61,394 nt of DNA. It comes from a virus (taxonomy: Duplodnaviria; Caudoviricetes). Of the stretch, positions 1 to 61,394 are shown in pieces. The notes under the pieces are model-generated. The model had not been told where the DNA came from. It did not search any database and saw nothing but the letters and a program-made list of their open reading frames with translations. The stretch spans positions 1-61,394 of the IMG/VR virus record IMGVR_UViG_3300021139_000014, one strand, 5' to 3'. Position 1 is the stretch's first letter; the number at the start of each line of letters is the position of its first letter. The translations under genes and the position numbers were made by a program.

Positions 1-110
1 TCATCTACTGCTATTAATGCACATTGTTGTACTTTTTCAAATGGTACAAATCCATCTAAAAGAACATAATAACTATCTATTAAGTCCGTTGCTTTTTCTT
101 TTGGTGTCAT
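1..110 (-). CDS. Hypothetical phage protein, 3' end outside window (MTPKEKA...QCALIAVDE)
   Basis: Manual translation from the ATG at 110, which overlaps the stop of ORF 107..313; resembles a small protein type common in Bacteroidota phages. Confidence 0.6.
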   Translation of the reverse strand, partial: MTPKEKATDLIDSYYVLLDGFVPFEKVQQCALIAVD

Positions 111-313
111 AGCTTTGTTATTTTAAGGTCACTACTTACGCTTGTATACCACTCAGTACCATACTTGGGTTTTTCAATCATCACATCATTGTTCTCTATA
201 ATGAAACAGATGGTGTTTAAGAACTCCCTGTTTAACACTGGTAGCTTACCATCTAAATCATAGTCTAATACCCCTAGGTATAGCTCAGCTATTTTTTCTC
301 TATCTAATATCAT
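107..313 (-). CDS. Hypothetical protein
   Basis: 68-aa ORF coupled to the next gene by an ATGA overlap. Confidence 0.6.
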   Translation of the reverse strand: MILDREKIAELYLGVLDYDLDGKLPVLNREFLNTICFIIENNDVMIEKPKYGTEWYTSVSSDLKITKL

Positions 314-410
314 TGGTTATGGTTTTTGTCATGTATTGTGTGCATATGATTAAATGAACTACTCCACTTTTTCTGTTTTTTATTAAATAAATTTAATATC
401 CATTTCATAA

Positions 411-908
411 TCATTTCTCTACTATTTTATTGTCTATTGTTGGGTAGGTGCTGATGGTTTGCATCATGCCATTAAAGGTAGTATCAAAGGCTAAGGTCTC
501 ATCATACCACTTAGCTCTATCCTTACCATATATCTTTCCTGGGTTTATAAAGTACATATCAGTACCTGCCTTCCTACCTATAAACTTTTTATCCAATAAG
601 TCCTCTATTCCCCTGTATATAGTTGGTCTGCCCGTTACATTAAACTCTGTCATCAGCTCAGGTACATTCAATCTAACCACATCCTTATTCAGCTCCTTGA
701 ATATATAGCTGAGTATTTTTACAGCCATTGAGTTTAAATTACGAAAGTCTTCGTAGGCATTTGGGTATATTCTAATATGATTCTCCATGTCCCTTCTCTT
801 GAACTTAATCTCCCCAGAGTCCTTGTCTACCTCTCCCCACTTAGGGAAATAACCATGCTCTACCCTAAATGGATTATGCTCATAGGTTGCGTAATTAGTT
901 ATTCTCAT
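411..908 (-). CDS. RepL-like winged-helix replication/regulatory protein
   Basis: wHTH-like segment ELMTEFNVTGRPTIYRGIEDLL followed by YFINP; own TATATTTG promoter 4 nt upstream. Confidence 0.6.
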   Translation of the reverse strand: MRITNYATYEHNPFRVEHGYFPKWGEVDKDSGEIKFKRRDMENHIRIYPNAYEDFRNLNSMAVKILSYIFKELNKDVVRLNVPELMTEFNVTGRPTIYRGIEDLLDKKFIGRKAGTDMYFINPGKIYGKDRAKWYDETLAFDTTFNGMMQTISTYPTIDNKIVEK

Positions 909-912
909 ATAA

Positions 913-920
913 CAAATATA
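913..920 (-). promoter_or_regulatory. Bacteroidota -7 promoter element TATATTTG
   Basis: Matches TAnnTTTG, 4 nt before the ATG at 908. Confidence 0.7.
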
Positions 921-1689
921 ACAATAATTGTTACAACTAACAAATATTATTACATATTATTTAAGCTTTCATTGTAATGTTTTTTATTACAATAGGCATA
1001 AAATCGTAACATTAATTGTTACACTCTTTTATAACAGTATTACGTTTGAGGGGTGTTACAGTATATATTACTATAGAGCTAGACGAAGCACGCGAGTCGT
1101 AGCGGGATTTATATCCTAATGCATATAATTTAGCTGATTATGTACTTTTTATATGCTTTTACGTATAGTGGTAAATTATAGGAGATATACTCGTAGTATG
1201 GGGACTCATATTCATATATATATAAGGGGGTAGGGGTGGAATCCCAAAAAACTAAACCGTGTACCCCTCGGATAAAATTTTTCATCGGTCACATGACCCG
1301 CGGCCGCATTCGCTCACCTGGTGAAAGGAAGCTAATACCTGGTAAATATATTTTTTTAATTTCCTGGTATGTTTGTTCCTGGGTTACTCCCTCCATTCAT
1401 TCATCCAAAGTCTAAAACATTCTTACCACCTGGCAACAAATTATAAAGTAATTGAGGCCCAGGTTTACCACGTTGCAAAGTATCGGCGGGCCCCGTTTAC
1501 CTTATAAGCTGTTTACCTTTTATTATTTTATCATTAATGAATAAATAATTTAAAAATACTGGTAAGGTTTACCTAGTTTTTGCATTAATGTATAAAGGAT
1601 AAAAAAATAATATGGTTACATTTTAGCCAGTTTAACATATATGATAAAAGGCACCAGCCTATTAATAAATAAACAAAAACAAAAAAAAC
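921..1689. other. Non-coding divergence region between leftward and rightward arms; candidate origin or genome end
   Basis: No credible ORF; several short inverted repeats, a G-rich tract near 1226-1240, clustered CCWGG and GTTTACC motifs. Confidence 0.45.
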
Positions 1690-2004
1690 ATGACACACAC
1701 ACAAAGCACCCAGGCATTAACAATTGCAACAGCCTACAAGTCTAAACAAATTAGAGCAGCATTAAGAAACCCAAAAAACTCAGGTAATTTTAACCAAATT
1801 TTATTGGAGGCCTTAAGTATTAAGAAAGAAAAAAGAAACGGAATTTTTGCCGCGTTATTTTGTTTCCTATTCTGTAATCTTTTAAACTTACCACTATTAA
1901 GTTTAATATTTGAGGGATACAATTTAGGCGCGGCAATTGGGGCCGCTGTTTTTTCTGGTGTTTTTCTTATGGTTTCCCTTGCATTATTGGAGGGAGAAAA
2001 TTAA
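1690..2004 (+). CDS. Early membrane protein (two predicted TM helices)
   Basis: Hydrophobic C-terminal half; A-rich initiation region. Confidence 0.65.
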   Translation: MTHTQSTQALTIATAYKSKQIRAALRNPKNSGNFNQILLEALSIKKEKRNGIFAALFCFLFCNLLNLPLLSLIFEGYNLGAAIGAAVFSGVFLMVSLALLEGEN

Positions 2005-2027
2005 CACATTTTAACAAAGCTTTAACA
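2001..2027 (+). repeat. Three phased TTAACA direct repeats
   Basis: TTAACA at 2001, 2011, 2022. Confidence 0.6.
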
Positions 2028-2117
2028 GACCCTTTGATTGCTGATATTATCAAAATAGTACTTTCACATTGTCAAACGGGGAAACCCAATAAATAAAACA
2101 CATTAAATAAAATTAAC

Positions 2118-2279
2118 ATGCAAACAATTACTTTAGATTCAAAAAAATTAAGACTAGCTACAGCCTGGATGATTTACCAGGGTTTAAAAGTAACCCCAAA
2201 AAATTTAAAGAATGCTTCTATTTTATCAACTGAGCAGCTAGAAAAAATTTTAACAGACAGAGGAGTAAATATAAACTAA
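2118..2279 (+). CDS. Small hypothetical early protein (53 aa, absent from the ORF track)
   Basis: Manual translation MQTITLDSKKLRLATAWMIYQG...; fills the gap, A-rich leader. Confidence 0.55.
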   Translation: MQTITLDSKKLRLATAWMIYQGLKVTPKNLKNASILSTEQLEKILTDRGVNIN

Positions 2280-2319
2280 TAACCAGGGCCACGTCAAACG
2301 GGCCCACAAATTAACACAC

Positions 2320-2517
2320 ATGAAAACACTTACAAGAAACTACCTACAGCGCACAGCCTTGAACATTTTCACATTCGGTTATGGAATGCCAAAAGACGCG
2401 CGCGACATGTTCGGGACATTGGGAGGTTCAGAATATTTTGAAACTAAAAAAGGGGACGTCTACCAGGTGACAAAAGATGACAGAAACAAATTCATTTTAA
2501 TATATAAAATAAAATAA
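2320..2517 (+). CDS. Hypothetical early protein
   Basis: 65-aa ORF in a tightly packed run. Confidence 0.65.
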   Translation: MKTLTRNYLQRTALNIFTFGYGMPKDARDMFGTLGGSEYFETKKGDVYQVTKDDRNKFILIYKIK

Positions 2518-2518
2518 C

Positions 2519-2746
2519 ATGCTACAAGCTATTAACAAAAAACATCAAACAAAAGTAAATAGAGCCGTTTATTGGATTACAAAATACAGCCACTTAAATA
2601 ATTTGAGGGACATTGCCGATGGGAACGGGGAAGAAAAAGAATATAAAAAATATGATAGACTTTGCGCGCGCTCCTTTGATAAGTATCTAGATTATTTATA
2701 TGAGCTACCAAAGCGCGAACAAAAACAAATAGAAAAAAACTTTTAA
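2519..2746 (+). CDS. Hypothetical early protein
   Basis: 75-aa ORF in a tightly packed run. Confidence 0.65.
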   Translation: MLQAINKKHQTKVNRAVYWITKYSHLNNLRDIADGNGEEKEYKKYDRLCARSFDKYLDYLYELPKREQKQIEKNF

Positions 2747-2764
2747 AAAATTAAATTAAATACC

Positions 2765-2989
2765 ATGACACACATTAAAAAAAAATATTTCTTTTTTTAT
2801 ACCACGGAATTTATTTCTGAGGCAGCGAGGCAACATAAAGAAACTAGCTTTATTTTAGCTGAGAAAGATTGCATATACCCAGAGCGCACAAAGGAATTTA
2901 AAATTCTTAAAGACTGGGGAGACCGCGACATAATCCAGACATACGGATACTCAACTACCAAAAATAATATTGACAATTTAAAAAACTAA
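2765..2989 (+). CDS. Hypothetical early protein
   Basis: 74-aa ORF in a tightly packed run. Confidence 0.6.
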   Translation: MTHIKKKYFFFYTTEFISEAARQHKETSFILAEKDCIYPERTKEFKILKDWGDRDIIQTYGYSTTKNNIDNLKN

Positions 2990-3000
2990 AATTAAAAAAC

Positions 3001-3720
3001 ATGAGCACACAAACAAACCTTTTAAAATTTCAGCGCGGGAATGCAAAGCTCGGCCGCGACATTTTCACATTTTCATTACCAGCGGGCCATTCGTGCCCGT
3101 TTGCAAATGATTGCCTAAGCAAGGCGGATAAATTAACGGGTAAATTAACAGACGGCCCAGAAACAAAATTTAGATGTTTTGCAGCCAGCGCGGAGGCCGT
3201 ATACCCAGCCGTTAGGGCGGCAAGATGGCACAATTTTGACATGTTAAAAAAACTAAGCACAGACAGGGCGGCCGCGTTAATCCTAGAAAGTTTACCAGCG
3301 CGCGCGGGGATTGTTCGTATACATGTTTCTGGTGATTTCTTTAATGAGTCGTACTTTATGGCCTGGGTGAAAGTTGCAGCCGCTAGGCCTGAGGTGACCT
3401 TTTACGCGTACACAAAATCATTAATGTACTGGGTTAATCATATTAAGGAAGTACCTAGTAACTTTATTTTGAACGCCAGCGAGGGCGGTAAATTGGACGC
3501 TCAAATATCTGAGCACGGCCTCAAATTTGCAAAAGTGGTATACAGCCCAGAGGAAGCCGCGGCCCTGGGTCTAGAAATTGACCACACAGATGAAGCAGCC
3601 TATAAGACTTCCCAAAGCTTCGCTCTATTAATCCATGGCCAGCAGCCCAAAGGAAGCAAAGCCAGCCAGGCAATAAAGGAATTGAAAAAAAGAGACATTA
3701 AATTTTCTTACTCAAATTAA
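3001..3720 (+). CDS. Gene product 88 (Gp88)-like protein
   Basis: GNAKL...FSLPAGHSCPFANDC...CFA, RIHVSGDF and FYAYTK motifs. Confidence 0.75.
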   Translation: MSTQTNLLKFQRGNAKLGRDIFTFSLPAGHSCPFANDCLSKADKLTGKLTDGPETKFRCFAASAEAVYPAVRAARWHNFDMLKKLSTDRAAALILESLPARAGIVRIHVSGDFFNESYFMAWVKVAAARPEVTFYAYTKSLMYWVNHIKEVPSNFILNASEGGKLDAQISEHGLKFAKVVYSPEEAAALGLEIDHTDEAAYKTSQSFALLIHGQQPKGSKASQAIKELKKRDIKFSYSN

Positions 3721-3724
3721 TATC

Positions 3725-3937
3725 ATGTATAAATTTATAAAATCTAAATGTCAAAACTTTTGCACAGATACGGCCGTTAAAATATTCGTAGGTGACAAAA
3801 TCTTATTAAGTGATGGCCGCGCATATTCTGAATATTCACCTACTTACCAGGAAACAAAAGAGGCCCAAAAACTTTTGGACATGCTCGCAGCCAGGGAGCC
3901 CGCGCACTGGGACACGCATACCAGCATCAACTATTAA
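3725..3937 (+). CDS. Hypothetical protein
   Basis: 70-aa ORF ending just before a terminator. Confidence 0.6.
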   Translation: MYKFIKSKCQNFCTDTAVKIFVGDKILLSDGRAYSEYSPTYQETKEAQKLLDMLAAREPAHWDTHTSINY

Positions 3938-3941
3938 AATG

Positions 3942-3965
3942 TTGGGCCTTCGGGCCCAATTTTTT
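3942..3965 (+). terminator. Rho-independent terminator with a UUCG tetraloop
   Basis: TTGGGCC-TTCG-GGCCCAA followed by a T run. Confidence 0.85.
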
Positions 3966-4037
3966 AAAATTTTACTATCATAGTTTACTATCATCATCGG
4001 CAAAAACAGTACGGTCACGCCAAATTTTTTATAAATT

Positions 4038-4065
4038 TTAACAACTCTTTAACACTTTTTTAACA
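4038..4065 (+). repeat. Three phased TTAACA direct repeats
   Basis: TTAACA at 4038, 4049, 4060 (11-bp period). Confidence 0.65.
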
Positions 4066-4098
4066 AATCAATTTATAAATTGCATTCAAATTTAAAAC

Positions 4099-4275
4099 AT
4101 GAGGACACAAATTAAACCCTTCACCTATGTTGAGCTAATTGGCCTAATAGCTGATTTAGAGGCTCAAAATAACCCTTCAGATAAGGACATCATAACCTTT
4201 TATAAAAGGCTAAAAGAAAAAACAGAAAAAGAAATATTAACAAAAATCTTAATTGAATTAGAACTTTTAAAATAA
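4099..4275 (+). CDS. Small hypothetical protein (58 aa, absent from the ORF track)
   Basis: Manual translation MRTQIKPFTYVELIGLIADLE...; fills the gap. Confidence 0.55.
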   Translation: MRTQIKPFTYVELIGLIADLEAQNNPSDKDIITFYKRLKEKTEKEILTKILIELELLK

Positions 4276-4280
4276 ACAAT

Positions 4281-4667
4281 ATGACAATCAAATTAACACC
4301 GCAAGAGTCAGAAGAGTACTTTTACAATGCTTTATGCAATGGCCTAGGATACGTTGAATCTGGCTATAATTTAGAGCTTAGATACAACGAGGATGTTTTC
4401 CCAATCGTGGCAAATAAGCTCAAGGAAGACGGAAAACAATGCTGTTACGAGGATATTATCATGGAACTACTTCGCACGGGTCAACCAATTACCCTATACG
4501 ATTATGAATGTGATGAAGACCATTTTATTAGAATTGAAGATGTACACGAAAGAGTACAGAATACACCTATTGAATACCTGATGGAAATGATAACAGAGAA
4601 CGATGATGCTGATACAGCTGATGTCATCATCCAAACGGTTTTTTTAGGTGGGGTAATTTATGGTTAA
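4281..4667 (+). CDS. Hypothetical acidic phage protein
   Basis: 128 aa ending DADTADVIIQTVFLGGVIYG, a C-terminal pattern seen in early phage proteins. Confidence 0.75.
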   Translation: MTIKLTPQESEEYFYNALCNGLGYVESGYNLELRYNEDVFPIVANKLKEDGKQCCYEDIIMELLRTGQPITLYDYECDEDHFIRIEDVHERVQNTPIEYLMEMITENDDADTADVIIQTVFLGGVIYG

Positions 4668-4685
4668 ACAATTAAATTAAACAAT

Positions 4686-4892
4686 ATGACAACGCTAAAC
4701 ATAAACGACAAGCAATACAAAATACACATCCAAAGGACAAGTAAGTACAAAATAGCCTCAGCTATTACGGACGATAAAAAGCCTTACAGAGCATTTAAAA
4801 AAACCTTCAGACTATATACAAAAGACAATCAAATTATAAAAGATATTGAGATTGCTTTAACAAATTTTAACAATCCATTAACAACAATGTAA
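4686..4892 (+). CDS. Hypothetical protein
   Basis: 68-aa ORF. Confidence 0.55.
   Translation: MTTLNINDKQYKIHIQRTSKYKIASAITDDKKPYRAFKKTFRLYTKDNQIIKDIEIALTNFNNPLTTM
4857..4883 (+). repeat. Three phased TTAACA direct repeats
   Basis: TTAACA at 4857, 4867, 4878. Confidence 0.6.
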
Positions 4893-4930
4893 TAAGTTAG
4901 ATAATACTTTTACATTCTAAAACAAACATT

Positions 4931-5389
4931 ATGAAAAAAGAAACAAGAGCCTACTTATTAGAGATTGACAATGCTATTGTCAGAGAAAAATTATTATCTA
5001 AAAGCATTAGCGAGCTTACCGATGATGAGTTTATTGAATCAGCTGAACAATTCGGAGACGTTATGACCTTATCAAAACTTGCAGAAATGATTAACAATGA
5101 CAACATCATCATGTCTGATTTCTACATTAGATTTATTGAGGTAGAGATATACGAGCTTCAATTGACCATTAGAGAATGGTTTGATACCTTACCTATTGAT
5201 TTAAGATACAAAGCATTAAGAAATACCGATGAGTGGCGAATGAATCATAAGGCATCATCTTTTGAAGAGGCCTTAAAAGGTTCATTTGTTTGGAAGGATA
5301 CAGAAGAGGGACATGAATTTTGGGAAGACATTTATGACAATCATCAAGAACAATTAGCTAACGACCTTTGGGAGCGTTCAGCTGAATAA
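4931..5389 (+). CDS. Hypothetical protein
   Basis: 152 aa with C-terminal SFVWKDTEEGHEFW motif. Confidence 0.75.
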   Translation: MKKETRAYLLEIDNAIVREKLLSKSISELTDDEFIESAEQFGDVMTLSKLAEMINNDNIIMSDFYIRFIEVEIYELQLTIREWFDTLPIDLRYKALRNTDEWRMNHKASSFEEALKGSFVWKDTEEGHEFWEDIYDNHQEQLANDLWERSAE

Positions 5390-5534
5390 AACAATACGAC
5401 ATGAAAAAAATATACTACCTAAACCATTGGATATTTCAAATCGGAAACGATTGGGTTGTATCCCTTGACGAATCATATCACAAGACATTAACAAGCGCAA
5501 AGGCTTGGATTGATTACCTAACTAAATAAACAAC

Positions 5535-5801
5535 ATGAAATATAGAATCGTTAAGCACTCTTGGAATGGCGCATACATAACTGATAACATGAACTACTAC
5601 ACCATAGAGGAGCGCAAATTTAGTATCATCAGCGCACTGAGAAGGGTATTCCTTGTAGATAATTCATGGGATGAATGGGTGCCAATAAAAGATAAAAAAG
5701 AGCCTATCCATTTTAATGCCTATATGGATGCTTACCATTGCTTTCTAAGATTAATATCGGGAGAGCCTGTTGGAGACTGGAAAGAAGAAATTATTAAATA
5801 A
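5535..5801 (+). CDS. Hypothetical protein
   Basis: 88-aa ORF starting MKYRIV. Confidence 0.65.
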   Translation: MKYRIVKHSWNGAYITDNMNYYTIEERKFSIISALRRVFLVDNSWDEWVPIKDKKEPIHFNAYMDAYHCFLRLISGEPVGDWKEEIIK

Positions 5802-5811
5802 AAACAATACA

Positions 5812-6018
5812 ATGACAAAAACAGAAATTGAATGGCCTATGATTGAGGTTAGAGCAACCTACAAGGTCACAGAAAACTGGGCTGAATACGAAGGCCACGG
5901 AAGACATTTAGTTGATGAGGGAGAAAGAGAGCTGACCAATTTAGAACTTTACATTGCAGGTGAAACCATAGATATTATGGACAAGCTTCCACAAATTATT
6001 AAACACATAAATCTATAA
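5812..6018 (+). CDS. Hypothetical protein
   Basis: ATG at 5812 with an A-rich leader preferred over the upstream TTG. Confidence 0.6.
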   Translation: MTKTEIEWPMIEVRATYKVTENWAEYEGHGRHLVDEGERELTNLELYIAGETIDIMDKLPQIIKHINL

Positions 6019-6019
6019 C

Positions 6020-6226
6020 ATGAAAAACAACATCCTACACGCCCTAGCTACTTTTATAGCTAGCAACTACGACCAATTAAAGAAAGACTACAATGAATTA
6101 AGTAAAGAGAAAAAGGCTTTAATGCCAATTTCCATATTCATAGTAGGAACATTTGATACCCTATTATCTAACCAACAAGAAGAAAATGATAAGCTATCTA
6201 AAGAAGCTGCTGACCAATCAGCATAA
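6020..6226 (+). CDS. Hypothetical protein
   Basis: 68-aa ORF. Confidence 0.65.
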   Translation: MKNNILHALATFIASNYDQLKKDYNELSKEKKALMPISIFIVGTFDTLLSNQQEENDKLSKEAADQSA

Positions 6227-6380
6227 CCATAAATGGGTGCTAGACAAATCATTTACGTCCAGTAATGCAAGGTATGGACACGAGTGCTATACCTGCAGCT
6301 GCGGCAAAATCAAGCACATTAAAAGGTCTTGGAATCGTAAACCAATAGTGGTAATAATAAATAAAACACAAGAAAAATGA
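6186..6380 (+). CDS. Small His/Cys (zinc-ribbon-like) protein
   Basis: HNHKW...CYTCSCGK; ATG at 6186. Confidence 0.5.
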   Translation: MISYLKKLLTNQHNHKWVLDKSFTSSNARYGHECYTCSCGKIKHIKRSWNRKPIVVIINKTQEK

Positions 6381-6527
6381 CTAAATATCAGCTGATGAAT
6401 GAGGTAGAAAAAAGATTAATCATTACAGAAATTAATCATTCGTTATTATATGATAGCGAAGCCTACAAACAAATTATGTCAATCGTAAAGAAAAGCAATC
6501 CAGTTAAAACAATTAAACTATTCCCAA

Positions 6528-6734
6528 ATGAAAATAAGACTAATTAAAGAAACAAATCACATCAAAGGAACAATATGGTATGTAATTGAAAAATACAATG
6601 GCACCTACTGGGAGAATATATATTCAACCATGGAAGGGCCAAATGCCTTGGCAAAATTTGATAAGCTAAAAGAACTTGATAATGAGGTAACTAAAGAAAC
6701 ATTACAAGAATTTGAAAAAAAGTTTGAAAAATAA
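6528..6734 (+). CDS. Hypothetical protein
   Basis: 68-aa ORF. Confidence 0.65.
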   Translation: MKIRLIKETNHIKGTIWYVIEKYNGTYWENIYSTMEGPNALAKFDKLKELDNEVTKETLQEFEKKFEK

Positions 6735-6784
6735 TTTGCGATATTCACAATTGTATATAACTTTACAAACCTAAAACACACAAC

Positions 6785-6988
6785 ATGATAAGAGATGTAC
6801 AAGAAACAATCGTAGCTGATGCTAGGCAAAGTGTACGAAAACTATTAGAAGCCGCAATCATATTCCCAGACAACAAGGAAGAGATGATTGATATGGCCAT
6901 GGAAACGATTGAATTAACTATTCTTAATTCTTTTTGGAAGCATGGTATAGGTGGTACCATAAGAACTGAGAAAGGAGAAAATTTATAA
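6785..6988 (+). CDS. Hypothetical protein
   Basis: 67-aa ORF after a promoter-like TAACTTTA. Confidence 0.65.
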   Translation: MIRDVQETIVADARQSVRKLLEAAIIFPDNKEEMIDMAMETIELTILNSFWKHGIGGTIRTEKGENL

Positions 6989-7000
6989 ATCAAAAACAAC

Positions 7001-7249
7001 ATGAAAGCACTAATTAAAGAAAAACAAGAAAGAGTAAATCCACCTTATCCATGTATTAAGGACAATAAAGCAAGTAGAACTGGCGACTTACCATATGTCA
7101 TAGTTCTTTTTAAAGGGCAAGGAGTTGGAACAATATTATATTCTAGTAATGAGAATTATGACTATAAATATAAGACAGGATTTTATTCAGAACTTCTTAA
7201 TGAGTCTAATTTTGAATTATTTCAAGGACAAATAACTTTATCAAACTAA
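7001..7249 (+). CDS. Hypothetical protein
   Basis: 82 aa ending FELFQGQITLSN. Confidence 0.7.
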   Translation: MKALIKEKQERVNPPYPCIKDNKASRTGDLPYVIVLFKGQGVGTILYSSNENYDYKYKTGFYSELLNESNFELFQGQITLSN

Positions 7250-7272
7250 ATTTATAAACTAAAAACACACAC

Positions 7273-7830
7273 ATGAGTATTATTAAAATTCAAGAGGAGT
7301 TACACGCTCCCAAAAATCAACGCAACAACTTTGGCAACTACAACTATCGTAGTGCTGAGGATATTATCGAGGCAGTAAAGCCTATTGCCCACAAGTACGG
7401 ATACTATTTAAAAATCTCTGATGAGATTGTTGAGGTAGGTGGTCGTATCTATGTAAGAGCTATGGCTGTATTGGCTACAGAGGATGGCAAGAAAGAGTAC
7501 ATATCAATGGGATGGGCTAGAGAAGAAGAAACAAAGAAGGGAATGGATGCCTCGCAGATTACAGGTGCTGCTTCATCCTACGCTCGTAAGTATGCCTTGA
7601 ATGGCTTATTGGCTATTGATGACACAAAGGATTCTGATGCCACTAATACCCATGATAAGGCAGATGCTCCAATACAAGCTCAAGTAGATAATGACCTGCC
7701 ATGGTTAGAAGAGAAGTCTGAATCATTTGAGAAGGTTAAGAAGGCTATCCAAGATGGCAAGGCAACCTTAGCTGATGCAAGAAAGAAATTCAAAATCAGT
7801 AAGAAGGTATCCGAATTATTAATTAAATAA
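7273..7830 (+). CDS. ERF-family single-strand annealing protein
   Basis: NFGNYNYRSAEDI and SQITGAASSYARKYALNGLLAI signatures. Confidence 0.9.
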   Translation: MSIIKIQEELHAPKNQRNNFGNYNYRSAEDIIEAVKPIAHKYGYYLKISDEIVEVGGRIYVRAMAVLATEDGKKEYISMGWAREEETKKGMDASQITGAASSYARKYALNGLLAIDDTKDSDATNTHDKADAPIQAQVDNDLPWLEEKSESFEKVKKAIQDGKATLADARKKFKISKKVSELLIK

Positions 7831-7837
7831 ACTTATA

Positions 7838-7900
7838 GCCCTCACCATAATATTATTAATTATTAACAGGGGTATTAGCGATTATAAGGTGGGGGCATTT
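7838..7900 (+). terminator. Long-loop hairpin, possible terminator or regulatory element
   Basis: GCCCTCACC-ATAAT pairs with ATTAT-AA-GGTGGGGGC; short T run follows. Confidence 0.5.
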
Positions 7901-7913
7901 TAAAACAAACAAC

Positions 7914-8687
7914 ATGATTACATTACAAGATTTAAACGAAAGACCATTAAGCTATAGCTCATTAAAACAATTTGCTATTAGCCCTAAGCATTTCATTAAC
8001 TACAGAAACAAACCAAAGGAAACAACAGCTGCATTAACCTACGGACAGGCATTACATTGTATGCTATTAGAGCCTAACGAATTTGACAATCAGTTTATTG
8101 TGTCTCCTAAGTTTGATTTAAGAACTACAATAGGCAAAGAGGGACACGCAAAGTTTCAAGAGCAATCAGTTGGCAAGACTGTGCTTGATGAGAAATTGCA
8201 TACTGAGTTATTTAATTTAGTAGAGCATGTAAAAGCTAACCCTGAGTGGGAGGTATTAATCAATGGAGCTGATAAGGAGGTAGAAGAAAGAACAGAGATA
8301 TACGGATTACCATTCGTAACTATCAAGGACATTGTAAAGGCTAATGGGGTAGTTGATGTTAAGTCAGTACAAAGTGGGCAGATAGATACCTTGATTAAGG
8401 ACTTCTATAACTATCAGTATCATTTACAAAGTGCTATCTATACTCAGAATGGAGAATCATTTGCGTTCTACATAATAGAAAAAGGAGAGCCATACTACAA
8501 TAGCTTGATTAATGTATCTGATGAGTTTATCAGCTATGGTAAGAAGGAGTTAGAGAGATTATGCTTAGCCTTTAACTATTGTTTAGAAAGACCTGAGTGC
8601 TTTGAAATGTCTTATGACTTCTGGTACAAATTTAATGGCATCAAACCTGTTATATCACTACCTTATTGGGTAAAAAATAATGACTAA
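7914..8687 (+). CDS. PD-(D/E)XK exonuclease (RecE/ExoVIII-like)
   Basis: LSYSSLK, G.ALH, D...VVDVKS, YQYHLQSAIY; adjacent to ERF. Confidence 0.85.
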   Translation: MITLQDLNERPLSYSSLKQFAISPKHFINYRNKPKETTAALTYGQALHCMLLEPNEFDNQFIVSPKFDLRTTIGKEGHAKFQEQSVGKTVLDEKLHTELFNLVEHVKANPEWEVLINGADKEVEERTEIYGLPFVTIKDIVKANGVVDVKSVQSGQIDTLIKDFYNYQYHLQSAIYTQNGESFAFYIIEKGEPYYNSLINVSDEFISYGKKELERLCLAFNYCLERPECFEMSYDFWYKFNGIKPVISLPYWVKNND

Positions 8688-8911
8688 TGAAAACAGCAGT
8701 AGCTTGGGTATTTGAAAGATTAAAAGATACCTATAATAATGAGGGTAAAATAGATTTAAAAGATTTAGAGTTATACGAAACATTAGCAGTTAATAAAGAA
8801 CGTATACAAATTATAGAATCTTGGCTTGATGGTAGACAAGATGGTTATCAACAAATTAATATTGAGTACGGTAAAGAATATTACAACGAAAAGTATAACA
8901 AAAACAAATAA
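8687..8911 (+). CDS. Hypothetical phage protein
   Basis: MKTAVAW...EYYNEKY pattern common in Bacteroidota phages. Confidence 0.7.
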   Translation: MKTAVAWVFERLKDTYNNEGKIDLKDLELYETLAVNKERIQIIESWLDGRQDGYQQINIEYGKEYYNEKYNKNK

Positions 8912-8926
8912 CTATATATTTGCATT

Positions 8927-9409
8927 ATGGTTAATTATAGACAAATATGGATTAAAAAATATGGGAAAATACCCATTGATAATAATGGTAGAAGTTATGA
9001 AATTCACCATATTGATGGGAATAGGAAAAATAATTTAATTGAAAATTTAGTATGTATTAGTATTGATGAACATTATCAAATTCATTTAAAAAAAGGTCAA
9101 ATACATGCTGCTAATTTAATTGCAAATAGAATGAATAAACCTTTGTTAATTGGCCACCATTGCACAGATGATGTAAAAAATAAAATAAGTAATTCAAAAA
9201 AGGGAAAACCAAAATCTGAAATACATAAGCAAAAAATGAGTGAGGCTAAGAAAGGAAAAATATTTACCAGTGAACACAAAAAAAATTTAAAAAAGACAAA
9301 GGAATTATTGACTTGTCCTATTTGTGGTAAAACGGGGGGTTCAAATGCTATTAAAAGATTTCATTTTGATAACTGTGGCAAACCATATATTTTTAAACGT
9401 AACAAATAA
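8927..9409 (+). CDS. HNH homing endonuclease with NUMOD3-like repeats
   Basis: EIHHIDGNRKNNLIENL..H; KSEIHKQKMSEAKKG; own TATATTTG promoter at 8915-8922. Confidence 0.85.
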   Translation: MVNYRQIWIKKYGKIPIDNNGRSYEIHHIDGNRKNNLIENLVCISIDEHYQIHLKKGQIHAANLIANRMNKPLLIGHHCTDDVKNKISNSKKGKPKSEIHKQKMSEAKKGKIFTSEHKKNLKKTKELLTCPICGKTGGSNAIKRFHFDNCGKPYIFKRNK

Positions 9410-9412
9410 TCT

Positions 9413-9607
9413 ATGAAGATAAGAAAGCCAATAACCCTATGGGATAAAATTACCTACGCTATTGATGACCTAGAGTTTGATGAGCCAAAGGAATTAGAAA
9501 CCGATGCTCAGATAGTTGATAGGCTGATAGAGTTAGCCCATCATTATAGATTAGAATGCAAGAACCTAGAGGCTCAATTAGATGATTTTAAATATTATAA
9601 TAAGTAA
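9413..9607 (+). CDS. Hypothetical protein
   Basis: 64-aa ORF. Confidence 0.6.
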   Translation: MKIRKPITLWDKITYAIDDLEFDEPKELETDAQIVDRLIELAHHYRLECKNLEAQLDDFKYYNK

Positions 9608-9693
9608 ATATGGGCGGAATATCTTTAATAATATTATTAATATTAGCAATTATTATGTCACTACAAAGTGATGAATATAGAAAATAAAAACAA

Positions 9694-10122
9694 ATGAAAA
9701 AGCCAATACACAAATACAATGGAGGAGCAGGAGCTACCCTTTGCCATCATTGCAAGGTAATTATAACAACAGGATTAACTGAGGATATATATTGCAAGGA
9801 TTGCGCAGACAACAAGGTAACCTACCTAAACAGATACAGAGACAAAATAATCTTTGAGCATATCGGAGATACTGTTACGATGACAGGTGGCAGTTGGTTT
9901 AGATTTAGTTATGATGATAATAACAACACCACAATGGTAGACCCATCAGGAGGCCCTTACATTTCACTTGGAGATAACCTAGCAGACTTTTGGCCTAGAG
10001 GTAAATACCAAGACCTAATCATTGAATCAATATCATTAGATAGCAGCAAGGACGCAGCAGTAGTAACATTTAAAATTAAACAAGATGAAAATAGAGTACA
10101 CCCTGAAGGAAGTGAGGCCTAA
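9694..10122 (+). CDS. Hypothetical protein with N-terminal zinc finger
   Basis: KYNGGAGATLCHHC...YCKDC. Confidence 0.7.
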   Translation: MKKPIHKYNGGAGATLCHHCKVIITTGLTEDIYCKDCADNKVTYLNRYRDKIIFEHIGDTVTMTGGSWFRFSYDDNNNTTMVDPSGGPYISLGDNLADFWPRGKYQDLIIESISLDSSKDAAVVTFKIKQDENRVHPEGSEA

Positions 10123-10738
10123 TATATTTGCTGTTATTGTACCTAATCAATACGATAGAGCTATGCTATTCTGTAGGGCACAAGAGTTCTATGAATCAGA
10201 TAGTGATTTATTTAAGGAGCAAGACTTTAATATATGGGAATACATGAGATGGTATTCAGCTAAGAACAAGGGAGTATTTACATATACTAAAGACTGGGAT
10301 GGATTTAATCTTCCATTCAAGGTGGCACTTAATTGTACATTAGGAGCGCAATGCGAATCACCATACGACATAGCAATGCAAGATATATTAGACCAAATAC
10401 TTCTTACTGATAATCCCGCTGATGCATATATCATAGGAACTAAAGCAAACAAAGGTCAAACATTTAAGCATGAGATTTGCCATGCTTTATACTATACTAA
10501 TAGCGAGTATAAATTATTAGCTGATGAGATAACTAAATCTATTGATTGGCAAGATTATTTAATATTTGAAGATAACTTATTAAGTCTTTGTTATAATGCA
10601 TCTGTAATCAATGATGAGATACAAGCCTATATGATGACAAACTATAAGGCTAAATACTTCAGCAAAGGAGTTGACATAGATACACTAAATGAATTACATA
10701 ACAAATACAAAGAACAATTAAATAGATTTTTGAAATGA
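10085..10738 (+). CDS. Putative zincin-like (HExxH) metalloprotein
   Basis: HEICH with a downstream DEIQAY. Confidence 0.6.
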   Translation: MKIEYTLKEVRPNIFAVIVPNQYDRAMLFCRAQEFYESDSDLFKEQDFNIWEYMRWYSAKNKGVFTYTKDWDGFNLPFKVALNCTLGAQCESPYDIAMQDILDQILLTDNPADAYIIGTKANKGQTFKHEICHALYYTNSEYKLLADEITKSIDWQDYLIFEDNLLSLCYNASVINDEIQAYMMTNYKAKYFSKGVDIDTLNELHNKYKEQLNRFLK

Positions 10739-11244
10739 CAAGAGACGAGGTAATAAAAAACATAAACAAGGTGCAGAAGTTATCCAAGAGCGCAAAGGAT
10801 GCTATCAATGAAATCAAGAAGCTAGCCATGGATGAGGTGTACCATTTAGATAAGCACACAAGGCAGACAATAAAAGACCTTAAGATGGAGTACAACTCTA
10901 CCAAGACGCTTGTAACAAAGCAAAGAGTTAACCATGATAAAATAATAGAGGTTGTCAAACATCACTTTGGGGTAGACTTTACTAGAAAGACTAGAAAGTT
11001 CGAATACAAGGAGGCAAGGCAAGTAGCCTGTTATTTGTTCAGAAAATTTACAGGTCTGAGTCTAGGAGACATTGCCTCATATGTTGGATTAGGAGACCAC
11101 ACTACCGTTATTCATGCTATTAAAAAAGTAGAGGATAATATGTACATAGACTCTACATATAAGGATATAATAATTGAACTTGAAAATATTTTAAAGGCTA
11201 CCATAAAGACAAAAAATGATAACAATATTCGAGAAGTTCTCTAG
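10735..11244 (+). CDS. DnaA C-terminal (domain IV) HTH-containing protein
   Basis: ARQVACYL...SLGDIA...DHTTVIHAIKKV signature; no AAA+ domain. Confidence 0.85.
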   Translation: MTRDEVIKNINKVQKLSKSAKDAINEIKKLAMDEVYHLDKHTRQTIKDLKMEYNSTKTLVTKQRVNHDKIIEVVKHHFGVDFTRKTRKFEYKEARQVACYLFRKFTGLSLGDIASYVGLGDHTTVIHAIKKVEDNMYIDSTYKDIIIELENILKATIKTKNDNNIREVL

Positions 11245-13060
11245 CATAGGGAAACCATACAAAACAAGTGTCGCCTCTGTATTTAATGCCATTAAAAATG
11301 GAAAGGTAAAGGAGCAGATAGAACTCATTAGAACAGAGACTGACCAAGAGGTAATCAGCAAACTAAAACTAGAGCTTCCTTCTGTACTTTATGCTGGCGT
11401 ATTTGATATACCTATTAAAAAAACTAGGGCAGATGGTAGCATCTACGAATCTTATCGTAATGATAAATCATTGTCAATACATTCTAAGCTGATACCTTTT
11501 GATGTTGATGACCTTGATGACATACCAAAGTTTAAAGAGGACGCCAAGAGAGACCCATACATTTATGCCCTATGGACATCCCCATCAGGAACAGGGGTAC
11601 ACGGACTAATCAAGATAGCTGATGGCAATAAGCACGAGGAACATTACAACGCCTTACTTAAACGCTATCCTGTATTTGACCCAACGGCTCGTAACCCATC
11701 AAGGATTTTGTTTATGTCTTACGACCCTGACATCTACATAAATGATGATAGTAAAGTTTTCTTTGAGGTCATAGAGAATGTACGCAACGAAGGAATGCTG
11801 ATGACTGGCGTTAGTACCGACTATTCTAAGCTGAATATAGCCTCAAAAATGATTCAAAAGGCTGAGATAGGGCAGAGACATCACTCGGTAATTAAAGCCT
11901 CTTATTTGGTCGGAGGTTGGATTTCTGGAGGCCTTGTAGAAGAAGGTATAGCTAAAAGAGTATTAGAATTTGAGGTGCTGAAGAAATTCGGCCCACAAGA
12001 GGCTGAGATAGAGTATCAGGCAGTAGAAGATGGCGTAAAAGCAGGTCAGTATATGCCTATTAATGAACTTGCTACCTACGAAAGAAAGGCTATAGAGGAG
12101 ATGGGGCTGATAGATGAGGAGTTATCTTTCTTGGTTAAGAATGAGGTTGATGAGGAGTATATCAGAAGATATAGAGCAGGCCTTATACCAATGGGGCTAC
12201 CTTTTGGATACGATGACATGGATAAGTATTTGCTTTTAAAAGAAGGAGAGTTTTATGCCTTGCTTTCTCACGCTCACACGGGTAAGACGGCATTAACATT
12301 TTGGCTGATATTCTTATCTTCCTTTAAGTATGATTGGGGTTGGGTTGTTTATACAGGGGAGAATAGAACTGCCTCAGTTAAGATGAGAATGGTAGAACAT
12401 TACATTGGTAAAAAGATTAAGGATTGTTCTGAATCTGAATTTCAGGAAGCCTTAAAGTGGGTTAATGAAAGAATGTTCTTTATCAATAATGATACAATGT
12501 ATTCCTACGATGACCTACTTAAATATACAGAGAAGGTATCTAAGTTTCACTCTATTAAGGGATTGTTTATTGACCCCATTAATGCTCTAAAGGTTAAAGG
12601 AAATAATAAGTACGACCACGACATGGAGATGTATACTGATATGCTTTTGTTTACCAAGAGAACTAATATTTCTATATTTGTAGCCCTTCATACTAGAAGC
12701 CAATCTCAAAGGGAAAGGGACAAGGATGGTAATCAGTTGATACCATTCCCTGCTGATGCAGATGGTGGCGCAATCCTCTACAACAAGGTTGACATATTCG
12801 CGACTATGAATAGAAATATTCAAGACCCTCAGACATGGATGATAACCGAAATCTATGTAAACAAAATGCGTAACAAAGATACAGGAGGTAACACAACACC
12901 AAGAGGTGACATGATTAGACTTGTAATGAAAAATGGCATAGAGTTTACTGATATCAATGGTTGGTTACCAATTAAAAGAAAAGGAGTTACTGATTTTATA
13001 AATTATACCCAGGCTACCTTGGATGATATTATTAATGATATTGATTCTACACCATTTTAA
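11216..13060 (+). CDS. Primase-helicase (VirE-N/BT4734-like domain fused to a DnaB-like helicase)
   Basis: FDVD, SPSGTGVH, RILFMSYD in the N-terminal part; HTGKT, FIDP, KMRN in the C-terminal part. Confidence 0.85.
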   Translation: MITIFEKFSSIGKPYKTSVASVFNAIKNGKVKEQIELIRTETDQEVISKLKLELPSVLYAGVFDIPIKKTRADGSIYESYRNDKSLSIHSKLIPFDVDDLDDIPKFKEDAKRDPYIYALWTSPSGTGVHGLIKIADGNKHEEHYNALLKRYPVFDPTARNPSRILFMSYDPDIYINDDSKVFFEVIENVRNEGMLMTGVSTDYSKLNIASKMIQKAEIGQRHHSVIKASYLVGGWISGGLVEEGIAKRVLEFEVLKKFGPQEAEIEYQAVEDGVKAGQYMPINELATYERKAIEEMGLIDEELSFLVKNEVDEEYIRRYRAGLIPMGLPFGYDDMDKYLLLKEGEFYALLSHAHTGKTALTFWLIFLSSFKYDWGWVVYTGENRTASVKMRMVEHYIGKKIKDCSESEFQEALKWVNERMFFINNDTMYSYDDLLKYTEKVSKFHSIKGLFIDPINALKVKGNNKYDHDMEMYTDMLLFTKRTNISIFVALHTRSQSQRERDKDGNQLIPFPADADGGAILYNKVDIFATMNRNIQDPQTWMITEIYVNKMRNKDTGGNTTPRGDMIRLVMKNGIEFTDINGWLPIKRKGVTDFINYTQATLDDIINDIDSTPF

Positions 13061-13112
13061 AAAATATAATCAAAAACATTATACTAACAAAGTAAATAGT
13101 TAGTTTTGCAGT

Positions 13113-13355
13113 ATGGAGAAAAACAATTTTAGTATTGCACTTTATGACATGTCAATACTTGATGTAAAAGAAAGAAGAGAAAAAAGAATTGTATATGAAT
13201 CCGTTAAAAAAGCCTCAGCTAAATTAGGAGTTAGTGAAAATGTTTTAAAAAGAGCCTCATCAAACAAAGATAGATTATACATAAAAGCCTTAAATGGAGA
13301 ATACGCAATAAGACACATAAACACAAAAAGCAATGGACGAAATACTAAGCCTTGA
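13113..13355 (+). CDS. Small DNA-binding (NUMOD1/HTH-like) protein
   Basis: YESVKKASAKLGVSEN; promoter TAGTTTTG at 13101-13108. Confidence 0.6.
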   Translation: MEKNNFSIALYDMSILDVKERREKRIVYESVKKASAKLGVSENVLKRASSNKDRLYIKALNGEYAIRHINTKSNGRNTKP

Positions 13356-13545
13356 TTACTATTACAAAGATTTTTCAATCAAAGCACTAAACAAAACACT
13401 TACATTTAAAGAGGCTAGCGAGCTGCTAGGCATTTCCGAAAAAACATTGTATAGATGGAGAGTACAATACAACATTATTCAAGACCCTAAAACAAAAAAA
13501 TATGGAGAATCTATTCAAAGAGCAAGAGTTGCAGAAAAAGTTTGA
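13333..13545 (+). CDS. HTH (Fis-type) DNA-binding protein
   Basis: EASELLGISEKTLYRW. Confidence 0.75.
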   Translation: MDEILSLDYYYKDFSIKALNKTLTFKEASELLGISEKTLYRWRVQYNIIQDPKTKKYGESIQRARVAEKV

Positions 13546-13900
13546 TGACACTAAAGTCATGATGGAATCAGTTAAGAAAGCTGTAGCCATGAAGGTAGAT
13601 TTAACAGAACCACAATCTGTTCTATTAAAATTAAATGCTATAGTAGATGTTCAATATCTTGCTGCTGAATGTAGAGCAAGATTCCAATATTTATTAGACA
13701 AGCATACTGTATCTAAGATACAAATAGTAGATAACTATCAAGGGAATGCTACTGAAAAGAAAGCTATACTGAACGCAGAGATTGCAGGGGTATCTTTCTA
13801 TGATACTTGGTGCGAGTATTTGCTGAAGGAATGTCATTATCAAATTGACATTCTTAGAACAGCCTTATCTTATTCTAAACAAGAGCAAAGAAGTATGTAA
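13502..13900 (+). CDS. Hypothetical helical protein
   Basis: 132 aa ending HYQIDILRTALSYSKQE. Confidence 0.7.
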   Translation: MENLFKEQELQKKFDDTKVMMESVKKAVAMKVDLTEPQSVLLKLNAIVDVQYLAAECRARFQYLLDKHTVSKIQIVDNYQGNATEKKAILNAEIAGVSFYDTWCEYLLKECHYQIDILRTALSYSKQEQRSM

Positions 13901-13901
13901 T

Positions 13902-14063
13902 ATGAAGAAATGTACCAAATGTAAGGAAGAAAGAAAGTTAGAATATTTTAGCAGAAAAAAAAGCTGGAGTATCGGAAGAGTAAGCGTATGCAGATTCTGT
14001 CAATCAGATTATGAAAAAAAAAGAAGAGAACAAAAAAAATTAGATAACATCTATTCATTTTAA
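13902..14063 (+). CDS. Small zinc-finger protein
   Basis: KKCTKC...VCRFC; ATG at 13902. Confidence 0.6.
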   Translation: MKKCTKCKEERKLEYFSRKKSWSIGRVSVCRFCQSDYEKKRREQKKLDNIYSF

Positions 14064-14080
14064 ACAAACACAAAACAGCT

Positions 14081-14335
14081 ATGGAAAAAGCACCAAAAAT
14101 TTACTGCGGTAGTGGTAAAACAAAAGGAGAAGGTTGGTTACAAGTAAGTGTAAACCCTGAAATCCTAAGTCAACATGTACAAGAGTACAATGGTAAGAAG
14201 TATGTTAAATTAAACATTAACATTGGTAAGGAAGACAAGTTCGGTAAGGATGTTCAAATCACTATTGACACCTGGAAACCTACACCAAAGTCAAACACAT
14301 CTACAGCAGTAGCAAATGATGACTTGCCATTTTAA
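14081..14335 (+). CDS. Small SSB-like protein with an acidic DDLPF tail
   Basis: C-terminal DDLPF; beta-rich body. Confidence 0.6.
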   Translation: MEKAPKIYCGSGKTKGEGWLQVSVNPEILSQHVQEYNGKKYVKLNINIGKEDKFGKDVQITIDTWKPTPKSNTSTAVANDDLPF

Positions 14336-14358
14336 GGCCGTAAATTACTAACCACGGA

Positions 14359-14428
14359 TTCGGTGTAGCTCAAATTGGTAGAGCCCTTAATTTTAAGGAG
14401 TGTGTTCGTTCAAGTCGAACCACCGAAA
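14359..14428 (+). ncRNA. tRNA-like RNA with a truncated anticodon arm
   Basis: 7-bp acceptor stem TTCGGTG/CACCGAA; D arm GCTC-AAATTGGTA-GAGC; T arm GTTCG-TTCAAGT-CGAAC; anticodon arm only CCTTAATTTTAAGG; no encoded CCA. Confidence 0.75.
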
Positions 14429-14440
14429 CAAAATAATATT

Positions 14441-14794
14441 ATGAAACACTCAGGTTCATTTTCACACGACCTCAAATTTGGGGAAGAGTCAGAGGACTGG
14501 GTAAAATCTTTGTTCTCGGGCTCTTTCAAAGTGGAAGTAAAATCCGATAGAAGGGCCCTTGTAACAGGGAACATTTACATTGAGGTTTATTCAAGAAGTA
14601 AACCATCAGGAATAAGCACGACAGATGCTGACTATTGGGTATACAAAATAGAAGGTATAGATACTGCAATAGTAATACCTACATCAAGATTAAAAGAATT
14701 AGTTAAGACACATTACAAAGGATTATTTAAACACGGAGGAGACCACGATAGCTCTAGAGGAGTATTAATACCAATAAAAGAATTATTCAAATAA
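14441..14794 (+). CDS. PD-(D/E)XK-like endonuclease
   Basis: DLKFGEESE...VEVKSD...GNIYIE; start placed at ATG 14441 because upstream sequence is the tRNA-like element. Confidence 0.65.
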   Translation: MKHSGSFSHDLKFGEESEDWVKSLFSGSFKVEVKSDRRALVTGNIYIEVYSRSKPSGISTTDADYWVYKIEGIDTAIVIPTSRLKELVKTHYKGLFKHGGDHDSSRGVLIPIKELFK

Positions 14795-14796
14795 AC

Positions 14797-15138
14797 ATGG
14801 GAGCAAATTTAGTATCAGCAATACATCATTTAAGGATGTCAGAAGAACACTTTGAAGATTTTATAAGACAAAATCCAGAGTCAAGAGGAGAAAGATTATT
14901 CAAAACCTACATAGCAAAATTAAGATGGGTTATGAATGATATTCAAACCTATCCATATTTTAATCAAGATACAAGAGATTGTATTAAGGCTGAAATAGAA
15001 AGCGATATATTTGCTGTGCCGGCTATCAATGAGAAAGTATCCTTATTAAATCCTGAGCAAAGAGAAATGATTGAGGAAACAATAGATGCAATGCTTGCAG
15101 GAGAGGATGTTAAAATTGTTGATACCAAAGAGATATAA
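14797..15138 (+). CDS. Hypothetical protein
   Basis: 113-aa ORF. Confidence 0.7.
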   Translation: MGANLVSAIHHLRMSEEHFEDFIRQNPESRGERLFKTYIAKLRWVMNDIQTYPYFNQDTRDCIKAEIESDIFAVPAINEKVSLLNPEQREMIEETIDAMLAGEDVKIVDTKEI

Positions 15139-15155
15139 TTGATTATCTTTGCGTT

Positions 15156-17114
15156 ATGCCAACTGTAGAGATATACGGAATACAATGCACAATGCCAGAG
15201 ATGCCTTTTCTAAAAGAAATTGATGGCAGCAATATATCAGAAAAAAAACAAAAGTTTAGAAGAACTGATATACCAGATTCATTCTATGATTTAGAAATAG
15301 ATGAGGATGGCAATGCTCAATACAATGAAGAGCAAATAACCTTTATCAAAAAAGAATTTGAAAGATGTAGAGATGGATATTGGTTTATGAATAACGGATT
15401 TCCTACCTATATTACAGGAGACCATTACTTTTATTTAAACTATTGGACATTGGAGTCTGGCGTTGAGCCTGAGTTCAGGGATGCTGATAGAAAATGGTTT
15501 CTATTTTACAATGAGGTTTCAAAAGACGATACTATTTTAGGAGTCATAAGGGTTAAGAAACGAAGAGAGGGGGCTACCTCACAATCATCATGTATACTTA
15601 CTAAGGAGGCTTCTTTCACAGCCAATACTCGTTGTGGTATTATCTCTAAGACAGGAGGTGACGCCTCGGATTTATTCATGAACATGATTGTGTATGGATT
15701 CAAGTCTATACCTATATTCTTTCAGCCAAGAACTGATGGTAGTGATGACCCTAAGAAAAGATTAGTGCTTGTTAAACAGGCTAAAAAGAAAAAAGCTAAT
15801 GTAGGTCTTTACAATAAAAGAGAAGGTCTTAATTCATTCATAGAATGGCGTAACACAGCCTTGAACTCATTTGACTCTGGTCGTTGGAGTAGATTGCTGA
15901 TTGATGAGGCCTCTAAATTCCCAAAGGAAGTAGACATCGTAGAGTATTGGAATATCGCAAAGAAGACCCTAACAGAGGGAGCTAACAAGGTAGGATTTGC
16001 CTTGATGGTTTCTACCGTTAACCCACCTAATAATGGTGGTCAAGAGTTTAAAAACTTGTGGGACCAATCTAATCAGTTCAAGCACGGAAGAAATACCCCT
16101 ACTAAATTAGTTAGATACTTTGTGCCTGCCTCAGAAGGATTAGCAGGGTTTATAGATATCTATGGTATGTCAAGAAAGAAAGAGGCTGAGGAGTTTATCC
16201 TAGCTAACTACAGAAATAATGACCAAGATACTCGTGACTATCCATTAAACGAAGAGGAAGCCTTTAAATTTAATCAGGCTGATTGTCACTTCAATTTAGA
16301 TAACATACTTGAGCAAGAGCAAAAGCTAAGAGACAATCCTGTGTTTTTGAGAAGAGGTAGATTCTATATGACAGGAGAGGATAAGGTTGAATGGGCTGAT
16401 GACAGCGGTGGTAGTTGGCTGATATATAAGTTCCCTGAGAAGCCTAACAATTTTCAAATAAGAGGTAATGTAATGTACCCTGGCAATGCTACTGAGTATG
16501 GAATGGGTGTCGATACCTATCGTTCAGCTATGACCTCAGGAGAAGGCTCTAAAGGGTCAGCATGGATAGGAGAAAAGATTGACCCAACCAAGGAAGGTAG
16601 TGGAGCTCCTATGGCTCATTACTATGGTAGACCAAAGCTAAAGAAATTGTTTTGGAAGGAGATGTTGATGGCATGTATGTACTACGGAGTGCCTGCAACA
16701 ATAGAGTTGGATGCCGGAGATGACTACTACGAATATTTTAAATCAGAGAATGACTTTAAGCTGAATTGTTTACCAATGCTAGGCAAGAAACCTGATGCAG
16801 TTGTAGACCCTACAAGAAAGACTAAGGTTAATCATATGATTCGTGGGGTAGCCTCAGCTGATGCCTTCGCATTATCAAAGCAGTTAGAGTACGGAATAAA
16901 TTACATAGAACACTATTGTCATCTTATAAACTATCCTGACCTATTAGATGAGCTTAAAAAATATGAGCATGACAATCGTACTAAATACGATAGAACAGTA
17001 TCATTCTTGATTATGTTATTGACCTTAACAGGGCAGACAAAGGCTCAGGCAGAGACTAAAAAAAGAATGCCTCTTATAGAGACATATTCAGTAAATCATT
17101 TTAAAACTTTTTAG
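15156..17114 (+). CDS. terL: Terminase large subunit
   Basis: KKRREGAT Walker-A-like motif, LLIDEASK Walker B, VST coupling motif, GVD...DRTVS nuclease domain; promoter TATCTTTG at 15144-15151. Confidence 0.9.
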   Translation: MPTVEIYGIQCTMPEMPFLKEIDGSNISEKKQKFRRTDIPDSFYDLEIDEDGNAQYNEEQITFIKKEFERCRDGYWFMNNGFPTYITGDHYFYLNYWTLESGVEPEFRDADRKWFLFYNEVSKDDTILGVIRVKKRREGATSQSSCILTKEASFTANTRCGIISKTGGDASDLFMNMIVYGFKSIPIFFQPRTDGSDDPKKRLVLVKQAKKKKANVGLYNKREGLNSFIEWRNTALNSFDSGRWSRLLIDEASKFPKEVDIVEYWNIAKKTLTEGANKVGFALMVSTVNPPNNGGQEFKNLWDQSNQFKHGRNTPTKLVRYFVPASEGLAGFIDIYGMSRKKEAEEFILANYRNNDQDTRDYPLNEEEAFKFNQADCHFNLDNILEQEQKLRDNPVFLRRGRFYMTGEDKVEWADDSGGSWLIYKFPEKPNNFQIRGNVMYPGNATEYGMGVDTYRSAMTSGEGSKGSAWIGEKIDPTKEGSGAPMAHYYGRPKLKKLFWKEMLMACMYYGVPATIELDAGDDYYEYFKSENDFKLNCLPMLGKKPDAVVDPTRKTKVNHMIRGVASADAFALSKQLEYGINYIEHYCHLINYPDLLDELKKYEHDNRTKYDRTVSFLIMLLTLTGQTKAQAETKKRMPLIETYSVNHFKTF

Positions 17115-17412
17115 TACGTTCAAATTCGTACAATAACAAACCAACAGCATCCACAAAATCTTCATTGTATTTTAGCTGATGTCTATTTGCAGCATCAAGA
17201 ATAAGATGCATTAGTTCGTGGTAGAAGGTCTTGTCTATTTCAGACTTTGGCAATTTTTTATTTCCTTCTTTGGATGTAAGAGTAATTAACTTTAAATCAA
17301 AATCAGCCTCTCCTAAATACCCCTCACCTTCACAATAATCATCATCAAACTCAACAGTAATCTTTTTACCATTGAGCTTGAATTCTGTTGGTATGTTTAT
17401 TTTGTTAGGCAC
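17101..17412 (-). CDS. Small HExxH metallopeptidase-like protein
   Basis: TFYHELMH...EDFVD. Confidence 0.7.
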   Translation of the reverse strand: MPNKINIPTEFKLNGKKITVEFDDDYCEGEGYLGEADFDLKLITLTSKEGNKKLPKSEIDKTFYHELMHLILDAANRHQLKYNEDFVDAVGLLLYEFERTKKF

Positions 17413-17605
17413 TCTTAAGTTCGATTAAATCTGGTCTCTCCTCATCATCAGGTAATGATTGCTTAGAACCTCCTCTAATCTTTCCCAACATTCTTCTGTA
17501 GGCATCCTCTAAGGCATGTAGCTCGTAAATCTTATTAACTAGGTATGATTCTTGTTCTGATAATGACATTTTATTAAACGATTTTGCAATTTTCAACTTG
17601 GCCAT
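17405..17605 (-). CDS. Hypothetical protein
   Basis: 66-aa ORF coupled to the next gene. Confidence 0.65.
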   Translation of the reverse strand: MAKLKIAKSFNKMSLSEQESYLVNKIYELHALEDAYRRMLGKIRGGSKQSLPDDEERPDLIELKSA

Positions 17606-17791
17606 AAAATTTCTTTGAATGATAAATATACTAATAAAATTTGTCTTCTTTTCTATCTTGAACTAACGAAATACCTGCTCTAAATATGTAATAAATAAAC
17701 AATATAAAAAGCCCTAATTGAAAGGCAGGTAGAAAGTCTACAAAATTAGTAGGGTGTATTAAGGAGTGCCAAACGAATTGCAAATACTCTT

Positions 17792-18313
17792 TCATATTAA
17801 AATATTTTTTCTTGAATTTGATATTCCTATTTTCCTTTTATGCTCTTCCGTAAGCTTTTTACCCTTATGGAATGCGCTTACTTTAGCCTTGTTTTCAGGG
17901 GTAGACTTAATCCTCTTCATTATCTCACTCATATTCTTCTTGTATTCAGCTGAGTATTTTACTCCGTACATTGGATTTTTATCTCCTTTTTTAGAGTTAC
18001 TTTTATTCTTCCTAATCTCATCAGTAAATACAAGGTTGTTTATACCATCTCCCCCATCAGTCATATTAACCAATGTGCCAAGACCAAGGTCTATTCTTCC
18101 GTAAAATGAAATCAAATACTTCTCAATGCTACAAGCCTCTTCCCAAATAATATCTTTATGGGTAATCTCAACAGTATAATCTTTAGCTGAAATGATGTTA
18201 CGCCAATACTTATTTCTTCCTAATTTAGAATAAGCCCTTTTATCTGTCTTGCCTATTCCAACATAGAAAACAGAATTGTTATCATTCCTTCTATGTAAAT
18301 AAACTATTGCCAT
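17792..18313 (-). CDS. GIY-YIG-like homing endonuclease with NUMOD3-like tail
   Basis: VYLH...FYVGIG...R...E...N(M)TDGGDG; KKLTEEHKRKIG. Confidence 0.8.
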   Translation of the reverse strand: MAIVYLHRRNDNNSVFYVGIGKTDKRAYSKLGRNKYWRNIISAKDYTVEITHKDIIWEEACSIEKYLISFYGRIDLGLGTLVNMTDGGDGINNLVFTDEIRKNKSNSKKGDKNPMYGVKYSAEYKKNMSEIMKRIKSTPENKAKVSAFHKGKKLTEEHKRKIGISNSRKNILI

Positions 18314-19284
18314 TAGTATATCTTATTGTTTATTATCCTCTTGTTTCTAACTTCAAAATTGCCATCTTTTTCTACCATGATGTGTGCAAATCCTAAGTTG
18401 TGCTTAGTCCCATGAGGGTCGTAATCAGGCGAAAGAGTACACAAACATCCAGAAGACCAACAAGCAATGTTTTCCTCTTTAATATTGCTCTCAGAATGCT
18501 CTGATGTGGTATGCACATGACCTATCAACATAGATGATTTAACCCTTGTAAACACGCCTCTAGCAGCATTAACAGGCGCCATAAATCCTCTTACAATAGT
18601 ATGCCCATGTAATAGGTGTAGCTTGCCGGCCCTTACAACAATGTTTTGCTCATAGAAGTCTATATTGTATTTCTTTAAATCAAGTCTCTGTGGTAGTCTA
18701 AAGTATTCATCATTGAAAAGCATTGGAGCCTTCTTCATTAAATAACGTACATACCAGTTATCATGGTTGCCCTCAATCCAAACAATGTGTGCCTTAGGAA
18801 ATATTGTTCTTAGATGACTTAGAAAGATTTGGCAATACTCAAACCACTCTACAACATCATCAGGGCTTGGCGGGGGAGCATCGTGATTAGTGAATGGAGT
18901 GTTATCTAAAATGTCTCCACCTAATACTATGCAGTTTATCTTCTCTTTCTTTCCGTATTCTATGGCTAATTTAATAGCCTCGTTATCTTGATTGGGAATA
19001 TGTATATCGGACATCCAAAGTATATTGTTGGAGCTGACAGGTAGGTCTACAAACTTTCTAGAGGAACATTTTGATGGGGGCAAATCAGGAGTGTGTGGCA
19101 CACTTACTCTTTTGCTACTATACTCTCCATTTGCTCCTGTGACTCTTCTTACGTAAGTTCTAGCCTCTTCTTGACTAGAGTAGATTGCCTCGTAATCGTT
19201 GAACAATTTTGCAGCGATAGAGGATTTAGATATTGAAGGAAACTTCAATACATAATCAGCTGCTAGCTGAATTTTTTGACTCAT
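18313..19284 (-). CDS. Calcineurin-like metallophosphoesterase
   Basis: SDIH, GDILD, GNHD, HGH, GHVH motifs. Confidence 0.9.
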   Translation of the reverse strand: MSQKIQLAADYVLKFPSISKSSIAAKLFNDYEAIYSSQEEARTYVRRVTGANGEYSSKRVSVPHTPDLPPSKCSSRKFVDLPVSSNNILWMSDIHIPNQDNEAIKLAIEYGKKEKINCIVLGGDILDNTPFTNHDAPPPSPDDVVEWFEYCQIFLSHLRTIFPKAHIVWIEGNHDNWYVRYLMKKAPMLFNDEYFRLPQRLDLKKYNIDFYEQNIVVRAGKLHLLHGHTIVRGFMAPVNAARGVFTRVKSSMLIGHVHTTSEHSESNIKEENIACWSSGCLCTLSPDYDPHGTKHNLGFAHIMVEKDGNFEVRNKRIINNKIY

Positions 19285-19287
19285 GTG

Positions 19288-19593
19288 TTATAGTTTTGTT
19301 ATGGCCTCTTGGTATAATTCAATAAACTTCTTCTTGAATCCTACAGGCGGCAATTCGAAAACATTTCCCACAACACTCTCTGCATAATATGCTCTCACTA
19401 ATCCCTCTACAGAGGTTATCTTTTCATTCAACAATGGGTTGGATATGCCACCGATAAATAAACCCTTATCAATAACCTCAGACTCAATAGAATCGATGTT
19501 ATTATTATCTTCTAAATTTGAAATTGCATATACGGAATACTGAACCTCCTTAGCATATGGAGATTCTGCTATGTACTTTAGTGTGTCTTGCAT
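19288..19593 (-). CDS. Hypothetical protein
   Basis: 101-aa ORF. Confidence 0.65.
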   Translation of the reverse strand: MQDTLKYIAESPYAKEVQYSVYAISNLEDNNNIDSIESEVIDKGLFIGGISNPLLNEKITSVEGLVRAYYAESVVGNVFELPPVGFKKKFIELYQEAITKL

Positions 19594-19604
19594 CTGGCGT
19601 GATG

Positions 19605-19910
19605 TTATTTAGATAAAAATTTTATAGCTAGTTCTATTAAGAAAGCAAGTACACCTCCAACCGAAAGAACACCCAACCAAAACCATTTTACTTTCTTTAG
19701 TTGCTCATCGTGTTTTTCAACTATATCTGAAATCTCCTTAACATCAGCAACCAAGCCGTTGCTCTGAGTGAGTTTGTTCCCAATCAGAGCATCTATAACT
19801 TGTGTTAATTTTTTATCCATGGAGTCTAGCTTAGACTCAACGTCATTTAACTTATTCTCCATAGTTGATAATCTTGCGTCCATTAATGTTATCTCAGTTT
19901 GGATGTCCAT
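19605..19910 (-). CDS. Coiled-coil membrane protein (XhlA/holin-like)
   Basis: Heptad N-terminus and one C-terminal TM helix, near the lysis genes. Confidence 0.6.
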   Translation of the reverse strand: MDIQTEITLMDARLSTMENKLNDVESKLDSMDKKLTQVIDALIGNKLTQSNGLVADVKEISDIVEKHDEQLKKVKWFWLGVLSVGGVLAFLIELAIKFLSK

Positions 19911-20113
19911 TATTCAGCAGTTTGAACATCAACTTGAACTGTATTTTCAGCAACCGTAACATCAGCAGCATCTTCTGTAGCTACATTAGCGATTACATTT
20001 TCAGCTGACAAACTCTTGATTAAGTCGATTACGCTTACGCCATTTTTACATGGTACATCTTGGTGGAACCAAGCAGCGATTTGATTTAGATTTACATCTG
20101 TTAATTGGTACAT
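19910..20113 (-). CDS. Hypothetical protein
   Basis: 67-aa ORF. Confidence 0.6.
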   Translation of the reverse strand: MYQLTDVNLNQIAAWFHQDVPCKNGVSVIDLIKSLSAENVIANVATEDAADVTVAENTVQVDVQTAE

Positions 20114-20123
20114 ATACTTTTAT

Positions 20124-20585
20124 TTAAGATTCTTTAATATCCACCACTGGCGCTTCAGACTTTGGCTCTTCTTTTTTAACCTCTTCTTTCTTAGCCAATA
20201 CCTTCTCTAATAAGATAGGAAAGTAGTCTTCTGTTTCAATGTTATATAACTCTCCTACATTAATAGCAGGAACGTCAATGTTCTTTTCAATAGACAATAA
20301 CTCAAACAAATCTTTTTGGAATGCCTCCATCTTGTCCTCAGCTACAACATAGTTGCCACCTTCTTTCTCCTCTCCGTATTCCTTAATCAATTCGTTTCTT
20401 GATTCCTCAAACTCCTTTACATATTCAGCTACCTTTTTGTTAAGCTCATTGTTCAATGCATACTTAACTCGGATGCTTAATTTGCTTGATAAAATGCCTT
20501 TTGTTCTTTCTCCTGTTTGCTGATTGATAATTCTACCGTTCAATTCTTCAGATAGAACTAAAATCTCATTAAGTGATAATTTCAT
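20124..20585 (-). CDS. Acidic helical protein, possible tail-assembly chaperone
   Basis: RNELIKEYGEE...FQKDLFELL pattern resembling DUF1617-like proteins. Confidence 0.55.
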   Translation of the reverse strand: MKLSLNEILVLSEELNGRIINQQTGERTKGILSSKLSIRVKYALNNELNKKVAEYVKEFEESRNELIKEYGEEKEGGNYVVAEDKMEAFQKDLFELLSIEKNIDVPAINVGELYNIETEDYFPILLEKVLAKKEEVKKEEPKSEAPVVDIKES

Positions 20586-20616
20586 GGTTGTTAAAATTTA
20601 GTGCTAAGTTACACAA

Positions 20617-20862
20617 TTATTCCGATTCGTTAATTATTTTTTCCATATCTTTTGGATGCTTGTCTCTAGCCTGCTCTATAATCCAATCTTGGGTGTCAAG
20701 AGTCATCTCTAAAACTTGAATCTCTCCTTTCAGAGAGTCAATAGTTATATCCTTAGCTTGGATAGATTCTATATTTTCTTTATATGACTCCAAGGTACTT
20801 ATTTTATGTACGATGAAGCCATATAAAAGAAATATTATTACGTAAATTATAGTCTTTTTCAT
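20617..20862 (-). CDS. TM plus coiled-coil protein (spanin-like)
   Basis: N-terminal TM helix, follows the endolysin; ATG 20862 lies downstream of promoter TACCTTTG (20875-20882). Confidence 0.5.
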   Translation of the reverse strand: MKKTIIYVIIFLLYGFIVHKISTLESYKENIESIQAKDITIDSLKGEIQVLEMTLDTQDWIIEQARDKHPKDMEKIINESE

Positions 20863-20895
20863 GTGCCTTTTTTGCAAAGGTATGAACAAAAGTAA

Positions 20896-21498
20896 TTACG
20901 CAGCTAAAATTTTATGAAAATCTTGAAAATGTTTTAAACGGTCAGGTAAACCAATCGTTCCACCATTAACACGCTTAGTGATTTTTGTAACCACCTCTTC
21001 AGTTGGTCCACCATCTGCGATAGCACTTAGTCCGTTTTTATTCCAGAACCAAGCAGCTGATGCTAATGGATATTTTGTTCCAACTAACTCAGGGTGAGCT
21101 ACACAATCTTCTCCTATTGCTTTTGTAAATGAAGCATAGTTTTCTTTTCCTGTTAATTGGATAAAGCCTCTTCCATGATATTTATAACCATCACCAGACG
21201 CTTCATCACCATTTCCCATACGGTTGCCATAAACTTTATTTGCTATTTTTTCGGGTTGTCTTGCATAAGCTGCAGCTTCCTCAGGAGTAGGGAAATACTT
21301 ATGAAAAATCTTTTGTAATCCATCAGCTGAGTAGTTTAAATTCTCATTGATGATTTTAAAGTCTCCACTTTCGTGAGCTGCTTGTGCTAAGAAGTGTGCC
21401 ATTCTTAATGGACTATCAATACCAAACTTAGATGAAACCTCATCTAATTGTCCAAGAACTGAATCTGGTATGTGTCCTTTTAATCCTGCTGTATTCAT
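20896..21498 (-). CDS. Endolysin, glycoside hydrolase family 19
   Basis: AHFLAQAAHES, ENLNYS, YHGRGFIQLTGKENY, TKRVNGG. Confidence 0.93.
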   Translation of the reverse strand: MNTAGLKGHIPDSVLGQLDEVSSKFGIDSPLRMAHFLAQAAHESGDFKIINENLNYSADGLQKIFHKYFPTPEEAAAYARQPEKIANKVYGNRMGNGDEASGDGYKYHGRGFIQLTGKENYASFTKAIGEDCVAHPELVGTKYPLASAAWFWNKNGLSAIADGGPTEEVVTKITKRVNGGTIGLPDRLKHFQDFHKILAA

Positions 21499-21758
21499 TA
21501 TTCAGTTGGTTTTTCGTCCTTAGAAATATTTTTGTTACCGAAGATAGCCTCAGCACCTGCAATACCTAAACAACCAAATGTTGTGTACAACAAGCCATTG
21601 AATACTACTGGCTCAACAACGAATACCTTGCCCATAGCACCTGTAACTACATCCGTTAAACCATAAATTACCATTGTAATGAAGGCTGTTACACCTACTA
21701 CTACCTTTGCGTTAATGTCGCTTTTATCAGCGAACATTTTTAATAAGAATTGTTTCAT
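21498..21758 (-). CDS. Putative holin (two TM helices)
   Basis: Two hydrophobic helices and a charged tail; overlaps the endolysin start. Confidence 0.7.
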   Translation of the reverse strand: MKQFLLKMFADKSDINAKVVVGVTAFITMVIYGLTDVVTGAMGKVFVVEPVVFNGLLYTTFGCLGIAGAEAIFGNKNISKDEKPTE

Positions 21759-21764
21759 TTTTTT

Positions 21765-22367
21765 TTATTTTAATTTCCAATAAAGTGACGTACCGATTAC
21801 AGGAGTTAGGTTTGTGGTAACCCCTACTGAAAGACTATATATTTTATCAGTCTTTGTTTGTAACATTAAACCACCACCAATGCTATGTACAAAGTTTGGC
21901 TTATCTAATGACATATTCAATCCATAATAGATGTGACTCTTAGGTAGGTCTTTTACTATTAAGGTTTCCTTGATTGTTCTTTGCTTCACACTAGCCGTAT
22001 ACTTTCTAGACTCAATCTTATTTTTGCTGATGGTATCTTGCACATATACAGAACCTAAGCTATCAGGTAATTGTAGGGTGTCCTTGTATACATTTTTTGC
22101 AAAGTATTCCTTGATGATTTGTAAGGTGTCTACGTTCATAGGGATAGGAACATAGATTGTGCTGTCGTGATAGATGTCCTCGCCTTTCTTTGTAACTACC
22201 TTAGTCTTTACAATGTCAACGGTGTCTATAGTATGCTTGATAACCTCGTAAGGTTTACCATCAATGTACTTGATTTCAGGAGAGAATGGATTGTGCTTTC
22301 CGAATACGCCAAAATATATTGCTACCAATGCAGCTAATCCAGCTGCTATCTTTATGATATTTTTCAT
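21765..22367 (-). CDS. Lysis-associated envelope protein (spanin-like, C-terminal beta strands)
   Basis: N-terminal TM, DT-rich stalk, ends SLYWKLK; ATG 22367 is 3 nt after promoter TAAATTTG (22371-22378). Confidence 0.55.
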   Translation of the reverse strand: MKNIIKIAAGLAALVAIYFGVFGKHNPFSPEIKYIDGKPYEVIKHTIDTVDIVKTKVVTKKGEDIYHDSTIYVPIPMNVDTLQIIKEYFAKNVYKDTLQLPDSLGSVYVQDTISKNKIESRKYTASVKQRTIKETLIVKDLPKSHIYYGLNMSLDKPNFVHSIGGGLMLQTKTDKIYSLSVGVTTNLTPVIGTSLYWKLK

Positions 22368-22375
22368 ACCCAAAT

Positions 22376-23554
22376 TTACAAATTAAATTTTGAACCAACT
22401 AATATCCCAACCGAGTTGGTAGGGGGTGGCATATACTTGATATTAGCGATGATTCTGAACCTTTTAGATAAGGCTATATCAAAGCTATTACCCACTATAA
22501 AGCTCAGTTTACTATTGTTTACCAAGGCATCTGTTCCTGTTATATATGAGGTGGGGGAGTTCATTATAAACAACTCAGGGGTAAAGCTGATTCTACGACT
22601 ATAGGGAATGGCTTTCATTCCAAATAAAACTACAGAAGACATCAGCAAGGTTTGCGACTGAACTTTAGTTGCAATTAAGGCTAGGTTGTAACCATAAACA
22701 TAGGGAGCTTTCATAGCCACATAGGAGTAGGCTCCCATATAAATAAGATTTCCTCCACTATAAACTGTTGAGACAGAATAACTGTTTGCGCCTAAAAGTT
22801 CTCCATTAGAGAACTCGGCAACTGAATACCTAGCTGATAAGGCTACCATGTTAAGGCCTATGATTGCTGTTGCCCCATATGACATCTCTCCTGTTAATGA
22901 TGACTGAGAAAGACCTAAATTTGCTGAAGGAGTAAAATTTCCCCTAATTTGCTGAACAGCACTAAGGTCAGAAGAAAATATTATTGGAGTCATGGCGCTG
23001 CCAGACTTCTTGCTTTCTTTTTTCTCCTCCTTTTTCTCCTCTTTCTTTTCTTCCTTCTTGTCTTCAGATTTGCTCTCAGACTTGCTTTCGGACTTGGATT
23101 CGGATTTTGTATCAGAAGAAGACTCACTCTTACTACCCTCACTTTGTGACGAGGATGATGAAGAATTGCCATCACTTTGTGACGGGCTACTTGCAGGTGG
23201 GGGTGCTGCTGCAGGAGGAGGGGGCGGTGGTGGAGGCGGAGGAATGGCTGCTGATATGCTACTAGAAACCACAGAGTTTGTTATTGCTGCCACAGGGCAT
23301 GGAGCTGAATATTGAGCATAGACCTGATTAACCCAAGCCATAAATGTCCCACTAGAAACATCAGCAGGGGTAAAGTATTTAGCCTTACCCATGAATACGA
23401 TTGTACTACCTTGTAGGGGGATTATGAATACTGTAACCTTCTTGGTGCAAGGGTCAACAAATGTGTTCACTAAAGTTTGTGCGTTCACGGAATCGTGAAC
23501 AAGCAAAAAAAGTGTACATAATAATGTACAGATTATTTTATTTCGTAAAGACAT
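22376..23554 (-). CDS. Secreted protein: Cys-pair domain, Pro/Ser/KE linker, putative outer-membrane beta-barrel
   Basis: Signal peptide; DPC..APC; poly-P, poly-S and KKEE repeats; alternating amphipathic strands ending GILVGSKFNL. Confidence 0.65.
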   Translation of the reverse strand: MSLRNKIICTLLCTLFLLVHDSVNAQTLVNTFVDPCTKKVTVFIIPLQGSTIVFMGKAKYFTPADVSSGTFMAWVNQVYAQYSAPCPVAAITNSVVSSSISAAIPPPPPPPPPPAAAPPPASSPSQSDGNSSSSSSQSEGSKSESSSDTKSESKSESKSESKSEDKKEEKKEEKKEEKKESKKSGSAMTPIIFSSDLSAVQQIRGNFTPSANLGLSQSSLTGEMSYGATAIIGLNMVALSARYSVAEFSNGELLGANSYSVSTVYSGGNLIYMGAYSYVAMKAPYVYGYNLALIATKVQSQTLLMSSVVLFGMKAIPYSRRISFTPELFIMNSPTSYITGTDALVNNSKLSFIVGNSFDIALSKRFRIIANIKYMPPPTNSVGILVGSKFNL

Positions 23555-24257
23555 TTTTCTTAATCATTCTTGATAGGATTCTTGCACATGCAATATCTAA
23601 TGCTTTTTTTGTGGCAGTTCCTATGGTTGATTGATTAAACTTAACCTCACTTAAATTGGCATCATTAAGTAGACTTGCTTCTCTTGTTGTCTTAGCCTCT
23701 CCTAATCCTGAGGCTGCTATAATCTCTCCTGTCTCTGCATCAGTAAATCTTACCTGTAGACCTAATCTTGTTACAACAGTTTCTTTAACACCATCCTTCA
23801 CCTTAATCTCCTCATCCTCGCTGACAGAGAAATCATAACACTCTATCTCTACGAAGTAATGGGCTAATCTAATCTTTCCTCTTCCGTCCAACTTATCTTG
23901 AGAAATTCCTGCTTGGCTTGCTTGGAATTGCTTGACCATTCTGTTTTTGATTTCTGTCTTATCTTCTGTGAAAGTAAACCTATTGAGGTTCTCAAGGTAC
24001 TCAAGGGTAATGTTAGCAACTCCAAGTCCAACTTTCTTTTCCTTAAGCTCTGGGAATTGTTCATAGATTTCATCTGATATACCACATTTTAATATTTGAA
24101 TAGGAATAGTTGGTCCACTATAATCCATGTATTGACTGATGTCAATCTTGGTCTCAAAGCTAGCAGAATATTTTTCTGTAGATGTTTTTGCTATCTGACC
24201 AAATGAAAATAGTGATATTAATAAACTACCACTTAGGAGCTTCGTCTTTAAATTCAT
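23538..24257 (-). CDS. CsgG/HfaB-like protein
   Basis: Signal peptide; GLGVANI..E.L...NRFTFTE; AHYFV; LGLQVRFTDAETGEIIAASGLG; IGTATKKAL. Confidence 0.75.
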   Translation of the reverse strand: MNLKTKLLSGSLLISLFSFGQIAKTSTEKYSASFETKIDISQYMDYSGPTIPIQILKCGISDEIYEQFPELKEKKVGLGVANITLEYLENLNRFTFTEDKTEIKNRMVKQFQASQAGISQDKLDGRGKIRLAHYFVEIECYDFSVSEDEEIKVKDGVKETVVTRLGLQVRFTDAETGEIIAASGLGEAKTTREASLLNDANLSEVKFNQSTIGTATKKALDIACARILSRMIKKNVFTK

Positions 24258-24564
24258 CGCCTTCTTTTTTCTTTGGTTTTGGTTTTGATTCAGCTGGTTT
24301 GTCTGCACTCTTTTCTTTTATTACGACAGTCTTCGTAGATTGAGCAGGTTGTTGCTGAGTAGGCACGCTGATATTGATTTGTGGTTGAGCAGCCTTATCT
24401 TCTTTCTTTCCGCTAAACATAGAAATTACCGCAGCACCACCGGCAGTTACAATAGTACCAATAGTACCGATTACTGTTTTACTTAAACCCTTAGCGGTTC
24501 CGTCATTGTGCTTTTCGTTTTTCTCCATTTGCTCTTCTGGAGTCTTTTCTGTTTTCTTTGCCAT
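24226..24564 (-). CDS. Single-pass membrane protein with a disordered tail
   Basis: Gly/Thr-rich TM (VIGTIGTIVTAGGAAVISMF), then QPQINISVP and a charged tail. Confidence 0.7.
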   Translation of the reverse strand: MAKKTEKTPEEQMEKNEKHNDGTAKGLSKTVIGTIGTIVTAGGAAVISMFSGKKEDKAAQPQINISVPTQQQPAQSTKTVVIKEKSADKPAESKPKPKKKEGDEFKDEAPKW

Positions 24565-24565
24565 A

Positions 24566-24916
24566 TTATTTCTTTATTAGTATTGGTGTCTTTGAGGTGT
24601 TGCCGTTCATATCCATTAAGATTAAATCATAGCTACCATCAGGAAGATTGCTTAGGTTATCTGTCTTGATTAGTTGCTGATTAGGAGATGAGATGCCATA
24701 AGACTTGTAGGTCTTGTTTGACATATCAGTTATCAATAGACTATACTTTTGATTAGGCTCAACATTAAAGGTCATGTTAATCACACCTGTGGTAGGATTA
24801 GGAGACACATTGAATGAGCCTGTAGATAGTGGCATTGATGGGGCGATAGGTGCATCATAGGTTTTTCTGCAAGAGATTATAAAAATGACACAGCAAGCGA
24901 TTATAATTTTTCTCAT
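24566..24916 (-). CDS. Lipoprotein consisting of a T9SS type A C-terminal sorting domain
   Basis: Lipobox-like IISC; VSPNPTTG...ITDMS...LSNLPDGSYDLIL...ILIKK matches the T9SS CTD pattern. Confidence 0.75.
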   Translation of the reverse strand: MRKIIIACCVIFIISCRKTYDAPIAPSMPLSTGSFNVSPNPTTGVINMTFNVEPNQKYSLLITDMSNKTYKSYGISSPNQQLIKTDNLSNLPDGSYDLILMDMNGNTSKTPILIKK

Positions 24917-26556
24917 TATTTAAAGTTATTTATTCCAAGTATTCTAATTGATTGAGAGTTTAGGTTTACGCCTAATTGATTTCCTTTGTTGTCTGAGGCA
25001 TCCATGTTATCAGTAACTGTTACCAAGGTGCTGATGTTTGCTCCACCATTGATTGCCTTTAATCTAACGATGTATGGCGTTCCTGAAACAGGGTTTGATA
25101 AGGTCTTGTCTATGCCACCAAACTTTAACTTACCACCATCTATCTTAAAGAAGTTTAACCAAGAGGCATCTGTATTAGCTGATACAGTGTCTACCATAAG
25201 CTTAGTCTCATCAAACAATAATTCAAATTGCAAACCACAGACCTTAGAGTCTGTGCTGATATTGAATGGGATAGAGATGTAGTCATTTTGTGCTACCACA
25301 TTAGATAGATTAACATTTACAGGACTCTTAGTTTGAATAGGAGTATTTACGAATGAGAATGATTTAATGTTATTGCCTGCATCTACCACCTGAGAACTAT
25401 GAGAACGATTCACATCCCCTGCTATTAAATAGTTTAATACTAATGGCTGACTTACCTGACCTGTTTTAAAGTAAACATAATCAGTATAGCTCTTTGCATT
25501 CCAATTAGTAGTAGACAAGGCGTTGAACTCTGTTCTAGGCATTAGGTATAAAGATGGAGTAAGACTATCTACACCTGCCACATGACTTAGTAATAAGTAA
25601 GGGTCAGCACCATCTAATTTTTTATTGTAGTTGATGTCAGCAGCAAGATAACCTGCTCCTGTCATGATGTTTGAGTTGTTAAATGTTCCGTCTAAATTTT
25701 GGCTACCAAACTCCCCCAATACTGCAGCAGCATCAGAAATTGTAATAGCTGATTGTGCTTTTGTTTTTAGGCTATCTATAGCCACCTGAACCTTGTAGGT
25801 TGTATTAGCACTCAACTCTGAGGCTAAAGAAAAGTTACCATTAATATCAGGGTATACTGTTGCCTTTAATGCGCTAGTTGCTGAGTCAGAGAATAATAGT
25901 TTTGGCTGAACAGAATTTACCACATATAAACTTCCTTTGACAAGTTCGTTTTGTCCTGCACCAAGTTGTACCCATGTAGACCTTGGGTCTGGCATATTCG
26001 TAGCAAGATTAGCACCTGTTCTATCCCATGTTGTAGCAAAGTTCATATACAAAGAATCGTAGGCAGAACCTGCTGCTACGTTGTTAACCTTTAAGTTAAC
26101 TTTTAGGAAGTCACCATCTAACAGGTTAGCAGCTGAACTAACAGTAACGTATATTCGCTGTATAGCGTTAGGACCATTCGCGTTGTAAGAGTAGTTGCAA
26201 TAGTTGTAGTTTTGTGTTCCATTTCTTGTGAAGTTCTGTGCGTTTCTTAGATAGGTATATCCTGGGTAGAAGTAGTTTGTAAAACTTGTTGTGCCACCTT
26301 GAGGAAGGGCTGAGTTACCTGCTGACACATCTATTATACTAAATAACTTATAGTTGTATTGGAAGTCAAAGTAAATCGTACGAGTGGTAGAGCCGTTGCC
26401 TCGGTAGTTTACTATCATCTGTACGGTGTCTCCTTTTGAAATAAGATTGCCGTGTATGTTTTGAGTTATACTTGCGTTTTGGAAGTATAAGTCAGGAACC
26501 TGCGCTGTTACATTTATATATAAAAAAGTAATAAAACACAATAATAATAATTTCAT
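24916..26556 (-). CDS. Secreted cohesin- and dockerin-like domain protein
   Basis: Signal peptide; FDFQYN cohesin-like N-domain; AADINYNKKLDGADPYLLL EF-hand/dockerin-like loop; C-terminal ISIPFNI..GLQFELLFDETKL cohesin-like domain. Confidence 0.7.
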   Translation of the reverse strand: MKLLLLCFITFLYINVTAQVPDLYFQNASITQNIHGNLISKGDTVQMIVNYRGNGSTTRTIYFDFQYNYKLFSIIDVSAGNSALPQGGTTSFTNYFYPGYTYLRNAQNFTRNGTQNYNYCNYSYNANGPNAIQRIYVTVSSAANLLDGDFLKVNLKVNNVAAGSAYDSLYMNFATTWDRTGANLATNMPDPRSTWVQLGAGQNELVKGSLYVVNSVQPKLLFSDSATSALKATVYPDINGNFSLASELSANTTYKVQVAIDSLKTKAQSAITISDAAAVLGEFGSQNLDGTFNNSNIMTGAGYLAADINYNKKLDGADPYLLLSHVAGVDSLTPSLYLMPRTEFNALSTTNWNAKSYTDYVYFKTGQVSQPLVLNYLIAGDVNRSHSSQVVDAGNNIKSFSFVNTPIQTKSPVNVNLSNVVAQNDYISIPFNISTDSKVCGLQFELLFDETKLMVDTVSANTDASWLNFFKIDGGKLKFGGIDKTLSNPVSGTPYIVRLKAINGGANISTLVTVTDNMDASDNKGNQLGVNLNSQSIRILGINNFK

Positions 26557-26557
26557 T

Positions 26558-27025
26558 TTAATCTAATAACTTGTTACACAATGCGTTACATGCTTTCTTT
26601 ATCGCTGTGCTTAAGTTGGTCTGATTAAAAGTACCCTTTTCGCTTATTACAAGTGTTGATGTAGAGACCTCTGTTGCTGATTCTTCTACTATTTGTTCCT
26701 TGGACTTCTTTCCGTCATTAACAATATAGCCTTTCATTCTTATTACAACAGCATTATCATCCTTGTGGAATACGGACATATTGCTTTTTGTAAGCAATAC
26801 ATCCATATAAATAAGCTCCACAAATATCTGTTTTTTTGATGAAGGCGACAAATCAAGGCCTTTGTCCTGAGCTACCTCCTCTAATATATTCTTTACCCCA
26901 AATTCAATCTTTCTATTGCCGGCAAGATTACCTACCTTAATAAAGTTCTTGACATCCATTATGGCAATATTCTGTCCTGATACTTGGTGGCAAGTAAATA
27001 ATAAAAGAATCAGTAAGTATTTCAT
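26558..27025 (-). CDS. Secreted protein, putative second CsgG/TolB-N-like fold
   Basis: Signal peptide; FGVKNILEE and FNQTNLSTAIKKAC parallel GVANITLE and FNQSTIGTATKKAL of the CsgG-like protein. Confidence 0.55.
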   Translation of the reverse strand: MKYLLILLLFTCHQVSGQNIAIMDVKNFIKVGNLAGNRKIEFGVKNILEEVAQDKGLDLSPSSKKQIFVELIYMDVLLTKSNMSVFHKDDNAVVIRMKGYIVNDGKKSKEQIVEESATEVSTSTLVISEKGTFNQTNLSTAIKKACNALCNKLLD

Positions 27026-27510
27026 TAGCAATCAATTACATGCTCTGCTCCAAATAAACCTACTAACTTTGTTTTTAAATGGCTGTAGCCAAATGCAAAG
27101 ATTGTTCCAGATTCTACTGAAGACATGTCAGGAACAGTTGCTGTGTAAGTTTCTGTTGAGTCTTGGTTTTGCCATTCTGTAACTGCAGGAGTAACAATAG
27201 TTACACCATCCTCAGCCATAACAGCAGGAGTAACAACCACCTCTACACGTCTTGTTGCAGTTCTTGTAGCCTCAACCTCTTTAGTTAAAGCAACCCATAA
27301 ATTATCTCCAATTTGCTGATTACGAGCAACACCAACCTGCATAGGAGGATTAGCAGCTGTTGAAGAAGGTACATCAGATTGAGATTGGAATAATTCAATT
27401 CTGAAATTTGCACTACCATACTTTGATAATTGGTAGTCTGCAATACGCACATAAGCTTCTGATGTGATGCCTTTATCTGTGCCGATTTGTGTTGTAATTT
27501 TTAACGCCAT
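27025..27510 (-). CDS. Tail-fibre-associated protein
   Basis: Directly follows the fibre gene; VTPAV repeat. Confidence 0.6.
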   Translation of the reverse strand: MALKITTQIGTDKGITSEAYVRIADYQLSKYGSANFRIELFQSQSDVPSSTAANPPMQVGVARNQQIGDNLWVALTKEVEATRTATRRVEVVVTPAVMAEDGVTIVTPAVTEWQNQDSTETYTATVPDMSSVESGTIFAFGYSHLKTKLVGLFGAEHVIDC

Positions 27511-27514
27511 TTTT

Positions 27515-30500
27515 TTATTTATTTAATAAGTTATTTAATTGTAAAGTTAAGAAATCTATTTGAGCTTGTTGTTCTTTTATTGCCTCTACTAATAATGCTG
27601 ATACACCGTTATAGTTCATTGCATAACCTTTCTCTTCATCATATCTAACAAGTTCTGGAACAATAGGCTCTACCTCTTGAGCAATAAATCCTAATTCAGT
27701 TCCTTGATGCTTAGTTCCATCTCCCTTGTCTATGTATTCATAAGAAACACCTCTTAATGCTTTTACCTTATCTAATGAGTTTGATAAAGATGCAATGTCT
27801 TTTTTCATACGAGCATCTGAAGCATTATATAATCCAACGGTATATAAACCATAAATTAGATACAATGTGTAACCAGATACAGGGCTAGAACTTCCGATTG
27901 CATAAGAGGCAGTAGATGTGCTGTAGTAGAATGCCCATTTACCAATACTTTGTCCATAAATTCCAAAGTTGCCTCCATTCGCCATGAATGAAGAAATATT
28001 TCCAGTATTATCATATATAGAATATCCATTCCAACTGTTATTACCATATGTACATACGTTACCGTATGATGCTCCTTGTCTAGCAGGAGCGCACAATCCA
28101 TATCCATAATCATTAAAATATAATCCTGTAGAGCCATATACTCTAAACCAACCACCATTAACATACCAATCAGAAGCAGTACCGCTTGTTGATACTGTTA
28201 GGTTATTAAAAGTAACATAATCAGATGTTCTAACATACTGATTCATGTTTGAAGGATATGCGTCTGAGATTGTATCTAATGCCCTTGCCCAAGATTGATA
28301 ACTACCTCCTGCATAACTTCTAAACCAAAAATGGTTATCATAAAAAGACATACCATGCTGATGTCCGTAAACGTTAGTAGGATTCTCATGTCTTACATTC
28401 ACATAACTAAACCATGTTCCTACTGGATTTCCTGAACCTGCGTAGTCATTATAAAATCCACTAACCGCTGTGGTATTTGGAGCATTGCTAACTGTTAAAT
28501 TTGTTGCATCTAACCAAGCTGCTGGTTTACTAGATACGTTACTCCATGCAATAGAACCACTAAAACTAGATGCAGATACACTCCCAGAAAAAACAGCATT
28601 CCCACTATTTGATATATTAAAAAAAGACGTAGCATTTCTTCCTATAGAAAATTTATCAGTACCAACGCCAGAAGTACCAGGTCCAATATCCCAATAATAT
28701 GTTGCAGCAGGGTCACTAGCCATTCTAATAGTAGCACCTGTCATAGAACCAGAGAATCCATTATATCCTGGTTGAGTATATGAAATATGTGGATTAATGT
28801 GCATCACCCATCTATCTGCATTACTTCCATATAGTGTAGGATATGAACTTCCAGCCCAAGAAGCACCAATCTGTCCTAAATTTGCAGGATATGAACCTGA
28901 GTTATTAAATGTAATAGTTGAGTTAGCAACAACAGTATTACCATTAAATGAACCAGGAATAGTTAAATCTCCATTAGGTTTAAATTTCCAATATAAAGTA
29001 CCTAATCCATCTCCTCTATTACTTATAACAACATCACCATTAATATTAGTTGTTGGTCTCATAAATCCAAATGCAGGATAGTTATAATATCCTTGTCCTG
29101 ATACTACACTATAACAACTAATTAATGGATAAAATGTATCATCATTTTGAGTTACACTTATTGAGTTAGCCACAAATGGCATACCACCAATATTTTTTGT
29201 TGTTGATGGATACCCTGTAGGTACGATACCAACTAATTGACCTGTCAAATAACCACCACCAAGGGGTAAATAATTACTTAATCCAATCATTGACGCAACT
29301 GCTGCTGAAGAATAACTTCTTATATAAGTATCAGTACCATTAAAACCAGCTACATAACTAAGACCAGATGTATTGTTTTCTGTACCACCAACTGTAGTAT
29401 TAAAATATCTTGCAAATACATATCCAGAAGAATTTCTTTGTACTATTGTAGCTGCTGCATCTGCATTTTGAGATATATTAGATGCTGAGATTGTTCCTAT
29501 TGCATATAAATTACCACTAACATCCCATCCTCCTACTGTTTGACCTGATGTTGTATTGTAAAAATGGAATCCTGTTGTACCTACCAACTGAGAAGATGTT
29601 CTTAATCCAGCATACCACTGAGCATTACTATTCTTAAAATTCCACATTGCCTCAAGATTACCATTAGAGTATATCTGAGGGTATTGATGATATCCTGTAG
29701 AATATATTTCTAGTGCACTACCTACAGCATTTGATGGAGTATTTATTGTTAAAGTTCCGCCTATAGTACCACCGCTCAATGGTAAAGCATATGATGAATA
29801 ATTACCAGCATCTAAAATAGTGTTACCTGCATAACTAGGTCTAGCTCTAGGAAAATTTACTTGACCTGCATTTGTAGCGGTCATAAATAACTGAGGTCCT
29901 GTTGCGTATGAATCTGTAGTAGCAAAACCCATAGCTGTTCCGTAACTACTGTTATTAGATACATAAATACCAGCTTGAGGTATACCACCATCACCTTGCC
30001 ATGTTATAGCACCCTGATTCCCATTATTATTTGCTGGACCAGCTCCATTATTTATATGAATATTACCATACACTGTTTTTGCTACGTTAAAACTACCGTT
30101 AGATAATCCTGTAGCAGTTACATATGTAGAATAAAAAATACCTGTCAATGTACCCCCTGCTAATGGCAAGTAAGAACTAAGAGCTGAAGATGTAATATAT
30201 CCACTTGGGTTAGATGCTAGATAATATGTACTATTATCGTAACTGATTGTTGTACCTGAAATCTTAACAAAACCTGTTCCACTTAACGCAGCTTGTTTAC
30301 CATTAAATGTATTCCAATCAGTGCTTGAAAGGTATCCATTTGTCGAGGTACTAGCCTGTGTTATTGATATTGCACCTGTTGAGGTGTTATAGGTTATTGG
30401 TGCTGAACCTGACAATGAAGTCAAGCTAATGTAAGCACTTGGATTCGTACTATTATATGGAGTAAATCCTAAGGCAGTTGTAACATCACTTGAAGAAAGT

Positions 30501-32026
30501 GTAACCGCACCTGTCCTTGTATTGAAAGAAGTGACACCTGTTGATGGGATAGCCTGTGTAGATAATGTACCTGTTGAATCAGCAACAACCATTCTTGTTC
30601 CTGTACCAGATAAACTTCCAACTAAAACTCCACCGCCTGAATAGTTCAATCTAATTAATGTACTTCCCACTACAGATGCTCCATAGTAACCTTGGAAGTC
30701 TACATACGATGTTCCTGACGTACCACCTACTGACCAAACACCAAAGGCGTTATTACCCCCTGCTGATGGGTCAGCATTAATAACTGTTATACTTGCAGTT
30801 CTTCCTGTATTTTTAACAAGAAGACCTCCGTTAATATCTAATGAATATGTTGTAGAAACGTAAGGGCTTGATGTGTTAATTCCTATACCATTTCCGTTAT
30901 CGTAAATAATACTACTACCTATTGTTCCGCTTGCAGTAAACTTAGCTAAATAGTTTGTTGTACCACTTCCTCCAATTTTAGAATTGAAGGTAGTCCAATC
31001 AGCGGAACTCAATGCCCCTCTGTTAGATGAAGAGGCAGTAGGAATATTAAAGGTATGTGTTGAGGTAGAACTTGAAATGTTAAAGTCACTACCACTTGTT
31101 CCTGTAGCAAAGTTTTGTACCTGTGCAGTCAAACCATTCAAGGCAGTAATACCTGTTGTGAATGTTGTGATTACCTCACTCAAGTTATTATTTTGGGTGT
31201 GCATGGTAATTGTTCTTCCTGCTGTCACAACATAAACTCTTACAGCTAATCTATCCGTTAAGGCTAGTGTAGTTGTAGGTACTGATAAGGCAGTTGTATA
31301 TAGGTCAACTGCTGTTCCGTTGGTAATATATTCTGGGTTACCTGAACTTGTGGCAATCAAGGTAAACGAACCATTATATTTATATAACTCTACATAGAAG
31401 TAAGGACTACCACCTGTAGAACTAGATTGCATGTAAATCTCAAAGTTCCAGTTACCTGCAGGTATTAATAACTGATTAGGACTTCCTGAATCAGTTAAGA
31501 AAGATGCTATATAACCATTGGAAGAAATATTAAAATCTGCGCTTGAGCCTGTATTAGCAGTGGTGCTCATTTGCTGATAACCTGTCACACCTGATGCTAC
31601 ACCACCATTAAAATAAAATGCCTGACTAGCACCACCACCGCCTGCTCCTGGGTTGTAAGTTGCTAATGTACCATCACCACGAATATATTGAGCAGTTGTA
31701 CCTGCACCTGTAATTGAAATAGTACCTGAGCCTGTTACTGGTCCTGAAACATTGAATGCTGATGGCATTGAAATAGCCACAGAGGTAACCGTACCTACAC
31801 TCCAACTTCTATTTGTGCTGATGTCGTAGGAGGTACCATTTATACTAAGAATAGTTCCACTAGAGGCAGCACTTATATCTGATAATAACTCAGAAGAAGT
31901 TCTGTAGGCTAATAGATTACTAGAGTTTAAAACTAAAAACTTATTGGTATTAACGCCTGCATCAGAGACAGTATTAAACTTACTGCCACCTGTGACATCA
32001 ATACCATTCAATATTTTCTTAGACAT
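27515..32026 (-). CDS. Long tail fibre with C-terminal intramolecular chaperone (S74-like)
   Basis: Gly/Ser/Thr-rich; repeated LPL.GG.(L/I).G and SS.DW.TFN modules; SDARMKKDI...GFIAQEVE...LVEAIKEQ. Confidence 0.9.
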   Translation of the reverse strand: MSKKILNGIDVTGGSKFNTVSDAGVNTNKFLVLNSSNLLAYRTSSELLSDISAASSGTILSINGTSYDISTNRSWSVGTVTSVAISMPSAFNVSGPVTGSGTISITGAGTTAQYIRGDGTLATYNPGAGGGGASQAFYFNGGVASGVTGYQQMSTTANTGSSADFNISSNGYIASFLTDSGSPNQLLIPAGNWNFEIYMQSSSTGGSPYFYVELYKYNGSFTLIATSSGNPEYITNGTAVDLYTTALSVPTTTLALTDRLAVRVYVVTAGRTITMHTQNNNLSEVITTFTTGITALNGLTAQVQNFATGTSGSDFNISSSTSTHTFNIPTASSSNRGALSSADWTTFNSKIGGSGTTNYLAKFTASGTIGSSIIYDNGNGIGINTSSPYVSTTYSLDINGGLLVKNTGRTASITVINADPSAGGNNAFGVWSVGGTSGTSYVDFQGYYGASVVGSTLIRLNYSGGGVLVGSLSGTGTRMVVADSTGTLSTQAIPSTGVTSFNTRTGAVTLSSSDVTTALGFTPYNSTNPSAYISLTSLSGSAPITYNTSTGAISITQASTSTNGYLSSTDWNTFNGKQAALSGTGFVKISGTTISYDNSTYYLASNPSGYITSSALSSYLPLAGGTLTGIFYSTYVTATGLSNGSFNVAKTVYGNIHINNGAGPANNNGNQGAITWQGDGGIPQAGIYVSNNSSYGTAMGFATTDSYATGPQLFMTATNAGQVNFPRARPSYAGNTILDAGNYSSYALPLSGGTIGGTLTINTPSNAVGSALEIYSTGYHQYPQIYSNGNLEAMWNFKNSNAQWYAGLRTSSQLVGTTGFHFYNTTSGQTVGGWDVSGNLYAIGTISASNISQNADAAATIVQRNSSGYVFARYFNTTVGGTENNTSGLSYVAGFNGTDTYIRSYSSAAVASMIGLSNYLPLGGGYLTGQLVGIVPTGYPSTTKNIGGMPFVANSISVTQNDDTFYPLISCYSVVSGQGYYNYPAFGFMRPTTNINGDVVISNRGDGLGTLYWKFKPNGDLTIPGSFNGNTVVANSTITFNNSGSYPANLGQIGASWAGSSYPTLYGSNADRWVMHINPHISYTQPGYNGFSGSMTGATIRMASDPAATYYWDIGPGTSGVGTDKFSIGRNATSFFNISNSGNAVFSGSVSASSFSGSIAWSNVSSKPAAWLDATNLTVSNAPNTTAVSGFYNDYAGSGNPVGTWFSYVNVRHENPTNVYGHQHGMSFYDNHFWFRSYAGGSYQSWARALDTISDAYPSNMNQYVRTSDYVTFNNLTVSTSGTASDWYVNGGWFRVYGSTGLYFNDYGYGLCAPARQGASYGNVCTYGNNSWNGYSIYDNTGNISSFMANGGNFGIYGQSIGKWAFYYSTSTASYAIGSSSPVSGYTLYLIYGLYTVGLYNASDARMKKDIASLSNSLDKVKALRGVSYEYIDKGDGTKHQGTELGFIAQEVEPIVPELVRYDEEKGYAMNYNGVSALLVEAIKEQQAQIDFLTLQLNNLLNK

Positions 32027-32029
32027 TTA

Positions 32030-33124
32030 TTATTTTTTAATGATAACACGGTACGCATTAGAAGCAGGAGCTACTGCAAATGAAACTGTTACGGTGTTTG
32101 TATCCGTAATAACCACATCTGTAATAACCTCTTCTAAGGTTGTGTTATCTTTAATCATTACAATCACATCCACTGTTCCTAGGTTATGAACAACAGCATA
32201 AGAGGTATTTGAACCATTACCAATGTTTGCTGCATATCCACCTGTTCTATTATTTAAAAGTGTTGTTAACTTTAATGGAGTAACTGCTGTAGTGTCGTCA
32301 GTACCTGTGTTAGTTTGTGTTTGAGTAGCAATCTTAACTAAACCTAAGGTAGTTTCTGTTGCTTGGTCTCTGTTAACCTCTAATTGAATCCAATCAGCAG
32401 CAGAGGTAGTAGATGCGTTATTAATTTTTGCAATAATAACATCCCCAACATTGAAAGCAACGCCACCTGTTGTACCTGCCACAGACACATACCAATAGTC
32501 TCCTTTCTTTGTTCCTGATACAGGAGTTGAGCCTACAGGGAATGTACCACTTGAGGCATCCCATGCACCCTCTAAATTTCCTAATGCACCAATCTGTGCA
32601 TCAATGTAAGCCTTTGTAGCTGAAGAGGTTGCAAGGGTTGTTGAACTTGCACTTGCTAAGTCAGTAACAATGATTACCTCTGAAGGAGTAGCAGTAGCAC
32701 CAGAGGTATTACCAATTACAGTCAAGTTTGATGCTTGTTGTAATTTAGCATAGGTAACCTGATTAGCACCAATTTTTATTGTTGTAACTGCACCATCATT
32801 TAATTTAGCAGTTGTAATTCCTAAGTCTTTTACTCTTACCGTGTCAGCATTAATCTCAATAGTAGCATTATCCACGTTAACATCTAAGGTTACAGAACCT
32901 GAGGTTCCACCACCTGTTAAACCATTACCTGCAACTACCGCCTGAATGTCTCCTGAGATGTCAATCCAAGAAGTACCATTCCAGAAATATATTGTTGTTG
33001 AGGTTGTATCATAATACACCTGACCTGCAACAGGGCTGCTAGGAGCTGATGACAAGTTTTGAATCGCTACGTTAAGTATCTGATTCTTCGTGAGGTCTAG
33101 GTTGGTAAGAAATTTCTTTGACAT
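32030..33124 (-). CDS. Tail fibre/spike-type structural protein
   Basis: GLVKIATQTQTNTGTDDTTAVTP fibre repeat; HNLG C-terminal domain. Confidence 0.7.
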   Translation of the reverse strand: MSKKFLTNLDLTKNQILNVAIQNLSSAPSSPVAGQVYYDTTSTTIYFWNGTSWIDISGDIQAVVAGNGLTGGGTSGSVTLDVNVDNATIEINADTVRVKDLGITTAKLNDGAVTTIKIGANQVTYAKLQQASNLTVIGNTSGATATPSEVIIVTDLASASSTTLATSSATKAYIDAQIGALGNLEGAWDASSGTFPVGSTPVSGTKKGDYWYVSVAGTTGGVAFNVGDVIIAKINNASTTSAADWIQLEVNRDQATETTLGLVKIATQTQTNTGTDDTTAVTPLKLTTLLNNRTGGYAANIGNGSNTSYAVVHNLGTVDVIVMIKDNTTLEEVITDVVITDTNTVTVSFAVAPASNAYRVIIKK

Positions 33125-33129
33125 TATTT

Positions 33130-33474
33130 TTAATTTAAGTAAGCCATACCGCTAAATGCAGCGCTAAATGTTATTGTTATTTGATTGATTGAATTATAAT
33201 GAACCTCGCCTATTACCTCATCATTCGCACTATCCACTATATTTACTGAGGCAAATTTACCTAAATTATGATTAATAACCCAAACGCTTGCAGGCGTGGT
33301 TTGAGTAAACACATAAGCTAAATCTTGAGCTGCAGGAATCTTACCTGTAGAGTCTAAGGTAGCGACACCATTTGCTGCTCCATAAGGCACAGTTGTAACA
33401 GGTCCGTTTGTTGCCAAAAGAACACCGCTATCCGTCCTTAATTTTAATTCGTGCTCAACGTATATTTGGCTCAT
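33130..33474 (-). CDS. Virion structural protein
   Basis: ANGVATLDSTGKIP; WVINHNLG domain. Confidence 0.65.
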   Translation of the reverse strand: MSQIYVEHELKLRTDSGVLLATNGPVTTVPYGAANGVATLDSTGKIPAAQDLAYVFTQTTPASVWVINHNLGKFASVNIVDSANDEVIGEVHYNSINQITITFSAAFSGMAYLN

Positions 33475-33479
33475 AATTT

Positions 33480-34076
33480 CTAGTTAAACAAGGTAACAAT
33501 AACAACACCTGCTCCTAATGAGTTAGCGAATGTTATTTGACCTGTATTTGTGTTCCATAAAACCTCGTCAGTAGCTGGACTACCACTTGTTATAATTTTG
33601 TTTACCGTAGCACCACCTCTTGAAATATATGCTAAAGACTTACCTGCCATATCAGCATAGGTAATTGATGTCTCTCCACCTGTAGCTGTATAAGATTTAT
33701 TTGTAAGGGTAATAGCATAAACAACATTTGTAATTACAGAGGCAGTTGGCTGACCTGTAATAATTCCATTTGTGCTTCCTGAAACAACAACTGCATTTTG
33801 AATCCAATGACCTATATAACCATACAAGAAGTTAATCAATCTGTCATAGGTAGGATTACCTGCATACCCAGGAACATATGCCTGAATAGCTGTATTCAAA
33901 CTATTGTAATAAGGTTGATAATACCTTAACACATCAGTCATAATATAAATCAACTCTAACCTATCCGTTTCATCTACCCAATTATAATACTTCTCTATCT
34001 CATACTCATCAGCTCCTAGGAACAATGAAATATCAGAGTATTGAAGTATGGAGGTTATTTGGTCGTTACTATGCAT
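33480..34076 (-). CDS. Putative virion structural protein
   Basis: Position in the tail module; beta-rich C-terminus. Confidence 0.6.
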   Translation of the reverse strand: MHSNDQITSILQYSDISLFLGADEYEIEKYYNWVDETDRLELIYIMTDVLRYYQPYYNSLNTAIQAYVPGYAGNPTYDRLINFLYGYIGHWIQNAVVVSGSTNGIITGQPTASVITNVVYAITLTNKSYTATGGETSITYADMAGKSLAYISRGGATVNKIITSGSPATDEVLWNTNTGQITFANSLGAGVVIVTLFN

Positions 34077-34618
34077 TAGAATCTAATACTTGATTGTGAG
34101 ATAATAGTAGCCGCTCTTGATAGGGCTGCCTGAGAAGAGAATTGGTCTCCATAACTTCCCGCATTCACTGCCGTAACCTTTTCTCTTTGTAACTGAACTA
34201 AACTATCCTTAAACACAGGGTCAGATAATCTTATAGGATTACTTGCCAAAATCTGCGCAGCATTATAAATAGCCTGATTAGTAAAACCAACCATGGTAAC
34301 CACATTAGTAGAGCTATATACCGAACCTGTAACAGGACTTGTCTTATTTAAACTCAACTGAATACTTAAGGCTAAGTCGGCAGTAAAACCTGTGATAGTA
34401 ATAGTATCAGCACCACCAATAGGGAAGTCTACATAACCTGAGGTGTTGCCGGCAGGGAAAACCAATGGCGTACCATCTACATAATAAATATATAATCTTC
34501 TCCAATTAAAACCACTTTTAGGCTCACTAGAAGCGGTATAGTTAGAAGTATCTGTAATCGTTAAGGATGTTCCATTAGCTGATTGCTGTACAGTATATGA
34601 AGCTACAAAAGTACCCAT
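34076..34618 (-). CDS. Putative virion structural protein
   Basis: First gene after the promoter at 34633-34640; Ser/Thr-rich. Confidence 0.6.
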   Translation of the reverse strand: MGTFVASYTVQQSANGTSLTITDTSNYTASSEPKSGFNWRRLYIYYVDGTPLVFPAGNTSGYVDFPIGGADTITITGFTADLALSIQLSLNKTSPVTGSVYSSTNVVTMVGFTNQAIYNAAQILASNPIRLSDPVFKDSLVQLQREKVTAVNAGSYGDQFSSQAALSRAATIISQSSIRF

Positions 34619-34621
34619 AGA

Positions 34622-34640
34622 AATATTTTACACAAATATA
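34622..34640 (-). promoter_or_regulatory. Late promoter/leader TATATTTGTGTAAAATATT
   Basis: Contains TAnnTTTG; identical 19-mer at 51085-51103. Confidence 0.7.
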
Positions 34641-34645
34641 CTAAA

Positions 34646-34976
34646 ATAATCGGTTAGGTACATATCAGGTTTTATATCCAAGGAAAAGTATTCACTGGAT
34701 TTTCAACTACTTTATTTACAACTTGTAGTATCATAGCCTTTCAATGCGCCCCATATCCTAAGGGTATATCAGTTTAATACTTAGTTTCCTTGTCGGCAGT
34801 CGTCAACCTGTAAGACGTTGCTACCACTTTTACTGATATATATGTCTCCACTTATTTAAAAGGTCGGCTATTCAGCTCCCGAAAATATAAGTGTTAAGCA
34901 CCAAAGACAGCAAACTTTCATTTAGAAGGCAGTTGTGCCTTAATAGGGAAAAACGTGTTAAAACCTAACCGATTAT
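34646..34976. ncRNA. Putative ~330-nt structured non-coding RNA of unknown class
   Basis: Perfect 14-bp terminal inverted repeat plus several internal helices; no ORF of 60 aa or more. Confidence 0.6.
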
Positions 34977-34983
34977 GGGAAAT

Positions 34984-35124
34984 AAAAAACCCACCAAATG
35001 AGAGTTGATGGGTTGATTAAAACACTTCCATTGGAAGCAGAACAATAATACTGAGACTATTGCGGGGATTATTCAACCCGATAACGTACTCTCATTACCT
35101 TATCGGATTTGCAATACAAAATTA
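34984..35124 (-). promoter_or_regulatory. Promoter plus leader with terminator/antiterminator
   Basis: TAATTTTG at 35117-35124; terminator near 34984-35014 whose loop and 5' arm are complementary to upstream leader sequence. Confidence 0.55.
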
Positions 35125-35142
35125 GTAATTATTTTTAAATTA

Positions 35143-38100
35143 TCAAAACTTGTTTTTACTTATTTTATTTTTTTTATTGTCTTCTTCTAAGGCTGTATTA
35201 ACTACTCTTTCAGCTAAATTTTGCATAGGGATGGCATATCCATTAAGCATTAACACAAACTGTAAGGTAGAAATACTTGTTTTTAAGGCTAAATAAGTAT
35301 CCTTTTCTTTATCTGGAACTTCATTAGGAGATTTAGTTAAAAGCTTACCAGCAGCTTCCATACCACCAGCAAGGTCAACTATACTAGAACTAACCTCAGA
35401 CAAGGCAGCAACATTCTGTAATAACAAATGGTCTATTTCTTTTTGAGAAGTAACCTTACTTACAGCCGCTCCTCTCTTTGTTTCTAACTTAGGAATCTTA
35501 TGATAAGTAATATTATTCATGATATTTTCAGACCAATCCATTATCTGAGCATTCTCCTTCGGAGTAAGCACCTTATCAGCCCAATTTGAATTAGCGGCAT
35601 AGTAAGCTGATGTAGCTAATCCATCTGCCATTGCTCTACCTAATGAACCATATTGGCTAAAGGCAAGCTGACCCATGTTAGCTATTAATTCTTGAGCTGC
35701 TCCTTGTTTGTCAAACTTAGACATTAATTGGTCCTTATAGTAATCAGCTGAACTGTCATCCTTACCTACTGATTTAGCAATAGCTAATTGTTGTAAATAA
35801 CTTGTTACGTTGTTTAAATATCCCATCATAGTGATACCAGCCATAATACCTAATGGCTTAGATAATTCGCTTACTGCTCCAACATCACCTTTAGCTGCTC
35901 TATCTTTAAAATCTTTCATACCTTTTATGAATGATTCATACTCTCTATTAGTATAACCTCCAACGAATCCAACAATTTTACCAATCGTACCAGAAGCTTC
36001 TATTTGTCCAAAAGGGACTGCTACAGTTCTTCTTCTTGCTCCAGTAGTAGTAGCACCTATGATTTCTTCTGTTTCTTGGTCAGCAATTGAACCAGCATCA
36101 TTTAATGCTTTCTTAAATTTATTTCTATAAGAAGCATCGCTGATAAATTTATTACCATCGAAATTCTCTCCAGTAATTTCCTTGAATGAATCTCTAAACG
36201 TAGGCATCCAAATCATGTTATTAAAATGAGCCTCGGTAAATCCACTCAACCATTTTGCACCTTCTTGTAACCATCCATGTCCAGTAGTTACTTTACCAGT
36301 ATCAATATCAAAGTTTGCATTAATATTCTCCTTGATTCTTATTGGACTTTTTGTAAACTCTTTAACTGCATCTGATATTTTATTTCCTTTAAATACCTCA
36401 GCATAACCCTGGAATCCAGTTTTACCTCTTATAGGATATGTTACAAATCCAACAGCCGCTTCCTTGAATGCTCTAATTGGGTCAAAGAATATTTTAACAG
36501 AAGTAGCTGATAATAGCTTATCTACAAACTTCTGTCCAGCATCAGACTTAACACCTTGTAATTGAGATTTTAATCTTTCACCAAGCTCTTGTTCTGTAGC
36601 TATTAAAACATCTTTATTTTCAGGTCTTAATAGCTCTAGGTTTGTATTAATAACTTTTCTTGCCTGACTAAGCATCTTTGTTAAATGATAATCCTCAAAT
36701 GTATTCTTAGCAGCGGTATTCATTAGGTAACCAAAATCTGTCATAGGTAAATCAGACTTCATTACATCCTTTATAATACGTTCTTTACCAAATGGACTAG
36801 CTATTCTAAGAGGAGTCTTACCAACCTCAGATGCTGCTGTTGGAATTACCTTGTCCTTATAATACATTCTAGGCATATAAAAAGGAACCTTCTCAAGACT
36901 CTTACCTCTCAAGCTATTAGCATACTCTTGTTTATCTGTTACATTATTTTCAAATAAATTTGTAACAGCATCTAATGCAGCTCTTTGTTCTTTGGTTAAA
37001 TATTTATCTCCTCCGTTTATAAAATCGTTATACACATCCTCTAAGTCAACCATTCCATCAGCACCTTTTGGTATTGATTCGTAAGCATCTTTCATTCTTG
37101 TTTCAGTATCCTTATATCCTAATAATTTCTTAAAGTTAGATACCTTATCTGGGATGCTTCTTGTTTTATCTTTATTATTTAATTTCAAGCCAAACTCATC
37201 TACAGTACCTACATCTTTAATGTTCTTATATCTCTCATCAAACTTTTTAGAATACTCTTGAAGATAATGTACAATCATACCCATTTTATGGGAGTCCTGG
37301 TTCTCTATTTTGTTTGCCTTGAATATATCAGCAACTGCCTTACCAAAATCCTTTGAATCTTTTGTGTAATCAGCAAGACCTTTATTGAAAGGAGATATAA
37401 GTTTTAACCAAAAATCATTACCTAATTTATTTGCTTTTATTCCTAACTTACTAGCCCAATATGTAATGTCTGTTTTAGCTAATTTTTTAGCTGCTGCAGA
37501 TACTGTAGTTTCTTTTAAACCACTTAATTCATCAGCTATACCAGTTGAGTTTTTAGCCTCAAGAGATGTAACAACATCATGAAATTTAGCGACATCTATA
37601 TAGCCATCATTAGCAACCCCCATAGCCTCATTTAATACATATAAATCTTCTATTGATAAAGATTTTAAATCCTCATCTGATAAACTATTTATTTGGTCAA
37701 TAAGTTCTTTTTGCTCTGGCGTTACTTCGTAATCTGGTTCTATCTTGTTGCCTCTTATATCATTGATGAAATCATCTTTTATCTTAGATATTTGGTCCTT
37801 ATATTTTTCTTCAAACTTAGATTGCTCAAAAGCAACACTACTTGCTATGTCATCATATTCCTCTTGAGTTATATCCTCATTTTCTAATAGCTGATTAAGT
37901 CTTCTTTTAAGCTTGTTTGTATCACCTATTATTTTTACATAATCCTCTATTGTTTCAACCTTGTTATTATGTATGTCATTTAATAAATCTAATGCTTGTT
38001 CTGATGTTTTTACATTATCAAAAACCTTATCCTCTTTTGATTCAGCTTTTATTCTTTCAATGTCAGCAGACATTTCAACCATTAATCTAGGATTAGGAAC

Positions 38101-38934
38101 CTTACCAGTTAATAAGTCTAATGCTTGCTTATACTTAGTAAGCATATCTAATGGTAGGTCTTCTGGATTAATGCTTGTAAATGATTTTATTTGAGCACTT
38201 AATGGAGACTTATTTCCTTTAGCTGATTTTTGCATTTTTTTAATGTCAGACATCTCATTTGCATAATCAGCTCTTTCTACAACCTTATCTACATAGTCAG
38301 AAAATCTTTTGAATGCAGCCTCACTTGTCCCAACCTTAGCAGCCTTTCTAGCTATTGTTTGAGCTTGTATATTATCAATCTTCCCTTTATCTGTTAGTTC
38401 AGCAAGATATTCAGATACCCTAGCAGCAAATTCTTTTTGATAGCTTTTCTCTTCTGCTCTACCTTCTTTTCTGCCAGCCTTCTTACCTTCTATTTCTCCT
38501 GCTAATTTACCCTCAGCTTCTTTAAATCTTCCTTCGTATTCTAACTCTTTAATTCTATCCTTATATTCAGCCTCGCTAATTTTATTCTCCTCAAGTTGTT
38601 TTTTAAGCTTGCTGATTTCTTTAGCCATATCTCTTCCTTGAGACATTTGACCAGCAAGTAATCCTTCTTGAAAACCTCTTTTAATATTCTTTTTGAAATC
38701 GTTAAATACCTTTTTTAATCCTTTCTTAACTATGTTTTTTTCTTTTGGAAATAAAATATCAAAAGCCTGTTCTGGAGTAGGAATTAATCCTTTGCTTTCA
38801 GGTTTATTTGCATGTTCATCAAATGCAACAAAAGCCCATGTCTCAACGTCATTGTCGCTAAGATTAGGTTTCTTTTCTTTAATACCTTCTTTTAATTTTT
38901 CCCACTCTGGGCCAAAAGGACATAATTCTGCCAT
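35143..38934 (-). CDS. Large internal virion (ejection) protein
   Basis: 1263 aa, helical and charged, last of the large genes after the nozzle. Confidence 0.65.
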   Translation of the reverse strand: MAELCPFGPEWEKLKEGIKEKKPNLSDNDVETWAFVAFDEHANKPESKGLIPTPEQAFDILFPKEKNIVKKGLKKVFNDFKKNIKRGFQEGLLAGQMSQGRDMAKEISKLKKQLEENKISEAEYKDRIKELEYEGRFKEAEGKLAGEIEGKKAGRKEGRAEEKSYQKEFAARVSEYLAELTDKGKIDNIQAQTIARKAAKVGTSEAAFKRFSDYVDKVVERADYANEMSDIKKMQKSAKGNKSPLSAQIKSFTSINPEDLPLDMLTKYKQALDLLTGKVPNPRLMVEMSADIERIKAESKEDKVFDNVKTSEQALDLLNDIHNNKVETIEDYVKIIGDTNKLKRRLNQLLENEDITQEEYDDIASSVAFEQSKFEEKYKDQISKIKDDFINDIRGNKIEPDYEVTPEQKELIDQINSLSDEDLKSLSIEDLYVLNEAMGVANDGYIDVAKFHDVVTSLEAKNSTGIADELSGLKETTVSAAAKKLAKTDITYWASKLGIKANKLGNDFWLKLISPFNKGLADYTKDSKDFGKAVADIFKANKIENQDSHKMGMIVHYLQEYSKKFDERYKNIKDVGTVDEFGLKLNNKDKTRSIPDKVSNFKKLLGYKDTETRMKDAYESIPKGADGMVDLEDVYNDFINGGDKYLTKEQRAALDAVTNLFENNVTDKQEYANSLRGKSLEKVPFYMPRMYYKDKVIPTAASEVGKTPLRIASPFGKERIIKDVMKSDLPMTDFGYLMNTAAKNTFEDYHLTKMLSQARKVINTNLELLRPENKDVLIATEQELGERLKSQLQGVKSDAGQKFVDKLLSATSVKIFFDPIRAFKEAAVGFVTYPIRGKTGFQGYAEVFKGNKISDAVKEFTKSPIRIKENINANFDIDTGKVTTGHGWLQEGAKWLSGFTEAHFNNMIWMPTFRDSFKEITGENFDGNKFISDASYRNKFKKALNDAGSIADQETEEIIGATTTGARRRTVAVPFGQIEASGTIGKIVGFVGGYTNREYESFIKGMKDFKDRAAKGDVGAVSELSKPLGIMAGITMMGYLNNVTSYLQQLAIAKSVGKDDSSADYYKDQLMSKFDKQGAAQELIANMGQLAFSQYGSLGRAMADGLATSAYYAANSNWADKVLTPKENAQIMDWSENIMNNITYHKIPKLETKRGAAVSKVTSQKEIDHLLLQNVAALSEVSSSIVDLAGGMEAAGKLLTKSPNEVPDKEKDTYLALKTSISTLQFVLMLNGYAIPMQNLAERVVNTALEEDNKKNKISKNKF

Positions 38935-38935
38935 A

Positions 38936-39088
38936 TTATTTTTTCTTTTTAGCAGCTGATATTGCTATAGCCACTATTTGTTTTTGACTTCTTGGTTTAG
39001 TTCCCTTGTGAGCTAACTCATGAATATTAGAGCTGATAGCTTTTTGAACAGACTCTTTACTTTTTCCTTTAGCAGATTTGAGTGGCAT
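38936..39088 (-). CDS. Small basic protein (50 aa, absent from the ORF track)
   Basis: MPLKSAKGKSKESVQKAISSNIHELAHKG...QIVAIAISAAKKKK; fills the gap exactly. Confidence 0.7.
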   Translation of the reverse strand: MPLKSAKGKSKESVQKAISSNIHELAHKGTKPRSQKQIVAIAISAAKKKK

Positions 39089-39089
39089 A

Positions 39090-40391
39090 TTACTTTTTTT
39101 TAGATAATTTAATCATTGTGTTAAACGCCTCGATAGCCTCATCAGCACCTTCTGTTTTGATATTCAAATCATATCCTTCAATCAACTCAGCCATCTTCTC
39201 AATCTTTCTCTTACATTCCTCATGGCTCTTACCTACAGCAACTAAACTACCAATAGTAGAAGAGTCACCTAAACGTAATACATGGTATGTTCCGTCAATC
39301 TTAATTGGATTAATCAACTTAACCCACTGACGAATACTCTCTGGGAAGTAAACTGTTTGGTGATTACCACTATGCCATCCTGAGCTGATTAATATTTCCA
39401 TTCCATAAGGGTTATCTGTTTCAGGGTCTACCAACTCTCCATTAGCTCCCTTCCAAATAATGTCCCCTAAATTCTTATATATCTCTTGATATAACGCATT
39501 TGGAGGCAATCCTAGACGCATACAAGGGTCAATAAAGTAATGTTTACCATCTTTGGTAGTTCTTACTTCTGTAGAGAAAAAACCATTGTGGTCATACTTC
39601 TTTAATAGTATTCCGAATTTCTCATTTACAGCCTTATTACCGACACTTAAATCTTTATCATCTATTAACTTACCTGCGTAAGAAACGTCCTTAATTTCGC
39701 ATCCTGTGAACATCTTAGAAGGCAATACACCATCAATAGCATATGCATCTATACCTTCCTCAACCTCAGCAGGAATAGAATCAACCACCACAAACTCACA
39801 AATAGTTTTTAATGGCCCAAGTGTTGACTCAAGGTTATCCAATAAAGGCTCGGATAACTTGTAATTAATATGATGAAATGTTTCAAATGTCTTTCTATAT
39901 TTAGAAATTTTAACATATTTATCTTTGTTCTTTTTAAGGTGCTCTCTTAATGCAGGAAGACCTACAACCTTAACTGTCGGTGCTACATCCATACCAAGTT
40001 TCTTCATCTCAACTGCAGTCTCGTATCTGTTCAATTCAAGACGCTCAGCCTTACCTGAACCAAAACAAGGAATACCTGAAGCCTCTAATAACTCTAATAA
40101 GTCACCATCGTAAATATCTGGGGTAAAGAAACAATCAATCTTATCCATTACCTCAAATAGATTCTCAATACGTTCAATGTTTTTACCATCAAATGTATTT
40201 AGTTTCTTCCCATTCTTCCATTCAGTTCCTATAACGGCTTCTGCCATACCAGGGTAGGCATCTTTCCATTCTGTATAATAATATACTTTCTTGAAGTAAT
40301 CAGCTAGTTTTAAACAGAACTCAAAAAAAAGTCCATTGTCTACACACAATATTACCTTGTCTTTGGCGTTTCCTAAAGTTATTTTTTCCAT
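39090..40391 (-). CDS. PurD-like ATP-grasp enzyme of unknown substrate
   Basis: AERLELNR, EEGIDAY, FIDPCMRLGLPP (PurD has LEFNARFGDPE), LVAVGKSHEECKRK. Confidence 0.7.
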   Translation of the reverse strand: MEKITLGNAKDKVILCVDNGLFFEFCLKLADYFKKVYYYTEWKDAYPGMAEAVIGTEWKNGKKLNTFDGKNIERIENLFEVMDKIDCFFTPDIYDGDLLELLEASGIPCFGSGKAERLELNRYETAVEMKKLGMDVAPTVKVVGLPALREHLKKNKDKYVKISKYRKTFETFHHINYKLSEPLLDNLESTLGPLKTICEFVVVDSIPAEVEEGIDAYAIDGVLPSKMFTGCEIKDVSYAGKLIDDKDLSVGNKAVNEKFGILLKKYDHNGFFSTEVRTTKDGKHYFIDPCMRLGLPPNALYQEIYKNLGDIIWKGANGELVDPETDNPYGMEILISSGWHSGNHQTVYFPESIRQWVKLINPIKIDGTYHVLRLGDSSTIGSLVAVGKSHEECKRKIEKMAELIEGYDLNIKTEGADEAIEAFNTMIKLSKKK

Positions 40392-40416
40392 GTGCTAAAG
40401 TTACTATTTTTTCTTT

Positions 40417-42681
40417 TTAAAGACCTTTGCAATATTTTTTACGAAGGAACTGTTCTTCAGTCTCTCCGATATCTTCATTCCGTTCTCCTGACTTGAGTCT
40501 TCGTTCAAGTTCTTCTCGGTTGTCATTTCTCCACTTTTCAAATCCTGAGAGTTGTTCATCTGGGACTTCTCCGAACCCAAACTCTTTGACAGGTTTTGAT
40601 AATACATCTTTTGGAACTTCGGTGGGAGTTTCTCCAACTCCTTCTCCACTTCTTGAGGTGTCATAATCTTGTTTTGTTTTATTTAAGGCATCTACTCTTT
40701 GTTCAGGTGTTGCTTCCTGATGAAGTCTAGTCTCTTCTTCTGTAGGAGATGTTTTTAATTTGGATACTTTTTGTAAATCTTCTTCAGGTATTTCCTGTAT
40801 TGTTTTATAATTAGTTCCTAATTCTTTATTAACTGAATTTATAGCATGGGTAACATTATCAAAACCCATGTCTTGAACTTTCTTATTAGCTGATTTACCT
40901 TCTTCTGTTTCACCATATTTACTTTTTTCACCTACCTCAATCATAGGCATTTCTTCACCTTCAGAAGGTCTTCTTACAGTAATACCATCTTTTGTAGTTT
41001 CCAATGGTTCTTCCTTGCCATTAATAATATCCTTAATTTGCTGATTTATACCATCTCTTCTATCCTCTAACATCTTTATATCATTTTCAGAATCTGTTTG
41101 GAATGCATCATCAATTGTTTTTTTAACCTCTTGTTTTAATTGAATTTCTTTTTCAATTTCTTTTCTATTCTTAATTAAAGGAATTATTTTAACTTGATTT
41201 TCAGCTGATACATGGTCTGGTATTGTCTTTTTGATTTCTGAATATAAATCTATATTGTTATAGATTATTTTTTTCTCATCAATACCCAATCCATTCTTGT
41301 CCATTAATTCAGTAAAATCATTTTTTATTTTTTGTAATTGCTCAGGTGTTTTAGCACTTGCAACTTCACCTAATATATGATTATTAGTATTTTCAAATAA
41401 ATTAACTGTACTACCAAGAACTCCACTCATTGCTGCACCACTAAAGGATGAGTTTGCCAAATTCTTCCAAAAATGTTCTTTAATATCTTTAGGGTCAAAT
41501 ACATTTTCTTTTTGCATTAAATTAGTAGCTAATTTAGCTGCATCTTTTTCTACCCCCATTGCAGCTCCTGTTACACCCCCAACAACAATAGGCATACCAT
41601 ATCTCTTGGTTACATTTCCTAAACTAGAAACTGCTTTCTTAGTTTCACTTGTAACTAAATCTTCAAATGCTTTTGCAGTATAGGTCTCTCCTGATTGCTC
41701 AATTTTACTTATAACATCAAGTACTACTTTTCTTTTTATATTGTCAAGCATTTTAGGTGCTCCATGGAATATTTTGTCTACAGTAAACTTTTGCAACAAT
41801 CCATTAATAGTACCATTAACTAATCCAAAAAATTCTCTTGAATTAGGGTCTGATTTTAAATTTGAATTTTTAACTGCCTCATCATATTCTTTTATACCAT
41901 CACCATATCCTTGCAAGAAAAATGTAGCACCTCCAGTCAATTCTGCTTGAGCAATATCTGGAATCATTCTTGCTGCTAAAATACCAACCCCTTTTAATGT
42001 CTTCATTGAAAAAGGGTCTGATACATCTATTTCAGATTTTTCACTATCTGGTACCGTAAATTTAACCTTCCCAAAAACATCCTTTTCTAATTCTTGCCTC
42101 ATTTTTCTAGCATCTTCCATTTGTTGCTTAGAGGTCTTATGTTCAATTGGCTGTGTACTTGGAGCACCAACACCAGCTGATGGTAACATTTTAGCTGATA
42201 ATTCAGCCATAGCACCAGTAGTTGATTCAAAACTTTCCATTAATCCGTTCCATAATTGAGCACCAAAATAATAGTTGTTCAACATGTCTTTAGCCATAGA
42301 ATCCTCAAATCTATTTTTAGATGTCTTAGGTTCTTGATTTACATCTGCTTGTTTAGTTTGAATTCCTTTTCTTATATCTTCATAGGTAGATAAAGGCCCT
42401 TTATCCTTAATAGCAGTAATACCTATGCCAGTAGATTTTGGTTCTGGTTTACCTTCAGGTTTAGGTTGTTCTGTTTGTTTTGGCGCAGAAAAAAATTGAT
42501 TTATAAAATCAACCTTACCTTTTGTATATAATCCCTTTTCAGCTAAAACATCATGTAATTTGTTAACAGAATTGTCATTGCTAAATTGCTTACCAAAATC
42601 ATCGTAAGATTTAGTATACAAATTCTTATCAACAAGAGTTTGCCAAAGTTTATATTTATTATCACTTGGTTGTTCAGGCAT
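40417..42681 (-). CDS. Internal virion (ejection) protein
   Basis: 754 aa; N-terminal LYTKSYDDFGKQF and a LYTKG repeat; Gly/Ala-rich hydrophobic helices. Confidence 0.65.
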   Translation of the reverse strand: MPEQPSDNKYKLWQTLVDKNLYTKSYDDFGKQFSNDNSVNKLHDVLAEKGLYTKGKVDFINQFFSAPKQTEQPKPEGKPEPKSTGIGITAIKDKGPLSTYEDIRKGIQTKQADVNQEPKTSKNRFEDSMAKDMLNNYYFGAQLWNGLMESFESTTGAMAELSAKMLPSAGVGAPSTQPIEHKTSKQQMEDARKMRQELEKDVFGKVKFTVPDSEKSEIDVSDPFSMKTLKGVGILAARMIPDIAQAELTGGATFFLQGYGDGIKEYDEAVKNSNLKSDPNSREFFGLVNGTINGLLQKFTVDKIFHGAPKMLDNIKRKVVLDVISKIEQSGETYTAKAFEDLVTSETKKAVSSLGNVTKRYGMPIVVGGVTGAAMGVEKDAAKLATNLMQKENVFDPKDIKEHFWKNLANSSFSGAAMSGVLGSTVNLFENTNNHILGEVASAKTPEQLQKIKNDFTELMDKNGLGIDEKKIIYNNIDLYSEIKKTIPDHVSAENQVKIIPLIKNRKEIEKEIQLKQEVKKTIDDAFQTDSENDIKMLEDRRDGINQQIKDIINGKEEPLETTKDGITVRRPSEGEEMPMIEVGEKSKYGETEEGKSANKKVQDMGFDNVTHAINSVNKELGTNYKTIQEIPEEDLQKVSKLKTSPTEEETRLHQEATPEQRVDALNKTKQDYDTSRSGEGVGETPTEVPKDVLSKPVKEFGFGEVPDEQLSGFEKWRNDNREELERRLKSGERNEDIGETEEQFLRKKYCKGL

Positions 42682-42691
42682 AACTTATGTA

Positions 42692-44308
42692 TTATTGTAT
42701 ACCAACATTATCTAATAATCCACCTTCAGACATACCTAATTCTTTACCCATTTGAGATTTAGATTCAAACTTAGGATTAAGTATATTTTTCATTTTATTT
42801 CTACCTTCAGCAGTACCTACATCTAAATAAACATGTTTAGTCTGTTGTGTTGTAACACCTTTTTCATTAGTAGTTTTTGAAATATATGGAACAGAAACGA
42901 TGTTGCCTTCATTTAAAGATTTTGCAGTTACAACGAAATCAGAATAATCATTTGCATTTTCCTGATTCATTTTTTTAACAACATCAGCAGTATTAACCTG
43001 ACTACCTTTAAATCCTAATTCTTCAATTATTTTATTTGATGCCTTGTAAACACCTTTTTCATCTTTTGGTAAATTTGTAAACTTTCCTTTATCATCCATT
43101 TTAGCACCAGCAGGTAATTTCACAAAGTGTACATAATTACCTTCTGCTAATGCACCAGAGGTATTTATTTTATTTACAAATTCTGATTTAGTATTTTCTA
43201 ATCCAGAACCTAATCTATCTACTAATCCTGATACATTACCTAATTTTTCTAATTGACCTTTCTTCCAAGTGAAAAATTCTTTTTGTTTACCTAATGCTCT
43301 ATTAGCTGCTGCTATCTGAGCTTGTTCTTGAGATGCATAAGTTCCTTCTCCTATCTTAACTGATACTGCATCATAATCATTAACAAATTTTTTCATCGCC
43401 ATAAACTTTGCAGCAGTAGTAGCAACTCCATTTTTTCTTAAGTCTTTATTGATATCAGTAATCCAATTGTCTGGAGTTAAATCTTCAGGTAAACCAATTC
43501 TTTTTTTATCTCCTTTAGATGATGCAATTTTATTAAACTTATTTATAACATCATTAAGTTCTCCATTTTGTTGTGCATCCTGTAAATACTTTTCAGCAAA
43601 ATGCATTCCTTTTTTAATACCGCCTTGAGATGTTATAGCATCCTTAGCTGCATTAAAGTATTGTCCATATACTGGAACATTTTTAACATCTACTTGTCTT
43701 ATACCAGAACCAAATTTTTCAGTAATAGGCATATTTACTGTCTTAGCTTTCTTTTCAAAACCTTCTAAGAATTTATCATAATTTGGAGTTTCACTTAAGT
43801 ATGTATTAGGGTCATCCAATTTTTGTTTTTTAATTTCAGACAATGGCATATCCTTAACTTTTGTCCAAGCCTCTAATGCATCATCTTTATATAAATGAGG
43901 ATTTTCTGCAATTTTTTGACCAAATGTTTTATGCTCATTTGCAAATTCACTAGACTCTTTTGCAAGACTCATAGCAGTTGAATATGCTTCATCTATTTTG
44001 CTTTGATATTGAGACCATTTTTCTGGGTCCTTTTCAATTAACCTAGGGTCTGAATCTCTCATCTTAGTTAAACTTCTCCATTCATTAGTAGCTTTCATTA
44101 TATCATTCATATCACCATGTCTAGCTCCTTTTTGAGCCTCAGCCATTTTGCTTGATGTTTGAGCAAACTCTCTTGCATTTTGTTGTCTATATGCTTTTTC
44201 TTCAGCATACAATTTATTCATGCTATTTTGAAGATTCTTATAAACGCCACTAAAGTCCTGTGGACCATAAGCTTGGGCTATTGATTTTTCAGATATTCCT
44301 AACGGCAT
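42692..44308 (-). CDS. Internal virion (ejection) protein
   Basis: 538 aa, helical, located after the pilot-like protein. Confidence 0.6.
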   Translation of the reverse strand: MPLGISEKSIAQAYGPQDFSGVYKNLQNSMNKLYAEEKAYRQQNAREFAQTSSKMAEAQKGARHGDMNDIMKATNEWRSLTKMRDSDPRLIEKDPEKWSQYQSKIDEAYSTAMSLAKESSEFANEHKTFGQKIAENPHLYKDDALEAWTKVKDMPLSEIKKQKLDDPNTYLSETPNYDKFLEGFEKKAKTVNMPITEKFGSGIRQVDVKNVPVYGQYFNAAKDAITSQGGIKKGMHFAEKYLQDAQQNGELNDVINKFNKIASSKGDKKRIGLPEDLTPDNWITDINKDLRKNGVATTAAKFMAMKKFVNDYDAVSVKIGEGTYASQEQAQIAAANRALGKQKEFFTWKKGQLEKLGNVSGLVDRLGSGLENTKSEFVNKINTSGALAEGNYVHFVKLPAGAKMDDKGKFTNLPKDEKGVYKASNKIIEELGFKGSQVNTADVVKKMNQENANDYSDFVVTAKSLNEGNIVSVPYISKTTNEKGVTTQQTKHVYLDVGTAEGRNKMKNILNPKFESKSQMGKELGMSEGGLLDNVGIQ

Positions 44309-44314
44309 ATTTTA

Positions 44315-45055
44315 TTATTTTCTTGGTCTATATCCCAATAAAGCTCCAGAGTAAGGACTAAAACCAGATTCATCTTCAGATGAAGGTATTAAATCTTGAT
44401 TTAACAAATTTTTACCTTGACTTAATGTTGTTGCAAAATCCTGTTGCATTAACCCCATATTAACAGGAGAACCTTTTTTCTTAAATAATCCAGATAATGG
44501 ATTCTTTTCTCCCATCATTGCTCCCATACCTAATCCACCAGCAACAGCTCCTAACCCTTGAGAAATAGCTGAACGCTTAGCAGCAACATCTTGCAAAGCT
44601 ATATTAGTTTTAAGAGATTGTTTTTCTTGTTCACTCTTAAATGCTTTTTCTTTTTCTCTTGCTTGCAATCCTGCAGCCTGAGTTAATGCACCTTGATTTT
44701 GTCTTTGAGCAGCCTCTTCTTGAGCACCTAATTGTAAAGCACCTTTTTGTCTTTGAGCCTGAACTGAACCAATCATACCAAGTGCAGCTTTTCTATCTTG
44801 AGCAGCATTCATAGCAGCCTGAGCACCTGCTTCTATACCTTGAACAGCAGATTGTCTTGCAGCTCCACCTAGTCCTTTTGTAGAACGCATTTTAGCACTT
44901 TCGTATACACCTGCTATTTCTTGAGATGGTCTATAAGTAGCCATAGCATCAACAGCAGCATTTGCTTTTCGTTTAGCCTTACCCATTCCAATTAATCCTG
45001 TAAGTGCTTGAGCAGCACCAACACCTGCCTCTAACATTCCTAGTCCTAATGCCAT
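44315..45055 (-). CDS. Internal virion / DNA pilot-like protein
   Basis: Gly/Ala/Gln-rich with hydrophobic ends, directly after the nozzle gene. Confidence 0.65.
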   Translation of the reverse strand: MALGLGMLEAGVGAAQALTGLIGMGKAKRKANAAVDAMATYRPSQEIAGVYESAKMRSTKGLGGAARQSAVQGIEAGAQAAMNAAQDRKAALGMIGSVQAQRQKGALQLGAQEEAAQRQNQGALTQAAGLQAREKEKAFKSEQEKQSLKTNIALQDVAAKRSAISQGLGAVAGGLGMGAMMGEKNPLSGLFKKKGSPVNMGLMQQDFATTLSQGKNLLNQDLIPSSEDESGFSPYSGALLGYRPRK

Positions 45056-45057
45056 AT

Positions 45058-48000
45058 CTATAAGTTTCTGTTTGACAATTGGTAACCCAAATATAATCCC
45101 GACAAATATACTAAATTAGTGGCACTATTAGAAAATTTTGTCTCTAACCAAGTACCCTTAAGGTAATCTCCATTGATAACACCACCTAAACTGTTATTGT
45201 CTCTTAACAATGCTCCATGATATAAACCTTCGTGAATTTCATAATCACCCTGAACAAGGTTGCTCATTTGACCAAGAGAGGTATTTACATTTCCAATGGT
45301 AGGAGATGTCCAATAATCAGTAGCATCAATAGTTAAATAATCAAATGTCTTTTTAAGTATGTTATCCTTATTGAATACAAAAGTTATGCTTGAGCTATAT
45401 TGAGTGCCGTAAAAATTATTTTGGGTACTAGAATCGTGAATATATAATTGACCATTCTTGAAGCTTGCAAGCTTATTTTCAAAGTTTAAAATAGCCTCTG
45501 GATTAAAACTATAAAAGCTTGTATAGCAATTTTTAACTTCATTAAATGCCAAAGTATATCCAGTCAAGCCTGTTCCTGGTTGTAATATTGATATAAACTC
45601 ACCATCTCTATCCTTTGAAAAATGAAAGACTCCTAAAACCTTAGCTGAACCTCCTGTAGAATAAGAATGAGAAGAAAGATAGTTTGGCAAATTATTACCT
45701 GAAAATGTTTGCATTTTATACAACTCACTAATAGGCGTTATACCATCCTGAGAAAGTCTTACAAAATAGCCCTTAACAGGGTCAGCAAAATAATCAGCGT
45801 ATCCTGAGGTAGCCAAGCTAGTTGGTTGATTACCAATGCCAAAGTCACCTTCATAGTATCTAATTTGGTTTATTATTTTAGAAGAAGCAACCAAGTTATT
45901 AGTTCCATCTTGGTTTAAGGTCTCCACAGAAAATACAGGAGCTACCCCACACTTCTTATATTGGAATATTCTTAAATCTCTATTGTGAAGCTTCATTCTA
46001 ACAATATCCCCAAACTTCTTATCATAAGTATCTGAGTCTAGATAATAGAATCTATTTGTTCCATTAATACTTGTTCCTTGCTGATATGCCTGAGAATATC
46101 TAACCAAGGTAGAATAATAAGCTTGCTTAGCATTAATATCTACAACCAATGGTCTTGAATTAGAATTAGTTTGTAGATTAAACACATCGCTAAATGATGG
46201 GTCATCTACAACTATATTAATATTATTTAATGGAGTTATTTCAATATTAAATGGAGCTACATGCAAAGCGTTTGAGGTATAGTCATTTGTAAATATTAAA
46301 GAAGCTCTACATCCTGCAGGAACCTTTACAATAGCATCTACATTAATATCAACATTGACATATGGATTGCTATTAGATTGTGGCTGAGGAATGACAACAG
46401 GATTTAATATTTTAGTAAGAGAGTAGTTTGTTGCACTACCATTACTTGCATAAACCTTTACATATATTGATAATGAACCTGTTTTACCTGCATTAATATC
46501 ATTGTTAAATGCAGTAAATGAAAACTTAAATCTAACATTGTAATCAACGGCAGACAAATTACTATAGTTATAATAAGCATCAGCTGAACTAGGGAATTGG
46601 TTATAAACCAAACTAGATACAGTTTGATTGGTACTATGACCTATTATATAGTTTGTTGTTGTTACATCTTGAGATGAGTCACCAATCTTAGGTGTAGCAT
46701 ATTGCACCGCATATTGGTCGATACCCTGAGCTGTAATTAATTTTGGAGGAGTAACCAATACGTTTCTATTTCTATAAAACACATCACCATCGCTAAAGTA
46801 TAATATAGCTGATTGAGATGATGTTTGATTTTGATAGTTACCACTATGGTAACCATTTACTACAGGATACTTTTGACCAAACTCAAAATATGTTTGTTCA
46901 TTAGCTGATGTAGTTAATGCAGGATTATATATAAATATTTCGTAATTCTGATAATCAGGTGTTCCATCAAAAGCAATACCACTTCCAATATCTGATGTAG
47001 GATATGCTATTTTTAAATAAGAACCCTCCTTAACAACGCCAGTCATAACCGGATTTTCTTCTAAACTTATAATTGGATAATCAAAATTACTCGCAGAAAC
47101 ATCTTGACCAACAGCTCCTGTAGATGAATATCTTTTTATAAATTTAACTCTATCTCCCTGAGCAAATGTATATCCTATAACACCCTCGGTAGCCTTGATA
47201 GATAAGTTGTAATCATAAATGTTATCTATTCTTATGTATGCATACTTCTGATTTACAGATACATCCTTGTCTGAAAACGCCCCGCTAGATACCCAGTACA
47301 AAGCCTTGTCTCCGTAAGTCAAATTATTTGTTCTTACAATTTGATAATAAGCAGCCCAACTTGGAGGCGTATTTGTTATTGTTAATTGTCTGTAAGAATA
47401 TAAAGCCTGATTTAATGGGTCAGGAAAAAGATTACTCTTATTTGTTCCTAACTTTAAGGCTGATATAGTGTTTACTCCATTTGTTTTTCCATTTGCATCA
47501 TAGTAAACAATTCCATACTGATAAGCAGCATTTGAATATAAACTATATATTACCTCCCAATTATTATTAGTAAGACTAACAAAATTATATTGGCATTGAG
47601 TGGAGTTTAATAAAGCTCCTGTTTTAGTTATTGTTAAAAAGTTTCCACTAATTGAAGTAGAAAACCCTTTAGCTGATGCAGCACTAGCCAATCCTGAAAG
47701 CAATGCTGAGGTTGTATTGCTAGTTGCAGTATATGTAAAAGATAAATTTGTATTAGATGAATCAGTAGCATTAACATTAAATACTACTCCTCCTCCTGCG
47801 CTATCGTAAATAGATGCAAGAGTTCCTGCAGAGCTGCCAATAGTTCCATCAACAAATATTTTAATTGTATTACTTGCTATTTGTTCAGCACCAAATAATA
47901 AGCCATTTCTACATGTAAATAAAGAACCAGATGATGCGTTTTGAGCTATGGTAGCATTCAATGGGACATTTGCATATCCTTCAGTAATACCACCATAAAT

Positions 48001-48987
48001 TAATGTTGAACCATTAAGTAGTTCTTGAGCATTTGCTTTTTGAGGCACATAATCAAACAACAATATTTGTTCAACCTTATCTACATAGGTATACACACTA
48101 TTCTTGTAAAAATTATAGTTGTATACATCATTACTATTAATACTTAAATCAGACTTAACTAAAGACGTAATCAAGCTGTAATCACTTGTTGCACCATCCC
48201 TAGTCTCTCTAAATGCTATCTCAATTTTTTTAACATTCACATCTCCTGTAGGGAAATATAAAGCTATGTAGTTGCTTAAATATTTAGCATTAGTTATTGA
48301 GCCATCGTTATTAGGCATAAATGGCAAAGGAACTTCACTACCTGTACTCCATACGCTCTTTTCATTATCATCATATACATAACGATAAATAAACTGAAAT
48401 AAGCCGTTGTTTAGATTGTTGGTATTAGTTGTAGTATCAGCTCCGTAAGCTGCCTTAATCGGACTGCTAGGTGGAATTTTAGCTACATCTAAATAACTTC
48501 TTTGAATTGAGGTATATGTGCCAGCTAAATATCTTTCTATGTTTATTTTTGTTGGTCTACCTATACTATCTATAAAGTATAAAATATTACCATCTGTATT
48601 GGTATCTCCGTATATAATATTTATAGATGTAATGGGACTTGTTGTAAATCCTAAAACATCACCTACAGTATTTGTTCCACTTTGTATTAAAGTTTGGAAT
48701 GTACCTGCTTGGGTATTATAAATATATATTCCATGAGTTCCATTTGAATTATAGTTGAAATAAAATATTCTATTATTCAAAGAATCATAATGAGTGCCTA
48801 TAGTTTGGTTGGTACCACTAGGCAAGGTATTAGACACAAGTCTAGTTCCAGGAAGGTTCTCTGCCTTCATGTTAACCCCATTACCCCTAAAGATAATATT
48901 CAATGCATCCTTATGATGATGAGCAGGAAGTATGTCGTTACTATCATCTGTATTTAAAATTCCACCAAATTGCTTTTGTTGAATCAT
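45058..48987 (-). CDS. Tail nozzle/muzzle (tail tubular B-like) protein
   Basis: GGILNTD...DALNI start, FQFIYRYVYDDNEKS, YQYGIVYYD..G, FYSFNPE, GDYLKG; 1309 aa after the ring proteins. Confidence 0.75.
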   Translation of the reverse strand: MIQQKQFGGILNTDDSNDILPAHHHKDALNIIFRGNGVNMKAENLPGTRLVSNTLPSGTNQTIGTHYDSLNNRIFYFNYNSNGTHGIYIYNTQAGTFQTLIQSGTNTVGDVLGFTTSPITSINIIYGDTNTDGNILYFIDSIGRPTKINIERYLAGTYTSIQRSYLDVAKIPPSSPIKAAYGADTTTNTNNLNNGLFQFIYRYVYDDNEKSVWSTGSEVPLPFMPNNDGSITNAKYLSNYIALYFPTGDVNVKKIEIAFRETRDGATSDYSLITSLVKSDLSINSNDVYNYNFYKNSVYTYVDKVEQILLFDYVPQKANAQELLNGSTLIYGGITEGYANVPLNATIAQNASSGSLFTCRNGLLFGAEQIASNTIKIFVDGTIGSSAGTLASIYDSAGGGVVFNVNATDSSNTNLSFTYTATSNTTSALLSGLASAASAKGFSTSISGNFLTITKTGALLNSTQCQYNFVSLTNNNWEVIYSLYSNAAYQYGIVYYDANGKTNGVNTISALKLGTNKSNLFPDPLNQALYSYRQLTITNTPPSWAAYYQIVRTNNLTYGDKALYWVSSGAFSDKDVSVNQKYAYIRIDNIYDYNLSIKATEGVIGYTFAQGDRVKFIKRYSSTGAVGQDVSASNFDYPIISLEENPVMTGVVKEGSYLKIAYPTSDIGSGIAFDGTPDYQNYEIFIYNPALTTSANEQTYFEFGQKYPVVNGYHSGNYQNQTSSQSAILYFSDGDVFYRNRNVLVTPPKLITAQGIDQYAVQYATPKIGDSSQDVTTTNYIIGHSTNQTVSSLVYNQFPSSADAYYNYSNLSAVDYNVRFKFSFTAFNNDINAGKTGSLSIYVKVYASNGSATNYSLTKILNPVVIPQPQSNSNPYVNVDINVDAIVKVPAGCRASLIFTNDYTSNALHVAPFNIEITPLNNINIVVDDPSFSDVFNLQTNSNSRPLVVDINAKQAYYSTLVRYSQAYQQGTSINGTNRFYYLDSDTYDKKFGDIVRMKLHNRDLRIFQYKKCGVAPVFSVETLNQDGTNNLVASSKIINQIRYYEGDFGIGNQPTSLATSGYADYFADPVKGYFVRLSQDGITPISELYKMQTFSGNNLPNYLSSHSYSTGGSAKVLGVFHFSKDRDGEFISILQPGTGLTGYTLAFNEVKNCYTSFYSFNPEAILNFENKLASFKNGQLYIHDSSTQNNFYGTQYSSSITFVFNKDNILKKTFDYLTIDATDYWTSPTIGNVNTSLGQMSNLVQGDYEIHEGLYHGALLRDNNSLGGVINGDYLKGTWLETKFSNSATNLVYLSGLYLGYQLSNRNL

Positions 48988-48989
48988 AA

Positions 48990-49757
48990 TTATCCTTTAA
49001 CGCCATATGTGGCTGCTTCTCTAATATATTGTTCAGCTACCTGTAATCTAAATGGTTTCAATCTCTTACGAGCTAATTTCTTTTGAGCATAATATTCTCT
49101 TTCTCTCATAGTCTTTTCGCTGATGTTTACCAACTTTGTTGCTGGTAAAGACTGAATGTCTTTCCATCTTAAATAAGAGATAAGAGCCTCTTGACATCTA
49201 AAATCTATTGTGTAATCATCATCCATAATAGGACTAGATATGTATTCAAATACTATAGAAGAATAAGCAAATTGAGGGTCAAATATAACCACACCATTAG
49301 CTGAATCTAATCTACACTCTCCTGCTTGCACAAGACCAGAACCTACACCAAAGTAATGTTCATAATCCTCATCCCAATAACCAAACCAATAAGGATAGTT
49401 AGGTACAGTCATACCTGCACCAATCTGACTAGCAGTATCAGCAAGTCTTGTAGGAGTTGTATCTCTATATCTTGTTAAAGACTCATTCACCTTTAAGGTA
49501 GCTACCTCACCTGATTCATTAAATAAACCTACCCTAACATACTCTAAATAGTCATCAGGTATATTTGCTGTAAGGTTTGCATTAACAGGCAATACCGTAA
49601 TCTTAGGAGTCCAAGATACATCCATACCAATTTCTTGAAGACCTCTAAAAGCCATAGCCCAAAGTCTTCTAAAATCTTTTGTAGTAAGTCTTGCTTCGTC
49701 AATATACATATTAACAGCATCAGACAACTTGATATTTCTTTCTAATTTGTTACTCAT
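48990..49757 (-). CDS. Tail ring/adaptor protein
   Basis: IPDDYLEYVRV...FEYISS...EALISY pattern. Confidence 0.7.
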   Translation of the reverse strand: MSNKLERNIKLSDAVNMYIDEARLTTKDFRRLWAMAFRGLQEIGMDVSWTPKITVLPVNANLTANIPDDYLEYVRVGLFNESGEVATLKVNESLTRYRDTTPTRLADTASQIGAGMTVPNYPYWFGYWDEDYEHYFGVGSGLVQAGECRLDSANGVVIFDPQFAYSSIVFEYISSPIMDDDYTIDFRCQEALISYLRWKDIQSLPATKLVNISEKTMREREYYAQKKLARKRLKPFRLQVAEQYIREAATYGVKG

Positions 49758-49762
49758 AATTT

Positions 49763-50392
49763 TTAGCTTTCAACGCCATCTGAAACATGGTCTTGTTTAA
49801 TATTTTTACGAGCCATAATTCTTTGTGTAACTATATCAAACACCATACCTATTGCATCAGGAGGCACATTAATAGGAGCACTTAAATTATTAGTTACATG
49901 TGTAGCCATTCTCACACTAACCTTTGTACCTGCAGGCAATAATGATTTAACCCACATATATAATGTAGAACCTTCAATCCAATAATAAGCTGCCTTAGGA
50001 AGATGCGGCATGTCTCTAAAGTAATCTATTTCATTTCCTGAAACATAAAGAACTGGTCTGCTTTGACCTTTAAGTCCTGTAAAGAATACAGAATTAACCC
50101 CACTACTATTAGGAAGCCCTAATGGAGGGTGAGGAATAGAAGTATAATAGTATCCTGTATCAGCATCTCTTGTAAAAGATGTTATTTTAAAGGTAGTTAA
50201 ATAACCATCAGGAACAGATAAAATTCCTTCAACAGCATAAGCATCATTAGCCTGTTTAGTGGCAACCTGTGCTACTGCATCATTAATATGTAATAATAAT
50301 TCATTATCCGTTAATACTGCTGCATCATCTGGATAATCATTATAGTATTGACGCCTAATCCTGTCAATCATTTGTTGAGTAGTAACAATCAT
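49763..50392 (-). CDS. Tail ring/adaptor protein
   Basis: Position and size; YYWIEGSTLY. Confidence 0.6.
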   Translation of the reverse strand: MIVTTQQMIDRIRRQYYNDYPDDAAVLTDNELLLHINDAVAQVATKQANDAYAVEGILSVPDGYLTTFKITSFTRDADTGYYYTSIPHPPLGLPNSSGVNSVFFTGLKGQSRPVLYVSGNEIDYFRDMPHLPKAAYYWIEGSTLYMWVKSLLPAGTKVSVRMATHVTNNLSAPINVPPDAIGMVFDIVTQRIMARKNIKQDHVSDGVES

Positions 50393-51081
50393 TATTCTCC
50401 AGTATTAATAACTCCTTGCCCAAATTGAGTTAGAGTTGGTTCTTTAAATGAAACTCCAATTATTTTAGCTGCTCTTGCAACAATTTCATCAATATCATTA
50501 TTGTACCATAATGGGTCAACACTTCCTGTTGAATTATATACAGGTCTACCATTACCATCTGTTGTGTAATTCCAAACAACATCTGTAGGTACAGTTAAAT
50601 ATTTTAAGGTAATATTTGTTAAGGTATTTGGATATATTCTCCAGTTTGTATTTTGTTCTACAAAGAACGCATTTGCCTCATTAATTGGGTCAATAGAATC
50701 CTGAATACGCTCAGCATATCTATTTTCTTCAAGTCTATATATTCTATAAATATTATCGGTATACATACCAATAAGCTTATTAAAACCTGTTGGTTTTGTT
50801 CCTAATAAAGTTCCAGATGTCAATGTAAGGCCAGAACCAATAGTCAACACAGCTGATTGTTCAAATGGCATTAATCTAGAAACCACATTATCTGTCATAG
50901 ATAAACCTACTCTTGGAACAGGTCTTCCATACTGATATTGTTCTACACGACCAACTAAAAAATCATAATAATTTCTTTGAGCCGTATTAAAAGCGTATTG
51001 AAAATCTGCAGGGCTTAAACTTCCTAGCTGATTCTTTCTAACAATAAATCTAAGTATGGAATATACTTGGTCGACAGTCAT
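50392..51081 (-). CDS. Head-tail ring/adaptor protein
   Basis: VYSILRFIVRKNQLGSLSPADF..AQ; YLTVPTDVVWNY. Confidence 0.7.
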   Translation of the reverse strand: MTVDQVYSILRFIVRKNQLGSLSPADFQYAFNTAQRNYYDFLVGRVEQYQYGRPVPRVGLSMTDNVVSRLMPFEQSAVLTIGSGLTLTSGTLLGTKPTGFNKLIGMYTDNIYRIYRLEENRYAERIQDSIDPINEANAFFVEQNTNWRIYPNTLTNITLKYLTVPTDVVWNYTTDGNGRPVYNSTGSVDPLWYNNDIDEIVARAAKIIGVSFKEPTLTQFGQGVINTGE

Positions 51082-51084
51082 CGG

Positions 51085-51103
51085 AATATTTTACACAAAT
51101 ATA
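51085..51103 (-). promoter_or_regulatory. Late promoter/leader TATATTTGTGTAAAATATT
   Basis: Identical to 34622-34640. Confidence 0.7.
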
Positions 51104-51105
51104 AC

Positions 51106-51135
51106 AAAAAAGCCCCACAATAGAAATTGTAGGGC
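51106..51135 (-). terminator. Rho-independent terminator
   Basis: GCCCTACAAT-TTCT-ATTGTGGGGC followed by T6. Confidence 0.85.
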
Positions 51136-51165
51136 GTTACATCTAAAACTAAATCAACATGAGAA

Positions 51166-52077
51166 CTATAATTGCATTCTTAATGTACTAACAAATCCTG
51201 AACCATCTTCTGTAGAGGCAAATTCTGTTAGAGCATCTATTTCTTTTTGGTTGGCTGGCAACTGAGTAATCATTTGCTTTGTAGCCACCCAATGAGCTTG
51301 ATTTTTTACTAAACCTGTAGTAATGATACCTTTCTCTAATCCTTTTTCTACTAGGTATCTTAACTTCAATTTAGGGTTGTTTGCCATCAATAAAAACTTC
51401 TCTGGCTCAGCTAATGCTCTTGCCTTGTAGTCTTCTCTGATTGCGTCCATATCTCTTTCTTCTCCTGTGCTTGCATGTATAAAAGGGATGCCTAAGAACT
51501 TAGCGTGTGGTATCATATCATCCTCAGATGCTGAACGCGCTAAATCATAAGCTCTATCCTTTTTCTTTCCTAATTCTACTACATTATCATCATTGTTACC
51601 GTAATCTAATAACATGTAGGTATTACTAATCATCTTAAACTTGTTTGTGTTTTTGCTACATTGATTATTCAATGTCAAGAACTGAACAAGTGGTTTGTTC
51701 CAAGATGGAACTCTTAAGAATCCGTTATTAAACTGAATTACATTCGTTTGTTTGTTAATAACATTGTCTGCTAATGGGCCATGTACTTCTTGCTCATCAA
51801 CAAAAATGCTCTTCATTCCGTCAATGTATCTGATTTCTCTTGGTTGGAAATCCGGCTCTTGCTCTGTACCGTAATTCCACAGAATAGTATCTGAGTTTGG
51901 AATTAAAAAGTTAGGAGGGAAAATGCTAGCCCCCTCGTGGTACTTTGGATGTTCCTTAATAAGTCTGAAGATGTACATCTCAGGCTCTTTCTTAGCTTTT
52001 TTCGCAGTTATCTTCTTGCTTGAAGTTACTGGCGAATCTAATGTTGGTACGCTTGCCAACTCAGTTGCTTTTGCCAT
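51166..52077 (-). CDS. Capsid-adjacent virion/assembly protein
   Basis: REIRY...SIFVDEQ...F.NG.L.VP pattern; follows the capsid gene; promoter TAAATTTG at 52092-52099. Confidence 0.65.
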   Translation of the reverse strand: MAKATELASVPTLDSPVTSSKKITAKKAKKEPEMYIFRLIKEHPKYHEGASIFPPNFLIPNSDTILWNYGTEQEPDFQPREIRYIDGMKSIFVDEQEVHGPLADNVINKQTNVIQFNNGFLRVPSWNKPLVQFLTLNNQCSKNTNKFKMISNTYMLLDYGNNDDNVVELGKKKDRAYDLARSASEDDMIPHAKFLGIPFIHASTGEERDMDAIREDYKARALAEPEKFLLMANNPKLKLRYLVEKGLEKGIITTGLVKNQAHWVATKQMITQLPANQKEIDALTEFASTEDGSGFVSTLRMQL

Positions 52078-52159
52078 AGTTTATTTTTTTACAAATTTAG
52101 GTAATAATACTACCTAAACAATAAAAATGCCAAACTTTTTTTAAACTATAATATCCCTT

Positions 52160-52390
52160 TTATGTCACAATTTTTTAAATATTTGTGCATTTTATGACAC
52201 ATTATGCAAGTTTTGTTACTTTTTTATATAAATATGTAACAAGTTGAATGATATTTAATTCATTATAACTCAATTTGTCTTTTATGAATGATAAGTCATA
52301 CAAAAATATCCCTAACTATATTACAATATTTGATAAAATTAACCCTAACTATGTTACAAGTTGCATGAAAATTCAGAAAAATTCATGCAG
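52160..52390. repeat. Array of short, distinct imperfect palindromes and a 17-bp direct repeat
   Basis: Inverted repeats at 52166/52183, 52186/52204, 52213/52236, 52247/52260, 52283/52296, 52362/52382; direct repeat at 52310 and 52343. Confidence 0.6.
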
Positions 52391-52399
52391 ATTATACAC

Positions 52400-52427
52400 A
52401 AAAAAAGCCCCCCATTTCTGGAGGGCT
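52400..52427 (-). terminator. Rho-independent terminator of the capsid gene
   Basis: AGCCCTCCA-GAAA-TGGGGGGCT followed by a T run. Confidence 0.85.
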
Positions 52428-52447
52428 CTATATTCAATCAGCTAAGA

Positions 52448-53833
52448 TTAAACACCTTGGAAGATTGCATATTGGTTAGCAGCAAATGTTCTAACACCTG
52501 GGAAAGACAACATAGAAATGGTCTTTTGCGCAGTTGTAGTTTTGTTGCTTGGAGCCAACATACCAGTCTCAGTAGTCAAGACTCTTTGACCGTTAACCTC
52601 TTGGAACACGATTTGGAATGAAGGGAATTGCTTACCTGTCTTCGCATCGTTGTTAATCTTTTGAGGAATTAACACACCATAGTTTCTCTTCTCTGGAACT
52701 TGAGCACCTGGGTTGATTTGGTATACAGACTCAGGAGAGAATCCGTTGTTTAAGAAGAAGTGGAATGTGTAACCGTCAATAGAGAAGCTATTGAAACCGT
52801 AGCTTACTGAAGCCTCTTCGTTTCCACCTACTGAAGCGTAACGGATAGCGCCATTGTTATACTTACCGAATAACAAATCGTTAACCGCTTGTCTTTGATA
52901 GATGTCTTGTAACCAATGGTACTCACCAGCACCACCGTAGAAGTTCAAAGTACGAGTTAATGTATGGATATCAGCGATTGCTGGACCAGCAGAAGCTGTA
53001 TACTGAATTGTAGAACCTGCAGCAGACACACGTGGTAAAACACCAGTTGTACCTACTGTACCGTTAGATAAGTTGTCGATAGCAACACCCTCTAACATCT
53101 TAAACCAAGCTTGGTTCATGTAACGTTTGTTCATGTCGTCCATAGCTAAGTAGTAATAGTAGTGTTGTCCGTTACCGAAGTCAACCTCGTTTTTCTCGAT
53201 GTCAGCACGGTCAGTGATTGTGTAGTCATCACGGTGTTCAGTAGTTGTGTTAGTGATTTTATCCAATAATGGAGAAATACCATCTAATACAGTTGATTGC
53301 TCACCAATGTTAACCGCACCTCTTAATAACAAGAATTCACCTGCTAATAAGTTAGCTGAACCTGCAGATACGAAAGCAGCTGTAGATTGTACTGGAGTGA
53401 TTGTTGCAGTATGAGCGTTAGCTGTACTCTTGTTGATTGCAGTAACCATACCCTCAATACCTGAAGTCATGATACGAACTACCTCACCTACACGGATTGG
53501 AGATTGAGTACCAGACGCATAATAAGAACCTGTACCTAAAGTTACTGTTACAGCAGCACCAGCAGCAGGAGCTGTAATTTGAGTGTTAACAGTTACTGAT
53601 TGGTGTAAGCCTCTTTTTTCATAGTGGTAGAAAGTTCTGTTGTCAGATTTTGCTTCCATTACTGAGTTACCTAAAGCCATTTGTACGATTGCATAGTTTT
53701 CTGCACCGTAGATACGAACCAAGTTCTTTTCAAAAGAACGGTCGAAGATGTTCAAGTTATTCAACAGGGTTCTGTTGGTAGCTGAACTAGCAATACCCGC
53801 AGGTGTAGGGGTACTTGGGAAAGTGTTAGCCAT
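52448..53833 (-). CDS. Major capsid protein
   Basis: 461 aa after portal and scaffold; biased codon use; YGFNSFSIDGYTF; strong terminator follows. Confidence 0.85.
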   Translation of the reverse strand: MANTFPSTPTPAGIASSATNRTLLNNLNIFDRSFEKNLVRIYGAENYAIVQMALGNSVMEAKSDNRTFYHYEKRGLHQSVTVNTQITAPAAGAAVTVTLGTGSYYASGTQSPIRVGEVVRIMTSGIEGMVTAINKSTANAHTATITPVQSTAAFVSAGSANLLAGEFLLLRGAVNIGEQSTVLDGISPLLDKITNTTTEHRDDYTITDRADIEKNEVDFGNGQHYYYYLAMDDMNKRYMNQAWFKMLEGVAIDNLSNGTVGTTGVLPRVSAAGSTIQYTASAGPAIADIHTLTRTLNFYGGAGEYHWLQDIYQRQAVNDLLFGKYNNGAIRYASVGGNEEASVSYGFNSFSIDGYTFHFFLNNGFSPESVYQINPGAQVPEKRNYGVLIPQKINNDAKTGKQFPSFQIVFQEVNGQRVLTTETGMLAPSNKTTTAQKTISMLSFPGVRTFAANQYAIFQGV

Positions 53834-53846
53834 TTTTTATTATAGT

Positions 53847-55058
53847 TTAAATTTGTCTTTGTTTATGCCCTAAAAATAATTGGTCAAAAAGATTTCTCTC
53901 TTCGTCCGCGGCACTAGGGCGATATGTACCGCTTTGTTCAACGTCTGTAGTGATGTTTTTTCTTTGCTTTAACATTTCAAGTCTTGTTTGATTTGCCGTT
54001 TGGCTAATCACAGATTGAATTATCTTGTCAAAGTTATCAGCAATATACAAGTCTTTTAAAAGCCTATCAGATTGGTACTTACCATCTTGGTAGTATCTCT
54101 CTGCATAATATTCCTGTAAGCTTTCTGCAGCATCTCGGTATCTTGAAGCTTCCTGCGCAGGGATTTCAAATTTACCATTAATACTTAAACTTGCCTTGTC
54201 GTCCTTCCAATTAAATTGCAAGGCTCCCAAACGATTCTCTACACCATTTAGACTCTCTAGAAACTTCTGCCTTTCTTCTTGGGCTTCTGCATCTACTTGA
54301 GTGTCAACCTGTTGTGTAGGTCTTTCGTACTGCGGAAATTTAATATCCTCAGACATTCTTTCAAAAAACTCTCTTGCCTCAGATACATCATTCTTGATTT
54401 TCTGAGACAATTTTTTTTGTTCTCTTTTGAGCTTGGATTCGTCAAACGCAAACTCATCAATAGAATATTTTTCTTCGTATTCAGCCTGTACATCATCGTT
54501 GTCAAACTCTGGGTTTTGAAACTTAATGTATGACTTTAATACGTCTTCATCAGGTTTGTCTTTAATCTCATCAGCTACCTTTTTATTATAAAGGATTTCT
54601 GCCACCTCATTAATCTTTCCTTCAGCTATAAGATTATATAATGCCTCTGAGGTTTCGTTTTCAAACTTTACTTGTTGAGCTGCTTGTTCCGCTAAGGCTT
54701 GTTGCAACTCTTCCCAAGATGAAAACTGACCATCAGTTCTTTGTTTTATAAAATCATCCTCGTCTAATACCTCATCATCATCATCTGTAGGTAAAGGTTG
54801 TTCCTCTATAATTTCCTCATTTTGTGATTGAGCATCCTCAATTTCTTTTAGTTGCTCAGCTGATAATGTTTTTGCAAACTCTTGCAAAGGGTCTAACTCC
54901 TCTACAGGTATTTGTGGTTCTACAGGAGTAATTGTATCATCTGCATTTACTGCTGTAGTTGTATCAACTGGGTTTAAACTTGGTTGTTGGTCTGTCAAAG
55001 AACTGGCGCTTTCTTTTTGCTCAGCAGCCCATTGCTGCATGAAGTCTGTGTTTTCCAT
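53847..55058 (-). CDS. Scaffolding protein
   Basis: Very acidic, coiled-coil, between portal and capsid; promoter TATATTTG at 55097-55104. Confidence 0.7.
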   Translation of the reverse strand: MENTDFMQQWAAEQKESASSLTDQQPSLNPVDTTTAVNADDTITPVEPQIPVEELDPLQEFAKTLSAEQLKEIEDAQSQNEEIIEEQPLPTDDDDEVLDEDDFIKQRTDGQFSSWEELQQALAEQAAQQVKFENETSEALYNLIAEGKINEVAEILYNKKVADEIKDKPDEDVLKSYIKFQNPEFDNDDVQAEYEEKYSIDEFAFDESKLKREQKKLSQKIKNDVSEAREFFERMSEDIKFPQYERPTQQVDTQVDAEAQEERQKFLESLNGVENRLGALQFNWKDDKASLSINGKFEIPAQEASRYRDAAESLQEYYAERYYQDGKYQSDRLLKDLYIADNFDKIIQSVISQTANQTRLEMLKQRKNITTDVEQSGTYRPSAADEERNLFDQLFLGHKQRQI

Positions 55059-55132
55059 ATATTTTGTTTTTAGGATTTACTTGTCCGAAACTAACACAAA
55101 TATAAGGATTTTTATATTACAAAATTTTTTAT

Positions 55133-55161
55133 AAAAAAAGGGCACGGTAGAAACCGCACCC
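55133..55161 (-). terminator. Rho-independent terminator after portal
   Basis: GGGTGCGGT-TTCT-ACCGTGCCC followed by T7. Confidence 0.85.
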
Positions 55162-55197
55162 CCTTCAGCCATGAAAACACACACAAAGAAAGCTATG

Positions 55198-57540
55198 TTA
55201 TTCAGAACCCTGTTCAGGCTCTTGAGATTGTTCTTGTTGTTGTGCCTCCTGTTGTTGTGCTTGTTGTTGAGCCATTGCTTCTTGCTGTTGCTTTTGCATC
55301 TTCTCTTGAACGGCTGTGCCCAAAATAGAATCAGCAAGTTGTTTTATTTCATCTGGTAATGGTTGTCCTGTTTTCAAAGATTCCATATACATAGTTGTTG
55401 CAAACTTAATCAACTCTAATTCTTTATCAGAATCTCCCTTGGTCTTATTAACTGCCATCTTACCTTGAGACTCAAGTTGAGTAAGCTGAGCGTCTTGTTG
55501 CATTTTTTGTTGAGAAGCCTGAGCCTGAATTTGAGCATTCATTTGGCTATTCTTTTGAGCAGCCTCCTCAGCTTCTTTCTTAGCTCTCTTCATGCTCTTA
55601 GCTAAATACAACTCAGCTAATTTAACATCCTCAATATTCTTAATCTTAAATACCTGCTCGTAAGTAATACCACCTGCCTGTAAAGCCTGCATCATTAAGT
55701 TATTTAACTCTGCTTTCTTTTGGTCATCAGGTAACATTTCAACCTTAACATCAAAGGTCATATCTAAAAGACTTAGGTCATAACCTTCCATCTCCTTATA
55801 TTTGGTAGCCTTGAATACAACTGAATCCCACAACATCATAGAAACCTTTTCTGTTGTTTCTTCCATTAGGTTTGTAAAGGCATCATAGATATATTCTGTA
55901 GCTGAGTTAGAGCTTTGGATTTGTTGTTGCATTACCCCAAGACCAGTCTTAACAGGAACACTTGAACCATCTCTATATTCAGAGATACCCATCTCCTCTC
56001 TTAATCTATCTAGGTTAAAATTGTACTGACTAATCAAGGTATTCAACTGAGCTACGTTACCATTGTTAGGTAATTGCTGAATAGGAAATGCTTTTGGCTG
56101 ACCATCATCTCCTGTTGAATCCCAAAACACTCTACCTGTTTGGTCGTATATCTTCATCAACTGAAGTGGCTCTACGCTATTACCAGTTCCCAAATCAACA
56201 TCTCTAAATCCTGAAATATCTACAGAGAATCCATCTGGCTTCATCAAGGCAATCAATTGTTGCATCTTCATTCTGATAAGAAGCATTGCTCTGATTGGTC
56301 CCATAGCCTTCTCAATCATAGAAGGTACTAAGGCTCCTGTAGCGTTAGGACAAATAATAGAATAGCTGAACATAGCATCTACCCCATTATTATAAGGTCT
56401 AATAGTATTTGAATTTAGGTTCCACTCTAACATGATTTCGGTATCACATACCCAAACACCATGGTAGATGTTCATTACTTTTGATTCAATAACTTCTCCA
56501 GCCAGCTCTTGCCCTTCTGGAGCAACTGGCCTACCTTGTTTAGGTATTGCAAGAATGTTGCCATATTTATTTTCTGTTTTAACTGTGTATTCTACATCCG
56601 TAGTTTTTACCTCAAAGTCGAAGACCAATACCGCGTAATCATCATAGGGCCTAAGCTCTGTGTATTTATATGAATCTTTCCAATAAAGGTTTTCAGCTCT
56701 CTTAAGTTCACGAGAAGCCTTCTGCGCCAACTTGAATAGGGTCTCTTCATCTAGATTGTATTTTTTTCTGATTACTGAAATCTTCATTGGTTTAACCTCA
56801 CCAATATATCCTAAATCTTTTCCGTTGTCAGTTTCAAATACATTATAGATTAAGTTTTCTGGCTTAACCCTTTTAATCTTGATGTTATGATTGCCATCAA
56901 AGTAAACCTTTGTTGCGGCAAAGTTTACATCAATAACATCTCTAATTAATGTTCTTTTAAGAATACCATAATCATTCTCATCCAAGATTTTTTTAAGCTT
57001 GGTTTCAAATAATATTTCTTCTGGTAATCTATATTCTAAATCAAAGTATAATGCTAAATCATCCTCATCCTCAGGCATAAACTTCTGAGACTCAACTTGA
57101 TGTCCAATTTGCTCTTCAAGGGCTTGTATTTGCTCCTTGTTCTTCATTCTAAAAGTAGCCTCTTGTTTTTCCATTTCTTTGATAGAAAAACTCATATCAT
57201 CGGTAGCTTTAACCACAGGCTTTTCTCTTCTTGATAAATATGTTCCAAGTAATATCTCAACAAACTTAGGCGCAATCTTAATGGTACTCCAGTCTAGGTT
57301 TACATAGGTTTGGTTTCCCTCAACTCTTAATAAATCCATAAACTCTTTCATAGAGTTAGTACCCATAGAAAACTCTCTATTAGCACGCCATACTCTATAA
57401 CGCTTACCATAGTACCCATCTGAATTTCTATCAGCTGAATTAAATATACCCTGTGCCACCTTCAAGCCATAATCTTTAGTCCTTTTTTTGGACGGCTTTT
57501 CCATGTGCATTTGCAATAACCTGTCTATACTTGAAAACAT
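55198..57540 (-). CDS. Portal protein
   Basis: 780 aa; NLDWSTIKIAPKFV, YDQTG, GISEYRDGS, Gln-rich C-terminal barrel; promoter TACATTTG at 57556-57563. Confidence 0.85.
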   Translation of the reverse strand: MFSSIDRLLQMHMEKPSKKRTKDYGLKVAQGIFNSADRNSDGYYGKRYRVWRANREFSMGTNSMKEFMDLLRVEGNQTYVNLDWSTIKIAPKFVEILLGTYLSRREKPVVKATDDMSFSIKEMEKQEATFRMKNKEQIQALEEQIGHQVESQKFMPEDEDDLALYFDLEYRLPEEILFETKLKKILDENDYGILKRTLIRDVIDVNFAATKVYFDGNHNIKIKRVKPENLIYNVFETDNGKDLGYIGEVKPMKISVIRKKYNLDEETLFKLAQKASRELKRAENLYWKDSYKYTELRPYDDYAVLVFDFEVKTTDVEYTVKTENKYGNILAIPKQGRPVAPEGQELAGEVIESKVMNIYHGVWVCDTEIMLEWNLNSNTIRPYNNGVDAMFSYSIICPNATGALVPSMIEKAMGPIRAMLLIRMKMQQLIALMKPDGFSVDISGFRDVDLGTGNSVEPLQLMKIYDQTGRVFWDSTGDDGQPKAFPIQQLPNNGNVAQLNTLISQYNFNLDRLREEMGISEYRDGSSVPVKTGLGVMQQQIQSSNSATEYIYDAFTNLMEETTEKVSMMLWDSVVFKATKYKEMEGYDLSLLDMTFDVKVEMLPDDQKKAELNNLMMQALQAGGITYEQVFKIKNIEDVKLAELYLAKSMKRAKKEAEEAAQKNSQMNAQIQAQASQQKMQQDAQLTQLESQGKMAVNKTKGDSDKELELIKFATTMYMESLKTGQPLPDEIKQLADSILGTAVQEKMQKQQQEAMAQQQAQQQEAQQQEQSQEPEQGSE

Positions 57541-57568
57541 ATTCTTGTGTTTCTACAAATGTAAGATT

Positions 57569-58309
57569 TTATTTGGACATTGAACCCCACTTGAATATCA
57601 ATTTGGTGTACCAATCATCCTGTATATTATTCTTTTTAATCCAATTTACAACTATATTAATTCTCTTACCTTTATCCTTTGGCATAATCTTATAACCAGA
57701 TTCCCAAAAAGGAGTCATCAATCTTGAGTAGGTAATTCTTCTTCTTTTGATTTCCTCCTCAGAATACTTACTAGGTTTTTTTAAAGATTCATTAGGGTCC
57801 TTAATTTGAGTTACATCTTGTTTAATTTTTGCCATATGAAAAAACTTTCTCAACATGTTCTTTTCATAATACTCTACAACCTCCCTGCCCTTATCTAATA
57901 AATAATAAAATCCCCTTCCATCTTTTGTGGCCAAATTAATTAACATTAAATAATTCATGTCTTTTATTACTGTTGTAGCAGGTATACCTAAATCCTTAAA
58001 GTCTTTTTTAATTTTTTCTACAGAGGTAAAATTCCTTTCATACATATAAAATAAAATCATCATACGCTTTATGTTTAACTTGCTAGGCAAGGGCTTCATA
58101 AGTATATGTGATATATATCCTAAATACACAATCCACTTTTTTCTTTTAAGTTGAAAGTGCATATTCTTAATATAGTAATCTCTTTTTTTTACAATGGCTT
58201 CTAGGTACTTTATTCTTTCTTTGTATGGTGCGAGTAAAGTCTTTTCAAGCTCATCGGTATTAATAAAGGCTGATATATTAATTCCGTTACCTTGACTTTT
58301 TATTTTCAT
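57569..58309 (-). CDS. Basic protein with a possible winged-helix segment
   Basis: VIKDMNYLMLINLA...YYLLDKGREVV resembles a wHTH wing. Confidence 0.5.
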   Translation of the reverse strand: MKIKSQGNGINISAFINTDELEKTLLAPYKERIKYLEAIVKKRDYYIKNMHFQLKRKKWIVYLGYISHILMKPLPSKLNIKRMMILFYMYERNFTSVEKIKKDFKDLGIPATTVIKDMNYLMLINLATKDGRGFYYLLDKGREVVEYYEKNMLRKFFHMAKIKQDVTQIKDPNESLKKPSKYSEEEIKRRRITYSRLMTPFWESGYKIMPKDKGKRINIVVNWIKKNNIQDDWYTKLIFKWGSMSK

Positions 58310-58604
58310 TTATAAGTTGTTCTATAAGTGGTATCCCTTTCTTTTCTGCCTCCTTAGTTTCACTCTCATCCATTTTTAAATAATTAACTCTCAACCAATT
58401 AACTGACTCTACCATGTCCTTTAGACTAGAGGTCAGCTTTTGGAAACGCTCAAATGTTTTATCGTCTCCATTAAGGTCAAGTGTAATACTATTTAAAGAG
58501 GCTGATAGTTCGTTAATCTTTCTGTTAAGTGCAAAGAACAAGGCATACATGCCATCTTGCTTGTATAATAATAATTCTTCCTTAAGTGTTTCTAATTCAG
58601 ACAT
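58287..58604 (-). CDS. Hypothetical helical protein (small-terminase candidate)
   Basis: 105 aa, coiled-coil, upstream of portal; function inferred from position only. Confidence 0.4.
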   Translation of the reverse strand: MSELETLKEELLLYKQDGMYALFFALNRKINELSASLNSITLDLNGDDKTFERFQKLTSSLKDMVESVNWLRVNYLKMDESETKEAEKKGIPLIEQLINENKKSR

Positions 58605-58939
58605 ATCGTTGCTTGTATTTGTTCTTCATGATTTATAATATGAATGGAAAATTTATTATTAATAATTCCCTCATATATATTATCTAATTCATATTCAGTT
58701 AATGGATTTTTTGTATCTTTTATAATGTGGTAAAAAAATGCATCTTCTGGTTCTATATCCTTGGCTAATCCTTCTACATCATCTAGGCTTTCTCCAAACA
58801 TTATAATCTCATAGTGCTTGTCAAAAAATAATACAACTCCCGCATTTACCTGTGACTCGTAATACAAATCTTTAATAGGTTTTATTTCTATTATATAATT
58901 TGCTGCATTGGTAAGGTTGATTATTAATGCTCGGCTCAT
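58592..58939 (-). CDS. Hypothetical protein
   Basis: Start at ATG 58939, 3 nt after promoter TAAATTTG (58943-58950). Confidence 0.55.
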   Translation of the reverse strand: MSRALIINLTNAANYIIEIKPIKDLYYESQVNAGVVLFFDKHYEIIMFGESLDDVEGLAKDIEPEDAFFYHIIKDTKNPLTEYELDNIYEGIINNKFSIHIINHEEQIQATICLN

Positions 58940-58947
58940 AGCCAAAT

Positions 58948-59547
58948 TTAGCATACTTTGTCGAAGACCCCAAGAATGTCTTCCCTCCATATTCTGATTG
59001 CTCTTTTCTCCTCGTTGTTAAAGTGATATACCATTTCATAATCAGAATACTTATAACAAAGCACCCTGTCTCCTGCCTCTACAAATGCATCATCAGGTAC
59101 AGCAATAATATCAAATACTGTATCTAATGTTTCTTCAAATGGAGAGTAGATTGTTTTGCTGACTGACTCCTTAGGTATTCTTTTACCTATGTAGTTTCCA
59201 TTTAATGGAATCAGTTCACCTGTTTCTTTGTTAATCTTAGCATAGACTGTCATGTCAAAATGAATTGCTAGAATAGTCCACTGTTCTGCTAGATTAGTCT
59301 TGATAATCTGACCTTCGTTTGTTAGGATGTTATGATGTACAATAAGTAGGTCTCCAACCTCTACGGTTGATATACCTTCTCCTACACTCATCACCTCACA
59401 TACTACTGGATTTTGTTCACGGCTATTTTCTCCGTACTTTCTACCAATGTAAAGTCTAATAGACTTACCATCTGGCATTTTGATTTCATGCGTTTCTTTT
59501 TGCTCATTGAACGACTTAACAATGAGTTGTTTTCTTTTGGCTTTCAT
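58948..59547 (-). CDS. Tandem GroES-like domain protein
   Basis: EVMSVGEG..VEVGDLL and VEAGDRVL...REDILGV. Confidence 0.7.
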   Translation of the reverse strand: MKAKRKQLIVKSFNEQKETHEIKMPDGKSIRLYIGRKYGENSREQNPVVCEVMSVGEGISTVEVGDLLIVHHNILTNEGQIIKTNLAEQWTILAIHFDMTVYAKINKETGELIPLNGNYIGKRIPKESVSKTIYSPFEETLDTVFDIIAVPDDAFVEAGDRVLCYKYSDYEMVYHFNNEEKRAIRIWREDILGVFDKVC

Positions 59548-59636
59548 GTCTTTGTGTTTGCACCGATTATTAGAATCGAACTAATGCCTTTGGTTTTGGA
59601 GACCAATATTCTACCCCTAAACTAAATCGGATATGT

Positions 59637-59900
59637 TTATTTTTTTGTTGAACCTCCGTCCTTCCCATTACGGGCTCTGTTAGCTGATGCGCTTTCCTTC
59701 ACCAGCTTTCCAGACTTTGTATGGCTCATATCCTTACCATCACCATTTCCGTATGTACCTGCATCTCTGTTAGCCTTGTTAAGTTTAACACGATACTTTT
59801 TACGCTCGGGAGTAGCATGATACTTTGTATTGTAATCATTCTTCTTCTTACGAGCCTCAGGATTATTACGGAAATAAATTGCTGATTTGGATAGTGCCAT
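59637..59900 (-). CDS. Small basic protein with an HNH-like tail
   Basis: GDGKDMSH...SANRARN. Confidence 0.65.
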   Translation of the reverse strand: MALSKSAIYFRNNPEARKKKNDYNTKYHATPERKKYRVKLNKANRDAGTYGNGDGKDMSHTKSGKLVKESASANRARNGKDGGSTKK

Positions 59901-60073
59901 TATTTCTTCTTTGTTTTTCCTACAGATGCCATTTTGATTTCACTCTTCTCGTAGTCAGGACGAAGCTTACGACCCATCTCTCCGTAACCAGGCTTTACAA
60001 TATCACTTGACTTTACTGGTACGTTGATTGTTTTTTTAGCAGGCTCCTGCTTCTTCATTTTAACTTTAGCCAT
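59900..60073 (-). CDS. Small basic protein (57 aa, absent from the ORF track)
   Basis: MAKVKMKKQEPAKK...; TAATG coupling to the next gene. Confidence 0.6.
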   Translation of the reverse strand: MAKVKMKKQEPAKKTINVPVKSSDIVKPGYGEMGRKLRPDYEKSEIKMASVGKTKKK

Positions 60074-60074
60074 A

Positions 60075-60368
60075 TTATGATTTTTTATGTTTGTTTGCGA
60101 ATGACCTTGCAGCTGCTGGTGAACTGAATCCCCATGCCTTTAATGCCAAGGCTTTTCTTGTTGGTTCTCCGTTTGGCTTTTTCATTGGACCTGCCATAGC
60201 CGCAAAACGAGCAGCAAAAGAAACCCTACGAGGGTTAGTCCCTGACTTAACTGGCGCTTTTAAATTACCACCATGAGCTTTGTTATAAGAGGCTCTACCT
60301 TTAGCATTCAATCCTCCTTCTTTATTTTTACCTTCAGAACGCTGCCATGCAGCTGTTTTATAAGCCAT
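60075..60368 (-). CDS. Small basic phage protein (DUF6321-like)
   Basis: GGLNAKGR...NLKAP...RRVSFAARF...ALKAWG. Confidence 0.75.
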   Translation of the reverse strand: MAYKTAAWQRSEGKNKEGGLNAKGRASYNKAHGGNLKAPVKSGTNPRRVSFAARFAAMAGPMKKPNGEPTRKALALKAWGFSSPAAARSFANKHKKS

Positions 60369-60891
60369 GTTTATTAGTTATTAATTTACACATATTTAAA
60401 AACTCATCATTAGATAAATTATGTTTTGCAATGTTTACCATTCTGCAAACTAATTGCACATTTCCTTTTATATATCCTAAATTTGAATCTATCCTATCTA
60501 TTGATACATTTGTATTTACAACTCCATCTCCAAGTATCATTGACATTTTTATTCCAGTCAAAGCGCATCTTCCATCTTGATTTATATACAAATCTTCTAA
60601 ATCATCTAATGATATGCAATCACCTTTTCTATTTATAGCTTTGCTTCTTAAGTAGCATAAATAGCTTCTTTTGTTTTTTGTTCTTTTATGATTTACATAT
60701 GTAAGCTTATCTTCTCCATATGTTTTTTTATGGTATGATTTCATTTTAGATGAAATACATTTTTTACACCATGATTGATATTTTTTAGTACCATCAGCTT
60801 TATTACCAGTAGTATAAAAATTATCCATATCGCAATAAGTATTGCAATGAGAACAAGATTTACCATGAATAATTTGCCATGCTTCCGACAT
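60358..60891 (-). CDS. HNH/EndoVII-like homing endonuclease with zinc finger
   Basis: CSHC..WCKKC; QDGRCALTG; SIDRIDS..GY..GNVQLVC..VN. Confidence 0.8.
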   Translation of the reverse strand: MSEAWQIIHGKSCSHCNTYCDMDNFYTTGNKADGTKKYQSWCKKCISSKMKSYHKKTYGEDKLTYVNHKRTKNKRSYLCYLRSKAINRKGDCISLDDLEDLYINQDGRCALTGIKMSMILGDGVVNTNVSIDRIDSNLGYIKGNVQLVCRMVNIAKHNLSNDEFLNMCKLITNKHGL

Positions 60892-60892
60892 A

Positions 60893-61036
60893 CTATTTAC
60901 CTTTTATTTTCTTTTCTTGTTTCAACATTTCCTTGGTAGGCTTTTTACCACTACCTGCGGCAGCACGAATATTATCCCATAGACCTCTCTTGGAATAATG
61001 ACCATCAGCTCTTTTAATCATCTTTACTTTTGCCAC
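60893..61036 (-). CDS. Small basic protein (47 aa, GTG start)
   Basis: MAKVKMIKRADGHYSKRGLWDNIRA...; manual translation. Confidence 0.6.
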   Translation of the reverse strand: MAKVKMIKRADGHYSKRGLWDNIRAAAGSGKKPTKEMLKQEKKIKGK

Positions 61037-61191
61037 TTGCCTTTGATTTGATTCTCTAATCTTTTCTTTAATAACCCATCAGTCATAGCAATTTCTCTAG
61101 CTGATATCATTGCCATCTTCTTTTCATGAGCAGGTGTACCTTGTTCAGGTTTGTCACCCATGCCTGTCTTCTTTAGTTTAACTTTTGCCAT
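61024..61191 (-). CDS. Small basic protein (55 aa)
   Basis: MAKVKLKKTGMGDKPEQG...; 3 nt after promoter TATATTTG (61195-61202). Confidence 0.6.
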   Translation of the reverse strand: MAKVKLKKTGMGDKPEQGTPAHEKKMAMISAREIAMTDGLLKKRLENQIKGKWQK

Positions 61192-61202
61192 ACACAAATA
61201 TA

Positions 61203-61394
61203 CTATTTATATTTATTAATTATATCCTCTAACTCTTGACGCGTCCACTTCTTTATTCGCTGATTCATGTATATAAACTCTAGTTCATTTACAGCTCTAT
61301 CTCCTATCTTTTTAACAAGTCCTACTCTGTACATAACCTGATTACCATGCAAATAAAGATTACAGCCGGCACACTGTAGGTTCACATTCCATTC
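61203..61394 (-). CDS. NinG-family recombination endonuclease, 5' end outside window
   Basis: N.NLQCAGCNLYLHGN...YRVGLVKKIG...KKWT. Confidence 0.8.
   Translation of the reverse strand, partial: EWNVNLQCAGCNLYLHGNQVMYRVGLVKKIGDRAVNELEFIYMNQRIKKWTRQELEDIINKYK

Follow-up and report, generated by a model that had tools for sequence, protein, structure and literature searches.

The window, the whole 61,394-nucleotide stretch of DNA that we analysed, comes from the tailed-phage record IMGVR_UViG_3300021139_000014 (about 52% complete). We found by an open-reading-frame scan that the gap at 34619-35142 has no ORF of at least 30 aa, in keeping with the ORF-free gap of the first-pass annotation, and that there are 8-15 stop codons per frame in all six frames. 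Because each frame holds more than one stop-codon type, reassigning a single stop opens no frame; a recoded ORF is ruled out, since every frame stays closed under any one-stop reassignment. We also considered a small peptide from the conserved AUGAAAGUU; its frames are 8-26 codons long and have just MKV in common, so a conserved coding sequence was rejected. On the minus strand, the gap holds a 5' module behind a promoter-like motif, a second region that we call the B domain, and the promoter-like motif of the next gene (Table 1). The record has one copy of the B domain, and the only match to Rfam 15 at gathering thresholds in the whole window is a tRNA-Trp, its only tRNA, 24.6 kb from B.

Table 1. 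Features in and beside the gap, listed in the minus-strand direction; helices of B are as predicted from the aligned homologues.
Feature	Position	Strand	Remarks
Promoter-like motif of 5' module	35117..35147	-	TTTG 35147-35144, 19 nt, TAATTTTG 35124-35117
5' module (~130 nt)	34984..35116	-	nhmmer profile match 35115-34984, E 3e-20
Hairpin H1 of 5' module	35106-35078	-	
Complementary variable segments	35096-35088 (AAUGAGAGU), 35005-34997 (ACUCUCAUU)	-	
Intrinsic terminator stem	35012-34990	-	U6 at 34989-34984
B domain, predicted structured RNA	34646..34983	-	homologues, profile match, covariation
14-bp closing stem, 5' arm	34963..34976	-	has AUCGG core; overlaps Ha (UAGG 34967-34964)
Ha 3' strand, CCUA	34947-34944	-	U-A to C-G double change
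Hairpin Hb, AAGGCA/UGCCUU	34941-36/34931-26	-	double changes in 6/6 pairs
Single-stranded conserved junction AAUGAAAGUUU	34912..34922	-	all 10 aligned sequences
Long-range helix Hc	34908-34898/34747-34736	-	double changes in 7/11 pairs
Hd	34893-87/34855-49	-	inside Hc
Hairpin He	34881-34865	-	inside Hc
Hf	34840-33/34772-65	-	double changes in 6/8 pairs
Hg	34826-21/34799-94	-	one-sided G.U changes only
Hh	34817-14/34804-01	-	double changes in 2/4 pairs
Hk, CAAGGAAA/UUUCCUUG	34792-85/34686-79	-	100% paired, one G-C to C-G double change
PK, Hh loop CAGGUU with 3' tail AACCUG	34810-05/34671-66	-	double changes in 3/6 pairs
Hi	34764-34750	-	double changes in 1/3 pairs
Hairpin Hj, ACUAC/GUAGU	34729-25/34710-06	-	double changes in 4/5 pairs
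Invariant junctions of B, AAUGAAAGUUU and UAAAAGUGGUAGCAA			
14-bp closing stem, 3' arm	34646..34659	-	15/20 identical to L010/L011
Promoter-like TATATTTG (34640-34633), short leader, ATG (34618-34616) of 180-aa gene	34618..34640	-	

The first-pass annotation had listed a set of pairings in this region from the window alone, and we found all of them in place: the perfect 14-bp inverted repeat (34646-59/34963-76), CAAGGAAAAGTATT (34679-92) with AATACTTAGTTTCCTTG (34776-92), TATATCAGT (34765-73) with ACTGATATA (34832-40), ATATCAG (34662-68), CAGGTT (34666-71) complementary to AACCTG (34805-10), CACTTAT/ATAAGTG enclosing a GCT-ATTC-AGC hairpin, and AAGGCA-GTTG-TGCCTT. When we shuffled the window 200 times with a Markov model, 19.5% of the shuffles contained one or more perfect 14-bp inverted repeats whose arms were separated by 20-400 nt (mean 0.30). 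The folding z-score of the full element is -3.97 on the plus strand and -3.13 on the minus strand, and with the 14-bp arms removed it is -1.12 and -0.53, respectively. A folding energy like that of shuffled sequence, which had been named as a result that would count against an RNA, is thus what the interior has and what the element with its arms does not have, yet covariation overrides it. Pairings of the window sequence alone are weak evidence; significance comes only from covariation in homologues.

Using the window element as the query against viral contigs, blastn and nhmmer identified ten homologues of B (L048, L068, L034, L022, L030, L067, L061, L045, L024 and L025). Seven of the ten were aligned by blastn, at 67-80% identity to the window element; the nhmmer profile E-values range from 1e-52 to 1e-92, and the envelope of the family profile on the window is 34980-34651. 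A blastn search of the 'distant' kind with 34600-35160 gave no match among 50,697 phage records, and a scan of species-representative bacterial and archaeal genomes for the most conserved 21-nt block found none. The family appears to be confined to phages of freshwater metagenomes. A metagenome scan with the 180-aa protein added only relatives that have no island. To compare strains, we counted differences in two runs: the adjacent 180-aa gene differs at 29/571 and 26/517 positions (about 5%) and the element at 2/387 and 1/366. The coding DNA next to it is about tenfold less conserved. Among the 24 runs listed with this stretch, we found no RNA run.

In the alignment of the homologues, RNAalifold predicted 50 pairs, of which 27 have double changes, with a covariation term of -11.3 kcal/mol. 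For a 68-pair structure in eight sequences, 96.1% of cells are paired as compared to 81.7 +/- 1.1 in shuffles, and 33/68 pairs have double changes as compared to 19.1 +/- 2.4 (0/500 shuffles in both cases); with ten sequences, 91.6% are paired as compared to 78.2%, with double changes in 37/68, and these shuffle controls overstate significance for related sequences, the ten B sequences being only about 5-6 lineages from which the structure model was also derived. The weight is carried by the slid controls and by the G.U asymmetry. When the partner strand was slid by 1-3 columns in the eight sequences, 35-46% of cells were paired and at most 6 pairs had double changes (at most 11 over the 8- and 10-sequence analyses). 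On the minus strand, G.U cells outnumber A.C cells by 45 to 3 (65 to 4 in ten sequences), and since G.U is far above A.C, we assigned the RNA to the minus strand of the window, which is the gene strand. The strand had been left uncertain before, with the promoter and leader pointing to minus and some G-U pairs to plus; it is now settled for minus. A plus-strand RNA, or chance pairings in a non-functional spacer, now deserves next to no credence. The folding z-score is slightly better on the plus strand, where one closing-stem mismatch of L034 would become G.U, and the interior z-scores are non-significant, as a spacer would have them; however, the 45 (or 65) G.U cells would turn into A.C mismatches on the plus strand, where neither a promoter nor a terminator was found, and a spacer accounts neither for compensatory changes in 33-37 of the 68 pairs nor for the conservation of the element relative to adjoining coding DNA. 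At the level of sequence comparison, these substitutions demonstrate RNA-level selection on the gene strand that preserves pairing, and a structured RNA on the minus strand is almost certain.

The predicted structure of B has 11 helices, two of which cross others and so form pseudoknots. Helix Hc encloses Hd, He, Hf, Hg, Hh and Hi (block 34736..34908); Hk crosses Hc and Hf, and is a pseudoknot for that reason; PK, which joins loop to tail, crosses Hc as well. The PK pairing is kept in four variants (CAGGUU/AACCUG, CGGGUU/AACCCG, CUGGUU/AACCAG and AAUGGU/ACCAUU). Among the pairings of the first-pass annotation, which had proposed a covariation check, the viral-contig homologues support Hk (CAAGGAAA/TTTCCTTG), Hf (TATATCAG/CTGATATA), PK (CAGGTT/AACCTG), Hd (CACTTAT/ATAAGTG) and Hb (AAGGCA/TGCCTT). 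Hd is 71% paired in eight sequences and 50% in ten, a low score that we judged from the sequences to reflect one-column alignment shifts. ATATCAG, suggested as a competing helix or switch, keeps its pairing in the window and in L048 and L068, which are most closely related to it, and nowhere else in the family. The AUCGG core is invariant in 9 of 10 aligned B sequences, the exception being L067, and the AAUGAAAGUUU junction, for which we found no pairing partner, is shifted by one column in the L061 group.

When we searched 34400-35400 against Rfam 15 in sensitive mode, there were three matches (E 0.36-8.2), all 25-46 bits under their gathering scores; only the weakest, at E 8.2, reaches into B, and the two others lie on the 5' module and terminator. 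That overlap aside, the Rfam search that had been recommended gave no family for the B domain even at E<=10, in a library that, as we understand it, covers group I intron, RNase P, tmRNA, 6S, ROOL, GOLLD and HEARO. Rfam searches of the relatives L007 and L006 gave nothing credible, and ARAGORN found no tmRNA in the window. The earlier statement that hallmarks of tmRNA, RNase P and group I introns are missing is borne out by these searches. We rejected a group I intron: the element is intergenic, both flanking ORFs are complete, island-free relatives have an intact downstream gene, and Rfam's covariance model of the group I core helices gives no match; the order of helices in that core differs from one in which Hk crosses Hc and Hf. 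The earlier proposal, a large phage ncRNA that is new and forms pseudoknots, is supported by the 11 covarying helices, two of them crossing, and B belongs to a conserved family of predicted large, pseudoknotted RNAs of phages that has not been described before.

The 14-bp closing repeat, in contrast to the internal helices, is perfect in the window and lineage-specific, not a feature of the family. Its arms pair at 14/14 positions in the window, at 10/11 in L034 and at 8/11 in L030; L048 has another stem instead, and the repeat is missing in the L061 group. The 3' arm of the stem, which lies 6 nt upstream of the -7 box of the next gene, is unconserved in the B family and homologous to the sequence at the same place in island-free relatives. 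The repeat raises the question of a MITE or other mobile DNA cassette, in which the 14-bp repeats would be transposase sites and the element would have no RNA function. With perfect terminal inverted repeats in this one copy, a length of 331 bp and no coding sequence, the element falls within the size and repeat criteria (50-800 bp, terminal inverted repeats no shorter than 10-15 bp) set out in a report on viral-genome MITEs (PMC11602168). Homology to close relatives ends within about 5 nt of both arms, and the element is near-identical among strains whose flanking gene differs by 5%. However, there is a single copy in the record, the repeat-pair pattern has 0 matches in viral contigs and 0 in genome contigs, an internal 25-mer has 0 matches in viral contigs, and elsewhere in the window the 14-mer of the repeat is no more frequent than chance allows. 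No direct repeat that would mark a target-site duplication of 2-10 bp is shared by the flanks (..ACTAAA and GGGAAA..), with TA conceivable only if counted within the repeat; the terminal repeats are missing in homologous copies, the promoter-side arm has its counterpart in relatives without the island, and resolvase, integrase, reverse transcriptase and HNH are unmatched in the record (about 52% complete). The internal covariation, with its 45:3 ratio of G.U to A.C, is an RNA signature. The MITE reading is largely refuted already, and we consider it extremely unlikely. Two other kinds of DNA element were rejected: an invertible DNA switch, as no strand-changing joint was found in contigs of 4 runs (where rare forms can be missed) and no resolvase or integrase matched, and a retron, DGR or homing element, as there is no RVT_1, HNH, resolvase or integrase match in the record at its level of completeness.

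Upstream of B, the 5' module is ~100-135 nt long across loci and is preceded by a TTTG..TAnnTTTG arrangement that is the same in the 10 loci listed and that we take to be the Bacteroidota -33/-7 promoter consensus. An intrinsic terminator (hairpin and U-tract) is present in 22/22 modules, and in the window it is predicted at 35014-34988 plus the T-run, with 10 pairs, 4 of them G-C. These 22 modules (20 contigs, L068 and the window) are followed by a B domain (10), in every case directly behind the U-tract, or by an alternative domain that we call A (12), counts that exclude four weak sRNA-profile matches confined to the terminator part (L036, L047, L052 and L064; E 7e-5 to 6e-4). The A domain is ~290 nt long and follows the same module, and no homology between A and B was found by blastn, tblastx or nhmmer. 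A common CTTTTAAAT(G/A)A(A/G)TGG (13/15) lies in opposite arms of different hairpins in A and B, so we treated it as chance or a recombination junction and not as homology. The A-type domain of L004 has a folding z-score of -0.77, no better than shuffles. In L007, the A domain is followed by a 112-aa ORF that looks HNH-like by eye; Pfam gave no supporting match, and we did not keep that assignment.

Two complementary segments of the module evolve fast and stay complementary (36% versus 6.6% differences in close pairs), and the helix that they would form is 100% paired with double changes in 7/7 pairs (0/500 shuffles). A search for targets of these segments elsewhere in the window returned just the two known sites. 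When the 3' arm of the terminator was left off, 18 of 19 modules had as their minimum-energy structure an alternative that sequesters the terminator 5' arm; this fold is 99.1% paired with double changes in 8/12 pairs, and its GGGY/RCCC antiterminator helix is 97.8% paired with only one covarying pair. The variable segments could equally pair as a kissing loop in the terminated fold, or between molecules.

Module and B very probably constitute one functional unit. A separate transcription unit, in which B has its own unrecognised promoter (for example for a phage-modified polymerase) and is merely linked to the module, is very unlikely. The strong terminator between them would suit such a unit, as would the swapping of A and B as cassettes that break at 34640 and 34980, but A or B stands at a fixed short distance after 22/22 modules, and no TTTG..TAnnTTTG lies in the 5-15 nt that separate the U-tract from B's first conserved bases, though a search for this motif could miss a phage-specific promoter. 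In addition, the downstream domain begins with bases complementary to the H1 5' arm, strongly so in A types and in 4 of 9 B loci tested (-8 to -12 kcal/mol, matched by at most 4% of shuffles) and weakly in the window (-6.3, 15% of shuffles). That B is made by conditional read-through has about an even chance; the terminator looks strong (8-10 bp stem and U6), so read-through might be slight.

The gene that follows B differs between phages. In the window, L034 and L030, this is the tail-cluster 180-aa gene; in L061 it is a gp6-like head-tail connector (PF05135 at 44 bits), to which the downstream proteins of L045, L024 and L025 are clearly homologous, and in L048, L068 and L067 there are ORFs of about 40 aa. 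Because unrelated genes follow B in different phages, B would not be a leader tuned to one gene. A cis-acting leader, that is, a long 5' UTR of read-through transcripts controlling translation, stability or termination of the next gene, is for us an unlikely reading, although most B members have no terminator of their own and an ORF begins 20-60 nt downstream. In the three phages with ~40-aa ORFs we saw no promoter motif between B and the ORF, as a leader would have it, while in the L061 group, as in the window, L034 and L030, B is followed by a promoter-like TAT(A/T)TTTG of the downstream gene, and the island-free relatives L010, L011 and L012 have that gene of the window and its promoter-like motif all the same. 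The promoter region is conserved in relatives, and within the window a 17-mer, TATATTTGTGTAAAATA, recurs identically at 51103-51087 ahead of another gene. The closing stem of the window followed by UUUUAG resembles a terminator just before the next promoter, which also speaks for a leader; in contrast, 11 helices and two pseudoknots exceed what leaders need, as to our knowledge known leaders of this kind require far less structure. Whether B acts in trans and not as a cis leader appears evenly balanced on these comparisons.

Taken together, these data suggest that the locus is most likely a bipartite phage ncRNA in which a terminator/antiterminator switch gates a large structured RNA. The overall explanation that we favour on balance is that B is the 3' domain, of about 330 nt, of a two-part ncRNA locus on the minus strand of a tailed phage. 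Transcription would start at the module promoter, and polymerase would either release a short RNA at the terminator or continue into the B domain. The alternative module fold would decide between these outcomes, with the variable segments forming a helix and GGG(U/C).. pairing with the ..CCC arm of the terminator as an antiterminator. The B domain would then work as a folded RNA itself, whether protein-binding, catalytic or self-assembling.

Large RNAs with complex conserved folds are rare, and those of known function are mostly ribozymes or cores of RNA-protein machines. The B family adds a compact case (about 330 nt, 11 helices, two pseudoknots and invariant junctions) in an unusual context, a predicted short 5' switch whose recognition code evolves fast, and a choice of two interchangeable 3' domains. 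With the sequences, structure model and covarying positions in hand, experiments by probing, in-vitro termination and cryo-EM can be designed, and a covariance model for wider searches can be built. Like B, the large 'ornate' RNAs ROOL and GOLLD, from phages and prophages, are phage-encoded, several hundred nucleotides long and rich in covarying helices and pseudoknots, with no known protein partner. According to a preprint (bioRxiv 10.1101/2024.12.08.627333), covarying loop-loop pairings of ROOL and GOLLD, at first interpreted as tertiary contacts, in fact link separate molecules, which build cages. By analogy, it is a live possibility that the complementary segments described here join separate molecules. 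B differs from ROOL and GOLLD in that it is shorter, at about 330 nt (some 470 nt if the module is counted), has no adjoining tRNA genes, finds no match in an Rfam 15 library taken to include both, and stands behind a terminator-ended module that has two non-homologous alternative 3' domains.

The module itself resembles attenuators and riboswitch platforms in having a terminator whose 5' arm could, by the predicted folds, pair with an upstream GGG.. instead. In contrast to these, it has no known aptamer match and precedes a structured RNA, not a coding gene; we know of no ligand-sensing platform with a hypervariable segment pair in its alternative fold. In phage lambda, PR'-6S RNA-tR' with Q likewise gives a short terminated RNA near late structural genes unless the terminator is overridden. 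There, protein Q loaded at the promoter overrides the terminator and the late mRNA follows, whereas in the phage locus the RNA itself appears to contain the override, and what comes next is a structured domain of 330 nt. ColE1 RNA I/RNA II, pT181 countertranscript attenuation, P4 CI and the P1/P7 c4 immunity RNAs are kissing-loop or antisense specificity systems, and they share with the module fast-changing complementary segments in hairpin loops near a terminator. In contrast to them, both partners here lie on one strand of one predicted transcript of ~130 nt, and we saw no antisense promoter. An undescribed RNA device is decidedly unlikely: this would be a strain-specific switch whose hypervariable segments let the abundant short RNA act in trans on nascent transcripts, with the gated A or B RNA as a ribozyme or a ROOL/GOLLD-like assembly. 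Such a device might sense copy number or timing, or keep out co-infecting relatives. As in the antisense systems, divergence of the segments with kept complementarity has the pattern of a 'private' RNA-RNA recognition code. In L067, where the module is divergent, the complementary segments GUAGAGA/UCUCUAC are still kept.

The finding lies in a 61-kb virus record (~52% complete, ~35% G+C) with genes for a portal, a large terminase, a primase/helicase and a tail-fibre protein of 1503 aa. It occupies a 524-nt gap (34619-35142) flanked by two minus-strand genes, one encoding a 1263-aa protein without a family match and the other a 180-aa protein that is the first of the tail-fibre cluster. We found no ORF of at least 30 aa in the gap, and no single stop reassignment opens a frame. 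The promoter-like arrangement upstream of the module is one that we take to be the Bacteroidota -33/-7 consensus. The 17-mer TATATTTGTGTAAAATA has a second copy at 51103-51087, where it directly follows another terminator and precedes another gene, and such a site is probably this phage's recurrent terminator-promoter junction. Around that copy (51087-51140, minus strand), a terminator hairpin and T-run are followed by TATATTTGTGTAAAATA and then by the gene 50392..51081. Elsewhere in the record, a 32-nt inverted repeat (26506-26537/52210-52241, 91% complementary) has arms 25.7 kb apart, one of them inside a 370-nt non-coding gap (52078-52447) that also contains a terminator and AT-rich promoter-like sequence, and the sole tRNA, a tRNA-Trp (CCA) at 59560-59631 on the minus strand, is 24.6 kb from the element.

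Features of the locus and of the alternative domain (window coordinates unless a contig is named)
Feature	Coordinates	Strand	Remarks
Promoter-like TTTG, 19 nt, TAATTTTG	35147-44; 35124-17	minus	upstream of module
Module, ~130 nt	35116-34984	minus	hairpin H1 and intrinsic terminator
Complementary segments	35096-35088; 35005-34997		in H1 loop and terminator loop
Intrinsic terminator of module	35014-34988 plus U6	minus	
Element (B domain)	34983-34646	minus	
Second promoter-like box TATATTTG	34640-33	minus	ahead of 180-aa gene
ATG of 180-aa gene	34618	minus	
Type A domain, ~290 nt	L004 2688-2978		non-homologous to B, same slot behind same module; also in L005, L006, L007, L013, L015, L016, L018, L019, L053, L060, L065

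All pairings that the first-pass annotation had listed from the window sequence are present where it placed them. By themselves, these pairings do not make a convincing case: of 200 Markov shuffles of the window, 19.5% contained a perfect 14-bp inverted repeat whose arms lie 20-400 nt apart, and the folding z-scores of -3.97 (plus) and -3.13 (minus) depend on that repeat, since the interior without its arms scored only -1.12 and -0.53. An Rfam search, proposed there as a check, returned no match even at E<=10. The species-representative bacterial and archaeal genomes that we scanned did not contain the family's conserved block. Lists of candidate RNA motifs are usually placed in supplementary files, and a full-text literature search, whose reach stopped short of such lists, found no description of such an element.

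When we used the window's element as a blastn query, we found relatives in the viral contigs L048 (80% over 317 nt), L034 and L022 (76%) and L030 (75%), with partial matches of 67-79% in L061, L024, L045 and L025; scanning for the block that is most conserved in the family added L068 and L067. A pattern search based on the module's terminator gave 54 stretches, and a profile then located the module in 20 distinct contigs. With the window and L068 included, and four weak profile hits covering the terminator part only left out, 22 of 22 modules directly precede either type A (12) or type B (10); in L067 a divergent module is followed by B.

RNAalifold predicted 50 pairs on eight sequences, 27 of them with compensatory double changes, and the curated structure has 11 helices and 68 pairs, in which helix Hk and the pseudoknot (PK) cross helices Hc and Hf. 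Across the eight-sequence alignment, from whose sequences the structure was itself derived, 96.1% of cells pair as compared to 81.7 ± 1.1% in shuffles, and 33 pairs have double changes as compared to 19.1 ± 2.4 (0/500 shuffles for each). When partners were slid by 1-3 columns, pairing was 35-46% with at most 6 doubly changed pairs. With ten sequences, which represent about 5-6 lineages, 91.6% of cells pair (78.2% in shuffles) and 37/68 pairs are doubly changed, even though Hd, Ha and PK are visibly misaligned by one column in places. Helices Hb, Hf, Hc and Hj change at most positions between lineages and stay paired, and the proposed pseudoknot is real, with four mutually compensated versions across the family (CAGGUU/AACCUG, CGGGUU/AACCCG, CUGGUU/AACCAG and AAUGGU/ACCAUU). 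The rival to a minus-strand RNA is that the pairings arose by chance or belong to the plus strand, and the first-pass annotation had left the strand uncertain; G.U cells outnumber A.C cells by 45 to 3 (65 to 4 with ten sequences), which settles the predicted RNA on the minus strand. Population data point the same way: comparing the sole strain in sequencing runs X6 and X12 with the window gives 29/571 and 26/517 differing positions for the 180-aa gene and just 2/387 and 1/366 for the element.

Some features of the window are not kept across the family. The 14-bp closing stem has 14/14 pairs in the window, 10/11 in L034 and 8/11 in L030; L048 uses a different 3' partner (CCCCUAUCGG with CCGAU(AU)AGGGG), and there is no such stem in the L061 group or L067. 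The competing ATATCAG helix is kept solely in the window and the L048/L068 lineage. Thus, the boundaries and the switch that had been drawn from the window are features of its lineage. In the 5' arm, the AUCGG core is kept unchanged in 9/10 aligned B sequences (the exception is L067), probably due to something other than the closing stem. An invariant junction, AAUGAAAGUUU (34900-34920, minus strand, and homologues), contains an AUG; the frame that follows is 8-26 codons long and its members have only Met-Lys-Val in common, so a conserved peptide is unlikely.

In the module, the two segments are complementary in every locus and covary in all of the relatives: 7/7 pairs are doubly changed and 100% of cells are Watson-Crick (0/500 shuffles). 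The first ten loci show eight versions, and further ones occur in L024, L060, L068 and L067. In module pairs at least 85% identical, the 14 segment columns differ at 36% (44/122) as compared to 6.6% (60/914) elsewhere, so that the segments evolve ~5.5 times faster than the remainder. Folding without the terminator's 3' arm gave an alternative structure in 18/19 modules, with the two segments joined in an ordinary helix and the GGG(U/C).. that follows H1 paired to ..CCC of the terminator 5' arm. This fold is 99.1% paired on the alignment, with just one covarying pair in the second helix, and by these data the module resembles a terminator/antiterminator switch. The segment covariation would be explained just as well if the segments met in a kissing loop of the terminated fold or paired from one molecule to another; for ROOL, a covarying kissing loop read as 'tertiary' is reported to have turned out intermolecular (bioRxiv 10.1101/2024.12.08.627333). 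The 5' arm of H1 can also pair with the bases that open the downstream domain, strongly in A types, L006, L053, L024/25 and L048/68 (-8 to -12 kcal/mol, <=4% of shuffles) and weakly in the window (-6.3, 15% of shuffles). Such pairing could account for the conservation of AUCGG, and it suggests refolding of the long transcript as a single unit.

The 180-aa protein is encoded at 86-96% identity in four viral contigs, which share the window's DNA on one side as far as 34646 (34640 in L007); L006 and L007 align with it again from ~34980, and between the break points the relatives carry the type A sequence. One freshwater run (X4) contains both a contig identical to the window and a contig joining 34640 to 34980 around other sequence, indicating that both cassette types coexist in one population. 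L010, L011 and L012 have neither module nor element, yet their TA..TTTG box is still present, and 15/20 bases of the window's promoter-side repeat arm are retained in L010 and L011, so the arm is old promoter-upstream sequence and not the end of a foreign insert. The reading of the element as a MITE fails, contradicted by copy number, target duplication, conservation of the termini and RNA-type covariation. Type A contains a hairpin whose loop is GGGGGAGGGGG and two direct repeats (GGTGGTAAG or TTGGTTAG), both matching a CTTACC; it also shows mosaic sub-modules (1a/1b/1c, 2a/2b), and RNAalifold predicted 46 pairs, of which 6 are doubly changed. The surrounding genes are much less conserved than type A and its module: L004 and L019 are 91% identical in the element, 93% in the module and 59% in the downstream gene. 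Between the A domain and the next promoter, L007 (2626-2964) and L015 (same position) have a 112-aa ORF; a Pfam search gave no supporting match to HNH, and its Cys-x2-Cys..His-His..Cys-x2-Cys-His pattern is HNH-like by eye only.

Taken together, these comparisons show a conserved family of predicted pseudoknotted RNAs, encoded on the gene strand and physically linked to a module that ends in a terminator. Transcription would begin at the module's promoter, with conditional read-through past the terminator into B; the rival is that B has a separate promoter. B would then act as a folded RNA, the rival being a cis leader, and we favor the folded RNA over a gene-specific leader because unrelated genes come after B: the tail-cluster gene in the window, L034 and L030, a gp6-like head-tail connector in L061 (the one tested), and ORFs of ~40 aa in L048, L068 and L067. 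In L048 (11218-), L068 (822-) and L067 (4505-), an ORF of 39-40 aa begins ~20 nt past B with no promoter motif seen between them, and two of these three ORFs have a hydrophobic core.
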